A DNA stretch of 64,000 nt from Desulfobaccales bacterium (GCA_041648175.1 JBAZPO010000006.1:83317-147316); one strand, 5' to 3'; shown: positions 1 to 64,000, numbered from the stretch's first letter. Numbers and translations are program-made. The notes: generated by a model from the sequence alone, not told the origin.

Positions 1-678
1 TTCGACATCATGAGTCACTTTGTGGGGCTTACCCCCACCTATGGCTTCAAAAACGGCCGGTTTTGGTTTCCCGCCAGTTTCACCTACATGGATTTGCAGT
101 CCGATAAATATTACACCGGGTTCCTCTTCACCCCCACCTATCTCCATCTCTTCACCGAAAATATCGGCGTGGAAGCGGGGGCCAAGTATAATCGCCAATA
201 CTATCCATCCCCTGTATTCTTCAAGCAGGATATTCGGAGCGGCAAAGCCTTGGGCGGCAGCCTAGGTATGTATTATTTTTTCAAAAAACAGAAGGGCTAT
301 GCCCAGGTGCGGGCCAGTGTGGAGCAGAATGACACGGTCGGTAACAACTGGGACAGCTTCACCTACCGCCTGCTCATGGCGTTCCTCTATCCCATCACCG
401 ATAAATGGAAATATAATATTTTCCTGGACCTCATGCACCAGCCCTTTTCCAACGATTTCTACAATGGGGCCACGATCGGCAATATCCAAGGAGCGCCCTT
501 GTTACCCCAACCCAATCGGCTGGACCAGATCTTGATCCTGGGCATGATGTCCACCTATGAATTCCTCAAAGGCCTGGAGTTCGGCGTCCATTGGTACTAT
601 ATTCGGGATAATTCCAATATCGCGTTGTACAATTATAGCCGCCACATCGTCGGCTGCCAGTTCGCTTACCGTTACTAG
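1..678 (+). CDS. outer-membrane beta-barrel protein, C-terminal part (5-prime end outside window)
   Basis: The frame is open from base 1. The sequence has an alternating Y/F/G-rich beta-strand pattern and ends ...CQFAYRY with an aromatic last residue, as in OM barrels. Family not recognised. Confidence 0.5.
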   Translation, partial: FDIMSHFVGLTPTYGFKNGRFWFPASFTYMDLQSDKYYTGFLFTPTYLHLFTENIGVEAGAKYNRQYYPSPVFFKQDIRSGKALGGSLGMYYFFKKQKGYAQVRASVEQNDTVGNNWDSFTYRLLMAFLYPITDKWKYNIFLDLMHQPFSNDFYNGATIGNIQGAPLLPQPNRLDQILILGMMSTYEFLKGLEFGVHWYYIRDNSNIALYNYSRHIVGCQFAYRY

Positions 679-951
679 AAGCCGCTTTACCATTTTTTTG
701 CCTACCAGCCTGAACGGCGCGCGCCCCTTCTGCCCTTGGCGCAACGAAAGCCCCTGTTCTGATCCTCCGCTTTCTTCTGCCAAGCCTCTCATCTGGAGCG
801 CACGCCAATGTATTTCAGCCACCATAACTTTTTTAAATTGATTATTACTTTCATTATCGTATTGTTTATGTTATAGTTAATCTACTGGAGACTTATGTAG
901 CCAAGGATGGCATGCAGAGAAGCCGTGGACCTATGACCAGGGAGTCGGGCC

Positions 952-1929
952 ATGAAGACGTGTGTATGCCTTTGCGGTATATTAGCGGCAGTATTTTTGC
1001 TCGCTTGTTTCCAGGCCCAGGCCGCGGTGGTGGGCCGTTTTACCCAGGTGGATGGTCGGGTGGATCTCCTCAAAGGGGGCAATCTTCCAGCCACTCTGAT
1101 CAAGGTCGACGACACCGTAGAGCCCCAAGATGTAATCCGCACCAAATCCCTGTCTAAAGCCCAAATCACTTTCATCGACAACAGCGTCATCACCATTTCC
1201 CCGGAAAGCCGTGTTGCCATCGAAACTTATGTGGTGGACCTGGCGCAAGGAAAACGCCAGGCGGTGCTGGAGGTCTTTCAAGGCCTGGCCCTGGCCCTGG
1301 TCAATAAAATCTACAAAGCCGAGGAACCGGATTTCGTCGTTAAAACCCATACCGCCATTATGGGAGTGCGAGGCACCGAAATCGGCATTCGCGTCCACCC
1401 CAATAGTTCAACCATCATGAATTTTAAAGGCCTCACCCAGGTTGGCAATATCTTTCCGGAGGTGAGCCAATTGTTTTTGAAGGCCTTCAAAGTCGCTTAC
1501 TCCTTCGGCCCCTTGAACGATAAGTCCGGCCGTTGGGTGTTTTTAAAAGATATGCAAGGCACTACAGTGGACCGCAACCTGCCCCCCACCTTGCCTTATG
1601 GAATCACGAGCCAAGACCGCGATCTATTTATGCGGCAACTCACCACTGCTGCCCCCCAGGTGAACAAAAACTCCCAGGACACCGCCCGCAACGCCGCTCT
1701 GAACCCTGCGGCCGCAACCATGCCGGTCAGCTTGCCTGGTGCACAAGCCATATTAACTATTCTGAATACTGTCACCGTGCCGCCAACAGTGACACAGCCG
1801 ACGGTGACGCCCACTGCGGTAACCCCAAGCCAGCCTACCGCCCCACCCCCGAGTCTGCCGAAAAACAGTGGCCCGCTCGGTGGGGACAGCAACAGACTCC
1901 TCCAGAACGTTAAATCGCCTACTCCTTAA
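952..1929 (+). CDS. FecR-domain secreted protein (paralogue 1) with Pro/Thr-rich C-terminal tail
   Basis: N-terminal signal peptide (ILAAVFLLACFQAQA). FecR-like core: GRFTQVDGRVDLLKGG...DVIRTKSLSKAQITFIDNSVITISPESRV. Tail is TVPPTVTQPTVTPTAVTPSQPTAPPP. GGGAG lies upstream of the ATG. Confidence 0.75.
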   Translation: MKTCVCLCGILAAVFLLACFQAQAAVVGRFTQVDGRVDLLKGGNLPATLIKVDDTVEPQDVIRTKSLSKAQITFIDNSVITISPESRVAIETYVVDLAQGKRQAVLEVFQGLALALVNKIYKAEEPDFVVKTHTAIMGVRGTEIGIRVHPNSSTIMNFKGLTQVGNIFPEVSQLFLKAFKVAYSFGPLNDKSGRWVFLKDMQGTTVDRNLPPTLPYGITSQDRDLFMRQLTTAAPQVNKNSQDTARNAALNPAAATMPVSLPGAQAILTILNTVTVPPTVTQPTVTPTAVTPSQPTAPPPSLPKNSGPLGGDSNRLLQNVKSPTP

Positions 1930-2344
1930 ACCAACAGGTTGGGCCCGTGGTCTCGCCTCCTCTCCCCGGGGGAGGCAGCCGCGCCGAGAGCCTGATCTTC
2001 AAACCAATGTGCATTCAAATGGTGGCACAGGCGAGATGCCTGTGCAGGGACAGGCCACAGCCTGCGACTACCCGAAATAACTTTTTGAACGCAACGTTGT
2101 ATCTATCCCTGCCCCGCCCGATTCCCGCTGCTCTATCCTGATCCTCGCACGAGGCCCTCGTCGGTTACCGTGCCCCTGGCCAGCACAGCTTCAGTGGACC
2201 CTTGCCCGGCCATGGTTTTTTCAAGAAAACTAAAGAATTTTTTTCCAGATGCCGATATTATAGGATAATAGGAATGTGACCTTATAGTTTGGGTCATAGC
2301 CTGTAACCATCGCCCCTTAACGGGGTCGTCCAGAGGCAAAGCTA

Positions 2345-3304
2345 ATGAAAAGACACTTCATGTTCAAGTCTATGCTGATGGTTTGCGCAGCAATGCTGAC
2401 TTATGCGACTGTAGCCGGTGCCGCGACCGTAGGCCGTTTTACCCTGGTTGAAGGCCGGGTGGACCTCCTGAAGGACGGCAACCTGCCCGCCACAGTCGTC
2501 AAGGTTGACGATGCGGTGGGGTCCGGAGACGTCATCCGCACCAAGTCCCTCTCCCGGGCCCAAATTACCTTTATCGACAATTCCACTCTGACCATTTCTC
2601 CGGAAAGCCGCATCGCCATCGAAGAATTCACCTTTGACGCGGCCCAGAACAAGCGCAGTGCCGTGCTGAAAATTTTTCAGGGTCTAGCCCTGGCCGTCGT
2701 CAACAAAATCATCAAGGCCGATGAACCGGATTTCGTGGTCAAGACCCATACCGCCATTGTGGGGGTAAGGGGCACCGAGTTCGGCGTTCGCCTCAGTCCC
2801 AACAGTTCGACAATCTTGAATTTTATGGGCGCAACCCAAGTGGGCAACATCTTCCCTGAAGTGAGCCGGTTGTTTCTCAAGGCCTTCAAAGTGGCCTTCT
2901 CCTTCGGCTGGAACAATGGCACCAATCGGTGGGTCCTCCTGAAAGCCATGCAAGGAACCACGGTGGGGCTCAATGTGCCCCCGACCAAGCCCTTCGCCAT
3001 CAGTCGGGAAGATCAGATGCAGTTCATGCGCCAACTCGCCACCAATGCCGGTGGCCGGGGTAATGCCCCCCAGGGCCTGCCCCAAACCATCGCGGGTTCG
3101 TCCATCCCCACGACCGGGCCGCCCTCCATCACCACCCCGGGCACCCCCAGCACGTTGAATCTGCTGACCACCGTGACCGTGCCGCCCACACTGGCGCCCC
3201 AGGCCAAGACACCTCCTCCAACGCCCCCTGCCGTCTCCGCACCTACGCATAGTACCAGCACCGGCAGCACTGGTAGCACCGGTAGTATCAGCACCGGTTA
3301 CTAA
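2345..3304 (+). CDS. FecR-domain secreted protein (paralogue 2) with Pro/Thr/Ser/Gly-rich tail
   Basis: Signal peptide. About three quarters identical to 952..1929 over the N-terminal stretch I aligned by eye (GRFTLVEGRVDLLKDG...ITFIDNSTLTISPESRI). Tail ends STGSTGSTGSISTGY. Confidence 0.75.
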   Translation: MKRHFMFKSMLMVCAAMLTYATVAGAATVGRFTLVEGRVDLLKDGNLPATVVKVDDAVGSGDVIRTKSLSRAQITFIDNSTLTISPESRIAIEEFTFDAAQNKRSAVLKIFQGLALAVVNKIIKADEPDFVVKTHTAIVGVRGTEFGVRLSPNSSTILNFMGATQVGNIFPEVSRLFLKAFKVAFSFGWNNGTNRWVLLKAMQGTTVGLNVPPTKPFAISREDQMQFMRQLATNAGGRGNAPQGLPQTIAGSSIPTTGPPSITTPGTPSTLNLLTTVTVPPTLAPQAKTPPPTPPAVSAPTHSTSTGSTGSTGSISTGY

Positions 3305-3336
3305 CCACTCCGCCATAGGCCACTATCCGGACCGCA

Positions 3337-3366
3337 CGCCCGTGGTCCACAAGACCACGGGCGGTT
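3337..3366 (+). terminator. hairpin downstream of second FecR gene
   Basis: CGCCCGTGGTC-cacaa-GACCACGGGCG forms an 11-bp perfect stem followed by GTTT. The U-tract is weak. Confidence 0.45.
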
Positions 3367-3687
3367 TAACCGCCGGGCCTCAATCATATTCCCCAGGGAC
3401 AGCGCCGTGTCGGGTGCTGTCCCTGGGGTTGCATGGGTTCGTGCCAGGTTGGCGAGCTTGCCGCCCTGATTTTATGCCAAGCCGTCCCGGTCGGTTACCG
3501 CCAATAACTGGTCTTAGCCGTTTAAAAATATTTACTTATGGTGCGGATCTTCTTATGATAGCCCCAGCACTCAGGGAACCGGGCCGCAGGGTGGAAGCTT
3601 GAAGCACGTTCAATGTGCTGGCCGGCAACCATACCGGGCTGATTCCCGGACCGGAACCCAAAACCGCCAAGAGGCTGGTTTCCGCTT

Positions 3688-5934
3688 ATGATGCGCCGCC
3701 TGGCCGCTTTTGTGAAATCGCCCATCGCCCGCTGGATCACCGGCGTCACCCTGCTGATGGCTTGCCTGCTCGTTTGGCGTCCCACCTTCACCGAGTTTAT
3801 CGAACTCAAGCTCTACGACCTCAAGTTCCGGTTTCGGGGAGCCCGTGCGCCCGGCAAAGATGTAGTCATCGTGGCTATCGACGACGACAGTGTGAAGACG
3901 GTGGGGCGCTGGCCCTGGTCCCGGGAGAACATGGCCCGGCTGCTTACCGGTCTGAAAACGGCCGGTCCCCGGGTCATAGCCTTGGACATCGTCTTTGCCG
4001 AAAAAGAAGAGACGGTGGCCTACCAGGCCATCAGGAATCTCTGCGATGAGATCGCCCGGCGGGGCGCCTCGCCGGAAGTGCTGGCTCTGCTGGAGGCCGA
4101 GAAAAACAAAGCCGACGTGGACCGGCTGCTGGCCAAAGTCCTGTCCCAAGGTCCTCCCACCATTCTGGGGTTCTTTTTCGAGAGTGTCGGCGGCAAGGCT
4201 GGGGGAGTACAGCCGGAACAGCTCATGGGCGGCACTTTCCTCAAGGCTTCCACCTATAACGTGGTGCGCCTCCTGGATACCCAGCCTTCCCAGGTTCCCC
4301 TGGTAAGCGCCACCGGAATTGAGCGCAATCTGCCGGAAATCACCGAGGCCGCGGCGGGCGACGGCTATTTCAACATGATTCCTGATCCCGACGGCACGGT
4401 GCGCTGGTTTCCCATGAGCATCCTGTATGGCGGAGAGTTCTTCGCCCCTCTGACCCTGGTGACCCTGTCCCATTACCAAGACAAAGCCCCCATGGCCATT
4501 ACCCTGTCCCATTGGGGAGTGGAGGGGATTCGCCTGGGACGCCGCCAGGTGCCGGTGGACCGCTATGGCCGGCTGCTCATCAATTTTTTGGGCCCCGCCG
4601 GCCTCATCCCCACCTATTCCGCCGCCGCCGTCATGAACGGCAGCTTGCCGGCCGGGGTCTTAAAGGACAAGATCGTCCTGGTGGGGGCCACGGCCGTGGG
4701 TATCTACGATCTCCGGGTCACCCCTTTCTCCGGGACTTTTCCCGGGGTGGAGATCCAGGCCACCGCCATGGACAATCTGCTGCATGGCAATTTCATCAGC
4801 ACCCCTCCCTTGGCGCTGGGTATCATGCTGCTGATTCTGGTGGTACTGGCCATCCTGCTGGGTCTGGTGCTGCCCCGGCTCTCCGCTGTCCTGTCCTTCA
4901 TCTTCACCCTCATCGTCCTGGCAAGCTACGTGGGCCTCAACTACTACCTATTCAGCCGCCAGGGTATCCAGTTGGATCTCTTCTATCCCCAGGCCCTCAT
5001 TGTCCTGGTCTTTCTGGGAGTGACCTCGCAACGGTTCCTGGCGGAGGAGGAGGAGCGGAAACGTATCCGCAAGGCCTTTGAATCTTATGTGGCTCCCACC
5101 GTCGTCCAGGAGATGCTCAAGCACCCCGAGCAACTGCGCCTGGGAGGGGAGCGCCGGGAGATCACTATCCTGTTCACCGACATCCGGGGCTTTACCACCA
5201 TGTCGGAAAAACTCGACCCCCAAGCCCTGGTGACTCTGCTCCACGACTTCCTCAATCCCATGAGCAACATCATCATCAACCAGGGAGGCACCATCGACAA
5301 GTACATGGGGGACGCCATCATGGCCCTCTTCGGTGCCCCCCTCGCTCAACCGGATCACCCCCACCTTGCTTGCCGGGCCGCCCTGGAAATGGTGTCCAGC
5401 CTGGCGGCCTTGAACCAGGATTGGGCCGCTCAGGGCCGTCCACCTTTGCGGGTCGGGGTGGGGGTCAACACCGGCCCGGTAGCCGTAGGCAACATGGGGT
5501 CCGACCGTCTCTTCGACTATACCGCCATCGGCGACAATGTGAATTTGGCCTCCCGCCTGGAGGGGCTCAACAAATACTACGGCACCTCTATCCTGATCAG
5601 CCAAGCCACTGCTGCAAGCTTAGGAAACGACTTCATTCTCAAAGACGTGGATCGGGTGCGGGTTAAGGGGAAAGCCCAGGCGGCCCGCATCTATGCGCTG
5701 TTAGGAGAAGGTGAACCCGGTCCGGAACTGGCCCGGTATCTGGACCTCTACCACCGGGCCCTGGCCTTCTTCCGGGAAGGCCGCTTCGCCGAGAGTCTGA
5801 CTGCTTTTGGGCAGGTCCTGGAGGTGCGCCCCGGGGATGCCGCCTGCCAACGCTACGCCGCCCTGGCCCAAAAGTACCTGGAAAACCCGCCGGGTCCCGA
5901 CTGGGAAGCCGTGACGGTCATGGATGGCAAATAG
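3688..5934 (+). CDS. CHASE2 sensor domain-containing adenylate/guanylate cyclase (class III)
   Basis: N-terminal TM segment, a periplasmic CHASE2-like region (VVIVAIDDDSVKTVGRWPWSRENMARLL), and a cluster of TM helices. The cyclase core is ITILFTDIRGFTTMSE...KYMGDAIMALFGAP...GDNVNLASRLEG. Confidence 0.85.
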   Translation: MMRRLAAFVKSPIARWITGVTLLMACLLVWRPTFTEFIELKLYDLKFRFRGARAPGKDVVIVAIDDDSVKTVGRWPWSRENMARLLTGLKTAGPRVIALDIVFAEKEETVAYQAIRNLCDEIARRGASPEVLALLEAEKNKADVDRLLAKVLSQGPPTILGFFFESVGGKAGGVQPEQLMGGTFLKASTYNVVRLLDTQPSQVPLVSATGIERNLPEITEAAAGDGYFNMIPDPDGTVRWFPMSILYGGEFFAPLTLVTLSHYQDKAPMAITLSHWGVEGIRLGRRQVPVDRYGRLLINFLGPAGLIPTYSAAAVMNGSLPAGVLKDKIVLVGATAVGIYDLRVTPFSGTFPGVEIQATAMDNLLHGNFISTPPLALGIMLLILVVLAILLGLVLPRLSAVLSFIFTLIVLASYVGLNYYLFSRQGIQLDLFYPQALIVLVFLGVTSQRFLAEEEERKRIRKAFESYVAPTVVQEMLKHPEQLRLGGERREITILFTDIRGFTTMSEKLDPQALVTLLHDFLNPMSNIIINQGGTIDKYMGDAIMALFGAPLAQPDHPHLACRAALEMVSSLAALNQDWAAQGRPPLRVGVGVNTGPVAVGNMGSDRLFDYTAIGDNVNLASRLEGLNKYYGTSILISQATAASLGNDFILKDVDRVRVKGKAQAARIYALLGEGEPGPELARYLDLYHRALAFFREGRFAESLTAFGQVLEVRPGDAACQRYAALAQKYLENPPGPDWEAVTVMDGK

Positions 5935-5935
5935 G

Positions 5936-6631
5936 TCAGGAAGTCACAATGGCGTTCAGAACACCCCCCAGGATGGTGGAATAAAAGAAAAACGAAATCA
6001 CGCTGTGGATGAGAACCATCCGCCGTTGGACTTCGTTGGTTACGTTGACATCACTCATGGCATAGGTCAAACCCACGGTAAACGAGACATAGAGGAAGTC
6101 CAGATAGGTAGGCTCCGGCGACCCGGGAAAGGTAAAGCCCTGGCGCATGCCCCCGGCAAAGAGGCGGCCGTGGCGATCCGTATCTTCATAATACAGCCGG
6201 GCGTAATGCTGTCCCACGGCCGTGTGCAGGAGAAACCAGGACATGACCACGGCCCAGACGCTCAAGGCCACCAGGCGGCGGGCGTGGGTCGGATGCTCAT
6301 TGCCCACCGAGGTGAGGATGACGCCCACGCTGATATTGCCCAGAAGGGCCACCAGGATCAGCACGATCAGCAGAAAGACCCGGTTAGGCTCATCCCGGGA
6401 GACCCTTTGTTTGGTCATGGGGCCGTCGGCCTGAAAAATTACTATTCCCAGCAAGCCCAGGTAGATGTTCAAGGCCAGTATCCAGCCCAGGAGAAAGGCG
6501 ACCTTCCCACTAAACCCGAACCGTTCCCAGCAGATGAGCGCCGCCACCGCTCCCAGGAAGAGCGCCAGCACCGCCCGGTACTGGTCATGCAACTCCCAGG
6601 CGAAATGACCAACCCGCTTTTTGAACGTCAT
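5936..6631 (-). CDS. DUF1345-like integral membrane protein
   Basis: Multi-TM protein with HTAVGQHYARLYYE...GFTFPGSPEPTYLDFLYVSFTVGLTYAMSDVNV, a pattern I associate with DUF1345. Confidence 0.65.
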   Translation of the reverse strand: MTFKKRVGHFAWELHDQYRAVLALFLGAVAALICWERFGFSGKVAFLLGWILALNIYLGLLGIVIFQADGPMTKQRVSRDEPNRVFLLIVLILVALLGNISVGVILTSVGNEHPTHARRLVALSVWAVVMSWFLLHTAVGQHYARLYYEDTDRHGRLFAGGMRQGFTFPGSPEPTYLDFLYVSFTVGLTYAMSDVNVTNEVQRRMVLIHSVISFFFYSTILGGVLNAIVTS

Positions 6632-6657
6632 GGTGAGCCCCTCCTCCCATCTTCGCC

Positions 6658-8367
6658 CTAAGGCTGCGAAACTTTTTGGTTCTCCTGGTAAGCGCTGATC
6701 ATCAAACCCCCGGTGGCATAAAAGGAGTCCCGGCCCACCAGGTCGATGATCCCCGAGCGTTCCAGTTGGTCATAAACCTCATCTGCAACCTCGGAAAATA
6801 CTAGCCTGATCCCATGCGCTTTGAGGATGGTATAAAGGTGGCGCAGAGTTTCAGCTGCGGAAAAGTCAATATCGTCCACCGCGGCGGCGTCAATGCAGAA
6901 CCAGGCCAGAGGCGGGCTCGCCGCCTTGACCAACTTGGTGACCTGCTCGGACAGCAGCGCAGCATTGGCATAGTACATGCCGTGGGAAAAGCGATAGACC
7001 AGCAGCCCCGGCAGCATTTGGGCCTGAGATTGGACCGGTTGGGTCTTCCAGCCCCCCGACCGGGCCGCCACGATCAACGCATTTTTCGGGCGGTAGCCGT
7101 GCCGGGTGTGGCTCACCAGCGACAGGAACATGGCCAGGAGGATGCCCTGCTTTACACCCACCAGGACCACGGTGGCCGCGGTGATGAGGGCCACCCAAAA
7201 TTCCCAGGGGCGCTCCCGGTAGATACGGCGCATCCCCTTAATGTCGATGAGGTCCACGCAGATGAGGAAAACCACCGCGGATAAAACCGCGGCCGGCATG
7301 TAGGCCAGCGGACCGGTCAGGAACAACAGCACCAACAGGACGATGCTGCTGCTGGTGATCTGGGCCAATTGGGTGCGGCCGCCGGCGCTGTGCACCATCT
7401 CCGAGGCCGTGGGGCTGCCGTTGACCACGAAGGCCCCGGATAGCCCGGCCCCGATGTTGGCCACGCCCAAACCCACCAGGTCTAGGTTCTCGTCCAGGCG
7501 CTCGTTATAGCGGCTGGCATAGGCCCGGGAGGTGGCGGCGCTTTGGGCCAGGATAACCACGAAAATAGAAAAGGCTGTAGGCAAAAGGGTTAGCAGCAGA
7601 CCTGTGTCCAAGGGCACCCGAGGCAGGCCGAATTCCGGCAAACCGCTGGGCACGGCCCCCAGAGTGGCGACGCCATGGGATTTCAGGTCAACGGCCCAGC
7701 TCACCACGATGGCGCCGACCACGGCAATGAGCGCTCCGGGGATTTTTTTGGAAATCCTGCGGGAACCCAGAATGATGGCCAGGACGACTACGGCGATGGC
7801 CAGGGTGTAAAAGTTCGTCTGGTGGAGATGCTGGAGATCGTAGATGAGGTGCCCAATGGGGCTATGCCTGCCACTGGCCAGCCCCAGCATGCCCCCGATC
7901 TCCATGAGGGAAACCTGGACCCCCACCCCGGTGAGAAACCCCACCAGCACGGTGCGGGACAAAAAGTCCGCCAAAAAGCCCAGGCGGATTAAGCGGGCCA
8001 CAATAAGGAACCCGGCCGCCATCAGGGCCAGCAAGCTACAGAGGGCCATATATTGGGGGGAACCCGTGGCGGCTAAACCCATGAGACCGCCGGCGATAAT
8101 CGCGGCGGTGGCGGAGTCGGCTCCCACCACCAGGTGCCGGGATGATCCGAAAATCGCAAAGAGCGACATGGGGATGAGGATGGCATAGAGGCCGGTGATC
8201 ACCGGGGTGCCGGCGATCTCGGTATAGCCCATGGCCTGGGGGATGTTCAAGGCTGCCAGGGTGATGCCCGCCACAATATCTGCGGGCGCCTGTGAGCCCT
8301 TAATCGGCAAAATCCCCTGGAGGATCGGGACCCGGTTGCTTTTGGCCTGAGTGGCGGGGCTCGCCAT
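6658..8367 (-). CDS. SulP family inorganic anion transporter with C-terminal STAS domain
   Basis: 569 aa. N-terminal motif is DIVAGITLAALNIPQAMGYTEIAG, followed by many TM helices. The STAS-like tail reads WFCIDAAAVDDIDFSAAETL. Confidence 0.85.
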   Translation of the reverse strand: MASPATQAKSNRVPILQGILPIKGSQAPADIVAGITLAALNIPQAMGYTEIAGTPVITGLYAILIPMSLFAIFGSSRHLVVGADSATAAIIAGGLMGLAATGSPQYMALCSLLALMAAGFLIVARLIRLGFLADFLSRTVLVGFLTGVGVQVSLMEIGGMLGLASGRHSPIGHLIYDLQHLHQTNFYTLAIAVVVLAIILGSRRISKKIPGALIAVVGAIVVSWAVDLKSHGVATLGAVPSGLPEFGLPRVPLDTGLLLTLLPTAFSIFVVILAQSAATSRAYASRYNERLDENLDLVGLGVANIGAGLSGAFVVNGSPTASEMVHSAGGRTQLAQITSSSIVLLVLLFLTGPLAYMPAAVLSAVVFLICVDLIDIKGMRRIYRERPWEFWVALITAATVVLVGVKQGILLAMFLSLVSHTRHGYRPKNALIVAARSGGWKTQPVQSQAQMLPGLLVYRFSHGMYYANAALLSEQVTKLVKAASPPLAWFCIDAAAVDDIDFSAAETLRHLYTILKAHGIRLVFSEVADEVYDQLERSGIIDLVGRDSFYATGGLMISAYQENQKVSQP

Positions 8368-8456
8368 GGCTGCTCCTTGTCTAAGCCCGGAGATTGGCCC
8401 GGTGAGGCGGCAGGTCTCTGCTGCTGCCGATAACCAGGCGGATCGGGCCAGAAGCC

Positions 8457-8768
8457 CTAAAGTCCTTCAACCAAGCGTTCCGCGGCGTTGGTCTCTTCGG
8501 TTAACCTCATTTTATTTTCTGCGACTTCTTCCATCAGCCTTTTGAGTTCCTCACGATCAGCCTCGGGCTTGATGAAGCCTTTGCGTTCCTGACGCTCTTC
8601 AAAGGCATCGGCCATCTCATCAGCCAGGTCGAGATACAGGTTGGTTACCGGCTTGACGAGGGGCTTGAGGATAACCCCAACGATGGGAAAGACTATCGGG
8701 GCCAACACGGCGACTCCGGCAACGGTCAGCAACGTAATAAGAGGACGGGTGAATAACAAATTAAACAT
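8457..8768 (-). CDS. small membrane-anchored protein with acidic coiled-coil tail (unknown function)
   Basis: 103 aa with a strong RBS (GGAGGAGATGAGCC-ATG). Hydrophobic N-terminus (ITLLTVAGVAVLAPIVFPIVGVIL) followed by an E/R/K-rich helix. Confidence 0.45.
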   Translation of the reverse strand: MFNLLFTRPLITLLTVAGVAVLAPIVFPIVGVILKPLVKPVTNLYLDLADEMADAFEERQERKGFIKPEADREELKRLMEEVAENKMRLTEETNAAERLVEGL

Positions 8769-9020
8769 GGCTCATCTCCTCCTGCCAGGAAAGTGACTGC
8801 GCCCCAAGGCCTTTCCGTCCATAACAGAAATTACATATACCATTTCCGGCGAGTTATGAACAATTACCTAAGCCGCGGATTATAAATTCAAGAACAGAGC
8901 CAGCGTGGGAGTATAACTGTAGGACGAGTTTTGGGGCCAATGGCTTGGGTGATGGCGGAATCCGTGACAATGGGGCGGGTAGTGCTGGGCAGGGAGGGGT
9001 GGGTGAGTTTCGTGGAGGCC

Positions 9021-9084
9021 CTCTGCGTTCTCTGCGCCTCTGCAGTGAAAAAAAAATAACCGCAGAGACGCTGAGGGCGCAGAG
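9021..9084. repeat. 63-bp palindromic REP-like element built from CTCTGCG heptamers (copy 1)
   Basis: ctctgcgttctctgcgcctctgcagtgaaaaaaaaataaccgcagagacgctgagggcgcagag. A near-identical copy lies at 25958..26020. Confidence 0.7.
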
Positions 9085-9158
9085 ATAAATGTGTCAAATT
9101 ATTTATGACGCTATGCACATCATGCCGCCTCTCTGAAGTGCGCCCCCGGGGTCGTGAT

Positions 9159-9506
9159 TCAAAAATCCGTCTCGGCGGCCGCGCCCCCCTCCTGGCTTTC
9201 CATGGCTTCTTCCACCATTTCATCCACCTCGCCAGGGAAGTCTTCGCCCATTTCCTGCCCCATCTTCTTGAGCACTTTGGCGACACTCTTGGGATCATTT
9301 TCATCCATCCCGGACCAGGCCGCGGGGTCGGCCAGGCGTTCCATGCGCGTCTCTTCGGAGAGGCGCACATGCACTCGGGACAGCACCCGCTCCAGAGAGG
9401 AGCCGCCACACTGCTTGCACACCGGGGTGAACGGTTCGTTTAGATTTAAGATGAGAAACCCTGAAATGCGTCGACAATCCTGGCAGCGAAACTCGTAAAT
9501 CGGCAT
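9159..9506 (-). CDS. FmdB-family zinc-ribbon protein
   Basis: Begins MPIYEFRCQDC...CKQCGG (CxxC...CxxC). I placed the start at the MPIYEF methionine rather than at the upstream ORF start. Acidic C-terminal tail. Confidence 0.7.
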   Translation of the reverse strand: MPIYEFRCQDCRRISGFLILNLNEPFTPVCKQCGGSSLERVLSRVHVRLSEETRMERLADPAAWSGMDENDPKSVAKVLKKMGQEMGEDFPGEVDEMVEEAMESQEGGAAAETDF

Positions 9507-9575
9507 AGAACTTCTCCTGACATCGCCTGCAGCCACAACTCAAACTCTTCTGCCTGCCACCTTAGCCTTCGGAGG

Positions 9576-11000
9576 CTAATTCCGCACCCTGACCTTCATT
9601 TTTTCCAGGCGGGTCAACTGCAACCGGGCTTCGGTGTAACGGGGGTCACCGGGGGACAAGTCCTTGACCGCCCTTTGAAAGTGAAACATGGCGGTAGGCA
9701 GGGCTTTGACATAGAGACTATAAAACGCCAGATAATAATGGGCCAGCCCCAATTTCCCCTTCTGGCCGTAAAGGGTTCCCAGGTTGTAGTAAACATCGCT
9801 GAAGGTAGGATTGAGCTTGTGGACCTTTTCAAACAGGGGCAAGGCCTGATCGGTCTTCTTCTGCTCCTGATAGATCCGCGCCAAATAATAAAGCGAGACG
9901 TCATCCTGGGGATAGCGCAGGGAAAGCTCATTAAAGCTCTTTTGGGCCTCGGCAAACTTATTATGGTCGAAATAAAAAACGGCCAAGTCCCGTATAATCA
10001 GGGGATTATCCGGAGCGAGCTGCAAAGCCTGTTGAAACGCTGCCAGGGCTTCGTTATCACGGTCCAATTTGGCCAACGCCAGAGCGCGACCGTAGGGGTA
10101 GACGGGATTATTGGGCTCGTGCAGCGCATCCAGACTCATCCGCCGCAGGAGTTGGTTCGCGTTGCCGCTCAGGGACTCCAGTTTGGCGGTGAAGAATTGA
10201 AAAGCAGGATTGTCTTTTACAGGCTGTAATTCTTTTTGGTGCACCACCAACTGGTGGGAGAGTTCCACAACCCGATTGTCCACATCCGGGTGAGTGCTGA
10301 GATAGATGGGCAGCTTCCCCCCTTCCAGCCAGCGTTGCTTATTCATCTTATTGAATATGCTTACCATATCCCGGGGGTTATACCCCGCCTTGAGCATCCA
10401 CTTGAACCCCATGGCGTCGGCCTCGGATTCGTTATCCCGGCTGTACTTCAACATGGCGCTTTCCCCGGCGGCCATAGAACCCACCATGAGGGGCACGCCT
10501 ACCCCTCCCAAGAAAACGGACGCCAGGGCCCCGATCATGCTGGCAATGCTGACCGCTCGGGATTTTTCCATCATCTTGGACATGTGCCGGCAAGAGACAT
10601 GGGAAATTTCGTGGGCCATTACCCCGGCCAGTTCCCCCTCCCGCTCGGCCATGCGAATCAAGCCCGTGTGGATGAAAATATAGCCGCCCGGCACCGCAAA
10701 GGCATTCATGCTAGGGTCGTCCACAATAAAAAACTTGTACTGAAACGGCTGGGGCCCTATTTGGGCCACCAGTCTCTGACCTAATTTATTTAAGTATGAA
10801 GTCAGGAAAGGGTCTTTGACGAGTGGGATTTCTTGCTGAACTTCAAGGAGAAATTGCTCGCCGAGCTGCTTTTCCTTTTCGACGCTCAAGCCGCCGGACA
10901 TCATATCCCAAAAGGCCCAACTGGAACGAACGGGCGCCAGGAGCAAGCTCGTAGCCAGGATAATGATGGCTACCAGCCTCCAGCGAGAACTTTTATTCAT
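9576..11000 (-). CDS. M48 family metalloprotease with C-terminal TPR repeats (BepA-like)
   Basis: Signal peptide, HEISHV (HExxH) motif, and a TPR-like C-terminal half (ALAAFQQALQLAPDN..., YYNLGTLYGQKGK). Confidence 0.8.
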   Translation of the reverse strand: MNKSSRWRLVAIIILATSLLLAPVRSSWAFWDMMSGGLSVEKEKQLGEQFLLEVQQEIPLVKDPFLTSYLNKLGQRLVAQIGPQPFQYKFFIVDDPSMNAFAVPGGYIFIHTGLIRMAEREGELAGVMAHEISHVSCRHMSKMMEKSRAVSIASMIGALASVFLGGVGVPLMVGSMAAGESAMLKYSRDNESEADAMGFKWMLKAGYNPRDMVSIFNKMNKQRWLEGGKLPIYLSTHPDVDNRVVELSHQLVVHQKELQPVKDNPAFQFFTAKLESLSGNANQLLRRMSLDALHEPNNPVYPYGRALALAKLDRDNEALAAFQQALQLAPDNPLIIRDLAVFYFDHNKFAEAQKSFNELSLRYPQDDVSLYYLARIYQEQKKTDQALPLFEKVHKLNPTFSDVYYNLGTLYGQKGKLGLAHYYLAFYSLYVKALPTAMFHFQRAVKDLSPGDPRYTEARLQLTRLEKMKVRVRN

Positions 11001-11388
11001 GATGGACGGGCTCGGAATCGGAAAGAGCGGTGGCTAAAGGGTCCTGGGAAGAGAAGGCAGATTCGTTGTCCTGATCTATCTGGATCTTGGGGGCGTCCGA
11101 CCAGAGATCTTCCAAATTATAAAAATCCCGCAACGGCTCAAGGAAGATATGGATCACCATGATATTGTAATCCAGTAACACCCATTGGCCTTCTTCACGG
11201 CCTTCAACCCCCAGAGGCTGAAGTCCGGCCCGGCTCAGGGCCTCTTCCAGATGTTCGGCCAGGGCCAGCACATGCCGTTTTGACCCGCCCGAGCAAATGA
11301 CGAAATAGTCCGCAAACGAACAAAACTCGCTCACCTTCAGGAGCACCGTGTCAATGCCCTTATGGGCGACGATGGTCCTGACGGCCAA
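10993..11388 (-). CDS. rsfS: ribosome silencing factor RsfS
   Basis: KGIDTVLLKVSEFCSFADYFVICSGGSKRHVLALAEHL...WVLLDYNIMVIHIF. TTG start. Lies downstream of nadD, the usual context. Confidence 0.8.
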   Translation of the reverse strand: MAVRTIVAHKGIDTVLLKVSEFCSFADYFVICSGGSKRHVLALAEHLEEALSRAGLQPLGVEGREEGQWVLLDYNIMVIHIFLEPLRDFYNLEDLWSDAPKIQIDQDNESAFSSQDPLATALSDSEPVHHE

Positions 11389-11442
11389 TTCTACCGGTGC
11401 TGCCGGGGTGAAAGGGGCTGAAGTTGCCGCCGCGTTTTCCTC

Positions 11443-12120
11443 CTAAGTATAAAACTTATGGTTTATTATATATCTTCGCACCGCCTCCGGCAAGAGGTAG
11501 CGAATGGAATGCCCCTGTCGAACCAGGTTCCTGATTGTGGTGCCTGAAATATCCAGGAGCGTGGTTTCCTGGAAAATCACTTTGTGGCCGTCAGGGTGCT
11601 TAAAACCGTGCTCACCCTGAAGGGGCTTAAATTGCGGATGGACTTCCCGGAGGAGGACCTCCCCCAACAGGTGGCGGTCATAGCCGGGGCGATCCAGGAC
11701 CACAAAATGGCTTAAGGTGAAAAGGTCCCGATAGTCCTTCCAACTGGCGATTTCCAGAACGGCATCCAAACCCAGAATAAAATAGAGCTCCCACGTTGGA
11801 CCTACTTCCCGGCGGACCTGCCGCAGGGTTTCGATGGAGTAGGATCTCCCCGGCCGCCGCCCTTCCAGGTCGGATACCGACATCACCGGGTGGTCGCCCA
11901 CGGCCAGCCGGGTCATCTCGAGGCGGGTTTCGAACGGAGTGATGCCTTGCGCGGCCTTGTGGGGCGGCTCGCCCGCAGGAATAAACCAGAGGCGGGTCAA
12001 TCCCAGGGCCTCACAGACTTCTTCGGCGGACCGCAGGTGCCCGTAGTGGATGGGGTTAAACGTGCCGCCGAAGAGCCCCAGACGCGGCGTCGCCTCAGGT
12101 TCTGATCTGTCCGTCGCCAT
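11443..12120 (-). CDS. nadD: nicotinate-nucleotide adenylyltransferase
   Basis: [15 protein letters not shown] motif and ISGTTIRN near the C-terminus. Overlaps the proA stop. Confidence 0.85.
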
Positions 12121-13351
12121 AGACGATAAACTTGGTGGTGGTCAGCTCTTCCAGACCCATGGGCCCGAAGGCGTGGAGCTTGGAGGTGTTGATGCCGATT
12201 TCCGCGCCCAAGCCCAACTCGCCGCCATCATTGAAGCGGGTAGAGGCGTTGACCAGAACCACCGACGAGTCCACCTCCTTTAAAAACCTTTGGGACCGGG
12301 CATAATCCCGGGTGATGATGGCCTCGGTGTGGTTGGAACCATACCGGGCGATGTGCGCCAGGGCCGCGTCCAGGTCCGACACCACCTTCACGGCCAAAAT
12401 CAGGTCCAGAAATTCCGCGCCCCAGTCGGCCTCCTGGGCCGGGGTTATCGAGGCAATGATTTCACGGGTAACGGGGCAGCCCCGTATTTCTACGCCAGCC
12501 TGGCTTAAGCGAGCGAACATTCGGGGCAAAAACTCAGGCGCCGCAGCTGTGTGGACCAGCAGGGTTTCCATGGCATTGCACACCCCGGGACGCTGCACCT
12601 TGGCGTTGAAGCAAATCGCTTCGGCCATTTCCAGGTCGGCGGAGTCATCCACAAAGATGTGGCAGACCCCCTTGTAATGCTTGAGCACCGGGATGCGGGA
12701 GTGTTCCGCCACGAAGCGGATCAGTCCTTCGCCCCCCCGGGGGATAATCAGGTCCACCAGCTCGTCCTGCTTCAACAGCTCCAAAGTGGCCTCCCGGGCC
12801 ACGCTGGGGATGACCTGCACCGCGGCGACAGGGGCCCCGGCCTCGGCCAGCGCATCCTGCATCACTTGGGCCAGGGCCAGATTGGCATGCAGGGCCTCTT
12901 TGCCGCCTTTGAGGATAACCGCGTTCCCACTCTTAAGGCAGAGAGCGGCGGCATCCACCGTCACATTGGGACGGGACTCATAAATAAAGCCGATAACCCC
13001 CAAGGGAATGCGCTGTCTCCCCACTTTCAGGCCGTTGGGGCGCACCCACATGCCGGTGACGGCCCCCACCGGGTCGGGCAAAGCCGCCACTTCCTGGAGA
13101 CCCTTGATCATCGAGACAAATACTTTATCGGAAAGCGTGAGCCGATCTATAAATGCCGGAGCAAAGTTCTGGGCCCGGGCCGCGTCCACATCCCGGGCGT
13201 TGGCCGTCTGTATCCCGGTCTGGCGTTCCTTCAGCAAGTCCGCCACCCGGAGGATGACCCGGTCTTTCACCTCCCGGGACAGCGTGCCGACGCGCCGGGC
13301 GGCGCCTTTGGCCTCTTGGGCCATATGATGAACCATTTCTGGGATATCCAT
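12095..13351 (-). CDS. proA: glutamate-5-semialdehyde dehydrogenase (gamma-glutamyl phosphate reductase)
   Basis: 418 aa with [34 protein letters not shown] and [27 protein letters not shown]-type motifs. Confidence 0.9.
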
Positions 13352-13413
13352 GTGTCTGCTCCGTTGCTTGGTTACTTAAAGATGGTAGCCGAAACTGGGA
13401 AAGAGCGACCACG

Positions 13414-14160
13414 TTAATTCCCTTGCCGCTTTGCCCCCTTATAAAAATCTTTGCAGCCGACCAGTTCCGAAACCGTCACCATGCGGTAGCCTTGGGCTTG
13501 CAGAGCGGGCAGGATAGTCTTCAAGGCCTCCACCGTGGGGTGACGGTCCGCTCGGGTCTCTGCGCAACAGTCGTGAAAAATAATGATGTCGCCGTTTTTC
13601 ACCCGGCCCAAGACATTGTGGATAATGGCCGGGGCCGCCAACCCCTGCCAGTCGCCGGAATCCAGGCTCCACATGACCATGCGCCGTCCGGTATGAGCCA
13701 TATAAGACTTTAGCCGGTCATCCCAGGCGCTGTACGGGGGCCGGAACAGCCTGGATGTCTGGGGGCAGCCCACCAGGTCCAGACCCACCGCGGTGCGCTC
13801 CAACTCCCGCTCCCTGGAGGCCTGGTCCGCCTTGGTCATCCGGGGATGGCTGAAGCTGTGATTGCCCACTTCGTTGCCATCTTTAAGCAGCGCCTGCACC
13901 AACCCGGGGTTTTTCTCCACCTTGTGCCCCATGACAAAAAAAGTGCCCTGGGCGCCATACTGCTTGAGTAAGGCCATGATTTGCGGAGTATAGATGGGTG
14001 AGGGGCCGTCGTCAAAGGTCAGGGCCACGGCTTTGACATTGGCTGGTCCGGCCCAAATGGTCACAGGGTCGGCCCCCCAGGCCGTCCCCAGCGCGCCGCC
14101 GCAGTACACTGCCAACAGCATCAGAATCATCCTCAACCGCAGGCGGATAAATCGTTGCAT
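13414..14160 (-). CDS. polysaccharide deacetylase (NodB homology) family protein, secreted
   Basis: Signal peptide. LTFDDGPSP...GTFFVMG...GNHSFSHP motifs. Confidence 0.75.
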   Translation of the reverse strand: MQRFIRLRLRMILMLLAVYCGGALGTAWGADPVTIWAGPANVKAVALTFDDGPSPIYTPQIMALLKQYGAQGTFFVMGHKVEKNPGLVQALLKDGNEVGNHSFSHPRMTKADQASRERELERTAVGLDLVGCPQTSRLFRPPYSAWDDRLKSYMAHTGRRMVMWSLDSGDWQGLAAPAIIHNVLGRVKNGDIIIFHDCCAETRADRHPTVEALKTILPALQAQGYRMVTVSELVGCKDFYKGAKRQGN

Positions 14161-14288
14161 CCGGTTATTTTACCTGGAAATAAGCGAAAATTCAAATGGA
14201 TAAACCCGGGAAGCTATCTCTGTATTGCAAATACTATGACGTGGAAAAATTAGGTCTTATGATTCGGGGGGCTCCCCCAGCCTGACAT

Positions 14289-15536
14289 TTAGTGGGAAGA
14301 TTTAGTGATTTCTCTGATGCGCTGTAATATATCTTGATACTTATATTTTTCGGCCATCTCTTGAATCGTCTGCACCGTCCGCTCATCATGCTTACTTTTT
14401 TCCAATGCCATGTACAGTCGCATAGACGCTTCTCGCGGCCGGTGAAAACGCTCCAGGATGGCGGCCCACTTAATCATTTCCGGAGGATCGGGATAAACTC
14501 CCAAAGCTCCTAACTGTTCGTATGCTTCTAAGGCCTTGGCATCGCTGCCAGCCTCCTGATAGCACGTCGCCATCGCCAGATAGATGTGAGGGTTATCCGG
14601 CATAACCTCCTTGGCCTGACGAAGATAATAGAGGGCTTCATCGGTTCGACCCAAGGCCGCCAGAGGATAAGAGATATTGGTCAAACATTCAAGCAGATTA
14701 GGCTTTTGCCACTTAGGAATCATGACGTGCGCGGTTTTAAAAGCCGATACCGCTTCCTCCATCCGACCTAACTTGTAAAACGTAATTCCCAGCTCATTAT
14801 AAAGTTGACCATAGGTGGGGAATAACTTGATGCCTTCTTGAGCCGTGACAATAGCCTGATCATAGGCCCCGGAACTCCATAGGGCTATGGTAAGATTATT
14901 ATAAACCGCCGGTTCAACATCACCTGCCCGTATGGCAGCCTTGAGCATACGGACCGCGGCAGGAAAATCTTTGAGGTCATTTAATGTTGCACCTAAGTTA
15001 CTCATAGCTTTGGCGTAGTCGGGTTTGATCTCTAAGGCCTTTTCATATGACTTGACCGCGCCTTTGTAGTCTTTTTGAATATAACGAATATTTCCTTGGA
15101 CAAAGTAAAAGCGATATAAATCCGGAACGTTACTTCTTATTACAACTTCAACTTCAAAGGCGAGCTTCGCCAGTTCTTCAGCCTGAATATCTTGGAGGCG
15201 ATAGAGGGCGTGGAGTAAGCGGGTCTTCTTCAGTTCAAGCTGCACCCCAAAATCATGTGGCCGGAAAGAGAGGGCTTCCTCAAAAGATCGGGACGCCTCA
15301 TTGAAACGCTCCTCATTGAAAAGCGCCTGACCATAATTGACGTAGGTGGAAAAGAGAGAATAGCGCTGCGTCGTGCCTGACAACTTATCAAGTGAATCCA
15401 AAATCTGCGGCCCAAACCCGATTAAGGTGGTGATTATGCCTAAGCAGACCACCAGATCTTTGGAAAACGACATTACGGACTTTTTCGGTTTGCCCGCAGG
15501 CGCAGAGGGTTTCTTATTCCCGCTCTTTGTGTCCAT
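14289..15536 (-). CDS. TPR repeat protein with N-terminal membrane anchor
   Basis: Repeated A..Y/F..AL...P motifs (YEKALEIKPDYAKAMSNLG etc.). The gene is visibly more AT-rich than its neighbours. Confidence 0.7.
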   Translation of the reverse strand: MDTKSGNKKPSAPAGKPKKSVMSFSKDLVVCLGIITTLIGFGPQILDSLDKLSGTTQRYSLFSTYVNYGQALFNEERFNEASRSFEEALSFRPHDFGVQLELKKTRLLHALYRLQDIQAEELAKLAFEVEVVIRSNVPDLYRFYFVQGNIRYIQKDYKGAVKSYEKALEIKPDYAKAMSNLGATLNDLKDFPAAVRMLKAAIRAGDVEPAVYNNLTIALWSSGAYDQAIVTAQEGIKLFPTYGQLYNELGITFYKLGRMEEAVSAFKTAHVMIPKWQKPNLLECLTNISYPLAALGRTDEALYYLRQAKEVMPDNPHIYLAMATCYQEAGSDAKALEAYEQLGALGVYPDPPEMIKWAAILERFHRPREASMRLYMALEKSKHDERTVQTIQEMAEKYKYQDILQRIREITKSSH

Positions 15537-15667
15537 ACTGCCTCGGAATCCGGATGAAAATTAGACCACTTAGAGTATGCTGTAAATTTATTATAAATAA
15601 TCGAAAAGCTCAACAATTTCGGTATAACCCCGTAACCCGCAACCCGTAACCCCTCACCTCTTACTGG

Positions 15668-15701
15668 CCACTGACCACTGACCACTGATCACTGATCACT
15701 G
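15668..15701. repeat. heptanucleotide microsatellite (CCACTGA x3, TCACTGA, TCACTG)
   Basis: Read directly: ccactga ccactga ccactga tcactga tcactg. The last unit overlaps the stop codon of the M24 peptidase gene. A second degenerate repeat, aacccg(t/c), lies at about 15628..15652. Confidence 0.8.
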
Positions 15702-16889
15702 TTTTATTACGGTAATCCCCCGTGGGCTGTGGGTCAGCCATTCCACCCCCGCGGGGGTAATGCGGCCGGTGTCTTCCTGGCCGATCATGCCGATCTCCGG
15801 CAGAAAAAACTTGGGCTCGAAGGCCAGCACCATATCGGCCTCCAGGGGATAGGGGAACCGGGCCGTGATGAACGGGAATTCATCCAGTTCCAACCCCACG
15901 CCGTGGGCCAGAAAACTAACCCGGTCCGCTCCCGGGCCCATAAAGCAGTCCCCCAGGCCCCGGCCCCGGACGGCCTCCGAGAGCACCTGGAAAATGTCCC
16001 CGGGTTTAACCCCGGGCCGGGCCGTCGCGACAAAGAGCCGATAGAGTTCCTCCACCGCGTCGAAGGCCTCCCAGGCCGCCTCAGGCAGGGATTCCAGGGC
16101 GTACATCCGCGTCATGTCCACGATGTAGCCGTTGACGCAGGCGGCCAGATCGACGCTGATGGGTTCGCCCACCGCCAGCGGTTTTAAAGACGGCCCCTGG
16201 GGGAAGGCTGTGCTGAATCCCGGGCCGCCACTGGGGGTGTCGGTGTAGGCCGTCAGCAAACCCGATATTCCGGAGAGCACGTGGCCGTAAAAAACCTCCA
16301 AATCCCAGTTGCGCACTCGCACCAAGCCCTGGTGGCCCAGGAGGCGCAGGCGGTATTCCAGGGCTGCGGACACCTCCAGTTCGGACATGCCCGGCTTTAA
16401 AAGCCCCGGCACCTCCTCATGGACCTGGTCCAACACGGCTGCAGCCAGACGCACCTGGTCCAGCTCATAGGCGCTTTTGACCATGCGCTGCTGCCGGATG
16501 AGGGGTGAGAGGTCCATAATGGCATGCCCGGGGAAGAGCTGCTCCTGGATGCGCTTAAACATCGCGGCAGGGATGACATCCAGCTCCAGGGCCAGGGCCT
16601 CCCGGGGCGTAAACCCCGAAGCAGCCAGAATTTTGGGAAGTTCTTTTAAGTCCCGGTACATGGCCCGGGGCCAGGGGCCCGCCTCCGGCGGGTCTTTATG
16701 GGGACGGCGCACCAGCAGCAACGGCTGCGAACCGGCGGCCACCGCCAGGAAGCCATCCACCACCGTGCCGGTATAATAGAACAGGTCCGCGGGCTGGCGA
16801 ATCAGGGCCAGGCCGATGCCGGCCGGCGCCAGCTTTTCTATAAGGGACTCCACCCGGGAGGTGATTTCAACCACCGGCACCGGCTCCAT
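15696..16889 (-). CDS. M24 family Xaa-Pro peptidase / creatinase-like
   Basis: The C-terminal pita-bread region has HGVGLELDEFP and GQEDTGRIT. The start is set at the second ATG, which is preceded by AGGAGGAGG. Confidence 0.8.
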   Translation of the reverse strand: MEPVPVVEITSRVESLIEKLAPAGIGLALIRQPADLFYYTGTVVDGFLAVAAGSQPLLLVRRPHKDPPEAGPWPRAMYRDLKELPKILAASGFTPREALALELDVIPAAMFKRIQEQLFPGHAIMDLSPLIRQQRMVKSAYELDQVRLAAAVLDQVHEEVPGLLKPGMSELEVSAALEYRLRLLGHQGLVRVRNWDLEVFYGHVLSGISGLLTAYTDTPSGGPGFSTAFPQGPSLKPLAVGEPISVDLAACVNGYIVDMTRMYALESLPEAAWEAFDAVEELYRLFVATARPGVKPGDIFQVLSEAVRGRGLGDCFMGPGADRVSFLAHGVGLELDEFPFITARFPYPLEADMVLAFEPKFFLPEIGMIGQEDTGRITPAGVEWLTHSPRGITVIKQ

Positions 16890-16961
16890 TATTCCTCCTC
16901 CTGGCACAAGATCATTTCCAGGCCCTCAGGAAGCCATGCCTGGGTTTATGCTCGGGTTCCA

Positions 16962-18947
16962 TCATTCCTGGTCTTCGTACAGGATCATCTCCAGACTTAC
17001 CGGACCTTGGGCGCCCAGCACCAGCACCTTTTCGATGTCCGCGGTGCGGGAAGGGCCGGTGAGCCAGCTCACCATGCCCGGTCCCCGGTCCCGGACGTAC
17101 TCGAGCGCCTGGGACAGGCTCAGATTGGCTCTATCCGGGGGGATCAGGATTATGTGTTGTTTGGCTCGAAAGGACAGAGTGGCCGCGGCCCCGCACCCGG
17201 AGTCCACGAGGACGCTCCCGGTCTCGGGGATGGCCCCCAGGGCCACGGAAACTACCGTACCGGCCTCCGGAGCCCACTCGGCCTGGACGATATGGTGTTT
17301 AACCCCCAGTTCCGCGAGCCTCCCGGCCACCTGCCGCAGCCAGGGATGATCTTCCAGCCACAGAGGTGCTGCCGCCATTGCCAGCCGCCGGGCCAGGGCG
17401 ACGGGACCTTGCACCCGGCTCAAGGAACTGCGGGCTTCAGCAAGCCTTTGCTCCAAAAGCGCGCCTGTCGGGGCGGCCCCATGTGTCGGTCGCAGGAACG
17501 AATCCAGATTTGTAAGATCGGACTCAGGTGCTTGCTCTCGAGGGGAAGGCCCCGCTAAATTCCTCCCTTTGGAAAAGGGGGGATAGGGGGGATTTAGGTT
17601 CTTGCACCCACTCCGGTCCTCCTTCAGGCGGCCCCGTTGTTGGCGATGGAAGCTCTCCGAAGCCAAACGCGGCAGCCCGCGCCCCCAGCCCCGGCGCGCC
17701 ACAAGCCCGGTCAATCCACGCCATACCAACTCCAGGCCCCGATACCCGCGGGGATGGGCCAGCGCCGCGCCGGCCGCGGCGCTTAAGCCCCGGATAGCCC
17801 GGAATCGGCGGCTCTGCCCGCGCAGCCCCTGGATTTTATCGCGCAGCCGGATGCCCACGGGACAAATCTCCTGGCAGGCCCCACATTGGGTGCAGAGATC
17901 GCAGATATCTCCCACCGGGGCCAGGTAGGGCGCTAACAAGATGCCGATGGCTCCGGGATAGACCCGGCCGTACAGATGCGCCGCGCCCACCTGAAAAATC
18001 GGACAGGTATTGAGACAGGCCCCGCACCGGAGGCAATACAAGGCCTCGGCCATCTCCGGGTCCGCGGCCAGACGCCGCCGGCCATTGTCCAAAATCACCA
18101 GATAAAAGGCCTGCTTCCCCCGGGGCTGGATCTTGAGTCCCTGAATGAAGTGGACCAAGGCGGTGAGCCGCTGGCCCGTTGCGCTAGCCGGCAACAGGCG
18201 CAGCATCACCTCAACGTCTGTGAGCCGAGGAATGATCTTTTCCAGGCCCATCACGGCCACGTGGACTTTAGGCAGGGTGGCGGTGAAGCGCAGGTTGCTT
18301 TCGTTTTCCACCAGAATCAGGGTGCCATCCGGTGTGGCGAAATTGACCCCGGTGATCCCCATCTGGGCCTCATAAAAGCTGGGATTCAAATAGGTTGTGG
18401 CCCACCGGGTCAGAGCCTCCGGGTCCGCCGGAATTTGGGCGCCCAGGTGGTCGGCAAAGATTTCGGCAATCTGGTGGCGATTCAGGTGGAGGGCCGGAGC
18501 GGTGAGGTGCGCCGGGGGGTGGCCGGCCAACTGCACAATGAACTCCCCAAGGTCTGTCTCCCTGACCATCAGGCCCGCCGCGGTCAGGGTGGGATTGAGC
18601 CCGATTTCCTCGGTGGTCATGGACTTGGACTTGACCACCGTCTTGACCCCGTGTTCTTGGGCAATGGCAAGGATCAGCCGCCGCGCCTGGGCCGCATCCT
18701 CAGCCCAGAGCACCCGCCCGCCCCAGGCGGTTACGGCCTGCGCCAGGCTCTCCAGGAGCTCGTCCAAACGGGCCACAGCCTCGGTTTTGATGGCCCGGGC
18801 CTGACGGCGCCAGGTTTCCCAATGGGGATAGTCGGCAAGCAGCAGGTCCCGGGCTGCCAGGGCGCGGTGCGTCGCCGCCCGGACCGCCGGAGACCTCCCT
18901 AAGGTTTCGGGGGGATTGTCTGATTCAGGATTAGCCGTGACGTTCAA
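16962..18947 (-). CDS. LutB-like iron-sulfur lactate-utilisation protein fused to a LutC-like LUD domain
   Basis: The N-terminal part has two 4Fe-4S motifs (CLRCGACLNTCP, CTQCGACQEICP). The C-terminal ~190 aa resembles a LUD/LutC domain (GAIPETGSVLV...ILIPPDR). A low-complexity linker lies between them. TTG start is uncertain. Confidence 0.7.
   Translation of the reverse strand: MNVTANPESDNPPETLGRSPAVRAATHRALAARDLLLADYPHWETWRRQARAIKTEAVARLDELLESLAQAVTAWGGRVLWAEDAAQARRLILAIAQEHGVKTVVKSKSMTTEEIGLNPTLTAAGLMVRETDLGEFIVQLAGHPPAHLTAPALHLNRHQIAEIFADHLGAQIPADPEALTRWATTYLNPSFYEAQMGITGVNFATPDGTLILVENESNLRFTATLPKVHVAVMGLEKIIPRLTDVEVMLRLLPASATGQRLTALVHFIQGLKIQPRGKQAFYLVILDNGRRRLAADPEMAEALYCLRCGACLNTCPIFQVGAAHLYGRVYPGAIGILLAPYLAPVGDICDLCTQCGACQEICPVGIRLRDKIQGLRGQSRRFRAIRGLSAAAGAALAHPRGYRGLELVWRGLTGLVARRGWGRGLPRLASESFHRQQRGRLKEDRSGCKNLNPPYPPFSKGRNLAGPSPREQAPESDLTNLDSFLRPTHGAAPTGALLEQRLAEARSSLSRVQGPVALARRLAMAAAPLWLEDHPWLRQVAGRLAELGVKHHIVQAEWAPEAGTVVSVALGAIPETGSVLVDSGCGAAATLSFRAKQHIILIPPDRANLSLSQALEYVRDRGPGMVSWLTGPSRTADIEKVLVLGAQGPVSLEMILYEDQE
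17557..17598. repeat. CCCTTT..AAAGGG hairpin element embedded in the LutB-LutC linker
   Basis: aaattcctccctttggaaaaggggggataggggggattt encodes NPPYPPFSKGR in the CDS frame. A related hairpin lies in the opposite orientation at 23118..23138 in intergenic DNA. Confidence 0.4.
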
Positions 18948-18970
18948 CGCCGAGGGCTGCCGGGCCAGGG

Positions 18971-19702
18971 TTATTTAGGCCCAGTGACGCATTGTTCAAA
19001 AGCAGCCATCCATTCCGGGAAATGCAGATCTTCCGGCCTTTCCGTCGCAATGACGAGGAATTGGTTGACCTGTTCCTCGAGCCAGGGATGTTTGGCAAAA
19101 CTATCTAGAGACTCTTGCATCACATCCTTAAAGTCAGCCGGCATATTTTCATCACAGGCAAGCTGGCTTTTCAAATAAGCCAGCATCATTGGAAATGATA
19201 TCAGCTTCTGCTCTAACCCATAATGCCGCAGTTGATCCTTGATATCCTCCCGCACCCTTTCTGTCGCCATATCACGGAGAAATTCAAAAGGATTGGTGCC
19301 ACTGAACAGAGAGGGGACGGTATAACGAGCATAATTAAACCTTTTCCCCGTACGCCAGATATCATGGAGAACGTCGTGTTGTTCCGGGCTGGTGGAAATT
19401 TTCAACAACGCATCGCGGTATGGCGCCTCAAATTTCGATAAAATTACGTAATAAACCATAATCAAGTTAACAGCAAACATGCCAAAAATGCTGATGGAAC
19501 GCAGAGTTGGTTGAACGGTACTGGCCCAAATGAACATGAAATAAATAAATACCGATATAGCAATAGTCATTCGTACCATTCGGACGCCGGAAACCTTCAT
19601 CCGCCTGTCTCGCCGATGAAGAACAAAGTAGATGACCAGCATGATTAAAAGGACTAACTCGATGTAGGCGCTGGAAAGTAAATCTACCAAAAATTGAAAC
19701 AT
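18971..19702 (-). CDS. hypothetical membrane protein (3-4 N-terminal TM helices plus a soluble helical domain)
   Basis: Single long ORF in an AT-rich stretch with no recognisable motifs. The start could be 19762 or the internal MFQFLV at 19702. Confidence 0.5.
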   Translation of the reverse strand: MFQFLVDLLSSAYIELVLLIMLVIYFVLHRRDRRMKVSGVRMVRMTIAISVFIYFMFIWASTVQPTLRSISIFGMFAVNLIMVYYVILSKFEAPYRDALLKISTSPEQHDVLHDIWRTGKRFNYARYTVPSLFSGTNPFEFLRDMATERVREDIKDQLRHYGLEQKLISFPMMLAYLKSQLACDENMPADFKDVMQESLDSFAKHPWLEEQVNQFLVIATERPEDLHFPEWMAAFEQCVTGPK

Positions 19703-19914
19703 ATCTTCTCCTCTCGTCGGCCAAGGCAGGGCAGGAAGATTATCGAATATGCCGGCAAACACGTAGTGGAACCCTCATCAGCCAGAAGTGAGACCACTGA
19801 CGTCGTTTATTTTATCATACTCATACACCCAAATCCGAGCAAAATATCCCGGTATGCCGCAAGTCCCTGCCCGTGCCCTTGAGGCCGCGGCCAAGACCGC
19901 TAAGCCAGCCCTTC

Positions 19915-21795
19915 TTATTCGGGCACAAACACCTGGATCTTGGCCCGGCGGCGCTCCCCGTCCAGCCAGGAGGCGAAGAGGAGCTGCTGCTTCTGGTTAA
20001 GAAATTGGGTACGCATCCGGTCCCGCTCCTTTTGAAATTCCTGGGGGTCCGGTTCCCGCCGGGCCTTGAAGGCCAGCAGGTAATAGGCGTCTTGCCATAG
20101 CAGGGGTTTTTCGGGATACGGGCGTTCCTGGGAAAGTTGGAAGGCGGCGCCGGTGAGGGCCTCGGCCTCCGGCTGCTTGTGGAAACCCTGGAGCCGGGTA
20201 AAAAAGCCGCTGTCCTGAACGGTCAGCCCCGCCGCGGCCGCCACCTGGGCCAGGGGCTTGCCGCCCCGGAGTTCCCCCAACAGCCGGGAGGCTTCCTGCT
20301 CGGCTTTTTTCCGGGCCAGGTTTTTTTTCAACGCGGCCTTCACCTGGTCCTTGATCTGGGCCAGGGCGGGCAGGTGCGCCGCCTGATATTCCACGCCTTT
20401 AAGGACCGCGAACCCGTCCGGCAACTCCACCACCTTGCTGACTTCCTGGGGTTTGAGGTGAAGGGCGGCTTGGTTGAAAGCAGGCTGCACCCCCAGTCCC
20501 GGGACGGCATCTTGCAAGGCAAACAGCGGGGTCTCCCGGGAAGTCACGCCCAATTTCTGCGCCACCGTGGCCGGGGAACCCTGGGCCAACTCTTTCTGGG
20601 CCTGCTGGGCCGCGTCCTTCGCCAATTGTTGCGCCTGTTCCTCTTTAAGCCGCTGCTCCACCTGCTTGGCGGCCTCAGGCACAGCCTCCGTCTCCTTGAT
20701 CTCGTCCACCTTGATCAGGTAAATCCCCGCAGGGGTGGCCGCCATACCCACGCCCCCCGGTTTGAGGGCAAACGCGACCTTGTCCCATTCCGGGTGATTC
20801 TGGCCGCGTTTGACCACGCCCAGGTCTCCCCCCTTATCCTTGGTGGCCGCGTCCTGAGAGTTTGCTCGGGCCAGGTCGGCGAAATCCGCCCCCGTCTGAG
20901 CCTGCCGCCCCAGGTTCTGGGCCTTCTGCGTCACTTGCCGGCGCTGGGCGTCCGTGGCCTGGGCGGGCAAAGTGAGCACGATCTGGTGCGCCTGAATCGC
21001 CTTGGCGCGGACATATTCGTCTTGGTGCTCTTTGAGAAAAGCTTGCACGTCATCCGGGCTGAGCTTGACCTTCTTAAGAAAATCCTTAGTCTGGAAGATC
21101 AGGTAGTTAACCCGGGCACGGTCCGGCAGACGAAATTCCGCCTCATTCTCCTTATAATAGCGGTCCACGGCTTCGTCGCCGGGATTTTGCTGGGCCAGGT
21201 ATTTATCCGGGGAGATCGTCAGGTAGTTGACGTCCGTCTCTTCTTGGGTGATGCGGAAGAGTTCCTTTAGTTCCGCATCCGAGACCTTGGCTAAAGAGGT
21301 CACTTCCGCGATGACCTTGCGGAGGAGCAGGCGCTGGCGCTCCCCAGCCTCGAAAGCCTGGGGGCTTAGGTGGCTCCGGGTTAGTAGCCAGTTATAGCGC
21401 TCCTCGTCGAACTTGCCGTCTTTTTGGAAATAGGGGTAGCTCTGGATCTGGCGGCGCAGCTCGGTGTCGGTCACGCCAAGACCCAGGCGCGGCGCCGCTT
21501 GGAGGATCAGGGTCTCTTCCACCAGTTGGCTCAGGGCCATCTCCTTGAGCCGCAGGGCCTTGATCATTTCGGGCGTCAGTTCGCCCGCGGCCCGCTCCTG
21601 GTACTGCTTGACCAGGTCGTTGTAATGCCGCGCGAACTCGGTCATGGGGATAATAGTGCCGTTGACTTCAGCCGCCTCCTGGGAGCGGGCCGATTTGTAG
21701 GAGCCCACGCCCCAGAAAATAAAGACTACCACGATGGCCCCGATGGCCAAATAGATGAACCAGGAACGGGAAGATTTACGCAGCCATTGTAACAT
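19915..21795 (-). CDS. PpiD/SurA-like periplasmic chaperone with parvulin PPIase domain
   Basis: N-terminal anchor MLQWLRKSSRSWFIYLAIGAIVVVFIFWG. Parvulin segment AHQIVL...GGDLGVVKRGQ... Confidence 0.75.
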   Translation of the reverse strand: MLQWLRKSSRSWFIYLAIGAIVVVFIFWGVGSYKSARSQEAAEVNGTIIPMTEFARHYNDLVKQYQERAAGELTPEMIKALRLKEMALSQLVEETLILQAAPRLGLGVTDTELRRQIQSYPYFQKDGKFDEERYNWLLTRSHLSPQAFEAGERQRLLLRKVIAEVTSLAKVSDAELKELFRITQEETDVNYLTISPDKYLAQQNPGDEAVDRYYKENEAEFRLPDRARVNYLIFQTKDFLKKVKLSPDDVQAFLKEHQDEYVRAKAIQAHQIVLTLPAQATDAQRRQVTQKAQNLGRQAQTGADFADLARANSQDAATKDKGGDLGVVKRGQNHPEWDKVAFALKPGGVGMAATPAGIYLIKVDEIKETEAVPEAAKQVEQRLKEEQAQQLAKDAAQQAQKELAQGSPATVAQKLGVTSRETPLFALQDAVPGLGVQPAFNQAALHLKPQEVSKVVELPDGFAVLKGVEYQAAHLPALAQIKDQVKAALKKNLARKKAEQEASRLLGELRGGKPLAQVAAAAGLTVQDSGFFTRLQGFHKQPEAEALTGAAFQLSQERPYPEKPLLWQDAYYLLAFKARREPDPQEFQKERDRMRTQFLNQKQQLLFASWLDGERRRAKIQVFVPE

Positions 21796-21867
21796 GGGTT
21801 CAGATTACCTCGATTTGATGTGCCCGGAAGCCGGCCAGCTCGGAAATGATCTACGGAAGCCGCAGAG

Positions 21868-22587
21868 TTACCGCGCGGCTGGCTTGGAGCCTTCCTTCAA
21901 CATTTTCTGGGCCTCTTTGGCTTCGGGACTGTTTGGATAAGCCTTGACCAATTTTCTTAACGTGTCCCGATACGTACTCATTTGCTGCTGGTTTTTGTAG
22001 CACAGGGCCTGGCGCAGGAGACCCGCAGGGGCCAGGATGCTCTTGGGGAACTGCGTCCGCAACTTATTAAACTCCACCCCGGCTTCCCGGTACTTGGCAT
22101 CCTGGTAGAAGCTGTCCGCCAGGTAATAACGTGCTTCCGGAGCCCTGGGGCCCTTGGGCTGGCTCTTCAAATAATCATTAAACTGGGTCCGGGCCTCGCC
22201 GAATTTCTTGGCGTGATACTGGCGCATGCCCTCGGTGTAGTGCTTCTCCGCCGCAGCGCCGGAAACTGCCGGTTTGGCCGTGGCTTTGGGATAGGCCGGG
22301 GTGGAGGGCGCCGGGACGGCATGCGGCTTGGCCGCCGGTGCTGCCGGGTGGGCTTCCAGTTGAGCTACCCGGCTCTCCAACTGCTGCACCTGACTTTGCA
22401 AGTTTTGGACCTGCTGTGCCAGGTCTGGGGCGGGAGCCGGGGCCTGGCCCGGCGCCGCGGTGCCCGCCGGGGTCTCGGCCGGCACCGGCGGCATGGACGT
22501 GCGCATGCCGGGCATGGTGCCACAGGCCATCGGGAGCACTAAAAGGGTTACCGCCGCCAGATACCGGATCACACCTGCCTGCCTCAT
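21868..22587 (-). CDS. YbgF/CpoB-like TPR protein with coiled-coil N-terminal region
   Basis: Start taken at MRQAGVIRYLAAVTLLVL (lipoprotein-like signal, ...PMACG). Contains the coiled coil QVQNLQSQVQQLESRVAQLE and a C-terminal TPR region (YYLADSFYQDAKYREA). Confidence 0.55.
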   Translation of the reverse strand: MRQAGVIRYLAAVTLLVLPMACGTMPGMRTSMPPVPAETPAGTAAPGQAPAPAPDLAQQVQNLQSQVQQLESRVAQLEAHPAAPAAKPHAVPAPSTPAYPKATAKPAVSGAAAEKHYTEGMRQYHAKKFGEARTQFNDYLKSQPKGPRAPEARYYLADSFYQDAKYREAGVEFNKLRTQFPKSILAPAGLLRQALCYKNQQQMSTYRDTLRKLVKAYPNSPEAKEAQKMLKEGSKPAAR

Positions 22588-23117
22588 GTCTCGTCCTCCT
22601 GGACCATTAAATATCGCCTGACCGCTGCACGGGCGACTCCGTGGCGGCCGCCCGGCGCCCACCATCACCCTAACTTATTTGCCTAAATGTTTCATAATAT
22701 TATCTTGAGGGCTTGATTGTCAAGGACACCTTACGGCTGGTAATGTCTTGCTTTCTCTATGCCTGAGGATAAATGTCGAAACAGCCCAGGCTGACAGCCA
22801 GGCAGGACCGGGGTTTTCTGGAGATTAATATAGTTTACAATAATGTCTTACCATAGCGAGGTGATTCAAAGTAAAGCCGGGGATTACCGGGTTGCTGTCG
22901 GCAAGTACGGCTTTGACGCGGCCATCGCAGAATTAAAGAAAGGCGTCGATAACAAAATTTTCCCAACAGATGCCTGGATCATCAGTCAGGAAAGGGTACT
23001 CCAGTAATTGCCGTTCCCCGGTGGAGCTGCCTTCCAGCGAATCCGGGGGGCGAAGGCGTCCCGGTCAGGATAACCCCAATAATTTAGTTGCAAGGCTCTA
23101 ATCCTATATAAACTTAA

Positions 23118-23138
23118 TCCCCCTTTTTCAAAGGGGGA
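23118..23138. repeat. TCCCCCTTT-ttc-AAAGGGGGA hairpin (same family as 17557..17598)
   Basis: 9-bp perfect stem read directly, followed by CTTTTT. Located in the long intergenic region upstream of cstA. Confidence 0.4.
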
Positions 23139-23601
23139 CTTTTTACCCCCTCCCCTTAAGGCTAGCCGGTTTCAGGCACGAAGGTTCGGCCGGCACCTAA
23201 CTTCTTTGAAGTTATCTTTATGAGCGCAACCCGGTATGAGAGATCAATGGCCAGGAGGAAGCAGTTTCGAGCCCGGTGAATTTGAGCCGAGGCGACGGGA
23301 CTTACCCGGAACCGGAAGCAACGAACCTAAGATATTGTTTAAATTTAATCAATAGGTTACCTAGGATTTTTGCATGCTCTATGACTTATCTAAAAAGAAT
23401 TGTGTTTAAGAGGTTTTCTGCTATATACTGGCCTTAAGGATGCCCGGAGAAGCTGGTTATCTTATTGATTTGATTAATTAATTTATTATCAATTGAGAAA
23501 GGAGGAGGCGGGGGTTCGAAGATTGTATCTTTTTTAATTTAATAATTTAGTGAAACCCATGGCGTCCTGAAAATTAAGTAACCGAGAGGAGGGGGGTTTA
23601 C

Positions 23602-25413
23602 ATGAATGCTTTGACCCTGGTTTTCGTGGCATTGTGCGTCTTTACCATAGCCTACCGGTTTTACGGCCTGTTCATCGCCAAAAGGGTCCTGGAGCTGAAA
23701 GTCGAAAGGCTGACGCCGGCGGTGAAATTGGCCGATGGCCACGATTATGTCAAGACCAATAAATTCGTCCTGTTTGGACACCATTTTGCGGCCATCGCCG
23801 CGGCCGGGCCACTCTTGGGACCGGTCCTGGCCGCCCAGTTCGGTTATCTGCCCGGGGCGCTGTGGATTATTATCGGCTGTGTCCTGGCCGGGGCCGTGCA
23901 CGACATGGTCATCCTCTTTGCGTCAGTCCGGCATAAGGGGCAAAGTCTGGCGAACATTGCCTCCAAAGAAATCAATCCTACCATCGGCGGCGTGGCCTCC
24001 GTGGCCGTCCTCTTTATCCTGATCCTCACCCTGGCGGGCCTGTCCATCGCGGTGGTCAACGCCATGTTCTCCAGTCCTTGGGCCACCTTCACGGTATTTT
24101 CCACTATGCCTATTGCCATTTTAATGGGGATTTATCTGCATGTCTGGCGGCATGACGATGTCCTGGGGGCAAGCATTCTCGGCGTTGTGCTGCTGACCAT
24201 CGCAGTCATCGCCGGTCCTTATATCGTAGCCAATCCCACTTTGGCCTCCTGGTTCACCCTATCCAAAAATCAACTCGCCGTCATTATTCCTATATACGGT
24301 TTTATAGCCTCGGTCCTGCCGGTCTGGCTGCTCCTCTGTCCCCGGGATTACCTGTCCACCTATCTGAAGGTGGGCACCATTGTCATGCTGGCCGTCGGCA
24401 TCGGGTTTATGCGGCCGACGCTGTTAATGGAGCCCATCACCAAGTTTGTCAGCGGTGGCGGCCCCATCATTCCCGGTGCAGTCTTCCCCTTTGTCTTCAT
24501 TACCATTGCCTGCGGCGCCATATCCGGATTCCACGCTATCATCGGGACCGGCACCACCCCCAAGATGATAGGCAATGAACGGGACGTCTTGTTCATCGGC
24601 TACGGCGGCATGTTGCTGGAAGGCTTTGTGGCCATCATGGCCCTGATTGCCGCCTGTGTGCTGGTGCCCGCCGATTACTTCGCCATTAACTCCCTGCCCG
24701 CAGTCTTTGCCAAACTTGGCATGAACACGGTGCATCTCAATGATCTGGCCAAAGAGGTGGGGGAAACCATTCAAGGCCGGCCCGGCGGCGCGGTTTCTTT
24801 GGCCGTCGGCATGGCCTATATCTTTGACGGCATCCCGGTTCTGAAAGGCTTAATGGCTTACTGGTATCACTTCGCCATCATGTTTGAGGCCGTGTTTATC
24901 CTCACCGCGGTGGATACCGGCACCCGGGTGGGCCGTTTCTTCCTCCAGGAAATGATCGGCGCCTACATCCCCAAGTTCTCCGAGAAAAGATGGGTCCCGG
25001 GCATTGTCATCACCAGCGCCATCTTTACCTTCTGTTGGGGCTATCTGGTCTATACCGGCAATATCTCCACCATCTGGCCGCTATTCGGCATGAGCAACCA
25101 GCTCCTGGCCTCCAGCGCCCTCATCATCGGCACCACCATGCTTATGCGGCTGAACAAGGTCAAATACGCCTGGATTACCGCAATTCCCGGTGTGCTCTTG
25201 GCCTTTATCACCATGTATGCCGGCTACCTGAATATATTTGACAATTTCCTCCCCAAGAAGCTGTATCTGCTCAGCGCCATGTCTATAATCGTTATGGTTC
25301 TCATGCTCATTGTGTTTGTGGGAGCCATCAAGAAGTGGCTTGAGCTGCTGCAGATCAAAACCACGGTGCGGGATGCATACGGTGAACCGGTATTGGAGAT
25401 CGTGCCGGAATAA
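23602..25413 (+). CDS. cstA: carbon starvation protein A (CstA family transporter)
   Basis: 603 aa. YRFYGLFIAKRVL...VLFGHHFAAIAAAGPLLGPVLAAQFGYLPG is typical of CstA. RBS is GAGAGGAGGGG. Confidence 0.9.
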   Translation: MNALTLVFVALCVFTIAYRFYGLFIAKRVLELKVERLTPAVKLADGHDYVKTNKFVLFGHHFAAIAAAGPLLGPVLAAQFGYLPGALWIIIGCVLAGAVHDMVILFASVRHKGQSLANIASKEINPTIGGVASVAVLFILILTLAGLSIAVVNAMFSSPWATFTVFSTMPIAILMGIYLHVWRHDDVLGASILGVVLLTIAVIAGPYIVANPTLASWFTLSKNQLAVIIPIYGFIASVLPVWLLLCPRDYLSTYLKVGTIVMLAVGIGFMRPTLLMEPITKFVSGGGPIIPGAVFPFVFITIACGAISGFHAIIGTGTTPKMIGNERDVLFIGYGGMLLEGFVAIMALIAACVLVPADYFAINSLPAVFAKLGMNTVHLNDLAKEVGETIQGRPGGAVSLAVGMAYIFDGIPVLKGLMAYWYHFAIMFEAVFILTAVDTGTRVGRFFLQEMIGAYIPKFSEKRWVPGIVITSAIFTFCWGYLVYTGNISTIWPLFGMSNQLLASSALIIGTTMLMRLNKVKYAWITAIPGVLLAFITMYAGYLNIFDNFLPKKLYLLSAMSIIVMVLMLIVFVGAIKKWLELLQIKTTVRDAYGEPVLEIVPE

Positions 25414-25473
25414 ACCCCGGGATCGGTTATTAAAATAAGTTGTGCAGTGTGGTTCCCCGACAAGGAGGCAATC

Positions 25474-25947
25474 ATGTTCAAAAAGATATTGGTGCCACTG
25501 GATGGCTCGGACCTGGCGGCCCAAATAATCCCCCAGGTTGAGACGCTGGCCAAACATGCCAATGCCCAGGTGACGCTGTTGTCCGTGGGCTCTTCAAATA
25601 TCTGCGCCATCGGCGGCGCCGGGGAGGCAGCACCGTGCCCTGAGACGCCTTTGGCCAACCAGTTGGAGCAGATCACCGCGAGACTAAAGGCCGCGGGCCT
25701 TGAGGCCAATTGGATCTATAAACTGGGCCGCCATCCGGCCCAGGAGATTGTGGCCTATGCGGAGGAAAACCAGGTGGACTTGATCGCCCTGGCTTCCCAC
25801 GGAGCCGGCGAGGTCGCCTGGGTCTTGGGGAGTGTGGCCAAGCGGGTCATGGATCACGCCCCTGTGTCCGTGTTGCTGCTGCGGGTGGCGGAAATCGAAC
25901 CTCCCACGCTCAAAAGCGAGATGTTTTATTCCATGCAGACGCCGTAA
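25474..25947 (+). CDS. universal stress protein (UspA family)
   Basis: MFKKILVPLDGS... and ...DLIALASHGAGEVAWVLGSVAKRVMDHAPVSVLLL. Start chosen at the ATG preceded by AAGGAGG. Confidence 0.8.
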   Translation: MFKKILVPLDGSDLAAQIIPQVETLAKHANAQVTLLSVGSSNICAIGGAGEAAPCPETPLANQLEQITARLKAAGLEANWIYKLGRHPAQEIVAYAEENQVDLIALASHGAGEVAWVLGSVAKRVMDHAPVSVLLLRVAEIEPPTLKSEMFYSMQTP

Positions 25948-25957
25948 GCTCTAAGCT

Positions 25958-26020
25958 CTCTGCGTTCTTTTGCGCCTCTGCGGTGAAAAAATTAACCGCA
26001 GAGACGCTGAGGGCGCAGAG
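25958..26020. repeat. 63-bp palindromic REP-like element (copy 2)
   Basis: ctctgcgttcttttgcgcctctgcggtgaaaaaattaaccgcagagacgctgagggcgcagag. Matches 9021..9084 apart from a few bases and the A-run length. Confidence 0.7.
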
Positions 26021-26047
26021 CAAGCCGCACCATGAGGGACGAAATCG

Positions 26048-27067
26048 ATGAATTTAGCCGAACTGCGAGAAGTTGCTAAAGACAAATTAAAGGGGTATTG
26101 CCGGGTCTGTCCGGTCTGCAACGGTCGGGCCTGCGCCGGCGAAGTGCCCGGCATGGGCGGAGCCGGGACCGGGAGCGCCTTTGCGGCCAATCTGGAGGCC
26201 TTGGCCCGGTATCGCTTGAATATGCGGACCTTGCACGATGTCAAGGAGCCGGACACTTCCTTTACCCTGTGGGGGGAAAAGCTGTCCATGCCCATCTTGG
26301 CCGCGCCCATGACCGGGGTCTCCTACAATATGGGCGGCAAGATTTCGGAGGAGGGGTTCCTTCAGGAGATTGTGGCGGGAGCGCTAATCGCCGGCACCCT
26401 GGGCATGTCCGGCGACGGCGCCGACCCGGAGATGTATGCCGGCGGCCTGAAAGCCATTGCCGATCATCACGGCAAAGGCATTCCCATCACCAAACCCCGG
26501 GCCCAGGCTGAGGCCATTAAGTACCTCAAGGCCGCGGCGGAGGCGGGGGTTCTGGGAGTGGGCGTGGATATCGACGGGGCCGGCTTAATTACCATGGCCC
26601 TCAAGGGTCAACCCGTCGGTCCCAAAAGCTTTGACGAAATCAAGGAACTGATCGCATCAACAAAGCTGCCCTTTCTGGTCAAGGGGATCATGACCCCGGA
26701 GGAAGCCGAACTTGCCCTGGCGGCCGGGGCCGCGGCGATCGTGGTTTCGAACCACGGTGGGCGGGTTCTGGATAGCACCCCGGGGGCGGCTGAAGTATTG
26801 CCCGCCATCGCCGACCGGGTCAAAGGCAGGGTGCTGATTTTTGCCGACGGCGGCGTGCGCTCCGGCAGCGATGTCCTTAAGCTCCTGGCCTTGGGGGCTG
26901 ATTTGGTCCTCGTGGGCCGGCCCCTGGTTATCGGCGTCATGGGTGGCGGCCGGGAAGGTGTGGCCTTATTGCTCAATAAAATGAAGAGCGAACTCATCCA
27001 GGCCATGTTGCTAACCGGTGCCGCGGACGTGAAAAATGTGCCCCGGGCGATTCTGTATGGCAGTTAA
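26048..27067 (+). CDS. FMN-dependent alpha-hydroxy-acid oxidising enzyme family protein
   Basis: TIM-barrel FMN motifs (VKGIMTPEEA, VVSNHGGRVLD, IFADGGVRSGSDVLKLLALGA). Has an N-terminal CRVCPVCNGRAC segment. Confidence 0.7.
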   Translation: MNLAELREVAKDKLKGYCRVCPVCNGRACAGEVPGMGGAGTGSAFAANLEALARYRLNMRTLHDVKEPDTSFTLWGEKLSMPILAAPMTGVSYNMGGKISEEGFLQEIVAGALIAGTLGMSGDGADPEMYAGGLKAIADHHGKGIPITKPRAQAEAIKYLKAAAEAGVLGVGVDIDGAGLITMALKGQPVGPKSFDEIKELIASTKLPFLVKGIMTPEEAELALAAGAAAIVVSNHGGRVLDSTPGAAEVLPAIADRVKGRVLIFADGGVRSGSDVLKLLALGADLVLVGRPLVIGVMGGGREGVALLLNKMKSELIQAMLLTGAADVKNVPRAILYGS

Positions 27068-28002
27068 CTATAAGGGATCTCACCGAAATCTTCCCGGTCT
27101 TTCCAGGTCCGGGTGAGATGGCTCAAAGGAATGATCAGAACATAATAAGGGATCAGGTACAGCGCGGCCACAACCGAAGTCAACGGATCGTTGAAATAGC
27201 TCCCTAAGACGATGACCAGGACGTTGTTGATCCAGCCCAGGGCCCCGGCAGCCGCCACCCGTTCGGTTGGTAGGCTGGACTTAAACAGGATCAGCCCGGT
27301 GCCGGCCATTAACACCCCTAAGCCGGTGCCCACCAGCACCGCAACCACTACCTTATGCTGGTGCGCCCGCAAGAACGGCGCATAAAGACCAAAGGCGCCC
27401 AGGTTCATGGCCACAAAGAGAATCAAGGATATGGCGTAAGAGTGCCTCTCCATCCAATCCGACGCCCTCGGTAACCAGCGCCGGAAAAACAGGGAGGCTA
27501 AGAGCGGCACAAAGATCAAGGTCATCATGAATTTGGCCAGGCCGAACAGGTCAAAATGGATTTCCCGGCCCACCAGGAATTCGACGATCAGCGGCAGGGT
27601 CAGGGGCAGCAATAACGTGGTAACCACAGTCATGGCCAAGACCAGGGGAATGTCCGCCCCCACCAGCCCGGAAAAAAAGGCGGCCGACAAACCGGTGGAG
27701 GCCCCGGCCAGTAAGAGCAGACCCAAGGCATAGTCCGGGATGAATTTTATGGCTAGGAGATAAACGATAAAGGGCAGAATGATCAACTTGATCAGGACTA
27801 ACAGGGTCATCTTGACGGGATAGCGCCGCAGGGTGTGCCAAATGGCCGGCGGGTACACCTTCAGGAAGGCCAGAAAGAGCAGGCCCATTAGGGTCCACGA
27901 CAGGAAGGGACCTAAAGAGCTGGTCACCCTGGGCCAGGCCACCCCGGCTGCCATGCTGCCGAAGACCACGGCCAGCAGAATGATATCTTTAATTCTGATC
28001 AT
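27064..28002 (-). CDS. bile acid:sodium symporter (BASS)-like membrane transporter
   Basis: 312 aa with about 9-10 TM helices. Overall resemblance to BASS/Acr3-like proteins, but no diagnostic motif verified. Confidence 0.5.
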   Translation of the reverse strand: MIRIKDIILLAVVFGSMAAGVAWPRVTSSLGPFLSWTLMGLLFLAFLKVYPPAIWHTLRRYPVKMTLLVLIKLIILPFIVYLLAIKFIPDYALGLLLLAGASTGLSAAFFSGLVGADIPLVLAMTVVTTLLLPLTLPLIVEFLVGREIHFDLFGLAKFMMTLIFVPLLASLFFRRWLPRASDWMERHSYAISLILFVAMNLGAFGLYAPFLRAHQHKVVVAVLVGTGLGVLMAGTGLILFKSSLPTERVAAAGALGWINNVLVIVLGSYFNDPLTSVVAALYLIPYYVLIIPLSHLTRTWKDREDFGEIPYS

Positions 28003-28148
28003 GAATTGGTGAGGACTTGATTATTTTACGCCCGACTTGGCATGAGTAAGGAAGATATCATGTTTCCCCATATCCTGCCGCTATCGCCAGGCAATTTCAG
28101 GAAAATCACTCAAAGCAATTTTAGGCAAAATAGTGCCGAGGTGACCGC

Positions 28149-28541
28149 GTGAAGAAACTTGGCGTCATGACCGGTGCGCTTATGTGCGCCATCCTCGTCG
28201 CCTGGCTGGCTTGGCCGGGAATGACGGTTTTGCAGATTCAAGACCACGGCAAGGAGATCCGAGTGCAAGCCGGGGAAGTTATCGAGCTTGCCTTGAAAGA
28301 GCAGGCAGGCACCGGCTACACCTGGGAGTTTAATAAGCTTGATGAAAAACATTTCCAGGTCGTGCGCACCGAAACCAGGCGCCTGGCTCCCCAGCCTCCG
28401 GTGGGAGGACCGGTGCTTAAAGTTTGGCAATTGCAGATCAAAGCACCGGGGGAAGCCAGGCTCAGCCTGGATTATCTGCGGCCCTGGGAAGGCCGGGCCA
28501 AGGCCGTGGAACATTTCGAAGTTATGGTCCACATACGATAA
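28149..28541 (+). CDS. protease inhibitor I42 (chagasin/ICP) family protein, secreted
   Basis: Signal peptide. The GTGYTWEF loop motif is typical of chagasin-like inhibitors. About 130 aa; GTG start after GAGGTG. Confidence 0.7.
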   Translation: MKKLGVMTGALMCAILVAWLAWPGMTVLQIQDHGKEIRVQAGEVIELALKEQAGTGYTWEFNKLDEKHFQVVRTETRRLAPQPPVGGPVLKVWQLQIKAPGEARLSLDYLRPWEGRAKAVEHFEVMVHIR

Positions 28542-28710
28542 AGCCGAACCAGACCGGCACCGTGGCCTTTTTTACCAATCTCTTTGATGAACCCGGAACA
28601 CCAGGAGTGGAGCCATTTCCGAGGCACTGGCAGCAACCAGGATCACACCCGTTGTCGTAGACCGGTTCCGGCAGCAAATTTACCGGTTCTTTGCTGACCA
28701 CGGCCGCCAA

Positions 28711-29499
28711 ATGCCTTGGCGGGAGACCTCTGACCCTTATCACATTCTCGTCTCCGAAATCATGCTGCAGCAAACCCAGGTGGAGCGGGTGGCCCTCAAG
28801 TATGAGCCCTTCATCACCGCCTTCCCTGACGTCCTGTCGCTGGCCCAAGCCCCGCTGCGAGAGATCATGGCCAGGTGGCAAGGGCTGGGCTACAACCGCC
28901 GCGCCCTGGCTTTGCAGCGCCTCGCCCAACGGTTGGTGACCGAGTTTCAGGGGCGGCTGCCAAACTCGGTCGAGATCCTCCGGACGCTGCCCGGCATCGG
29001 CGCGGCCACCGCAGGCGCGGTGGCCGCCTTTGCCTTCAACCAACCGGTGGTGTTCATCGAAACCAACATCCGCCGGGTCTTTCTGCACTGCTTTTTTGGG
29101 GACCAAAACGGCATCCGGGATAACGAGATTCTGCCCCTGGTGGACCAAACCCTGGACCGGGCCCGGCCGCGCCCCTGGTACTATGCCCTCATGGACTACG
29201 GGGCCATGCTCAAGCGCGCCGTCCCCAACCCCAACCGCGCGAGTGCCCACTACCAGCGGCAATCCGCGTTTGCCGATTCCGACCGGCAAATTCGGGGGTT
29301 GATCTTAAAGACCATGCTGGAGTCCCCGGCTCTCTCTGTAAAGGAGCTGGTGCGGGCCGTGGGGAAAAGCCCGGAGCGGACGCGCCCTCTCATCGAGGCC
29401 TTAATCCACGAGGGCTTCCTGCAGCAGTCGGGAACCCGTCTGAGGATCGCCTCCGGAATGGGGCCTGGCGTGGAGCCAAAAAAAACGGGCGATGTTTAA
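28711..29499 (+). CDS. HhH-GPD DNA glycosylase (MutY/Nth-like) without Fe-S cysteines, with winged-helix-like C-terminus
   Basis: PWRETSDPYHILVSEIMLQQTQVERV...WQGLGYNRRA...LPGIGAATAGAV. There is no C-x6-C-x2-C-x5-C cluster. The true start is probably upstream of 28711 (see findings). Confidence 0.75.
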   Translation: MPWRETSDPYHILVSEIMLQQTQVERVALKYEPFITAFPDVLSLAQAPLREIMARWQGLGYNRRALALQRLAQRLVTEFQGRLPNSVEILRTLPGIGAATAGAVAAFAFNQPVVFIETNIRRVFLHCFFGDQNGIRDNEILPLVDQTLDRARPRPWYYALMDYGAMLKRAVPNPNRASAHYQRQSAFADSDRQIRGLILKTMLESPALSVKELVRAVGKSPERTRPLIEALIHEGFLQQSGTRLRIASGMGPGVEPKKTGDV

Positions 29500-29655
29500 C
29501 AGCGCCCGCAACTCGCAGTCCATCCGGTTGCTGCCGGATCAAAATTTGGGATAGATTCTTTTTAGGCCGTGGTCCGGGTAACAAATAGTGGCGCCGGGAA
29601 TTTTCGGATATATATTATGATGAATTTTGCAGCAATCCATACCAAGGAGATGTAC

Positions 29656-30156
29656 ATGAAAACTAAGACTACGGTGGGTCCGGCGAGGATCTGGCTGGCG
29701 CTTATAGTGGCTCTGGCTTTAACAGCAGCGGCCTCTGCGGGATGGGCCGCGAGCGCCCCGGACTTCACCTTAAAAGCCGTGCAGGACGGCAAAGATTACA
29801 GCCTCAGCCAGTTCAAGGGCAAGGTGGTGCTGCTTAATTTCTTCACCTTCTTTTGTGGTCCGTGCCGGCAAGAGATGCCGCATCTGAGTCAGATAGACCA
29901 GGAATTAAAGGGGCAAGGCTTTCAGACCCTGGGAATCGCCCTGTCCTCCACTCCTGAACAGCTCAAACAACTTATCTCGCAGTTGGGCCTTAAGTACCCG
30001 GTGTTGGAAGGCAATGACGCGGTGAGCAAGGCCTACGGCGGTATCGAGTTGGTGCCTATGACCTTTATCATTGACAAGCAGGGGAATATTGCCCAAAAAA
30101 TCCTGGGAGCCCGGAGCAAAGAGGAATTTGTGAAAATGATTAAACCTCTGCTCTAA
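29656..30156 (+). CDS. TlpA/ResA-family thiol:disulfide oxidoreductase (thioredoxin fold), secreted
   Basis: Signal peptide. VVLLNFFTFFCGPCRQEMP has a CxxC motif. Start set at the ATG 7 nt after AAGGAG. Confidence 0.8.
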   Translation: MKTKTTVGPARIWLALIVALALTAAASAGWAASAPDFTLKAVQDGKDYSLSQFKGKVVLLNFFTFFCGPCRQEMPHLSQIDQELKGQGFQTLGIALSSTPEQLKQLISQLGLKYPVLEGNDAVSKAYGGIELVPMTFIIDKQGNIAQKILGARSKEEFVKMIKPLL

Positions 30157-30174
30157 ACCAAAAACGGCCCACCC

Positions 30175-30205
30175 GGGGGTAGAGTCGCACCTCGATTCTA
30201 CCCCC
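30175..30205. terminator. hairpin between convergent genes
   Basis: GGGGGTAGA - 13 nt - TCTACCCCC, a 9-bp stem with no clear U-tract. Confidence 0.35.
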
Positions 30206-30282
30206 AGCGGCAGTCAAAAGTCCTTGAGGCGGCGTCATCTCTTAGCTTGATCCAGCAATGCCAGGCAACGAAAACCGCACGC

Positions 30283-30459
30283 TTACCCCAAGCGTGGGTC
30301 CATACTGCCGCTCCCGCCGCAATCCGGCAAATAGCAACTCACGTCTTTGAATTCGCAGGCTTCTTTGCACTCGGGGCAGACCTTGGGCGGCTGGGGTTCC
30401 GTGAGGGTATAGCCGCACTTGGTGCATTTCCAGTAGGTTTTGGGTTGGGTGTCGTCCAT
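30283..30459 (-). CDS. 58-aa Cys-rich rubredoxin-fold / zinc-ribbon protein (not in ORF track)
   Basis: My translation: MDDTQPKTYWKCTKCGYTLTEPQPPKVCPECKEACEFKDVSCYLPDCGGSGSMDPRLG. AGGAG lies 8 nt upstream. The CxxC-x12-CPxC resembles the rubrerythrin C-terminal domain, with three extra Cys. Confidence 0.6.
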   Translation of the reverse strand: MDDTQPKTYWKCTKCGYTLTEPQPPKVCPECKEACEFKDVSCYLPDCGGSGSMDPRLG

Positions 30460-30516
30460 GGATTTGATCTCCTGTGGTAGGCCCGGTGCACCGGGCTAAT
30501 CTTTGGGTAAGTGCAG

Positions 30517-30738
30517 CTACTTGGCGCACTTAACCGGTTGTTCCTTCGCCGAGCCGGGACCGGCCAGGGGTTTAAACATGGATTTGCCCGCGCCGCAGCA
30601 GGGACACTTCCAATCATCAGGCAGGTCCTCAAATTTGGTGCCCTTGGGGATCTTGCCCTTCTTGTCACCATGGGCCGGGTCGTAAATATACCCGCAGTTA
30701 GACGTTTGGCACTGCCACATCTCTTCAGGGTTGGACAT
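30517..30738 (-). CDS. rubredoxin (CX4C...CPCC spacing) with C-terminal extension
   Basis: [64 protein letters not shown] before this ATG. Confidence 0.85.
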
Positions 30739-30882
30739 TTCAACCTCCGTCCTGGATGCATCCTTCACAATTTTTTATCATTTTCGCCGTGATGAGAAAG
30801 CTGTCATCAGAACAGCCTTGCCGGAAAGGGGGTACGCGGGTAACCCTACCCCCTTTGACTGGCGGTTCGGCCAGACTAAGGC

Positions 30883-31053
30883 TTAGTCCATCTCTTGCAT
30901 TTTCTTGCCGCAACATTCCGGGGCAGGCGCCTCAGCCGGGGCCTCTTTGGAGGTATTGCATTGGTAACAGACGTAGCTCTTCTTTTCAGCCTCAGGGGCT
31001 GGGGCAGCCTTCTCTGCGCCTTTATGCTTGCAACCGCAGCTACAACCACTCAT
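30883..31053 (-). CDS. 56-aa Cys-rich protein with desulforedoxin-like C-x2-C...CCGxxM motif (not in ORF track)
   Basis: My translation: MSGCSCGCKHKGAEKAAPAPEAEKKSYVCYQCNTSKEAPAEAPAPECCGKKMQEMD. AAGGAG RBS lies 8 nt upstream. Confidence 0.5.
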   Translation of the reverse strand: MSGCSCGCKHKGAEKAAPAPEAEKKSYVCYQCNTSKEAPAEAPAPECCGKKMQEMD

Positions 31054-31344
31054 GAACTTTCTCCTTTTTCCTCAGGTTTTAGGGATATCCCTGCTTCCCA
31101 GGGACCCAAGACTCTCGTCTTGGGGTGGTCCTTAAATTTTAAAGATAATATTTATTTTACAGTAATCATTATTGGTTCAATGGCAAGGGGTCTGGCAAAT
31201 TTTTCCGGAGTCCAGTCTTTAAGATGAAGGCCCAAAAAAGGGGTCCCCATAATTGACAAGATTATTATTATTATTAACTTGTTGATATCTGATAATAAGC
31301 ATATTTTGTTGGATATTTTTTAGAATTATTAGCGGAGTTGAATT

Positions 31345-31803
31345 ATGTTTAAAGAATTCAAAGAGTTCGCCATGCACGGCAGCGTCGTGGACATGGCCGT
31401 GGGCATCATCATCGGAGCGGCCTTCGGAGCCGTGGTCAAGTCCCTGGTGGCCGATATCATCATGCCGCCCATCGGCCTGCTCCTGGGCAATGTGGATTTC
31501 ACCAACCTGTTCATCCTCCTGAAGGCCGGAAAGGTGGCGGGCCCCTATGCCTCCCTGGCCGCGGCCCAAACCGCGGGGGCAGTCACCCTCAATATCGGGA
31601 TGTTCATCAACACTATCGTCAGTTTTGTTATCGTGGCCTATGCCGTATTCCTGGTCATCCGGGGAATTAACCGGCTGCAACGGGCCCCGGAAGCGCCTCC
31701 GGCCGCTGCCACTAAGGAGTGCCCCCATTGCGCCTCGGAGATCCCCCTCAAGGCCACCCGGTGCCCCCATTGCACCTCGGAATTGGGGGCCGCCTCGGCC
31801 TGA
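31345..31803 (+). CDS. mscL: large-conductance mechanosensitive channel MscL with C-terminal zinc-ribbon extension
   Basis: [44 protein letters not shown]. The tail is [24 protein letters not shown]. Confidence 0.85.
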
Positions 31804-31831
31804 CGAAATTGCCGCTTAAGGAGTAACTTCC

Positions 31832-32164
31832 ATGTCTTCCATAAGAGAGAGTTATTGCGGTCTCTGTGAGCAGTGTCAGTTGGGCAGCCCGGATTTTCAG
31901 GAAGCCGTGGGCAAGGTTAAGACCTATATGGACCAGTTACCGGTGCACTGGCAGCGGCAGTGTATTAACGAAGCGCAGGACTTTCCTTTGTTGGAGTTCC
32001 GCCAGGGGCTGGACTGGTTTTCAGGTAGGGTTGACTGTCCCGGCTGCAAGGACATGGGCGGTCTGGAGCACTGCGGCATCCGTGACTGTGCCACAGAACG
32101 TCAGCATGACTACTGCTATGAATGTCTGGACCACGACTCCTGCAGGCACCTAATCTTTGTTTAA
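31832..32164 (+). CDS. Cys-rich DUF3795-like protein
   Basis: 110 aa. YCGLCEQCQ near the N-terminus plus CPGC, C..C and CYEC motifs. AAGGAG RBS. Confidence 0.55.
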   Translation: MSSIRESYCGLCEQCQLGSPDFQEAVGKVKTYMDQLPVHWQRQCINEAQDFPLLEFRQGLDWFSGRVDCPGCKDMGGLEHCGIRDCATERQHDYCYECLDHDSCRHLIFV

Positions 32165-32346
32165 GGGTTCCCGGCTGAGTCACAGGATGCTTGCCTCCAC
32201 CTTCAGAGGTTGGCGCGGAGGTATGTGAAACCTCCGGGCCGGCCCTGGATTCTTGGATATTTCTCCTTATCTTTATCAAAAGCCTAGAGCCACTTTCACA
32301 AAAGATCCCGCGCCTTGTAAAATCTTAGGCGCTAAGGAGAGAATTC

Positions 32347-32673
32347 GTGGATGAACCTCGCCGTGTCACCCCGCAAGAGATCTATCCAAAAGTCCAGTCA
32401 GGAGAAACCCTCCTGGTCTGCGCTTATGACGATGACGCCAAATTCCGGCGCCTTCGACTGGAGGGCGCCATCTCTTTGCCTGAATTCAAGTCCCTCGTTC
32501 CTTCCCTGCCTAAAAACGGGGAAATCGTATTCTATTGCGCCTGACCCAATGAAAACAGTGCGGCCGGTCAGGCAGCCGGGTTAATCGAGATGGGCTATCT
32601 AAACGCTAAGGCGCTCAAAGGGGGCGTGGAGAGCTGGAAACAAGCGGGTTACGCCTTGGTGGGTGAGAAGTAG
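32347..32673 (+). CDS. single-domain rhodanese-like sulfurtransferase with in-frame TGA (candidate selenocysteine at codon 66)
   Basis: GTG start 8 nt after AAGGAG. The sequence reads ...GEIVFYCA-TGA-PNENSAAGQAAGLIEMGYLNAKALKGGVESWKQAGYALVGEK-TAG. Only the read-through product is a complete rhodanese domain. Confidence 0.55.
32560..32576 (+). promoter_or_regulatory. candidate bacterial SECIS hairpin for the rhodanese TGA
   Basis: GC(G)GCC-GGUCA-GGC(A)GC forms five Watson-Crick pairs with one internal mismatch. The apical GGU starts about 25 nt after the U of UGA. Confidence 0.35.
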
Positions 32674-32680
32674 GAGGTAC

Positions 32681-33400
32681 ATGATGACATCGCACCGCAT
32701 TATCCTGATCTCGGGGGTTATCTCGGTAGTATTGGGATTTCTGGCCGGTTTTCTGGGAGGCAGGTTTGCCGCGCCGCCGGCCAGGGAAAAGCCGGTAGCC
32801 GCGGTTATCCAGGCCGAACGCTTTCAACTCACGGACTCAAACGGGCGCGCCCGGGGACAATTCGAGGTCGACTCCCAGGGTGTGGCCCGCCTGGTGTTGT
32901 CAGGTCAGGATGGAGCGCCCCTGGCGCGTTTAAGTGCAACCCTTCAGGGAAGTACGAGTTTGCAGATGGGCGACGAGGAAAGCCAACGGGGCGTGATAGT
33001 CAACACCGAACCCGAGGGCTTGCAGACGATCGCCTTATACTCTGAAGGGAAGTCACGGTTGGCGCTGGAAGTGCAAAAGAACGGCGATCCGGCCATCAAC
33101 CTGAATGATAAAGGCAAACGGCTTATCACTCTCGGACTCACAATTCAGGGTGACCCGCATCTCACTTTCTACGGGGAAAACCAGAAGGCCGCCCTGGAAG
33201 TGATCGGCAAGAAGAATGGTGACCGAAGTCTCACCCTGGCCGGCAAAGACGGCATTCCCCGGGTCGTGCTGGGGTTGAAAATGGACCAGAAAGCCGCGCT
33301 GGGGTTGTTTGATCGCCAAGGCAAAACCCGGGCGGCCCTGATGGATGAACCGTCCCTGTTGTTATTAAAAAACGGCAAGGTATTACAGACGTTACCCTAA
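32681..33400 (+). CDS. membrane-anchored protein with internal beta-rich repeats (unknown function)
   Basis: AGGAGG lies 5 nt upstream of the ATG. N-terminal TM helix. Recurring modules of the type L.L.D..G..R..L (FQLTDSNGRARGQFEV, LALEVQKNGDPAINLND, ALEVIGKKNGDRSLTLAG, LGLFDRQGKTRAAL). Confidence 0.5.
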   Translation: MMTSHRIILISGVISVVLGFLAGFLGGRFAAPPAREKPVAAVIQAERFQLTDSNGRARGQFEVDSQGVARLVLSGQDGAPLARLSATLQGSTSLQMGDEESQRGVIVNTEPEGLQTIALYSEGKSRLALEVQKNGDPAINLNDKGKRLITLGLTIQGDPHLTFYGENQKAALEVIGKKNGDRSLTLAGKDGIPRVVLGLKMDQKAALGLFDRQGKTRAALMDEPSLLLLKNGKVLQTLP

Positions 33401-33436
33401 GGCCGGCTCCCATCGCCTGGGGCCATAATTCGCCGG

Positions 33437-33460
33437 TAGCACAGGCTTTCCAGCCTGTGG
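33437..33460. repeat. CACAGGCT-ttcc-AGCCTGTG hairpin repeat (copy A)
   Basis: tagcacaggctttccagcctgtgg, between convergent genes. It shares the core GCTTTCCAGCCTGTG with 42176..42198 and 51145..51169. Confidence 0.6.
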
Positions 33461-33475
33461 TTATATAGGCTAAAA

Positions 33476-34207
33476 CTACACGGCAAATGAAGGCAGCAAG
33501 CCCGTGGCCGCCTGCTGCTTATCTTCGTCCCGAAGGGCCATGACCTGGCGAATCCTCCCGGCATCGTAGACCACCACGGTTTGCGCCAGGGCCGCTACGT
33601 CCTCCGGGTCGTGGGTGATGAGGATCACCGGCAGATTAAAGCGCTCTTGCACCCGCAAAAGTTCCTGGCGCATCCTGGCTCTCAGTAAGGCATCGAGGGC
33701 CGAAAACGGCTCATCCAGGAGCAGCAGGCTGGGACGGCGGATCAGGGCCCGGGCCAGGGCCACCCGCTGGCGCTGCCCTCCTGACAGATCCCGGGGCAGG
33801 CTGTCCCGCATGGGAGCCAGCTCAAAAATTTCCAGCACCTCTTCCAGGCGCAGCCGGTCCGGCCGGCGCAGATTCCAGGGCCAGGCCCTCTTGAGGCCGA
33901 AAGCCACATTCTTGGCAACCGTCAAATGGGGAAAGAGGGCGTAATCCTGGAACACATACCCGATATCCCGATGGCGAGCCGGAATCGTGAGGTTTCGGGA
34001 GGCATCGAAGAGGACCCGTTCCCCTACCACGATCCGTCCCGCGTCCGGGGTGGTCAGGCCCGCGATGGCTTGCAGGGTGAGGCTTTTTCCCGCACCTGAG
34101 GGGCCGAACAGGACGACGACGTCTTGGTCAGAGGCGAAGGAGACTTCCAGATTAAAGACCCGCCGTCCCGTACCCAAACGTTTTTTGATGTCCACCAGGA
34201 TTTTCAT
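33476..34207 (-). CDS. modC: molybdate/anion ABC transporter ATP-binding protein (short ModC-like, no TOBE domain)
   Basis: Walker A is GPSGAGKS, signature is LSGGQRQRVALARAL, Walker B is LLLLDEP. Only 243 aa. Adjacent to modA and modB. Confidence 0.7.
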   Translation of the reverse strand: MKILVDIKKRLGTGRRVFNLEVSFASDQDVVVLFGPSGAGKSLTLQAIAGLTTPDAGRIVVGERVLFDASRNLTIPARHRDIGYVFQDYALFPHLTVAKNVAFGLKRAWPWNLRRPDRLRLEEVLEIFELAPMRDSLPRDLSGGQRQRVALARALIRRPSLLLLDEPFSALDALLRARMRQELLRVQERFNLPVILITHDPEDVAALAQTVVVYDAGRIRQVMALRDEDKQQAATGLLPSFAV

Positions 34208-34227
34208 GGGCTTTCCACCGGCCCGGT

Positions 34228-34989
34228 CTAAGGCTTGCCGAACCCGAACTTGTTAAAGATCTCCTGAGCCGGAGGGCTCAGGACGAAGTCCACAAAACTT
34301 TGGGCCAGAGCCTGCTTGCCGCTTGCCGCCACGACGGCCACCGGATAGACAATGGGCTGGTGCCCCTTAACCGCTAACATCGTTTTCACCTTCCCCTTGG
34401 CTATGGCGGCATCGGTGGCAAAGACAAACCCGGCGTCCACCTCGCCGCGACCGACATAATCCAGCACCTGGCGCACTGATTCCCCGTAAATAAATTTGGG
34501 CTTAAACGTCTCCCACAACCCGGCTTGCGTCAATGCCTCCCGGGTGTAGCGTCCCACCGGCACCGTTTCGGGATTGCCCAGGGCCACCCGTTTGATCTCC
34601 GGCGCGGCCAGATCCTTAAGGGCCGTCAGAGGCAAAACGGATTTTTCCGGCGCGATCAGGACCAGGGTGTTGCTCACAAAATCTTTCCGGCTGGCCACAA
34701 CGATCAGCCCCTTATCGACGGCCTGGTTCATGGTCTTTTGATCCGCGGATGCGAATACGTCCACCGGGGCGCCTTGAGCGATTTGCTGGAGCAAAGGGCC
34801 GGACGCGGCAAAATTATAGATAATTTTAGTTTCCGGATGCTGTTTCTCGAAAAGCTTCCCTATTTCCGGGAAAGCATTGGTAAGACTGGCCGCAGCGGAA
34901 ACAATCAATTCCTGGCCGCCGTAAGCCGGCGCCCCCCAGAGGACCACGGCGCCTAACCAGAGCACGAAGAGCAGCTTAATTTTAGTCAT
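34228..34989 (-). CDS. modA: molybdate ABC transporter substrate-binding protein
   Basis: Signal peptide. LIVSAAASLTNAF...NFAASGPLLQQIAQGAPVDVFASAD...VPVGRYTREAL. Confidence 0.8.
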   Translation of the reverse strand: MTKIKLLFVLWLGAVVLWGAPAYGGQELIVSAAASLTNAFPEIGKLFEKQHPETKIIYNFAASGPLLQQIAQGAPVDVFASADQKTMNQAVDKGLIVVASRKDFVSNTLVLIAPEKSVLPLTALKDLAAPEIKRVALGNPETVPVGRYTREALTQAGLWETFKPKFIYGESVRQVLDYVGRGEVDAGFVFATDAAIAKGKVKTMLAVKGHQPIVYPVAVVAASGKQALAQSFVDFVLSPPAQEIFNKFGFGKP

Positions 34990-35005
34990 GACTAACCCCT
35001 TGATA

Positions 35006-35677
35006 TTACAAGTATCTGATTTTCATCGCCTTTCCAGAGACCAACAGGATGGTCAGGCAGACGATGGAGATGATAATTACGAGGATTGTGGCGCCCGCGT
35101 CGTTGCCGGCCTGCATGGCCTCATACACGGCAATGGACAGGGTCTGGGTCTTGCCGGGGAGATTGCCGGCGACCATCAAGGTAGCGCCGAACTCGCCCAT
35201 GGCCCGGGCGAAGGCCAGCATGGTCCCGGCCAGAATGCCCCGCCAGGCCAGGGGCAGGGATACCCGGAAAAAGACCCCGGCCTCGGAGGCGCCCAGCGTG
35301 CGCGCGGCATTTTCCAGATTATGATCCACTCCTTCGAACGCGGCCCGGGCCGTCTTGTAGATCAGGGGCAAAGACACCACCGCCGCGGCCAGGGCCGCGC
35401 CTTGCCAGGTAAATATCAAGGAAATGCCAAAGGTTGACTTCAGCCAGTGGCCCAGCCAGCCCTGGTTGCCGATGAGGACGATGAGATAATACCCCAGGAC
35501 CGTGGGCGGCATGACCAGCGGCAGGGTACACAGCGAGTCCAAGCCCTCCCGGCCCCAAAAGCGGCTCCGGGCCACCAGGAAGGCCAGCATCACCCCCACG
35601 ACAAACGTCGTCAGGGTCGCCACCCCGGCCACCTTTAACGTCAACCATAACGGGGTCAGATCCACGGCAAAATTCAC
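35006..35677 (-). CDS. modB: molybdate ABC transporter permease
   Basis: 223 aa. EAARTLGASEAGVFFRVSLPLA is an EAA loop. GTG start. Confidence 0.8.
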   Translation of the reverse strand: MNFAVDLTPLWLTLKVAGVATLTTFVVGVMLAFLVARSRFWGREGLDSLCTLPLVMPPTVLGYYLIVLIGNQGWLGHWLKSTFGISLIFTWQGAALAAAVVSLPLIYKTARAAFEGVDHNLENAARTLGASEAGVFFRVSLPLAWRGILAGTMLAFARAMGEFGATLMVAGNLPGKTQTLSIAVYEAMQAGNDAGATILVIIISIVCLTILLVSGKAMKIRYL

Positions 35678-35942
35678 GCTGCCACTCCATAAAGCTTTAA
35701 CAAAATTTTATCTAGTAAAGGGGCAAGCTTCATGCCACTAAACCGACTAACCAATTTAACTATTTATATTTTCATGCAAATCTGGTTTTTTGGGTTTATT
35801 TCAGGTGGTCTTTCCAAGGCTTAATATTTACAGTTTTGTAATTATTGTGATGAGAGTTGGTGTTATACTTTGCATTATTGTAATTATATAATTGCGCCAA
35901 TCGCCTTGGACCCAGTGAGAGGCGAATTTTTGCTTTAGAAAA

Positions 35943-37565
35943 TTACTTACCGAAGGGGCACTTGGGGAAGGTGCAGACCTTGCATTCCAGGCAAAAGGCC
36001 CCATGGCCCAATTTAGCCAGGTCGCGCCGGCTGGGAAAGAGCCCCGCCAGCAACCGGGGCAGGAGGAGGTCAAAGCTGGTAGTTTTGAAGTACAAGGCGC
36101 AGGCCGGCACGCCCATGACCTGGACCGCACCGATCCGGGCTAAAAGCGTCATGGCCCCCGGCAGGATAGGCGCGCCGTAACAGAGGTCGGTGGCGCCCGC
36201 ATCTATCAGGCCCTGGCGCGTCACGTCATCCGGGTCCACGGACAGGCCCGCGGTGGTCACCAACAGGTCGATTCCCGCGTCCAGGAGATCTTGGGCGCCT
36301 TTGCGGATGGCTTCCTTATCGTCGGGCACGATGAGGGATTTCACCACTTGACCCTGCAATTTCTCCACCTTGGCGGTGATGATGGGCGCGAACTTGTCTT
36401 CTATCAGCCCTAAAAACACCTCGGTCCCGGTGACCATGATCCCCACCCGGGGCTGCCGCAGCGCCAAAATCTGGAACAACGGTCCATCGCTTAACACCGC
36501 CAGGGCTTTCAAAAAGTCGATCCGTGGCAGAAACAGGGGTATGGCCCGGGTCGCAGCCAGGGGGCGGCCCTGCGCCATGAGGGTGTAGCCGGCTCGCGAC
36601 GCGGCCATGACCCCGGGCACCAGGTTGAAATTTTCCAGGCGCGCCTCATCCACCACCAGCAGACCGTCGTGCGCCGCGACCAGTTTGACTTTGCCTTCCC
36701 GGGGGGTATCAGTATGGGTCACGCCTGCCCCGGCCATGGCCCGGGCAAAGGCCAGGGCGGCCTCGTCTTCGTGCACCCACTCCGGTCCCGGACCGTCCTC
36801 GCTTATCACATAGAGATGCTGCCGGCCCATGTGCTGCAGCCGGCAGAGGTCACCCACGGTAATGACTTCTCCCTGCTTGACGGCCGCGCCTTTGCTCTCG
36901 CCGGGGATGATCCGGGTCATGTCGTGCAGGGCACGGCGGCCCACGGCCTTCTCCGCGGGGATGGCCTGTAGGACCGGGGCCGCCATGGCGCTTTCCGCGT
37001 CTTCCAGGTAAGGCGCCTCACCCTGGCAGGCCCGGCAGATACCCCCATCTTTGGCCGGATAGGCCTCCCGGCACAAGGGGCAGATGACCATGCCCCCCCG
37101 GTGCCGCCGGGTAAGGAAATGCGGGCGAATTTGCATGGTGCGCCAGCTCAGGATCCGGGGCCCGGCTTCCCGAATCTGGGCCATAAGCAGGTCTTTATCC
37201 TGCTCGGGCTTGGGTTTGAGTTTGAGATACCAGCTATTGATTTCAGGCCAATCCGCCACTTTGGCGGCATCCATCCAGACCCGCACCCCGGACCCCTCGA
37301 ACTTATCATAGAGGTTGACGGCAAACCGCCCCAGGTTGACCACTTTGAGCCAACCGTTGCCGATGGTGCACGGGGTAAGGAGTTGCACCGCGTCCGGGAG
37401 GCAGGCCCTGGTCTCACTGATGGCATCGAAGAGCACGCCGTCCGGAAGCCGGCGCATGCCCAAGTCCACCATGAAACCGCCGATAATCAGTCCCGGGGCG
37501 ATATGGCCATGGAAGGACTTGACCAGTTGAAGGTACTCATCATAGGAATAGGAACCGATATTCAT
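35943..37565 (-). CDS. FmdE-domain protein fused to a molybdopterin-binding (MoCF-biosynthesis/MoeA-like) domain
   Basis: The N-terminus FHGHIAPGLIIGGFMVD...LPDAVQLLTPCTIGNG with zinc ribbon CPLCREAY...CRAC is FmdE-like. The C-terminal part is GIMVTGTEVF...DLLVTTAGLSVDPDDVT...PILPGAM. The tail is CLECKVCTFPKCPFGK. Confidence 0.65.
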   Translation of the reverse strand: MNIGSYSYDEYLQLVKSFHGHIAPGLIIGGFMVDLGMRRLPDGVLFDAISETRACLPDAVQLLTPCTIGNGWLKVVNLGRFAVNLYDKFEGSGVRVWMDAAKVADWPEINSWYLKLKPKPEQDKDLLMAQIREAGPRILSWRTMQIRPHFLTRRHRGGMVICPLCREAYPAKDGGICRACQGEAPYLEDAESAMAAPVLQAIPAEKAVGRRALHDMTRIIPGESKGAAVKQGEVITVGDLCRLQHMGRQHLYVISEDGPGPEWVHEDEAALAFARAMAGAGVTHTDTPREGKVKLVAAHDGLLVVDEARLENFNLVPGVMAASRAGYTLMAQGRPLAATRAIPLFLPRIDFLKALAVLSDGPLFQILALRQPRVGIMVTGTEVFLGLIEDKFAPIITAKVEKLQGQVVKSLIVPDDKEAIRKGAQDLLDAGIDLLVTTAGLSVDPDDVTRQGLIDAGATDLCYGAPILPGAMTLLARIGAVQVMGVPACALYFKTTSFDLLLPRLLAGLFPSRRDLAKLGHGAFCLECKVCTFPKCPFGK

Positions 37566-37665
37566 AGGATTTTAGTATCGCGCAATTCGAATTAAAATGG
37601 GTTACCCCCACCCAACCTTGTGGGTGGGGGCTATGTAAATGACTCCCCGCAATTGGTCGGGAGCT

Positions 37666-40365
37666 TCAGATTTTCTCGATCTGCACCGCGCAGGCCTTGT
37701 ATTCGGCCGTCTGGGAGACCGGGTCGAATACCGGATTGGTGAGCCAGTTGGCGCAAGCCTCCCGGAAATGGAAGGCCATCCACACCATGCCTTGCGGCAC
37801 TTCCTTGGTAACTTTGGCTTTCACCTGGACTTCGCCGCGCCGAGATTTGACTTTGATCCTCTCGTCGTGTTTGATGTCTAATCTGGCCGCGTCCACCGGA
37901 GAGATATCCGCGGTTTCTTCCCCCAGGATATCGTTCAGCCCCAGGCAGCGGCCGGTTTGGGTCCGACTGTGGTATTGGTAAAGCCTGCGGCCGGTGCTGA
38001 GGACAAAAGGAAATTCCGTATCCGGCACTTCGGCCGGCGGGGTCCAGTCTATCGGGGTGAAGCGGCCCTGGCCGCAGGTAAAACACCCATCTTTGTGCAG
38101 AGTGCAGGTGCCCGGATGCTCGCAGTTAGGCACCGGCCATTGCAGGCCGTCCCCCTCGATGCGGTAGTACTTTACCCCTACCAGGGAGGGCGCCAAATGG
38201 GAGACTTCGTTATCCCAAAGTTCCTGACCGCTGCTGGAGGCCCACTCGTGGCCCAGACGTTTGGCCAGCTCTTTAAAGATCCACCAGTTGGGCTTGGCCT
38301 GGCCCGGAGGTTCGGATACCTTGCGCACCCGGCTGACCCGGCGTTCACTGTTGCTAAAGGTGCCGTCGTCTTCGCTCCAGGCCGCGGCCGGGAAAATGAC
38401 GTCGGCAAACCGGGTGGTCTCAGTGGGGAAGATATCATGACAGACCATGAATTCCGCCGATTCCAGACAGTGTTCCACGTGACGGATGTCAGGCTCGGTA
38501 TTGGCCAGGTTTTCCCCGAACACATAGAAGAACTTCACCTTCCCATCCACCAGGCCATCCATCATCTGGGGCATCATCATACCGTTCTTTTCGGGCAGCT
38601 TCTTTATACCCCAGGCGGCCTCGAACTTGGCCCGGGCCGCGGGGTCCTCCACCTTCTGGTAGCCTGGGAAGACATTGGGCAGCGCCCCCATATCGCAGGC
38701 GCCCTGCACGTTGTTCTGGCCGCGCAGCGGGTTAACCCCGCCGCATTCAAAACCGACATTCCCTAAAACCATCTGCAGGTTGGCACAACTCATGACGTTG
38801 TTGACCCCGCAGGTGTGCTCGGTAATCCCCAGGGTATAGATGAGCATCGCCGGTTTGACCGAAGCCAGCCGACGGGCCACCGCTTCCAGCATCTCCACGC
38901 TGATGCCGGCGATGGCCGCAGCCCGCTCCGGCGGGTACTCCATGACCTTGGCCTTCAGGGCCTCGAAGCCCGTGCAGCACGATTCAATATACTTTTGGTC
39001 CTGGAGGTTCTCCCTGATGATAATGTGCATCAGCCCGTTGAGATAGGCGATATCGGACCCTACCTTGAGGGGCACGTGAATATCGGCGAATTCGGCCAGC
39101 TTGGTGCGCCGGGGATCGCTGACGATGAGGCCTGCGCCATTGAGCACCGCATTTTTGAGAAACGTCGCGGCTACCGGATGAGCCTCGGTCATATTCGAGC
39201 CAATCACAAAAAACATTTTGGCCTTCGCAAAATCGGCGAAGGAGTTAGTCATCGCTCCAGAACCAAATGAGGTCGCCAGCCCGGCGACAGTAGGAGCGTG
39301 TCAGGTACGGGCGCAGTGATCGATGTTGTTCGTCCCGATCACGGCGCGGAATAATTTTTGCATTTGATAGGAATCTTCGTTGATACTCCGGGCGCAACTG
39401 ACGCCCGCGACCGAGTCCGGGCCGTGCTGGGCGATGGTCTCCTTGAGCTTTCCCGCCACCAGGTCCAGGGCCTCGTCCCAGGAGGCTTCCCGGAACTCGC
39501 CGTCGGTTTTGATCAGTGGCATGGTAAGCCGTTCCGGGGAGTAGATGAAGTCATAGCCGAAGCGGCCTTTGACACAGAGCCGTCCCTTATTGGGGGCCGC
39601 CCCTTCTACGCCGGTGACCTTGACGATTTTGCCGTTTTTGACATGGAGCAACTGCTGGCAGCCCACCCCACAATAAGGACAGGTGGTGCGGACCTGCCGC
39701 GTTTCCCATGATCTGGCCAGACCCAGAGCTTTCAACTCTAAAAGCGCGCCTGTCGGGCAGGACTGCACGCACTCACCGCAAAAGACGCAGTCGGAATCGC
39801 TATAGGCGTGGTCCGAACGAGTGACAATCTTATTGTGCGGTCCCCGGTAGCCGATGCTGATGGCCTGATTCACCTGCTTCTCATTGCAGGCCCGCACACA
39901 GCGGCCGCACATAATGCATTTGGCAAAATCCCGGCGGATCAGATGCTTATTATCTTCAAGATTATACGGGGTGTCCGGCGGGTTGGCGAAGCTCGGCGTC
40001 GGCACCTGATAGCGGTACGCCAGGGCCTGCAACTCACACACGCCATTGGCCTCGCAGACCAGGCAGTTGTGGTTGCCGGAGGCCAGCAACAGTTCGAGCA
40101 CCATCTTGCGGGCCGCGTCTACCTGATTGGATTCGGTGTGAATCACCATCCCGGGCGCAGCCTGGGTGGCGCAGGCCGGCAACAGGGTCCGGGCTCCCTC
40201 CACCTCCACCACGCACATACGGCATGAGCCGGTGGCCGTCGTGTCCTTGAGGTAACAGAGCGTGGGAATGGTATAGATACCTGATCCTCGAGCTACTTCC
40301 AAAATGGTCTGCCCGGGTTGGAATTCCGTGGGCTTCCCGTCAATGGTTAAGGCGGGCTTACTCAT
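37666..40365 (-). CDS. fdhA: formate dehydrogenase alpha subunit, selenocysteine-containing (NuoG-like 2Fe-2S/4Fe-4S N-terminus)
   Basis: Track ORFs 39301..40413 and 37666..39252 are in the same frame, joined by TGA at 39301..39303: ...[31 protein letters not shown]. Start set at MSKPALTIDG after GGAGG. Confidence 0.9.
39272..39288 (-). promoter_or_regulatory. candidate SECIS hairpin of fdhA
   Basis: On the coding strand GUCGCC-GGGCU-GGCGAC is a perfect 6-bp stem. It starts 13 nt after the UGA codon. Confidence 0.55.
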
Positions 40366-40417
40366 GTGTCCTTCAACCTCCATCTCAGATTGGACGAAAT
40401 CTCCAGTGGCCATTTGC

Positions 40418-40435
40418 TATTCTTTAAAAAGAATA
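40418..40435. promoter_or_regulatory. perfect 8-2-8 palindrome TATTCTTTaaAAAGAATA in the fdhA leader
   Basis: Read directly. Lies about 50-70 nt upstream of the proposed fdhA start. Confidence 0.35.
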
Positions 40436-40480
40436 CCGCTCAAACTGAATGCTTGGCTTGCCTAATCGACTTTACGCCAA

Positions 40481-40508
40481 AGCGTTATTCTATATAGAGA
40501 ATAGCGCT
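40481..40508. promoter_or_regulatory. 28-bp imperfect palindrome AGCGTTATTCTATATAGAGAATAGCGCT (candidate operator)
   Basis: 14-bp arms with 2 mismatches. A related half-site AGAGAATAGCG recurs at 40594..40604. The region lies between the CMD gene and fdhA. Confidence 0.4.
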
Positions 40509-40693
40509 TGGATAAATATATAATGCCAAACTTCGGTTACCACCAAATCTTGACATTACTGATCGATTATCTCAAATAAGGGGTATTTTCTAAAGAGAAT
40601 AGCGTACTACGGATCCAAAACCAACCTTTTTTCATGCCGCGCCGCATTATTTTTCACCTGGAAATTAGCTGTTCAACCCGGTCCCGAGTCGGC

Positions 40694-41020
40694 TCACTTT
40701 TTTGGTTTCTCTAGAACATCATAGACCCAGCTCAAGGCCGCGGACGTCCGGGGAAAGCCGATAGTGCTGGTCAAGAGGATAATGGCGTGATAGATCTCCT
40801 CCGGGGTGGCGCCCGCGTTCAAGGCCCTTCTGACGTGGCTGTGCACCGAACCCTCTGCATGAGCAGTCGCGGCGGCAGCCAGTTGAACCAGGTGGGCGGT
40901 CTTGTCGTCCAACGGTCCTTCCTGGCGCACCACCTCACCCAGGTTCTCCAACGCCTGAATAAATTTGCCGTGTTTTGTCCGGATGAGCGAGTACCAGCCG
41001 GGGTACTTTTCTTCAGACAT
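40694..41020 (-). CDS. carboxymuconolactone decarboxylase (AhpD-like) family protein, Cys-less variant
   Basis: 108 aa. LDDKTAHLVQLAAAATAHAEGSVHSHVRRALNAGATPEEIYHAIILLTSTIGFP. No CxxC motif. Confidence 0.7.
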   Translation of the reverse strand: MSEEKYPGWYSLIRTKHGKFIQALENLGEVVRQEGPLDDKTAHLVQLAAAATAHAEGSVHSHVRRALNAGATPEEIYHAIILLTSTIGFPRTSAALSWVYDVLEKPKK

Positions 41021-41338
41021 GATTTTTCCTCCAGGGGCTCTTAAGCAGGGTTTTTCACAGACTTGGCCTTATGATGTGCACCTTGCCCGCTCATGTCAAG
41101 TAACGCCTGTCAGCTTCCGTGATGCCTCTGCATTACCCGGTCATGTCCGGCCGCTCTCTTGTAATTCCCGGATAATATTTTTTCCGGCTGCCGGTCTTTT
41201 GCGATTAATTTTTTAAAAATATTAAGATATCCTTAGGTCCATAGCTGTGCGGGGCATGGCCAACAGGATGCCGGCAGAACAGCACCCTGGCCGGGACCGC
41301 GGTAAGAGGTGAGTAAATCCAGCCAAACCGGAGGCAAT

Positions 41339-41782
41339 ATGCTCAGATGGATCTCAACCGGTGTGCTCCTGGCGGCCCTTATGGGGTGCGGCGGCGATAA
41401 CGCCGAAAAGTACATGCAAGCGGGATTTGTCGATTTTCAACAGCAAAAGTACGACGAGGCCATCGCCAACTACGAAAAAGCCATCAAACTGCAACCCCGG
41501 GCTGCGGCCGCTTATAACATGATGGGCATGGCTTACCGCTTCAAATACAACAAGGTAGGGGTCCCGGAATTCCGGCAAAAAGAAATGGCGGCGTTTGAAA
41601 AGGCCGTGGAGATTGATCCGAAGAATTGGGTGGCGCTGATCAATCTGGCCACCGACTATTATGCTGAAGGCCAGAAGGCCAAGGCCGCGACCTTATTCAA
41701 AAAGGCCCTGGAATTAAACCCCGACCATCCTGAAAAGCTTGCCATGCAGAAGATGATCGAGCAGGGCGAATCGAAGCCTTGA
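41339..41782 (+). CDS. TPR-repeat lipoprotein
   Basis: Lipobox LAALMGCGG. TPR motifs (YDEAIANYEKAIKLQP, AYNMMGMAYRF, ALELNPDHP). GGAGG RBS before this ATG. Confidence 0.65.
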   Translation: MLRWISTGVLLAALMGCGGDNAEKYMQAGFVDFQQQKYDEAIANYEKAIKLQPRAAAAYNMMGMAYRFKYNKVGVPEFRQKEMAAFEKAVEIDPKNWVALINLATDYYAEGQKAKAATLFKKALELNPDHPEKLAMQKMIEQGESKP

Positions 41783-42096
41783 GAATCTTCATGCTTCTGG
41801 CGCTGCTGCCGGCGGTGCTCCTGACCGGCTCCTTAAGTTGGGGCCAGGATTCAAAACCACGGATTCCGGACCTGGCCAGGCGTTTGGGCTGCTTTGCCTG
41901 CCATGCCCTAAACGGGGAGGGAGGAAACCTCGCGGCGCCGCTGGACGGGGTCGGGGGTCGTTTATCGCCGCAGCAACTTCAGATAGCTCTCGCCTATCCT
42001 CGCCAGCTCCACCCCGGGGCCAAAATGCCGAGCTACGCCTACCTGCCGCCGGCGGAGCAGGAGGCCTTGGTGAACTACATGGAAAGTCTCAAGTAA
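41779..42096 (+). CDS. small c-type cytochrome (class I-like)
   Basis: Signal peptide, a single CFACH haem-binding motif, and a downstream GAKMPSY candidate Met ligand. Confidence 0.75.
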   Translation: MRIFMLLALLPAVLLTGSLSWGQDSKPRIPDLARRLGCFACHALNGEGGNLAAPLDGVGGRLSPQQLQIALAYPRQLHPGAKMPSYAYLPPAEQEALVNYMESLK

Positions 42097-42175
42097 TGCC
42101 GTTTTTCGTTTTTGATGAAAAAACTTAATTTATCAATGACTCCCATTTTCCTCCATGAGACTTTCGCTGACCCAT

Positions 42176-42198
42176 GCTTTCCAGCCTGTGCTGGAAGC
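42176..42198. repeat. GCTTTCCAGCCTGTGCTGGAAGC hairpin repeat (copy B)
   Basis: Lies between convergent genes. It shares a 17-nt core with copies A and C but folds as CTTCCAGC/GCTGGAAG. Confidence 0.5.
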
Positions 42199-42227
42199 TC
42201 GCCCCGCTTCTTTGACCAAAAACGGTA

Positions 42228-42965
42228 TCATTCGCTGTACCGTCGCACGATAATGATCGCCAAAACCAGGCAGAGTGTGGCATAGCCGCCCAGGACGGCC
42301 AGGGAATCCAGGCTCGCCAGATTCCAGGCTGGGTGTCGCAACAGGTGATTGGTGTGTGTCAATGGCAGGGCTTTGATGATATCCCGCAGCAGCCAGGGCA
42401 TCTCATCCACCGGGAAGAAGGTGCCGCAGAAAAACGCCATGGGCATGATAAAAAAATTGGTAAAGGTGGCAGTGTCTTCATGGGACCTGGATTTCATGCC
42501 CACAATCACCCCAAAGGCGGCGAATACCAAGCAATTGAGGAGCAGGGCCAGGATGAACATCAGGTTGAAGTGAAAGCCGCCCGCCAGAAAGAACCCTAGC
42601 CCCATGAGGATTACCGAGGCAAACAGACCCCGGACCATGCCCGCCAAAATCTGGCCCACCACGATGTCGGTGGCGGTGACCGGAGATTGGATGTAGACCT
42701 GGAAGGTGCGGAAATGGAGGCGCCCCACCGTCATGCTTGTGGCGATCCAGGTATAGGAATTGGTCATGGAGGTCATGGCGACGAGGCCGGGGAGCAGATA
42801 GTCCAGATAGGTGCCTCCGGAAATGGCCACGCGTTTTCCCAACCCCAACCCGAAGGCCAGGAGATAGAGCATGGGGGAAACCAGGGCGGAGACCACATAG
42901 CCCAGGCGCAGCAACCGGCGCCGGAAGAGGAGAAGTTCACGGTAGAAAATGGGAAACCAGTTCAA
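42228..42965 (-). CDS. ABC-2 type transporter permease
   Basis: 245 aa with six TM helices. Translationally coupled (4-nt overlap) to the upstream ATPase gene. Confidence 0.75.
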   Translation of the reverse strand: MNWFPIFYRELLLFRRRLLRLGYVVSALVSPMLYLLAFGLGLGKRVAISGGTYLDYLLPGLVAMTSMTNSYTWIATSMTVGRLHFRTFQVYIQSPVTATDIVVGQILAGMVRGLFASVILMGLGFFLAGGFHFNLMFILALLLNCLVFAAFGVIVGMKSRSHEDTATFTNFFIMPMAFFCGTFFPVDEMPWLLRDIIKALPLTHTNHLLRHPAWNLASLDSLAVLGGYATLCLVLAIIIVRRYSE

Positions 42966-43804
42966 TCGGTAAGCCGCTCCCCAGTGAGTTGGATAAACAC
43001 GTCCTCCAGATTGGTCTGGCGAATAATGACCCCGGCGGGCTCCGTTTGCGCCCGGGCATAGGCCTCATCTTTATCCCGGACCAGCAGGTATTGCCGCCGC
43101 CCGGTGTTGAGGGTCTCAACCACATAGCCCCCTACTTTGGCCACCAGGGCCCGGGGGGTGTCCAAGGCGATGAGCCGGCCCCGGTTTAAGACGCCCACCC
43201 GGTCGCACAGCATCTCCGCTTCTTCGATATAGTGGGTGGTCAGGATAATGGTGATGCCCCCCAGCTTCAGTTCCTGGATGAGGCTCCACAGCTGGCGCCG
43301 CACCTGGGGGTCAAGGCCCACGGTCGGTTCATCGAGAAACAGCACCCGGGGCCGGGATACCAGAGCCCGGAGGATGAGGAGCCGCCGCTGCATTCCCCCG
43401 GAGAAGTCCCGGACCAGGCTATCGGCCCGATCCTGCAAATCCCCGAACTCCAGGAGTTCCCGAATCCGCACGCTCAGATCCGCTGTGCGGTGCAACTTCC
43501 CATAAATCCACAGGTTTTCAAAAGCAGTCAGTTCCCTATCCAGGTTGATTTCCTGGGGGCAGACCCCGATGAGCTTTTTCACCTCCAAAGGCTGACGCAC
43601 CACATCAAAGCCCTGGATGCGGGCCGAACCCCAACTGGGGCGGGCCAGGGTGGTCAAGATCTTAATCGTGGTGGTTTTGCCGGCTCCGTTGGGTCCCAGC
43701 AGGCCGAAGATCTCCCCTGCCGGGATCTGCAAAGATAAGCCGTCCAGGGCCACCAGGTCCTGATACTGCTTGCCCAGATTATCCGTAACAATCATGTCGT
43801 CCAT
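42962..43804 (-). CDS. ABC transporter ATP-binding protein (DrrA/ABC-2 type)
   Basis: GPNGAGKTTT, FSGGMQRRLLILRALV, VLFLDEPTVGLD. Confidence 0.85.
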   Translation of the reverse strand: MDDMIVTDNLGKQYQDLVALDGLSLQIPAGEIFGLLGPNGAGKTTTIKILTTLARPSWGSARIQGFDVVRQPLEVKKLIGVCPQEINLDRELTAFENLWIYGKLHRTADLSVRIRELLEFGDLQDRADSLVRDFSGGMQRRLLILRALVSRPRVLFLDEPTVGLDPQVRRQLWSLIQELKLGGITIILTTHYIEEAEMLCDRVGVLNRGRLIALDTPRALVAKVGGYVVETLNTGRRQYLLVRDKDEAYARAQTEPAGVIIRQTNLEDVFIQLTGERLTD

Positions 43805-45956
43805 GGCCTAGAGGGGAACCGGATGAGCGGCTTCAGGCGCGTTCAGCCCGTGCCGGCAGTCAGTCGCAACCGGTTTTTTCTATTATAACCTGATTTGAGC
43901 AATGCAGAAGGGTCGAATCACTGCGGGATGGCAGGCCCAAAAGCCCGCCCCATCGGAAAAGAAAAAACCCCGATGGCCGAGTGCTATCCCGGCCACCGGG
44001 GTAAAAGGATCGTCAAGCTGCAAGGACTTTAGGAATTCATGACCTTGCCTTCCTCGATGTCGTATCCCAGGACTTTCAGGATGGCTTCCTGCTGGGGATT
44101 GACCTCTTCCAGGACCCGTTTCAGTTTGTTTTCGGTGTCCTTAAAGTAGATGGCCGTCCGCAAGGTCCGCAACTCCTCCATGGCCTCAATGGGGGTCAGG
44201 TCGATATCGGCTCCGGCCAGCCGCTGACAGAGCAGAGTGACATAGGTGAGAGCCGCCACACAGACAAAGAGGTGAATCCGGATTTTCGAATCGGTCCAGT
44301 GGTAAAGGGGCAGCAGCGCCTTTTGGAAGAGGCTGCGGTTATCCTTGGCGTTGCCGATGGAGCGGTTGTTGGCCTTGCCGTTGCCATTGCTAAAGTCCGC
44401 TCCCAAGACGGCCCGAGTTACGCAGGCCTCGTAAATCTCTTCCACTTTCCAATCTTCACGGTCGGTAACGAGGATATTCTTTCCGAAGTGGCGCACGACC
44501 CCGGCCATTTGACTATGATCAAGCTGGAACTCCATGCGGAATTGGCCTTTATCCTGCACGAAATTTACCTGGAAGAGGGTTGGACTGATTTTGAGCTTTT
44601 GGCAAAGGTCTGCCAGGTAAGTCTTGGCGGCGTCGGCCGCCTTGCCCTCGCCCACCTCTTGGGCATTCCGCTGCTGGAACGCCGCCATTTCTTTGCGGAC
44701 CCGCTGCACCTTCTTGCCCAACTCCTGGTAGCTCTTATGAAAGGTCCGGGGGTCAAAGGTGATGATTACCCGGCGTTGGCGCTCCCAAAAAGTCGCCTGA
44801 GTTTCATAATACAGGATCTTCTCATCTTCCGGGCTCACCGGCGAATACTTGGCCTCGTGCTTGCCCGGCAGGGGGCGAAAATCCTTTAACGAGACTTCGG
44901 TTAACGCGCCGGCAAAGTCGGGGGCGCAGGAGGCAATGAAATGCATGCCCCCTTTGTCATCGATTTGGGCAATAAGGGGGGCCACCGCCATGTCCTGATT
45001 CAACAGGATGGTTACATCTTTTGCCGCCACGCCCAAGGCAGCGACCCTGATCAGCAGGTGTTCCATATGGCTATAGAACCCGCTGACGGGCAAGCCTCCG
45101 GAAAAACTTTGATAATAGAGCGGCACCCCTGCATTCGCCTCGCTCACCAGAGCCAATCCCAACTGCTGCTCGGGAAAATGTTCCGCCAGGAATTCCTGAT
45201 CCGCCTCGGGCATGGCCGGGAACGCGGCCGGCTTGGGAGCCGAGGCGATATTGGCGGCCTCGATAATGAGCCGGTGTTCCTGCTCTGGCAGAAGCGAATA
45301 GACCTTTTTGAAAAAGGCCGTCTTAATTTTGTCCAGGTCCGAATCGCTGATCCGGTCCCAGTGATTCCAGAAATTTTGGGAGTTCAAGGATTCCAGCCGC
45401 AAGGGACGGATCCTCTGGATGTCAGTGGTTTCATACCAGCTCGCCAGTTGCCGCTTACTGGTGGGGGCGATGGCTCGGTTCAAGGTGGCGTAGTAGACCA
45501 ACTCACCCAAAGATGGTCCTCTGACCCGCTTTTTGGGAGGCAGAATCTCGTTAATCATGCCGGCCAGGTCCACGTCCCGATCCAGTTCGTTGAGGGCGAA
45601 TACCGAGCCGAATTCCTTAGGAGAGAAACCGCCCTTGCCCATGGCTGCCTGGACTTTGTCGGCAGTGCCCAGATACACTTGATTGATAGTGGTGGGTTTT
45701 CCATAAACCCGCTGGGTCTCCCGAATATAGAAATATTCGTGGCCCTTTTTGACCTTCTTATAAAGATGTGCCATTATTTACCCACCTTTTTAAATTTTAC
45801 CGATAGTTTTAAACTAATGATGGTCTTAATGTACCGACAATCTAGCAAGAAAAAAATGAGTCAAAGTACTCTTTCTTATAGAGCAAAGTACTCTTTCTTT
45901 GATATTTTTCCGGTTTATATTTTATCTCAATTATTTTCTAGGGGGGCGACGCAGGT
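43805..45956 (-). mobile_element. IS element (IS1634/IS4-like); the coordinates are maximal bounds set by the flanking genes
   Basis: Contains the single transposase ORF. I could not identify terminal inverted repeats or a target duplication by eye. Confidence 0.4.
44029..45774 (-). CDS. IS1634-family (IS4-like DDE) transposase
   Basis: 581 aa. The N-terminus MAHLYKKVKKGHEYFYIRETQRVYGKPTTINQVYLG is characteristic of IS1634-type transposases. Composition differs from the neighbours. Confidence 0.65.
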   Translation of the reverse strand: MAHLYKKVKKGHEYFYIRETQRVYGKPTTINQVYLGTADKVQAAMGKGGFSPKEFGSVFALNELDRDVDLAGMINEILPPKKRVRGPSLGELVYYATLNRAIAPTSKRQLASWYETTDIQRIRPLRLESLNSQNFWNHWDRISDSDLDKIKTAFFKKVYSLLPEQEHRLIIEAANIASAPKPAAFPAMPEADQEFLAEHFPEQQLGLALVSEANAGVPLYYQSFSGGLPVSGFYSHMEHLLIRVAALGVAAKDVTILLNQDMAVAPLIAQIDDKGGMHFIASCAPDFAGALTEVSLKDFRPLPGKHEAKYSPVSPEDEKILYYETQATFWERQRRVIITFDPRTFHKSYQELGKKVQRVRKEMAAFQQRNAQEVGEGKAADAAKTYLADLCQKLKISPTLFQVNFVQDKGQFRMEFQLDHSQMAGVVRHFGKNILVTDREDWKVEEIYEACVTRAVLGADFSNGNGKANNRSIGNAKDNRSLFQKALLPLYHWTDSKIRIHLFVCVAALTYVTLLCQRLAGADIDLTPIEAMEELRTLRTAIYFKDTENKLKRVLEEVNPQQEAILKVLGYDIEEGKVMNS

Positions 45957-46616
45957 TCAGAGGGAGGTAGTAGCCGCATATCCCTTATGGATGGCGTATT
46001 TCACCAAATCAGTATTCTTCTTGAAGTTTAATTTTTTCATAATTTTTGCACGATGATTTTGGATAGTGCGAAAGCTGAGGAACATAATTTCTGCCATTTC
46101 TTTGCTCGACTTGCCTTCGGCGATCAGTTTGATGATCTCGATCTCCCGCCGGGTCAGGGGTTCAGCGGGTTCGGCTTCCTCTTGGCGTTGGCTCTGGACA
46201 TAGAGGTTTGCCAGGTCACTGGCCAAGAGCGGCGAGACGTAAAGCATCCCCTGCCTGATCTTCTCGATGGCATTGAGGAGCTCTTTGGGGGCATCTTCTT
46301 TCAGCAGGTAGCCGTCAACGCCCGCGGCCATGGCGTTATGCAGGTATTCTTTCTTTTTGTGCATGGTGAGAATCAGCACTTTAACGTTTGGGTACTCCTG
46401 CTTAATCTCCCGGGCAACCTCTATCCCCGGCAAAGAGGGCATGGTTATATCCAGGATCACCATATCCACCGGCAATTTCTTTAAAAGCCGCAACAGGTCA
46501 GGCCCATCCCCCACTTCGCCCACAACCTCAAACCCCGGAAAGGCCTCAATAATTTTTTTGATTCCCTCCCGCACCAGAACATGATCTTCAGCCAAAATAA
46601 TCTTATACATAATCAT
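45957..46616 (-). CDS. LuxR/NarL-family response regulator
   Basis: Receiver domain (ILAEDHVLVREG...DMVILDITMPSLPG) plus LuxR HTH (LTRREIEIIKLIAEGKSSKEMAEIMFLSFRTIQNHR). 4-nt overlap with the kinase gene. Confidence 0.85.
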   Translation of the reverse strand: MIMYKIILAEDHVLVREGIKKIIEAFPGFEVVGEVGDGPDLLRLLKKLPVDMVILDITMPSLPGIEVAREIKQEYPNVKVLILTMHKKKEYLHNAMAAGVDGYLLKEDAPKELLNAIEKIRQGMLYVSPLLASDLANLYVQSQRQEEAEPAEPLTRREIEIIKLIAEGKSSKEMAEIMFLSFRTIQNHRAKIMKKLNFKKNTDLVKYAIHKGYAATTSL

Positions 46617-47959
46617 TTCCCGGCCTTATTCGGTGGAATGGAAAATGTTATGGTGGTGCCATGCCCCCTCCGGCTGGCAATCTGGAGTGAGCCTTGAGCC
46701 ATGAGGGCTCTTTCATGCATCGCGGTCAAACCTAAATTTTTTTTGGTAACCTTGCCGGACATAGTCTGCTTAAGATTAAACCCTTGGCCGTTATCCTGAA
46801 TCCTAAAGAAGACTCTCTCATTTTCCTTTTTGACGGTTACGGCTATAAGATTGGCGTTGGCGTGTTTGACGATATTGGTCAAGGATTCTTGAAAAATCCG
46901 ATAAACGTTGATTTGGGTTTCAGGGGAAAAAAGATGATCGACCTCATCAATCACCACCGAACATTTCATATTGTTATTGCGGCAGATCTCATCCACCAGG
47001 TAGCCCAGCGACGAGGACAGGCCCAAATCCTCCAGGCATGAAGGACAGAGATCCCAGGACAGGCGGCGCACATTTTCGATGACCGTGTCGATGTACGCCA
47101 GCATCTGCTCACAATTTCCCTTCAGAGGCAACTGGTCCGGCAACAGCATTTCTTCAATGCCCACCAAATGGATTTTCAAAACCGTCAAGGCCTGACCCAA
47201 TTCGTCGTGCAATTCCCGGGCGACCCGCCGGCGCTCCTGTTCCTGAATGCTCAGGAGTTGGACCGTGAGCAGGCGCAGTTCCCGCTCCGATTCCTTCAAG
47301 GCCCTTTCCGCTCGCCGCCTTTCGGCCTGGGCCCGCAGGGCGCTAACGCCATAAGCCAAGTCGTTGGCCAAACCAAGCAGCAGGGTGATCTCCTCCTCGT
47401 CAAAGGCGTTGGCTTCCCTGGCGTAGATCGTCAAGGCCCCAAATGTTTTAGCACCCTTGAGCGGCAGCCCCAGTATAGAGGCATAACCCCGTCGGCGAGC
47501 TTCCTCCCGCCACGGGGCAAAATCAGGGTCATTCTGGGTATCGTGGCAAATGACCGGGGTTCCTTCCCGGATGGCCTTTCCAGTGGGACCGCGGCCCTGC
47601 TCCTTATCGGCCCAGGTCAGGCGCAAACTTTCCACATACCCGGCAACAAAGCCTTGTTGGGCCATGGGACGTATCGATTTATTGGCATCCCGCTCGGCAT
47701 AACCCACCCAGGCCATGCAATAACCGCCCACTTCCACGATGATGCGGCACACCTCGTTTAATAACTCCGCCTCTTTCGTGGCGCGAATCAAGGCCTGATG
47801 GCATTCGGTGATGGCCTTAAGAGCGCGGCTGACTTTGTGTAGCGCCTCTTCCATCCGCTTCGGTGTCCCACTGCCTTCAGGGATGCTCATGCCGCCGCTC
47901 ATGGTGGGTGCTATCGGAGATGGTTGGCCCGGTGGCCCTATCCCAGCATTTTCTGGCAC
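46613..47959 (-). CDS. GAF-domain sensor histidine kinase (HisKA_3 / NarX-LiaS type)
   Basis: GAF-like region followed by the H-box ARELHDELGQALTVLK and an HATPase (IQDNGQGF...GLTAMHERA). Start codon uncertain. Confidence 0.8.
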   Translation of the reverse strand: MPENAGIGPPGQPSPIAPTMSGGMSIPEGSGTPKRMEEALHKVSRALKAITECHQALIRATKEAELLNEVCRIIVEVGGYCMAWVGYAERDANKSIRPMAQQGFVAGYVESLRLTWADKEQGRGPTGKAIREGTPVICHDTQNDPDFAPWREEARRRGYASILGLPLKGAKTFGALTIYAREANAFDEEEITLLLGLANDLAYGVSALRAQAERRRAERALKESERELRLLTVQLLSIQEQERRRVARELHDELGQALTVLKIHLVGIEEMLLPDQLPLKGNCEQMLAYIDTVIENVRRLSWDLCPSCLEDLGLSSSLGYLVDEICRNNNMKCSVVIDEVDHLFSPETQINVYRIFQESLTNIVKHANANLIAVTVKKENERVFFRIQDNGQGFNLKQTMSGKVTKKNLGLTAMHERALMAQGSLQIASRRGHGTTITFSIPPNKAGK

Positions 47960-48054
47960 TGCCCTTATTCCTAAGAGACTATTACTGTAAACTATTGTAA
48001 ATTATTTTATTGTATACATAATTGATCAAGTTTACTGATAAATCAAGAAGATTT

Positions 48055-48660
48055 TTAAGGAGCCGCCGCAAGCAATTCCCGAGCCACAAGGTTCAGCAGG
48101 CCCCACACCGCATCCAGAAACCAAAACCGATCCAGGTGGGCCGGCAGGGTAAACGATACCTGGGCGGGAAACTCATCGTCAGCCTGCCATAAAATTACTT
48201 CCACCACCAAACCGGCAAAGACCTGCAGGGCTATAGTAGCATCGCCTGCCGGCCCGGTTTCGCCCTGCAATTTTTTCCCCGCCGCCACAAACCCCGCCAC
48301 ATCCCGGCCGAAACGTTCTTCCAGGGGACCGCTGGGGATGCCGTGGTGACCCCGAAAAAAGGTGGCCCCGCCGGGTAATTCTAGCGGGCTGATGCACGGC
48401 CCCAGGAGCGCAGGATCGATCTTCAACAGATACAAGAGCGCCGCAAGGCACAGCCGGAAGCCGCATTCCGCCTGGGGTGCGCCGAGGGCCTCAACATGGC
48501 GCCGGATCGGGTCCAACACCAGGGTCCGGTCCAAAAACCTGAGATGATATGCCCCCTCCTCATACCGTGCGCCGGTCCGGCGGGTAATTTCCTGAGGGTC
48601 GCGCTCACTCAGATCATGCCAGATCTCCTGACTCACATCGCTGCACGTTTCATACACCAT
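48055..48660 (-). CDS. DUF3786-like protein
   Basis: 201 aa. The N-terminal pattern LSERDPQEITRRTGARYEEGAYHLRFLDRTLVLD resembles DUF3786. Assignment is from memory only. Confidence 0.45.
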   Translation of the reverse strand: MVYETCSDVSQEIWHDLSERDPQEITRRTGARYEEGAYHLRFLDRTLVLDPIRRHVEALGAPQAECGFRLCLAALLYLLKIDPALLGPCISPLELPGGATFFRGHHGIPSGPLEERFGRDVAGFVAAGKKLQGETGPAGDATIALQVFAGLVVEVILWQADDEFPAQVSFTLPAHLDRFWFLDAVWGLLNLVARELLAAAP

Positions 48661-48934
48661 GGCCGTGATCTCCGGGATTGACGCCCAAAAGAGAAAAAAT
48701 TATAACGTAACAATTTATTCTGGGAGTTGTGGCGCCGGTTCGGAAGCAGTTTTATAGCGCTTGCCAAAAGCACTTTCCTTATTATTCCCCTCTCCTCTTG
48801 CGGAAGGTGGACTTTGCAGGCCGTTTTTGCATCTTCAAACGTTTCAGGAAAAAACCGAATGAGTCAGGGTAGTATGTATCGTATTATTCTTCTTTATATC
48901 AATTTCTTTATAAATACCTTAACTATAGGATAAT

Positions 48935-51022
48935 ATGCAAAATTTTTTCTATCCGCGTAGCGTGGCCGTGGTGGGAGTCTCCGAAACCCCGGCCAACCTG
49001 GCCCAGGGGATTGTCGCCAATCTGTTGCACTTCAGGTATCAGGGCAAGATCTTCCTGGTGGGACGCCGGCCCGGCGTAACCTTCGGCCTGCCCATCTTCC
49101 CTCGCTTAGCCGATCTGCCCGAGAAAGTTGACCTGGTGGCGATCCTGGCGCCGGCCCGGGCCGTGCCCTCCCTGGTGAGAGAATGCGGCGAACTGGGGAT
49201 TTCCCGGGTTGTGGTGGAATCCGCCGGTTTCTCGGAATTAAACGACACCGGCCGCGCCCTTGAAGATGAGGTGCGCGCCGCTCTCGACCAGTATGGCATC
49301 CGCCTGGTAGGTCCCAATGGCCTGGGTCTGGTCAATCTGGAACTCGGCCTGGCCCTCCCCTTTGCCCAGATAGGCGAGCGCATTCACCAGGGGTCCATCT
49401 CCATCATTGCTCAAAGCGGTGGGGTGGCCACCCATGTCTTGGCCTGGATGACCAAAGAAGGTCTGGGCTTAAATAAGTTTTTGAGCCTGGGCAATAAACT
49501 GGATGTGGCCGAAAACGAGGTCCTGGAATACCTCCTCCAAGACCCCGGCACCGCCGCCATTTATGTGTACCTGGAAGGCATGCAGGACGGTCGCGGGTTT
49601 TTAGCCGCGGCCGCCAAAGCCACCAAGCCCGTCTACCTGCATATGGCCAATGTGGGGCCGGAGACGGCCACCATCGCCCATTCCCATACCGCCTCCTTGA
49701 CCACCGATGAGCGGGTCTTGGACGCCGCCTGCCGGCAGAGCCGCATCATCCGGGTCAAGACCCAGGGGGAGTTTTTAAACGCCGCCCGGCTGGTGGGCCA
49801 GCCGCCGGTAACCGGCAATCGCCTGGTGGTCTTCTCCCGCAGCGGCGGCGAGGCCGTGGTCACCGCCTACGCCTGCCAAAGGTTCGGCTTCACCCTGCCA
49901 CCCTTGTCCGACCAATTGGCTGCCTCCATTAAGGAGCGTTCCCGGGCCGGGGTCATCCACCCCACCAATCCCATCGACCTGGGGGATATCTTTGATTTCA
50001 CCGTGTACACCGATATCATGGCCGCGGTGTGTGCCGACCCCCAGATAGACGCCGTGCTGTTCCATTACGGCCCTGTGGCGGACTTTGAGCTGGAAGCCGC
50101 GAGAGAGATGGCCCGGCGCATGCTGAAGTTGGCTCGAAAATCCCAAAAACCCCTGGCCGTCACCGTGCTCTGCACTCCTGACGAAGAAGCCTATATCCGG
50201 GACACCCTGGGCGTTCCGGTCTTTCATTTCCCCGAGGACGCGGTCCAGGCCCTGGCTTTCAGCCGTGACCTGGCCACCCGGAGAGATGTCTGGAACCCGG
50301 AAACATCCCCGCCCTTACCCCAGACCAGCGCCCTGGCCGGGCTGCTGGCGGACTTTGGCTCCGGAGGTTTTGTCTCCCTGGATCAAGCCCTGGCCCTCAC
50401 AGAGGCCCTGAAAATCCCGGTGGCCCCCTGGGAAGCAGCCGCCACTGCCACTGAAGCCACCGCCGCGGCCGGCCGCCTGGGCTTTCCGGTAGTGCTCAAG
50501 CTCTCGGCCTTGAGCCTGATTCACAAAACCGAGGCCGGCGGCATCATCCTGGATCTTCATGATGCCGCGGCGGTTGCGCACGCCTTTGCCCATATGTCCG
50601 GGATCGCCCAAACCAGCCTGCCTCCCCGGGAGGCCTGGCGGGCGGTGGTCATGTCCCAGGTGGCGAAAGGCCGGGAAGTGCTCCTGGGCGCCCGGCGGGA
50701 TGACTCCTTCGGTCCGGTGGTGGCCTTCGGCGCCGGGGGGGTGGATACCGAAATTTTGGACGACGTCGCACTCCGGGTCGCCCCCTTAAGCCCGGCTCAG
50801 GCCCTGGATCTCATTGCCGAAACCCGTATCGGCCGCATCCTGGCCGGGACTCGGGGGAGGCCTCCAGCCGACCTGGAAAGCTTAAGCCGGGCGCTGGCGG
50901 CCCTGTCCCAACTGATGCTGCAGTTCCCCCAGATTAGGGAGGTCGATCTCAACCCGGTGCTGGTCTTCCCGGGCAAACCCGGGTTAGTGGCACTGGACGC
51001 CCGCATGCGGGTGGGGATGTAA
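48935..51022 (+). CDS. ADP-forming acetyl-CoA synthetase family protein (fused alpha/beta: CoA-binding + ligase-CoA + ATP-grasp)
   Basis: FFYPRSVAVVGVSETPANLAQ..., VVESAGFSE, and the C-terminal ATP-grasp FPVVLKLSALSLIHKTEAGG...EVDLNPV. Confidence 0.8.
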   Translation: MQNFFYPRSVAVVGVSETPANLAQGIVANLLHFRYQGKIFLVGRRPGVTFGLPIFPRLADLPEKVDLVAILAPARAVPSLVRECGELGISRVVVESAGFSELNDTGRALEDEVRAALDQYGIRLVGPNGLGLVNLELGLALPFAQIGERIHQGSISIIAQSGGVATHVLAWMTKEGLGLNKFLSLGNKLDVAENEVLEYLLQDPGTAAIYVYLEGMQDGRGFLAAAAKATKPVYLHMANVGPETATIAHSHTASLTTDERVLDAACRQSRIIRVKTQGEFLNAARLVGQPPVTGNRLVVFSRSGGEAVVTAYACQRFGFTLPPLSDQLAASIKERSRAGVIHPTNPIDLGDIFDFTVYTDIMAAVCADPQIDAVLFHYGPVADFELEAAREMARRMLKLARKSQKPLAVTVLCTPDEEAYIRDTLGVPVFHFPEDAVQALAFSRDLATRRDVWNPETSPPLPQTSALAGLLADFGSGGFVSLDQALALTEALKIPVAPWEAAATATEATAAAGRLGFPVVLKLSALSLIHKTEAGGIILDLHDAAAVAHAFAHMSGIAQTSLPPREAWRAVVMSQVAKGREVLLGARRDDSFGPVVAFGAGGVDTEILDDVALRVAPLSPAQALDLIAETRIGRILAGTRGRPPADLESLSRALAALSQLMLQFPQIREVDLNPVLVFPGKPGLVALDARMRVGM

Positions 51023-51144
51023 CATGTACACAGGCCCCGACAATGGCGGTCTATGCCGCCGGGTTGCTTAACTTTTGAAAAATGACACAATATAATCCAA
51101 GTTACTCTCTTGCCGGATCGGCCTGGCGGAATTTTCGCCTTTGG

Positions 51145-51169
51145 TAGCACAGGTTTTCCAGCCTGTGCT
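51145..51169. repeat. CACAGG-ttttcc-CCTGTG hairpin repeat (copy C)
   Basis: tagcacaggttttccagcctgtgct, upstream of the TauE gene. Near-identical to copy A. Confidence 0.6.
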
Positions 51170-51245
51170 GGTGGGCGGTGTCCAACCCACTTTGCTAAAG
51201 GTTTTTTCTGACCACCGGCAACTTTTCCAAACAGGTGATCGTATC

Positions 51246-52043
51246 GTGATTGTGAGCTTCTTTGTCGGCCTCATTGCAGGCCTCTTTGGTGGATTGGTTG
51301 GCCTTGGCGGGGGAGTAGTCATGATCCCCTTGATGATCTGGTTTTTTCGATTCAATCAGCACCAGGCCCACGGCACCAGCCTCATGGCCCTGGTGTTCAC
51401 CGGGATTTCCGGGGCTATCACTTATTATATGAAGGGGTCGGTGGACGTCATGGCCGCAATTCTGCTGGCGACCACCGCGATCTTTACCGCTCGCTTCGGC
51501 GCGCTCTATGCCAATGCCCTGCCGGAGTGGAAACTGAAACGAGCCTTCGGTGTTTTCATAATCTGCGTCTCCCTGTTGCTGCTCGGCAAACCCTATCTCT
51601 CCCACCTATCCTTTCTCTCCCACCCGGCCACCGGCTGGGGCAAGGTCCTGGCCCTGTTAGGCAGCGGGGCGGTGGCAGGATTTCTCTCAGGCATGATGGG
51701 CGTAGGCGGCGGTTCTATCATGGTGCCGGCCCTGGTGCTGCTGGTGGGCTTGAACCAGTATTCGGCTCAGGGCAGTTCGCTTTTGGCCATGGTCCCGGCC
51801 GGCGCTGTGGGCGCGTTTACCCATTGGCGCCTGGGCAATGTGGTGACCGGGGTTTTAATCGGCCTTATCCCCGGCATTTTAGTGGGGACTTTTTGTGGGG
51901 GGACCCTGGCGCACCTCATGACTGAAGCCAATTTGAGGCTGATTTTTGCCGCGGTGCTCATCTGGCTGGGAATCCGGGATATCAAGAAGGCCTTGCAAAT
52001 CAAGGCCTTGCTGGAAACGGTGCCGGTCCGGGTCCGCGTTTGA
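51246..52043 (+). CDS. TauE/SafE family sulfite/anion exporter
   Basis: FFVGLIAGLFGGLVGLGGGVVMIPLM, with a second half-repeat GFLSGMMGVGGGSIMVPAL. GTG start chosen because the longer ORF start runs through the repeat element. Confidence 0.7.
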   Translation: MIVSFFVGLIAGLFGGLVGLGGGVVMIPLMIWFFRFNQHQAHGTSLMALVFTGISGAITYYMKGSVDVMAAILLATTAIFTARFGALYANALPEWKLKRAFGVFIICVSLLLLGKPYLSHLSFLSHPATGWGKVLALLGSGAVAGFLSGMMGVGGGSIMVPALVLLVGLNQYSAQGSSLLAMVPAGAVGAFTHWRLGNVVTGVLIGLIPGILVGTFCGGTLAHLMTEANLRLIFAAVLIWLGIRDIKKALQIKALLETVPVRVRV

Positions 52044-52065
52044 AAACTTGACGGGGGAGGGACGG

Positions 52066-52812
52066 TTGCATACCAAACTTAAAGAGATCACCCCCAGTGA
52101 CCTGGCGGACCTCATCCGCCGCCACCCCCGGGTAGTGGCCTTAACCGGCGCTGGTATTTCGGTTGCATCCGGCATCCCGGACTTCCGCAGCCCCGGCGGC
52201 CTCTGGGAGCGCTTTGACCCCCTGGAGTACGCCCATGTCCAGGCCTTCCGCAAGAACCCCGCCAAGGTCTGGCAGCTTTTGCTCGAAATGGACGAGACCA
52301 TCACCCGAGCGCGGCCCAATCCAGCCCACTATGCCCTGGCGGCACTGGAAGCCAAAGGCTATCTTGCCGGCATCATCACCCAGAACGTGGACAATCTGCA
52401 CCAGGCTGCGGGCTCTCACCGAGTCGTGGAGTACCACGGCAACGCCTTGCGCTTCGTCTGCGATAAGTGCCGCGGCCACCACCCCCGGGAGAGCCTGGAT
52501 TTTTCGAACCCTCCCCTCTACTGCCTCTGCGGCGGCCTGATCCGGCCCGACGTGGTCTTCTTCGGAGAGGCGATTCCCCCCGCGGCCCAGACCGAGGCCG
52601 AGGACCTGGCTCAGCACTGCGACCTGCTCCTGGTCATCGGCACCTCGGGAGAGGTGGCCCCGGCCAGTTACATCCCCGCCATCGCCAGGCAGTGGAACGC
52701 CATTATCGTGGAGAACAACCTGGAACCCACCCGCCTGACCCACACCCTGGCCCACCACTTCCTGCCCGGCTCCGCAGGAAAAATGCTGCCCCTGGTTCTC
52801 AAGGACCTTTAA
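52066..52812 (+). CDS. cobB: NAD-dependent protein deacylase (Sir2/CobB family)
   Basis: LTGAGISVASGIPDFRSPGGLWERFDP, QNVDNLHQ, and Zn site CDKC...CLCGG. TTG start after GGGAGG and just after the TauE stop. Confidence 0.8.
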   Translation: MHTKLKEITPSDLADLIRRHPRVVALTGAGISVASGIPDFRSPGGLWERFDPLEYAHVQAFRKNPAKVWQLLLEMDETITRARPNPAHYALAALEAKGYLAGIITQNVDNLHQAAGSHRVVEYHGNALRFVCDKCRGHHPRESLDFSNPPLYCLCGGLIRPDVVFFGEAIPPAAQTEAEDLAQHCDLLLVIGTSGEVAPASYIPAIARQWNAIIVENNLEPTRLTHTLAHHFLPGSAGKMLPLVLKDL

Positions 52813-52882
52813 TACCACATTAAGAGCCGTCGGGCGGGAAAGGGAAGCGCATCCCGTCTTTGCTCCTCGTTACTCCTGTTAC

Positions 52883-52985
52883 GAAAAGTTCAAGGTTCAA
52901 GGTTCAAAGTAGAGTGGCGGGCGGGGACGCCCGCCCTACCGGGGTTTCATGGTTTTGAGAGAGCCAAAGGCTCATGAGCGACTGC
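52883..52985. repeat. composite intergenic repeat (GTTCAAG x3 module plus GC-hairpin/TTCATGGTTTTGAGA module), copy 1
   Basis: gaaaagttcaaggttcaaggttcaaagt ... ggcgggcggggacgcccgccctaccggggtttcatggttttgagagagccaaaggctc..gcgactgc. Both modules recur at 63755..63894. Confidence 0.6.
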
Positions 52986-53564
52986 TCTGAAAATGAATCT
53001 CGTAGGGCGCGTCTTACGCGCCAAAAACGGTGCGTGAGACGCACCCTACTTTAATTTTCATGGTTTTGAGTGTTCCCTTGGAACATGAATGGCTCGTTCC
53101 CAAGTTGTACTTGGGAACGCAATTGCCCGATAAAAAATCTTTTCAGGTTAGCGAGCCCAGCCCCGACTGGCAGTGATTATTCTGAATGTGCGCCTCAAAT
53201 TCTGGCCGGAGATTTTTTTTAAGCGGCATGTTTGCGCCCTACGGTTGAGGTAGCTGGTTGGTCGTTTGCTGAGTGCTTGTTTAAAGAGCAGTCTTTGGTT
53301 CGATCAAGACGCCACGACTATCTACAGGAATCACCTCAAGAGGATAGAAACCCATATGGACGAGGCCCTTTTAGTCATACTGCCATTGACAATGAGGCCG
53401 AGGAAGATCTTATCTTCTGGAAATGCAGCACGCAATTATATAAATAATTGTCTATTTCGCCAAAATCCCGGCCTACTTTCTTGACCATCGTGATATTTAG
53501 TAGTATAAGTTTTATAATATTATTCATTAAAATAAATTTAACTATGAGAAAGGAGCGACATGCT

Positions 53565-53780
53565 ATGGAAGAGAATGTGAGCGAAAGGTCTATGTTCCCT
53601 GAGATGCTTCCACCTCAACCGCAACCTTGGTTTGAACTGGCACTGAGGTACCTGGATCGCGACCAGCAGAGAACAATCGTGGCGCGGATATTGGATATGC
53701 ATATTATGCAGCAGGAGCAGTTGCTCGAAGTGGCCAAAATGGCGAGAGATATGCTGAAGAAGGGACCCAAAACCCGGTAA
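53565..53780 (+). CDS. 71-aa hypothetical helical protein upstream of the radical SAM gene
   Basis: AGGAG lies 9 nt upstream. MEENVSERSMFPEMLPPQPQPWFELALRYLDRDQQRTIVARILDMHIMQQEQLLEVAKMARDMLKKGPKTR. No Cys. AT-rich context. Confidence 0.4.
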   Translation: MEENVSERSMFPEMLPPQPQPWFELALRYLDRDQQRTIVARILDMHIMQQEQLLEVAKMARDMLKKGPKTR

Positions 53781-53889
53781 TGCCGGAGTGAGAGTGAAAC
53801 ACGGCTCGAAGTGGAGGGATACTTCAATTTCTGAGAATCCTCATAGCAATGAATAATCCTCTGTCAAGCCGGTTAACTCAGGAGAATTG

Positions 53890-55464
53890 ATGGCTCTTCC
53901 GGCGACCTGTTGCGATATTCTCATTGTTGGTCATGAAGATGAGGAGAACCTGAGCATCCGCTCGGTTGCAGCATTCCTCATGAACGAAGGAATAAGGGTC
54001 GGGATCGAGCCCTATAAGAGCTCAAGGAAAGAGGCGATCCTTGAACGCATCATAAGGGATAACCCCGCGATAATCGGCTTTTCCATATCATTTCAAGCAA
54101 GTATCCCTGATTTTGCCGAATTGACCGATTATCTCCGCAGAAATGAAATGCGCCGGCACTTTACGGCCGGCGGACATATACCTACCATAGCCCCTGAGAC
54201 GGTATTCGAAATGATACCTGGGCTGGATACCGTTGTACGACATGAAGGCGAACACACCCTCCTGGAGCTTTATAAGAATGTGGATAAGCCCGATCTTTGG
54301 CCGGGTATCAGGGGGCTGGTAGTGCGGAGGAACGGAGTGATTGAGGCTGCGCCTCCGAGGCCCTTGATTGAAGACCTTGACGCCCTGCCTTTTCCCATAA
54401 GATCAGACTCATTTGAAACCTTCCGAGGGCTCGGCATTTGTCAGATGCTCGCAAGCAGGGGATGTCCTTACAAGTGCAGCTTCTGCAGCATACATCAGTT
54501 CTATAGTGACGCGATCGGGCCCAAGCGTCGTCTGCGTTCTCCTGCAAATATTGTCCATGAGATGGAGCAACTCTTTCAGAAGGGTGTGCGCATATTCAGC
54601 TTTATTGATGATGGCTTGATCACCAGGAACAGGTCGGAGCGCAGGTGGGCGGAAGAACTCGCTCAGGCGCTTGAAAGGAGCGGCCTCGCTGATGAGATCA
54701 TCTGGAGCATGTTTTGCCGTGTGGATGAAGTGGACGCGGATATTCTTGGCAGGCTCAAGGATTGCGGGCTGGGATTTATCGGTATAGGTATCGAGTCAGG
54801 GAATGAGCAGGGGTTAAAAACCCTTAACAAGCATTACGCCGTAGAGGATATCTTCCGCTCCATGGATATCGTTCAGCGCCTTGGGTTATGCTTTGAATAC
54901 GGCTTTATGATGTTCGATCCCGATAGTACCTTCCAGTCAGTAAAGGCCAATTTAGATTTCCTGAAAAGGCTTTGCGAAAGTGGCAGCGCACCCGTTCGCT
55001 TGACAAAAATGGTCCCTCTTATGGCTACGCCCATCGCCCGTCGTCTCCATGAGGAGGGAAGGCTTGCCGGAACCATAGCCTCGCCTAACTTCACCTATGA
55101 AGACAAGAGGCTCGATCTGCTGGATCTTTTTTTCGCCAGGGCTTTCGGTTCTGTATTCGGCAAGAATGGGGTGGTTGATAGGTTACGAAGCGCCATGAAA
55201 GATGCTGTAGTCATCGATAAATTTTTCCCAGGCCGTTATGATGCCAAGGCTTATGGAGAATCTATAACGGGTTTGACAAGGGCATTTAATGATTCGGCTT
55301 TTGAGACCCTTTATAAGGCAGCTCGGTTCATGGAGGATAGGAGCGAAGAAGATATTCTCTATTACTGGTATTTGCTCGATATGCTTTGCCGGCAGGAGTT
55401 GGAGACTCAATCCGAAATTGCGCAGGCCCTGGAGCAATCGTCCCCTGCCGAAATTCAGGCCTGA
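53890..55464 (+). CDS. B12-binding domain-containing radical SAM protein
   Basis: N-terminal Rossmann-like segment (DILIVGHEDEENLSIRSVAAFLMNEGIRV...IIGFSISF), then ASRGCPYKCSFCSI (CxxxCxxC). AGGAG RBS. Confidence 0.8.
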   Translation: MALPATCCDILIVGHEDEENLSIRSVAAFLMNEGIRVGIEPYKSSRKEAILERIIRDNPAIIGFSISFQASIPDFAELTDYLRRNEMRRHFTAGGHIPTIAPETVFEMIPGLDTVVRHEGEHTLLELYKNVDKPDLWPGIRGLVVRRNGVIEAAPPRPLIEDLDALPFPIRSDSFETFRGLGICQMLASRGCPYKCSFCSIHQFYSDAIGPKRRLRSPANIVHEMEQLFQKGVRIFSFIDDGLITRNRSERRWAEELAQALERSGLADEIIWSMFCRVDEVDADILGRLKDCGLGFIGIGIESGNEQGLKTLNKHYAVEDIFRSMDIVQRLGLCFEYGFMMFDPDSTFQSVKANLDFLKRLCESGSAPVRLTKMVPLMATPIARRLHEEGRLAGTIASPNFTYEDKRLDLLDLFFARAFGSVFGKNGVVDRLRSAMKDAVVIDKFFPGRYDAKAYGESITGLTRAFNDSAFETLYKAARFMEDRSEEDILYYWYLLDMLCRQELETQSEIAQALEQSSPAEIQA

Positions 55465-55640
55465 CGGTCCCCGAGGTTATTTTCAAACTCAACTCATAGG
55501 GAGAATATCTAGTCGTTTCACAGGGATGATCTGGATTGAAGATCACTCTATTGATGAACTCCCTAATCGACTTCTGTCGCTGATGGTTAGGTTTGCTCAA
55601 AATCTAAGGCTAAAGAAGTTGTAAAGAGGCCGCCGTCCCC

Positions 55641-55681
55641 CAACAAAGAAAAGCCGGGAAGGATGATCTGCCCTTCCCGGC
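55641..55681 (-). terminator. intrinsic terminator of the 55754..56083 gene (also closes the rSAM gene)
   Basis: GCCGGGAAGG - 9 nt - CCTTCCCGGC is a 10-bp stem. On the minus strand it is followed by TTTTCTTTGTTG. Confidence 0.6.
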
Positions 55682-55753
55682 TCTGTAATCCGACCGCTTT
55701 CGGTCGAGGGCCTCGTTAAGCCCGGTTACCTGCTAAGGTTGGTTCAGCCGCGC

Positions 55754-56083
55754 TTACTTCGCCGCGGGGGTGGTTTCCATGTGGCCGCCAGCTTTCTTCT
55801 CGGCTCCGCCTTTTTTGGTCGCCTTCTTGGTCTCTGGCTTGGCCGGATTGGCCTTTTCCTTGTCTCCCGGTTTCACCACTTCTTTGGTCTTGTCTCCGGT
55901 CTTGACTGCTTCTTTGGCCGCGGGCTCGCCGGGCTTGGTGGCTTCCTGGGGAGTTACCTGGGTCTGGGCCTGAGTGCTCTTGACCTCGGGTTTCTCCGGG
56001 GTTTTAGCAATCTGGGCCTGGGCCGCGGCCGCGAGCCCCAGGGCAAAAGTCATGGCAGTCAGCGTGCTGATAATCTTTTTCAT
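55754..56083 (-). CDS. secreted low-complexity K/P/E/T/A-rich protein
   Basis: Signal peptide MKKIISTLTAMTFALGLAAAAQA, then repeats such as KPGEPAAKEAVKTGDKTKEVVKPGDKEKANPAKPETKK. Confidence 0.55.
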   Translation of the reverse strand: MKKIISTLTAMTFALGLAAAAQAQIAKTPEKPEVKSTQAQTQVTPQEATKPGEPAAKEAVKTGDKTKEVVKPGDKEKANPAKPETKKATKKGGAEKKAGGHMETTPAAK

Positions 56084-56481
56084 TCGGTTTTTCTCCTACC
56101 GGTTTAATGGGACCGCCTGTTGCGATCTACATTCTATGAATGCATAAAGCTTGCCAGAAATTGAACCGACCACCTTATTATCAACCATTTGATTTTAATA
56201 GATTAATAGCAGATCGAGCCAGCTAACCGCTGGAGTCTCTGCAGCCCCCCTCTCCTTTAAATCTAAAAATGAGAGAAAGTGCAGTTCGCCTGCCATTTCT
56301 GTATCAAATTGACAAAATTGCCTGGAGCCTTCCGGCCAAGACCAAGCCGGCACGAAGTGCCAAGACCTACCTCCCTTGCCGGTCAGGCTTTCGGACAGGA
56401 AAAGAATTGAATCTTAAGACGGCTTGGTTACTACATCTTGTAGCAATTTCCCGAAGGTATGGTGGGGAGAGTGCAGGGGGT

Positions 56482-56520
56482 GAAAAAGTTCAAGGGCTGA
56501 GGATTTCCCCTAAGCCCTTG
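56482..56520 (-). terminator. intrinsic terminator downstream of tRNA-Arg
   Basis: Minus strand: CAAGGGCT - 14 nt - AGCCCTTG, followed by AACTTTTTC. Confidence 0.65.
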
Positions 56521-56530
56521 AATAATTCTT

Positions 56531-56607
56531 TGGTGGGCGATGGGCGACTCGAACGCCCGGCCTTTGGTTCCGGAGACCAACGCTCTATCCACCTGAGCTA
56601 ATCGCCC
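56531..56607 (-). tRNA. tRNA-Arg (anticodon CCG), CCA encoded
   Basis: Reverse complement is GGGCGAT-TA-GCTC-AGGTGGATA-GAGC-G-TTGGT-CTCCGGA-ACCAA-AGGCC-GGGCG-TTCGAGT-CGCCC-ATCGCCC-A-CCA. All four stems pair. 77 nt. Confidence 0.9.
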
Positions 56608-56811
56608 TCTCAAAAAATCATATCAAATTCGGGGTCTCTGTCAAGGTAGATCGGAAGCTCAGGGTGGCTCATGATCTTGTCAGGGCGGGATAAATCAGAA
56701 CCCGTACTGAAAACAATTTTTTAATGCTGAATTACTTCCAGACGAAGCAAATGGCGGCCGTTGATCATAACAGCTACGGATTAAATTGTTCAGGGGGGTT
56801 CTTGGGCCGCG

Positions 56812-57879
56812 TCAATTCCATAATTTTACTGTCACAAAGGGGCCCTGGTTTACCGGCGGGGTCTCGCCCTGGGCCACCCACAGGAGGCGCTCCCCGGGAT
56901 TAAAGATGGCCGAGACCGCGGTGCCGGCATTGGCAACTTGGGTATCGGCGAGAATGCTTTGGATATCTTGCTCCCCCACCTGCCGATCCCGGGCCAGGTG
57001 CTGGAGGCGCTCATTGCGGGCCTGGCTGTAGGCTTCGGAGAAATGATAGGCGGAGAGGGTGGAATGGGGAGGAGGCGGAGGAAAGCGCCCTTTCAGTACC
57101 TGCATGGCCGGGCTTTGAAAATGATTGGTGGTGGTGAGGACCCCATGGTGGGGACGGCGCACCACGCCATGCCGGGCCGAGAGCTCTAGCACCACGGCTT
57201 CTTTGGGACCGCAGAGCAATAGATTGTTGCCGATGGTGCCGGGTGATTTCAGGACACGCGCGGCCACCGCACTCACGGTATCTCCGTCTTCCAGGGCCTG
57301 CCGGTAGCGCAGCGCCGCCGGAATCCCTTTAAGGGAACGCTCCCGGCTCATGGCAGAGAGTTGGGCCAGGGCCACACCGGCATAATTCATGCCGGTGCAG
57401 ATCCCCACATATCCCGGCCAGGCTAACGAGACCAGACGTTGCCCCTGATGCGGTTCCAGGAGAAATAGGGTCTTGAGTTGAGCCAAGGGTTCGATGAAGA
57501 GCGGGTAATCCAGGTTGCGCCCCATGAGATAAGCCCGATCGGCGGTGCGGCGCTCTCCTACCGCCAAGGCCGAGCACCGGGGGCTGTTGTTAGCCAGATC
57601 ATCCACCACATTGATGAGCAGCAGGCTGCCCAGCCCCAAATCGGCTCCGGCCGCGACCCCGGCCAACTCCTCTCGCAGGTGTGGCGGGATGTGGGGTAAA
57701 AACCCCCGGGCCAGCCAGGTAAGGAGGCCGAACAAAGGTAGGGCTCCGGCATACAGACTGATCCGGGCCAGGTAGGTCAAGAGGACCCGCCGCAGCACGC
57801 GGATGTCGTCGCCCAGGATTTGCCCGTGGCGACGGCCCCGCTCCGTGGGGGACCCCCAGAGCTCCAGCGTACGCAGCAT
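56812..57879 (-). CDS. C45-family Ntn hydrolase / acyl-CoA:6-APA acyltransferase-like protein
   Basis: GSPTERGRRHGQ... and the candidate nucleophile context SPRCSALAV, then GRNLDYP and WPGYVGICTGMN. Start chosen at MLRTLELWG. Confidence 0.65.
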   Translation of the reverse strand: MLRTLELWGSPTERGRRHGQILGDDIRVLRRVLLTYLARISLYAGALPLFGLLTWLARGFLPHIPPHLREELAGVAAGADLGLGSLLLINVVDDLANNSPRCSALAVGERRTADRAYLMGRNLDYPLFIEPLAQLKTLFLLEPHQGQRLVSLAWPGYVGICTGMNYAGVALAQLSAMSRERSLKGIPAALRYRQALEDGDTVSAVAARVLKSPGTIGNNLLLCGPKEAVVLELSARHGVVRRPHHGVLTTTNHFQSPAMQVLKGRFPPPPPHSTLSAYHFSEAYSQARNERLQHLARDRQVGEQDIQSILADTQVANAGTAVSAIFNPGERLLWVAQGETPPVNQGPFVTVKLWN

Positions 57880-57950
57880 ATACCCTTCCTTAATCAGCCC
57901 CTTGAGATCCACAGCCCGCTGGCTTGTGCCCACGATGGTTTTTCACGGCA

Positions 57951-58472
57951 TCATTTGGCAAGCGACCCAAGCCTTTTCAAGTCCATCTGTTGCGCCGCGG
58001 TTTTTAATACCTCGAGATTATCGATGCCCTCACCATCGAGTTTTACCCAGAACCGGTCGGCCACACTGATGTTCAACTCACCCTGCTTGTCCCGCTGGCG
58101 GTAGGATTCCAGGGCTCTGAACCCCTGTACCTCGGTGGTGCGCACGGTCACTTCGGTACTTTCTATTTCCGGTTGTTGCCCCGTTAAAAAGGGGATGGGC
58201 TTCCCCAGGAAATCCATAATGATAATCTCGAGGGTCATGTCGCCAGCCCGGAAGGAGACCCTGGCTTCGCTCACCATCCCCTTGCCCTGCTTCAGGGTAG
58301 TACCGCAGGGCTTGCCTATCATAGCCCAGCCGGGGATTTTAATATCCATAAATGACAGCAGTTCCTGAAAATTGACCACCTCCGCCCGGGCTGGCAAGGC
58401 CAGGGTGCAGAGTATCACTAATAAGCCCAACAAGGTCATCGGCCGGCTTATTTTCATGGGATGGCCAGGCAT
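57951..58472 (-). CDS. secreted hypothetical protein
   Basis: Signal peptide (MTLLGLLVILCTLALPARA). No recognised domain. The start is ambiguous (58490, 58472 or 58457). Confidence 0.5.
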   Translation of the reverse strand: MPGHPMKISRPMTLLGLLVILCTLALPARAEVVNFQELLSFMDIKIPGWAMIGKPCGTTLKQGKGMVSEARVSFRAGDMTLEIIIMDFLGKPIPFLTGQQPEIESTEVTVRTTEVQGFRALESYRQRDKQGELNISVADRFWVKLDGEGIDNLEVLKTAAQQMDLKRLGSLAK

Positions 58473-58526
58473 AGTTTTCCCCTGTGACAAACCTCTAAAA
58501 TTTCTCCATGAGAAAACCCCGGGGAG

Positions 58527-58934
58527 TTATAGGCTTTCCCGGGAGTATTTCAACCAAAACGCGGTGGTCAGTCCCCAAATGATTCCAAAAAAAGTAATCA
58601 GGACCGGCGCCGTATAACCCAGTTCCAGCCCAAGCAGGCCTCGCCCCATTTTCGGGAAGATAACCAGCAACTGCACCAGCGTCTGCCCCAAGCTGTAGAG
58701 TGCCCCCCTGGTATAGTAAGACATCTTAAGGGGCAAGAAAAACAAGAACGCCCAGATGCCACCCCACACCATGTGCTGATAAATCCACATGGGGGTCAGG
58801 GGCATGGCCATCTTGAATCCAAGCAGGGCGTTGAGGCCGGCGGCACCGAAGCCCCAGGCCACGATGGCCTTAACCAAGCCGCCGAAAGCGCCGGCGGCAA
58901 AAATCAGGCTGAGGTTGCGATAAAAGTTGTTCAT
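58527..58934 (-). CDS. 4-TM membrane protein, paralogue B (unknown family)
   Basis: MNNFYRNLSLIFAAGAFGGLVKAIVAWGFG...VWGGIWAFLFFLP... aligns with 59116..59526. AAGGA RBS. Confidence 0.55.
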   Translation of the reverse strand: MNNFYRNLSLIFAAGAFGGLVKAIVAWGFGAAGLNALLGFKMAMPLTPMWIYQHMVWGGIWAFLFFLPLKMSYYTRGALYSLGQTLVQLLVIFPKMGRGLLGLELGYTAPVLITFFGIIWGLTTAFWLKYSRESL

Positions 58935-59115
58935 ATGCGTTCCTTTGCAATGAGGGTCAAGGTGGTTGACCGGATTGGCAGGCAAATTTCAGGATTATCT
59001 GATTGACGTAATTTTAAAATATTTTTCTCCAGGCCCCAAAAAGTTTTCATGGCGGAGGCGAGAATTTCTCTGGAGGAATCGTGGTTGAGTTAGTGGTTTG
59101 GGGACCGGGCTAAAC

Positions 59116-59526
59116 TTATTTTCGGCGCACCAGGTTCAACCACCATGCCGCGGCAACTCCCCAGACGGCGTTATAGAACAACACGAACACAGGCGTGAGC
59201 GCGCCAAGTTCCAGGCCCAAAGCGCCTTTGTGGGCTTGGAGGGGAAATACCAGGAAAAGTTGCACCAGACTGGGACCCAGGCTGAAGAGCAAGCCCCTAA
59301 TCGGAAATGACACCCGGCCCATCGGCACCAGGAACAACAAACCCCAGAGCCCGCCCCACACCAGCTTGGGGTAGAGCAGGGCGGTGGAAAGCGGCGGGCC
59401 GATTTGGACCCCGAGGGCCTGGGCGATTCCCAGCCAACCAAACAGCCAGACTGCCAGGCAGTTGAGCAAGCCTCCGAAAAGCCCGGCCACAAAAACCAGG
59501 GAGAGATTTTTCAGGGAAAGGTTCAC
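59116..59526 (-). CDS. 4-TM membrane protein, paralogue A (unknown family)
   Basis: MNLSLKNLSLVFVAGLFGGLLNCLAVWLFG...VWGGLWGLLFLVP.... GTG start after GAGGAGG. Confidence 0.55.
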   Translation of the reverse strand: MNLSLKNLSLVFVAGLFGGLLNCLAVWLFGWLGIAQALGVQIGPPLSTALLYPKLVWGGLWGLLFLVPMGRVSFPIRGLLFSLGPSLVQLFLVFPLQAHKGALGLELGALTPVFVLFYNAVWGVAAAWWLNLVRRK

Positions 59527-59544
59527 GGTAACCTCCTCAAGAGA

Positions 59545-61176
59545 TTATTTGAGACTCCTGATGAACTTTCTCCGATCTCGGCCCCGCCTGCCGTAGGCGT
59601 AGATCAAATGCTCGACCCGCGGCCGGTCATCACCGAGATGAAAAGAAAACGCCCGGTCTTCAATGACCCGGTCGGCCACGGTCATCCGTTCGTGTTGCCG
59701 CCGGTGCTCCATCCAGGTTTCCATAATAAAGGTTTCTATAAAGCGGCCCGGATTGGTGGTATCCTGAAACAGCCCCCAGCGGATGGCGCCGTCGCGGCGC
59801 CGGATGACGCCCAAGGCCCGCATGGCCTGGGCAAATTCTCGGGCCTCCCGGAGGTTAATCAGGTACTCCACCGTTACCAAAACTGGACCTTGTTCCGGTT
59901 TGGGCTCAAGGATCAGGTGAGGTTCAGGCCAGTGGAGAGACGGAGTCAGGTCCGAGTCCTCATCCAGGATGACCCGATAGCGGATGGCGGCCAGGAGCCC
60001 CAGAACCAGACCTCCGGCGGAGTAGAGCAGGGCGGCCTTGAGGTCTTGATGCGTGGCCACCGCGCCCCAAATGACGCTGCCGCCACTCAAGCCGCCGGCA
60101 AAAACCAGCATAAAGACGGCCAGTACCCGGGCCCGCACCCAGGCCGGGACCGCAATCTGGATGGCCACATTGAAGATGGAAACTATCACCAGCCAGGCGC
60201 AGCCACTGACCACCATGGCCATTACCAAGACCATCATGGTGGGCACCAGAGCCAGGACCGCGATCATAGCGGCGGCGAGTATGGTCATGCCGGCCAATAG
60301 GACCTCGCCGGGAATCAGGCGTTGCATCCGGGGCAAAAGTAAGGCGCCGCCCACCGCGCCGGCCCCGAAACATCCCAAGAGGATGCCGTAGTCGGCGGAA
60401 CTGCCGCCCAGTTCATAGCGGACCACCAGGGGGAGAAGCGCCCACAGGGAGCTGCTAAAAAAGATGAAGATACCGACCCGCCAAAGCACGGCCTGTAACT
60501 TCGGGGAATGGCGGACATAGCGCAGCCCGGTGTGGATGGCGGCGGCCATGCGTTCCGCGGGCAAAGCGGTGTCGGTGACCGGGCGCTCCCAGCGGTACAA
60601 GACCACCATTACCGCCAGGAAAGAAAGGGCATTGAGGGCAAAGGTGGCTCCGGCTCCGGCTGTGGCCACGAGGATGCCTCCCAGCGCCGGTCCCACGGCC
60701 CGGGATACATTAAATCCGGCGCCGTTCAAGGAAATGGCCTGGGTCAGTTCGCAACGGGGCACCAGTTCGGGCATAATGGCCTGCCAGGCCGGGGCATTCA
60801 TGGCGGCGCCCAGGCCCAGCAGAAAGGTGAAACTCAGCAGCACCCACGGCGAGGCGGCCCCCAGGAAAGTCAGGGCGGCCAGGAGTGCTGCGGCCACCAT
60901 CATCCAGGCCTGGGTCACCAAGAGCAGCCAGCGACGGTCGATAATATCCGCCAGGGCCCCGGCGGGCAGCGCCAACAGGAACATGGGCAAGATGCTGGCG
61001 GCCTGGACCAGGGCCACCATAACCGGAGAGGTGGAGAGCGACGTCATGAGCCAGGCCGCGCCCACGCTTTGCATAAAGGTGCCGATATTGGAAACAATGG
61101 TGGCAATCCATAAGGCCCGGAACACCGGATGGCTGAAGGGGATCCAAGGCGAGATGGCGGCAGCGGCAGTTTTCAT
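59545..61176 (-). CDS. MFS transporter (MFS_3/EntS-like) with ~130-aa cytoplasmic C-terminal domain
   Basis: 12 predicted TM helices (FRALWIATIVSNIGTFMQSVGAAWLM...). The soluble tail is VLVTVEYLINLREAREFAQAMRALGVIRRRDGAIRWGLFQD. Start set at MKTAAAA. Confidence 0.75.
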   Translation of the reverse strand: MKTAAAAISPWIPFSHPVFRALWIATIVSNIGTFMQSVGAAWLMTSLSTSPVMVALVQAASILPMFLLALPAGALADIIDRRWLLLVTQAWMMVAAALLAALTFLGAASPWVLLSFTFLLGLGAAMNAPAWQAIMPELVPRCELTQAISLNGAGFNVSRAVGPALGGILVATAGAGATFALNALSFLAVMVVLYRWERPVTDTALPAERMAAAIHTGLRYVRHSPKLQAVLWRVGIFIFFSSSLWALLPLVVRYELGGSSADYGILLGCFGAGAVGGALLLPRMQRLIPGEVLLAGMTILAAAMIAVLALVPTMMVLVMAMVVSGCAWLVIVSIFNVAIQIAVPAWVRARVLAVFMLVFAGGLSGGSVIWGAVATHQDLKAALLYSAGGLVLGLLAAIRYRVILDEDSDLTPSLHWPEPHLILEPKPEQGPVLVTVEYLINLREAREFAQAMRALGVIRRRDGAIRWGLFQDTTNPGRFIETFIMETWMEHRRQHERMTVADRVIEDRAFSFHLGDDRPRVEHLIYAYGRRGRDRRKFIRSLK

Positions 61177-61393
61177 GGTAGAGGCAAGGACGGTTGTTTG
61201 TTTTAAAATCAGCCTCGATTTCTCAACCGCAGAGGGCACTTATTTCAATATAAGCATCGATCCGGGTTTGTCATGCCTGTAAGGGTTTTAGGGGTTGATG
61301 ACGGATAACGGCAATATGGTTAATGAAATTATGCGGGCAGGGAAAACGGGGGCCTGAGTTCCTCAGACCCCCGCGGCTTACGATGCGTTGGAA

Positions 61394-63022
61394 TTAACCC
61401 AGGATGGCCTTCAGGTCCTCATCCGGGGTGGTGATGGGCATGATGTTGAAGTTCTTCACCAGCACGTCCAGGACGTTGGGAGTGATGAAGGCCGGGAGGC
61501 TGGGTCCCAGGCGGATGTTCTTGATGCCCAGGTAAAGGAGAGTCAGCAAGATGGCCACCGCTTTCTGTTCGTACCAGGAGCAGATGATGGACAGGGGCAG
61601 GTCGTTGACTCCCACCCCGAAGGCGTTGGCCAGGGCCAGGGCGATTTGCACCGCGGAGTAGGCATCGTTGCACTGGCCTATGTCCAACAGCCGGGGGATG
61701 CCGCCGATGTCGCCCAGCTCTTTGTCAAAGAAGCGGAACTTGCCGCAGGCCAGGGTCATGACCACGGTATCCTTGGGGGTCTTCTCCACGAACTCGGTAA
61801 AGTAGTTGCGGGTGGGCTTGGCCCCGTCGCAGCCGCCCACCAGGAAGAAGTGGCGGATTTGCTTGTTCTTGACTGCGTCGATGACCGCTCCCGCCACGCC
61901 CAGGACGGCGTTCCGGGCAAAACCGGTCATGACGGACTTGCCATTGCTGTCCTCGGCAAACCCCGGCATGGCCAGGGCCTTGTCTATCACCGGCTTAAAA
62001 TTGAGATCCGGGATGTGGGTGATGCCGGGCCAGCCCACCAGACCCCGGGTGAACAGGTTGGGGGCATAAATCTCCTGAGGCCGCTGGATGCAGTTGGTGG
62101 TCATGACGATGGCGCCGGGGAACTGGGGGAATTCCTTGGCCTGGTTCTGCCAGGCGGTGCCGAAGTGGCCGTAGAAATGGGGATACTTCTTGAGACCGGG
62201 GTAGCCGTGGCAGGGGAGCATCTCGCCGTGGGTATAGACGTTGATACCTTTGCCTTCGCTCTGTTTCAGGATCTCTTCCAAATCCAGGAGGTCGTGCCCG
62301 GAAACCAGGATGGCCTTGCCTTTCTTATGCCCCAGGGGGACCTTGGTGGGCACCGGGTGGCCGTAGCGGCCGGTGTTGGCCGCGTCAAGCAATTCCATAG
62401 TCCGCAAGTTGATCTCGCCGCATTTCAACACCAGCGCCAAGGCGTCGTTCAAGCCCATATCTTTGGCCGCGGTGGCGGCCAGACCCTCGTGGATGAAGGC
62501 ATAGACCTTTTCGTCTTCTTGCCCCAAAATCCGGGCGTGATCGGCGTAGGCGCAGACTCCCTTAATGCCGAAAAGCAGGGTGTGTTTGAGGGCCAGGATA
62601 TCGGGGTCAGCGGCGGGATAGGATTTGAGGCCCACCGTTTCCGCCTGTTTCAGCAAACCTTCCAGGGTGGCTTCGGGCTTTAAGGTGGCGGGACCCGCGC
62701 CTACATCCACCTTGCCGCCCGCCTTGGCGACTTTGGCTTTCAGTTGTTCCCTGAGTTCGACGCTCTTTTTGATCAACTTGACCAGGCGCTCGGGGTCGAA
62801 GTCCACGTTGGTCAGGGTCGAAAACGCCGCCTCGCAGGTGAAAACGTTGATATCCCGGTCGCTGACGCCCTTTTTACGACCTTCTACAGCCACCTGCGCC
62901 AGGCCCTGAAGACTATAAATCAATAAATCCTGGAGGGCCGCCACTTCGGGATTCTTACCGCAGACACCCTGAATGGTACAGCCCTCGCCTTTAGCCGCTT
63001 GTTCGCATTGATAACAAAACAT
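61394..63022 (-). CDS. hcp: hybrid cluster protein / hydroxylamine reductase
   Basis: MFCYQCEQAAKGEGCTIQGVCGK, then typical Hcp motifs throughout. AGGAGG RBS before this ATG. Confidence 0.9.
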   Translation of the reverse strand: MFCYQCEQAAKGEGCTIQGVCGKNPEVAALQDLLIYSLQGLAQVAVEGRKKGVSDRDINVFTCEAAFSTLTNVDFDPERLVKLIKKSVELREQLKAKVAKAGGKVDVGAGPATLKPEATLEGLLKQAETVGLKSYPAADPDILALKHTLLFGIKGVCAYADHARILGQEDEKVYAFIHEGLAATAAKDMGLNDALALVLKCGEINLRTMELLDAANTGRYGHPVPTKVPLGHKKGKAILVSGHDLLDLEEILKQSEGKGINVYTHGEMLPCHGYPGLKKYPHFYGHFGTAWQNQAKEFPQFPGAIVMTTNCIQRPQEIYAPNLFTRGLVGWPGITHIPDLNFKPVIDKALAMPGFAEDSNGKSVMTGFARNAVLGVAGAVIDAVKNKQIRHFFLVGGCDGAKPTRNYFTEFVEKTPKDTVVMTLACGKFRFFDKELGDIGGIPRLLDIGQCNDAYSAVQIALALANAFGVGVNDLPLSIICSWYEQKAVAILLTLLYLGIKNIRLGPSLPAFITPNVLDVLVKNFNIMPITTPDEDLKAILG

Positions 63023-63092
63023 GGTCAACCTCCTGAATTCTCTATTTTGAAAAACCCTTTGATCTGACTGGGCTTGAACCAAGGTTACAGGT

Positions 63093-63134
63093 AATTTAAT
63101 GCCAGCCCCGCCATGCCGCCTTGACTTAAGACAA
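63093..63134 (-). promoter_or_regulatory. candidate hcp promoter: CRP/FNR-type box TTGTCttaaGTCAA plus -10 TAAATT
   Basis: Minus strand: box at 63121..63134 and hexamer at 63093..63098. The distance from box centre to hexamer fits a class II (-41.5) arrangement. Confidence 0.35.
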
Positions 63135-63282
63135 AAGTTTCAACATTTTCTCAGCGCTGGGGAAAATTAGTCTCAATACGAAGATTTTGGAGGCCTTTGG
63201 GGCGGAGCACTGAGGCAGGAAATGCCACCTCCTTGAGGACTATTGACAAAATTGTTAGCCTCAAAGATAGACATTAATTTAC

Positions 63283-63308
63283 AAAAAACCACCCTCCGGT
63301 GATTTTTT
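63283..63308 (-). terminator. bidirectional hairpin terminator downstream of the MerR-family gene
   Basis: AAAAAACCACC-ctcc-GGTGATTTTTT. The stem is flanked by an A-run and a T-run. Confidence 0.5.
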
Positions 63309-63366
63309 GCGGTTGGGAAACTCCGACAAGGGCCAGGACCCGTGAGGTAATTTCCGGACGGTAGCG

Positions 63367-63729
63367 CTATTCCAGGATTTCCTTGAGGGCCAGCAACTCG
63401 TCTCGGATGGACTTGAGGAGAGTCAACACCTGGTTGTCCATGGGGACGGGGAAGGGTCGGGACGGCAGCAAGCGATGCTGCTCCGGCTTGTAGTGCATCT
63501 GGCGGCGCATGGCTGCCAGGCTCAGTTTTTCTTCTTCACGCAGACGCTTGATTTCAAAGATAAGCTGGATATCGGCAGGGCGGTAGAGGCGGTGGCGAGA
63601 GCCGCGGCGGTTGGGTTTCAGGAGTTTGCCCTGGTTCTCCCAATACCGCAGCACATGGGTTTTCACCCCGGTGATACGGCTTACCTCACCGATGGTGTAA
63701 AAGGCTTTGCGGGGGATATCCTCTTCCAC
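63367..63729 (-). CDS. MerR family transcriptional regulator
   Basis: FYTIGEVSRITGVKTHVLRYWENQGKLLKPNRRGSRHRLYRPADI is a MerR-type HTH. Confidence 0.8.
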   Translation of the reverse strand: MEEDIPRKAFYTIGEVSRITGVKTHVLRYWENQGKLLKPNRRGSRHRLYRPADIQLIFEIKRLREEEKLSLAAMRRQMHYKPEQHRLLPSRPFPVPMDNQVLTLLKSIRDELLALKEILE

Positions 63730-63754
63730 GCTCTCCGTTACGAGCCTCTATTGA

Positions 63755-63894
63755 GAAAAGTTCAAGGTTCAAGGTTCAAAGTTAACATAGTGTGCACACC
63801 GCGCTGCATTACCCAGGATTACGGCGGGCACGGAGGCCCGCCCCACCGGATTTTTCATGGTTTTGAGAAAGCCAAAAGGCTCTGGCGCGACTGC
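63755..63894. repeat. composite intergenic repeat, copy 2
   Basis: gaaaagttcaaggttcaaggttcaaagt ... ggcgggcacggaggcccgccccaccggatttttcatggttttgagaaagccaaaaggctc..gcgactgc. Compared with copy 1 it has about 40 extra bp between the modules. Confidence 0.6.
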
Positions 63895-64000
63895 AATAAT
63901 AAGTTGATCAAATGAAGCTTTTGTAGCTCGGTGATGGATCAAGCCTTTTAAACCGATCTTACCCCAAGAAGATTCGGGCGTCCAGCGCTGCGGCCCCCTT

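Follow-up and report, generated by a model that had tools for sequence, protein, structure and literature searches.

An in-frame UGA, probably read as selenocysteine, in a single-domain rhodanese gene of a Desulfobaccales bacterium: an unannotated member of the CxU family

Reviews list a "rhodanese-related sulfurtransferase, CxU form" among the predicted selenoproteins, credit it to Zhang and Gladyshev 2005, and give TKB26178.1 as the example accession (PMC9312934, PMC13188914). In a 2007 study of the Olavius symbionts, eight such genes were counted, Cys homologues were absent from its data, and a new UxU form was described (PMC1976440). These entries bear out the statement in the initial annotation of the present DNA that rhodanese-related sulfurtransferases belong among the bacterial selenoproteins, and our literature search found no experimental characterisation of the CxU/UxU family. 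On the protein side, the closest curated model is NF041203 from NCBI (rhodanese_LYCAU, "rhodanese-related (seleno)protein"), an equivalog model of 126 positions with a C-A-U active-site motif, while the prototype of the single-domain thiosulfate sulfurtransferases is Escherichia coli GlpE (PDB 1gmx). On the RNA side, SECIS elements of the E. coli fdhF type are stem-loops placed directly 3' of the UGA, inside the coding region, and that of fdhF has a small apical loop starting with GGU(C). The published bacterial SECIS (bSECIS) model asks for an apical loop of 3 to 9 nt, a stem of 4 to 16 bp, a G in the first two loop positions, a distance of 16 to 37 nt from the UGA to the loop, and a minimum free energy (MFE) of -7.5 kcal/mol or lower (PMC13188914). 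The gene described here is a new member of the known predicted selenoprotein family, CxU form. It shares with the family of the literature the single rhodanese domain, the C-x-U motif, a bSECIS directly 3' of the UGA, and a mostly deltaproteobacterial distribution, and we found no essential difference between the two beyond its being unannotated.

The window analysed is a 64,000-nt stretch of DNA from a Desulfobaccales bacterium. On its plus strand, a Shine-Dalgarno-like AGGAG read from the sequence (32334-32338) lies 8 nt 5' of a GTG start codon at 32347, and the starts of homologous genes match this position (M-x-E-P-x-R-V). From the GTG, the frame runs through ...GEIVFYCA to a TGA at 32542-32544, where the ORF of the annotation track ends, and then goes on over 42 sense codons, PNENSAAGQAAGLIEMGYLNAKALKGGVESWKQAGYALVGEK, to a TAG at 32671-32673, as the initial annotation had stated. 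Its further observation that it is the TAG, and not the TGA, that lies ahead of the ribosome-binding site and ATG of the next gene is confirmed by their coordinates (AGGAGG at 32672-32677, ATG at 32681 or 32684). Pfam Rhodanese (PF00581) matched the joined product over residues 30-100 with an E-value of 1.2e-7 and a score of 32.5 bits against a gathering cut-off of 22.2, whereas a Pfam search with the 65-residue part by itself returned no match; the proposal that only the joined product of about 108 residues makes a complete rhodanese thus holds. We interpret the interval 32347-32673 (plus strand) as one complete gene that, with a probability of roughly 0.92, encodes a 108-residue single-domain rhodanese-fold selenoprotein with the motif FYC64-A-U66-P, in which the insertion of selenocysteine (Sec) would be directed by a bSECIS; this reading draws on translation, the Pfam match, and a comparison with homologous sequences. 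Elsewhere in the window, the neighbours of the rhodanese gene encode a DUF3795 protein, MscL, a rubredoxin, a TlpA-like redoxin, and ModABC.

When 5.8 billion proteins were searched through a word index, 142 homologues were retrieved, 120 of which were listed. Among the matches listed, about 100 of the 120 had been called at exactly 65 residues, and a handful were 105-110 residues long with Trp at the column of the TGA. In eight of the database entries (P0001-P0007 and P0047), this Trp had been supplied by gene callers, and the DNA of two of the long entries (loci L001 and L002) revealed that the "Trp" was a TGA to which genetic code 4 had been applied. With one genome scanned per species, relatives were then seen in 242 genomes, and the best 80 loci were retained. 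The comparison set comprised 83 genes, i.e., that of the window and 82 loci, mostly from the genomes of distinct species. Since the retrieval of loci was seeded by an N-terminal peptide pattern, the hits were independent of the codon at the TGA column. All 83 genes have the CxU motif or its UxU variant, as expected of the literature family (COG0607/PF00581, single domain), and they include loci from the Olavius symbionts Delta 1 and Delta 4, whose products are 56-58% identical to that of the window. Two paralogues were seen in several genomes (L005 with L077 on one contig, L029 with L054, and L060 with L071).

The read-through column holds TGA in 83 of 83 genes and TAA or TAG in none, while the true terminators of the same genes are mixed (TAA 31, TAG 30, TGA 22). 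Two codons 5' of it, the Cys column is TGC in 47 genes, TGT in 25, and TGA in the remaining 11, so that C-x-U is present in 72 of the 83 genes and U-x-U, with TGA at both columns, in 11. Past the TGA, the frame is kept in every gene and stays open for 35-52 codons, encoding a conserved product (...[ST]AAGQAA...GY.N.KAL.GGV..W..AGY); the downstream part thereby supplies the L.GG...W..AG end of the fold, as had been suggested from the window. Nei-Gojobori pN/pS was 0.30 over the 40 codons 5' of the site and 0.42 over the 35 codons 3' of it, compared with 0.95 over the 35 codons that follow the true stop in the same frame, which marks the TAG at 32671-32673 as the terminator. The family therefore shows a UGA conserved as UGA together with a conserved ORF beyond it in all 83 genes, and not orthologues that end at this codon ahead of unconserved sequence, the outcome that the initial annotation had named as fatal to its proposal. 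In the window, 12 of 40 long ORFs that do not overlap also end with TGA, as do 22 of the 83 rhodanese genes, from which it follows that the genetic code in use is the standard one.

Of 1.84 billion representative proteins searched exhaustively with a profile, 4442 matched, and the best 150 of these were classified. Among these 150, the TGA column was occupied by Cys in 44 full-length C-x-C proteins (FYC-x-C-P, as in FYCACPHDETA) and by Ser in 22, while 31 were truncated at the TGA and 10 were further code-4 calls (seven CxW and three WxW). The alignment of homologues thus places Cys opposite the TGA in 44 full-length, more distant relatives, which provides the classical Sec/Cys pair.

Directly 3' of the TGA, a hairpin of the form GCNGCC-GGUCN-GGCNGC begins 15 nt past the UGA in nearly all 83 genes. 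The alignment of this region (69 DNA columns) was ungapped and in codon register, and the five core base pairs were found to be paired in 93-100% of sequences. One further pair joins the third positions of two Ala codons, and it is U-A in 56 genes, C-G in 12, G-C in five, U-G in four, A-U in one, and some other combination in five. The covariation score was 0.217, compared with 0.125 ± 0.012 for shuffled alignments (none of 500 reached the observed value) and 0.129 for the best register obtained by sliding. Moreover, the Gly codon of the loop is GGT in 69 of the 70 cases in which Gly is encoded there, whereas another Gly codon of the gene, taken as a control, is GGA in 33 genes, GGG in 19, GGC in 16, and GGT in 15. 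Synonymous divergence was lower 3' of the UGA (pS 0.67) than 5' of it (0.83), and the AAGQA peptide encoded by the hairpin is conserved in the Sec forms and variable in most of the Cys forms. Compared with the SECIS of the fdhF type, the family consensus has no obvious bulged U, its loop begins 21 nt past the UGA, and the hairpin is built from the codons of Ala-Ala-Gly-Gln-Ala-Ala. The family thus offers a clean natural example of a SECIS within a coding region whose stem is kept by covariation between synonymous codon positions.

In the window itself, the core hairpin (GCGGCC-GGUCA-GGCAGC, 32560-32576) encodes A-A-G-Q-A-A, and its GGUCA loop of 5 nt begins 21 nt past the UGA, within the published range, which agrees with the earlier remark that the distance is SECIS-like. 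The hairpin had been reported at these positions in the initial annotation and does exist there, albeit with one G.A mismatch in its six-position stem. This mismatch falls at the third position, i.e., at the covarying pair, and the stem is perfect in most homologues. As a consequence of the G.A position in the stem, an energy of -9.5 kcal/mol obtained by forcing every pair is meaningless and was discarded in favour of the MFE with a 1x1 mismatch, which was -6.2 kcal/mol for the core, compared with a family median of -9.2 kcal/mol. The extended stem-loop (approximately 32554-32585), in which ViennaRNA adds an AAC/GUU lower stem, folds with -8.3 to -8.6 kcal/mol, and with this fold the loop, spacing, and energy all lie within the bSECIS limits. 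The same G.A mismatch is common to two metagenome relatives (L084 and L085), while L083 has G.U and L003 has G-C at this position; its presence in two independent relatives indicates a trait of the lineage and not a sequencing error. A search of the window against Rfam returned no curated RNA family at the hairpin. In the mechanism that we propose from these comparisons, the hairpin 15 nt past the UGA (32542-32544) would act as a bacterial SECIS and recruit SelB.GTP.Sec-tRNA(Sec), Sec would be inserted, and translation would run on to the TAG at 32671.

The window sequence taken alone would not have led to this reading. Of the TGA triplets of the window, 19% precede a run of 42 or more codons without a stop, and the RNA 3' of the rhodanese TGA folded no better than shuffled sequences (z +0.8, and z -0.16 in a further test), so that the pattern in this single sequence is within chance. 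The local stability is that of shuffled sequence, and yet the SECIS-like hairpin is there, conserved and covarying, so that a second outcome named as fatal in the initial annotation, the lack of a stable SECIS-like fold, does not apply. Folding of the window alone would wrongly count against a SECIS, and the significance of the recoding call comes entirely from the comparison with the 82 homologous loci.

The initial annotation had also claimed that the window carries a Sec-containing fdhA and that the organism consequently decodes UGA as Sec. A scan for long frames that stay open across a TGA located this gene on the minus strand (40413-37666). It encodes a NAD-type formate dehydrogenase alpha subunit of 915 residues, with a TGA at 39300-39298 in the context ...NNIDHCART*HAPTVAGL. 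The claimed gene is therefore real and has a canonical CARxUH site, which supports Sec decoding in this organism. Its hairpin, GUCGCC-GGGCU-GGCGAC, begins 12 nt past the UGA, folds with -20.9 kcal/mol, and has the same architecture as that of the rhodanese gene, one codon nearer to the UGA. Another ORF (3688-5934) was considered as fdhA and rejected, as it encodes a CHASE2/adenylate-cyclase-like protein. No selA, selB, selC, selD, or tRNA-Sec lies in the 64-kb window, for which Rfam and ARAGORN yielded only a tRNA-Arg, and indirect support for Sec competence comes from fdhA and its hairpin. The rhodanese gene would be a second selenoprotein gene of this genome region, and it leaves the knowledge of Sec decoding unchanged.

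If the TGA were a genuine stop, the product would be a 65-residue protein, and the 42 downstream codons would be untranslated or the decayed remnant of a pseudogene or split gene. The prevalence of 65-residue calls among the listed database homologues speaks for such a stop, as do the frequency with which a 42-codon open frame follows a TGA by chance and the unexceptional thermodynamics of the hairpin in the window. Nevertheless, we regard it as extremely improbable: the 65-residue fragment has no Pfam match and would lack one beta-strand and two helices of the fold, the final one included, purifying selection has conserved the downstream frame in all 83 genes and across several phyla, no gene has TAA or TAG in place of the TGA, and the few full-length database calls are TGA read as Trp with code 4. 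Very improbable, too, is a read-through that inserts no Sec, whether by a near-cognate Trp or Cys tRNA or by genetic code 4 or 25, with a hairpin that only slows termination. Stimulatory hairpins 3' of a stop codon are known for read-through in other systems, which lends the idea a precedent, and some gene callers did translate the TGA as Trp. Against it stand the use of TGA as an ordinary terminator in the window ORFs and in family genes, the homologues with Cys at this column and not Trp or Gly, and the hairpin, which combines a GGU loop and spacing of the SelB type with a resemblance to the fdhA SECIS of the same genome. Most carriers, furthermore, belong to the Desulfobacterota, for which large selenoproteomes are predicted (cf. 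the Olavius delta symbionts, PMC1976440).

A different question is which hairpin SelB would use once Sec insertion is granted. For the isolated 27-nt segment, ViennaRNA favours a shifted hairpin, CCGGU-CAGGCA-GCCGG (32564-32579; -7.8 kcal/mol), over the consensus register, and the G.A mismatch that weakens the consensus stem recurs in the closest metagenome relatives, L084 and L085. The shifted hairpin breaks the loop-G rule, though, and the register that is conserved and covaries across the 83 genes is the consensus one, in which the pair is regained in L083 (G.U) and in L003 (G-C); with the flanks included, the MFE structure is the consensus register as well. We consider the use of the shifted hairpin unlikely, and the preferred reading remains Sec insertion directed by the consensus hairpin.

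The structure of the protein was approached through a C-x-C homologue (P0128) that is 47% identical to the window protein, and its AlphaFold2 model had a pLDDT of 95.2 and a pTM of 0.88. Foldseek with this model retrieved GlpE (TM 0.80), YgaP, Alr3790, BH2092, and TSTD1, with TM scores up to 0.80. In the model, the part that follows the Sec position accounts for one helix of 15 residues, one beta-strand, and the last helix, and the central strand is predicted to end at Tyr63. Profile alignments placed Cys64 (TGC, 32536-32538), the column of which is either Cys or Sec in the family, on Cys65 of GlpE (hhalign) and on the catalytic Cys of both 6mxv domains and of YnjE (hmmsearch). Ungapped alignments of single sequences, by contrast, matched Sec66 with the catalytic Cys in both GlpE and domain 2 of 6mxv. 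Sec66 was not adopted as the canonical catalytic residue, as the profile alignments and the strand boundary at Tyr63 favour Cys64, the first residue after the central beta-strand, and make the ungapped placement less likely. The claim that the TGA lies two residues past the catalytic Cys is therefore upheld by the profile alignments and by the strand boundary, and disputed by the ungapped alignments. The active-site loop is not the six-residue CX4[RST] loop; gaps in the hhalign and hmmsearch alignments make it two residues longer.

GlpE has the same fold as the window protein (TM 0.80, hhalign probability 94%), its catalytic Cys likewise follows the central strand, and both proteins have a C-terminal GG.eAW. 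They differ in the active-site loop, which in GlpE is C-Y-H-G-N-S, six residues without a second Cys or Sec, and in the window protein C-A-U-P-N-E-N-S, as well as in the D-x-R motif of GlpE, which is replaced by C-A-Y. In the latter, Cys25 (codon 32419-32421, in LLVCAYD) lies opposite VLVDIRD of GlpE according to hhalign and takes the place of the Asp of D-x-R; its column is invariant in Sec and Cys forms alike. A closer match of the loop is provided by the structural-genomics rhodanese BH2092 of Bacillus halodurans (PDB 3nhv and 3o3w), in which YCWGPACNGA aligns without gaps with YCAUPNENSA of the window protein, so that the extended loop has equal length and the Pro the same position. BH2092 has no Sec, however, its second Cys is at +5 and not at +2, and it is only about 24% identical.

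By these comparisons, Cys64-Ala-Sec66-Pro would form the rhodanese active site of the product at the junction of the central beta-strand with the following helix. The thiol/selenol pair might form a reversible Cys64-S-Se-Sec66 bond or carry a persulfide or selenopersulfide, with Cys25 as a candidate third redox residue, and the protein may act as a redox-active sulfur/selenium carrier or reductase instead of a plain thiosulfate sulfurtransferase. Clustering of neighbours over the 83 loci disclosed no conserved partner; the most frequent ones, MscL (12 of 83), a QueF-like protein (11), a TlpA-like redoxin (9), and ArsC of the LMW-PTP type (8), were all confined to close relatives. Fusions found in Cys-form relatives (CBS, DUF2383, cupin, and an ABC fragment) gave no functional lead. 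Neither neighbours nor fusions therefore point to a particular substrate for the chemistry proposed for Cys64 and Sec66.

With regard to the curated model, NF041203 was the top NCBIfam match of the window protein, and the C-A-U motif of the model is present in it as F-Y-C-A-U-P. Its score was 60.6 bits, below the cut-off of 115 bits; Sec was entered as Cys for this scoring, which could lower the score by a few bits, though not by 50. Eight other members of the clade, both Olavius copies included, scored 49-73 bits, and for most of the nine proteins the match is confined to the C-terminal two-thirds of the model. The window gene belongs to a FYCAU sub-clade that is the sister of the LYCAU group described by NF041203. 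Model and window protein have in common YC-x-U-P-x-E-x-[ST]-S-A-G and the C-terminal GG..W..AGY. Proteins of the LYC[AT]U type are extended at the N-terminus, carry the canonical V-D-x-R in the strand, and match the model end to end with 87-94 bits, whereas the FYCAU clade has no N-terminal extension and carries LVCAY, with the invariant Cys, in place of D-x-R.

Scores below the NF041203 cut-off may explain why members of the FYCAU clade are routinely annotated as 65-residue proteins. No fewer than 242 species carry a member of the clade, and they range from Desulfobacterota to anammox Planctomycetota, Methylomirabilota, and Acidobacteriota. The clade is largely hidden from annotation because the calls are cut to 65 residues; such deposited entries are named "hypothetical protein", "rhodanese-related sulfurtransferase", or even "ArsR family transcriptional regulator". 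The carriers besides Desulfobacterota include Brocadia and Jettenia, Methylomirabilota, Acidobacteriota, and Nitrospirota, and among the cultured ones are Geomesophilobacter sediminis (L021) and "Bacterium M3-1" (L080). The main practical value of the finding lies in correcting this annotation: NF041203, which models the sister group, does not reach the FYCAU clade, and a dedicated model would bring back a widespread selenoprotein in 242 or more species-level genomes.

Scientifically, the remaining interest is in the chemistry of the site formed by C-x-U or U-x-U and Cys25. On an NJ tree of weak resolution, U-x-U forms appear in five or more places, and this scatter suggests repeated exchange of Cys and Sec at the catalytic column. 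Sec at +2 is invariant in the 83 sampled genes, a second Sec replaces the catalytic Cys on about five branches of that tree, an invariant third Cys stands in place of D-x-R, and the active-site loop is two residues longer. These features raise the possibility, which we consider rather doubtful, that the FYCAU clade is a distinct selenoenzyme and not just another sulfurtransferase. If this were true, the clade could represent a new redox relay, of the S-Se or Se-Se kind, whose substrate differs from that of the classical rhodaneses; one example would be a reductase or carrier that acts on polysulfide, selenium, or arsenic species in anaerobes.

Within the 83-gene set, which comprises the window gene and 82 homologous loci, mostly from genomes of distinct species, 11 rhodanese homologues (L017, L028, L030, L038, L047, L053, L055, L059, L067, L069 and L082) carry TGA both at the column of the catalytic cysteine and at the +2 column, giving a U-x-U motif at about positions 6190–6200 of each locus. 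The two TGA codons are 6 nt apart, both lie 5′ of one hairpin, and the U-x-U forms occupy at least five places in a weakly resolved neighbor-joining tree. A further cysteine, Cys25 (codon at window positions 32419–32421, motif LLVCAY), is invariant across the family, in Sec-containing and Cys-containing members alike, and stands in for the aspartate of the rhodanese D-x-R motif, whereas the single-domain rhodanese GlpE of E. coli has D25-I-R27 at this site. Cys25 is a possible third redox-active residue close to the active site.

The hairpin of the window lineage contains a G·A mismatch (positions 32562 and 32574) at the covarying pair formed by two alanine wobble positions. Among its relatives, this pair is G·A in loci L084 and L085, G·U in L083 and G-C in L003, and the mismatch resembles an intermediate step on the way to compensatory substitution. 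In addition, a downstream GCCGG in the window hairpin region gives rise to a competing, shifted hairpin. The homologue in locus L054 (1325–1639) runs into an early TAA after ...GGGVEGWKKSG, 35 codons past Sec, and has a degraded hairpin (GCAGCC-GGUCA-GUCAGC); a second, intact copy (L029) is present in the same MAG, and the L054 copy may be a decaying paralogue.

An NAD-type formate dehydrogenase alpha subunit of 915 aa that contains Sec is also encoded in the window (37666–40413, minus strand; TGA 39300–39298). It has N-terminal 2Fe-2S/4Fe-4S domains, and its Sec lies within CART-U-HAPTVAG. The SECIS hairpin of this gene, GUCGCC-GGGCU-GGCGAC, begins 12 nt past the UGA. In ORF lists, this gene is broken into pieces of 370 and 528 aa.

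Directly 3′ of the rhodanese gene, on the plus strand, lies a gene (32681/32684–33400) for a protein of about 238 aa with an N-terminal membrane anchor, for which a Pfam search returned no match. It follows the rhodanese gene in eight loci, all close relatives, and a similar unannotated gene of about 239 aa occupies the 3′ side in L085 and one further contig. Upstream, on the same strand, are the genes for MscL (31345–31803) and, immediately before the rhodanese gene, a Cys-rich DUF3795 protein (31832–32164); beyond the window, this MscL-DUF3795-rhodanese arrangement is confined to the closest relatives, complete in L083 and reduced to MscL in L084 and L085. In 8 of the 83 loci (e.g., L041, 4754–5260, minus strand), a gene resembling LMW-PTP-type arsenate reductase (ArsC) is located some 0.8 kb upstream and is transcribed in the opposite direction; it is not conserved across the whole family. 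This neighbor hints weakly at a connection with arsenic or thiol redox chemistry.

In NCBI and UniRef, some truncated 65-aa entries (P0024, P0066) bear the name "ArsR family transcriptional regulator", probably by name propagation from ArsR-rhodanese fusion proteins. Public "full-length" proteins of the family (P0001–P0004, P0006, P0007, P0047, P0121, P0139 and others) show tryptophan at the TGA column, and the DNA, checked for L001 (84–404) and L002 (996–1313), has TGA there; these entries, from short metagenome contigs, are therefore products of gene calling under genetic code 4. Such false tryptophan residues could mislead both alignments and Cys/Sec searches.
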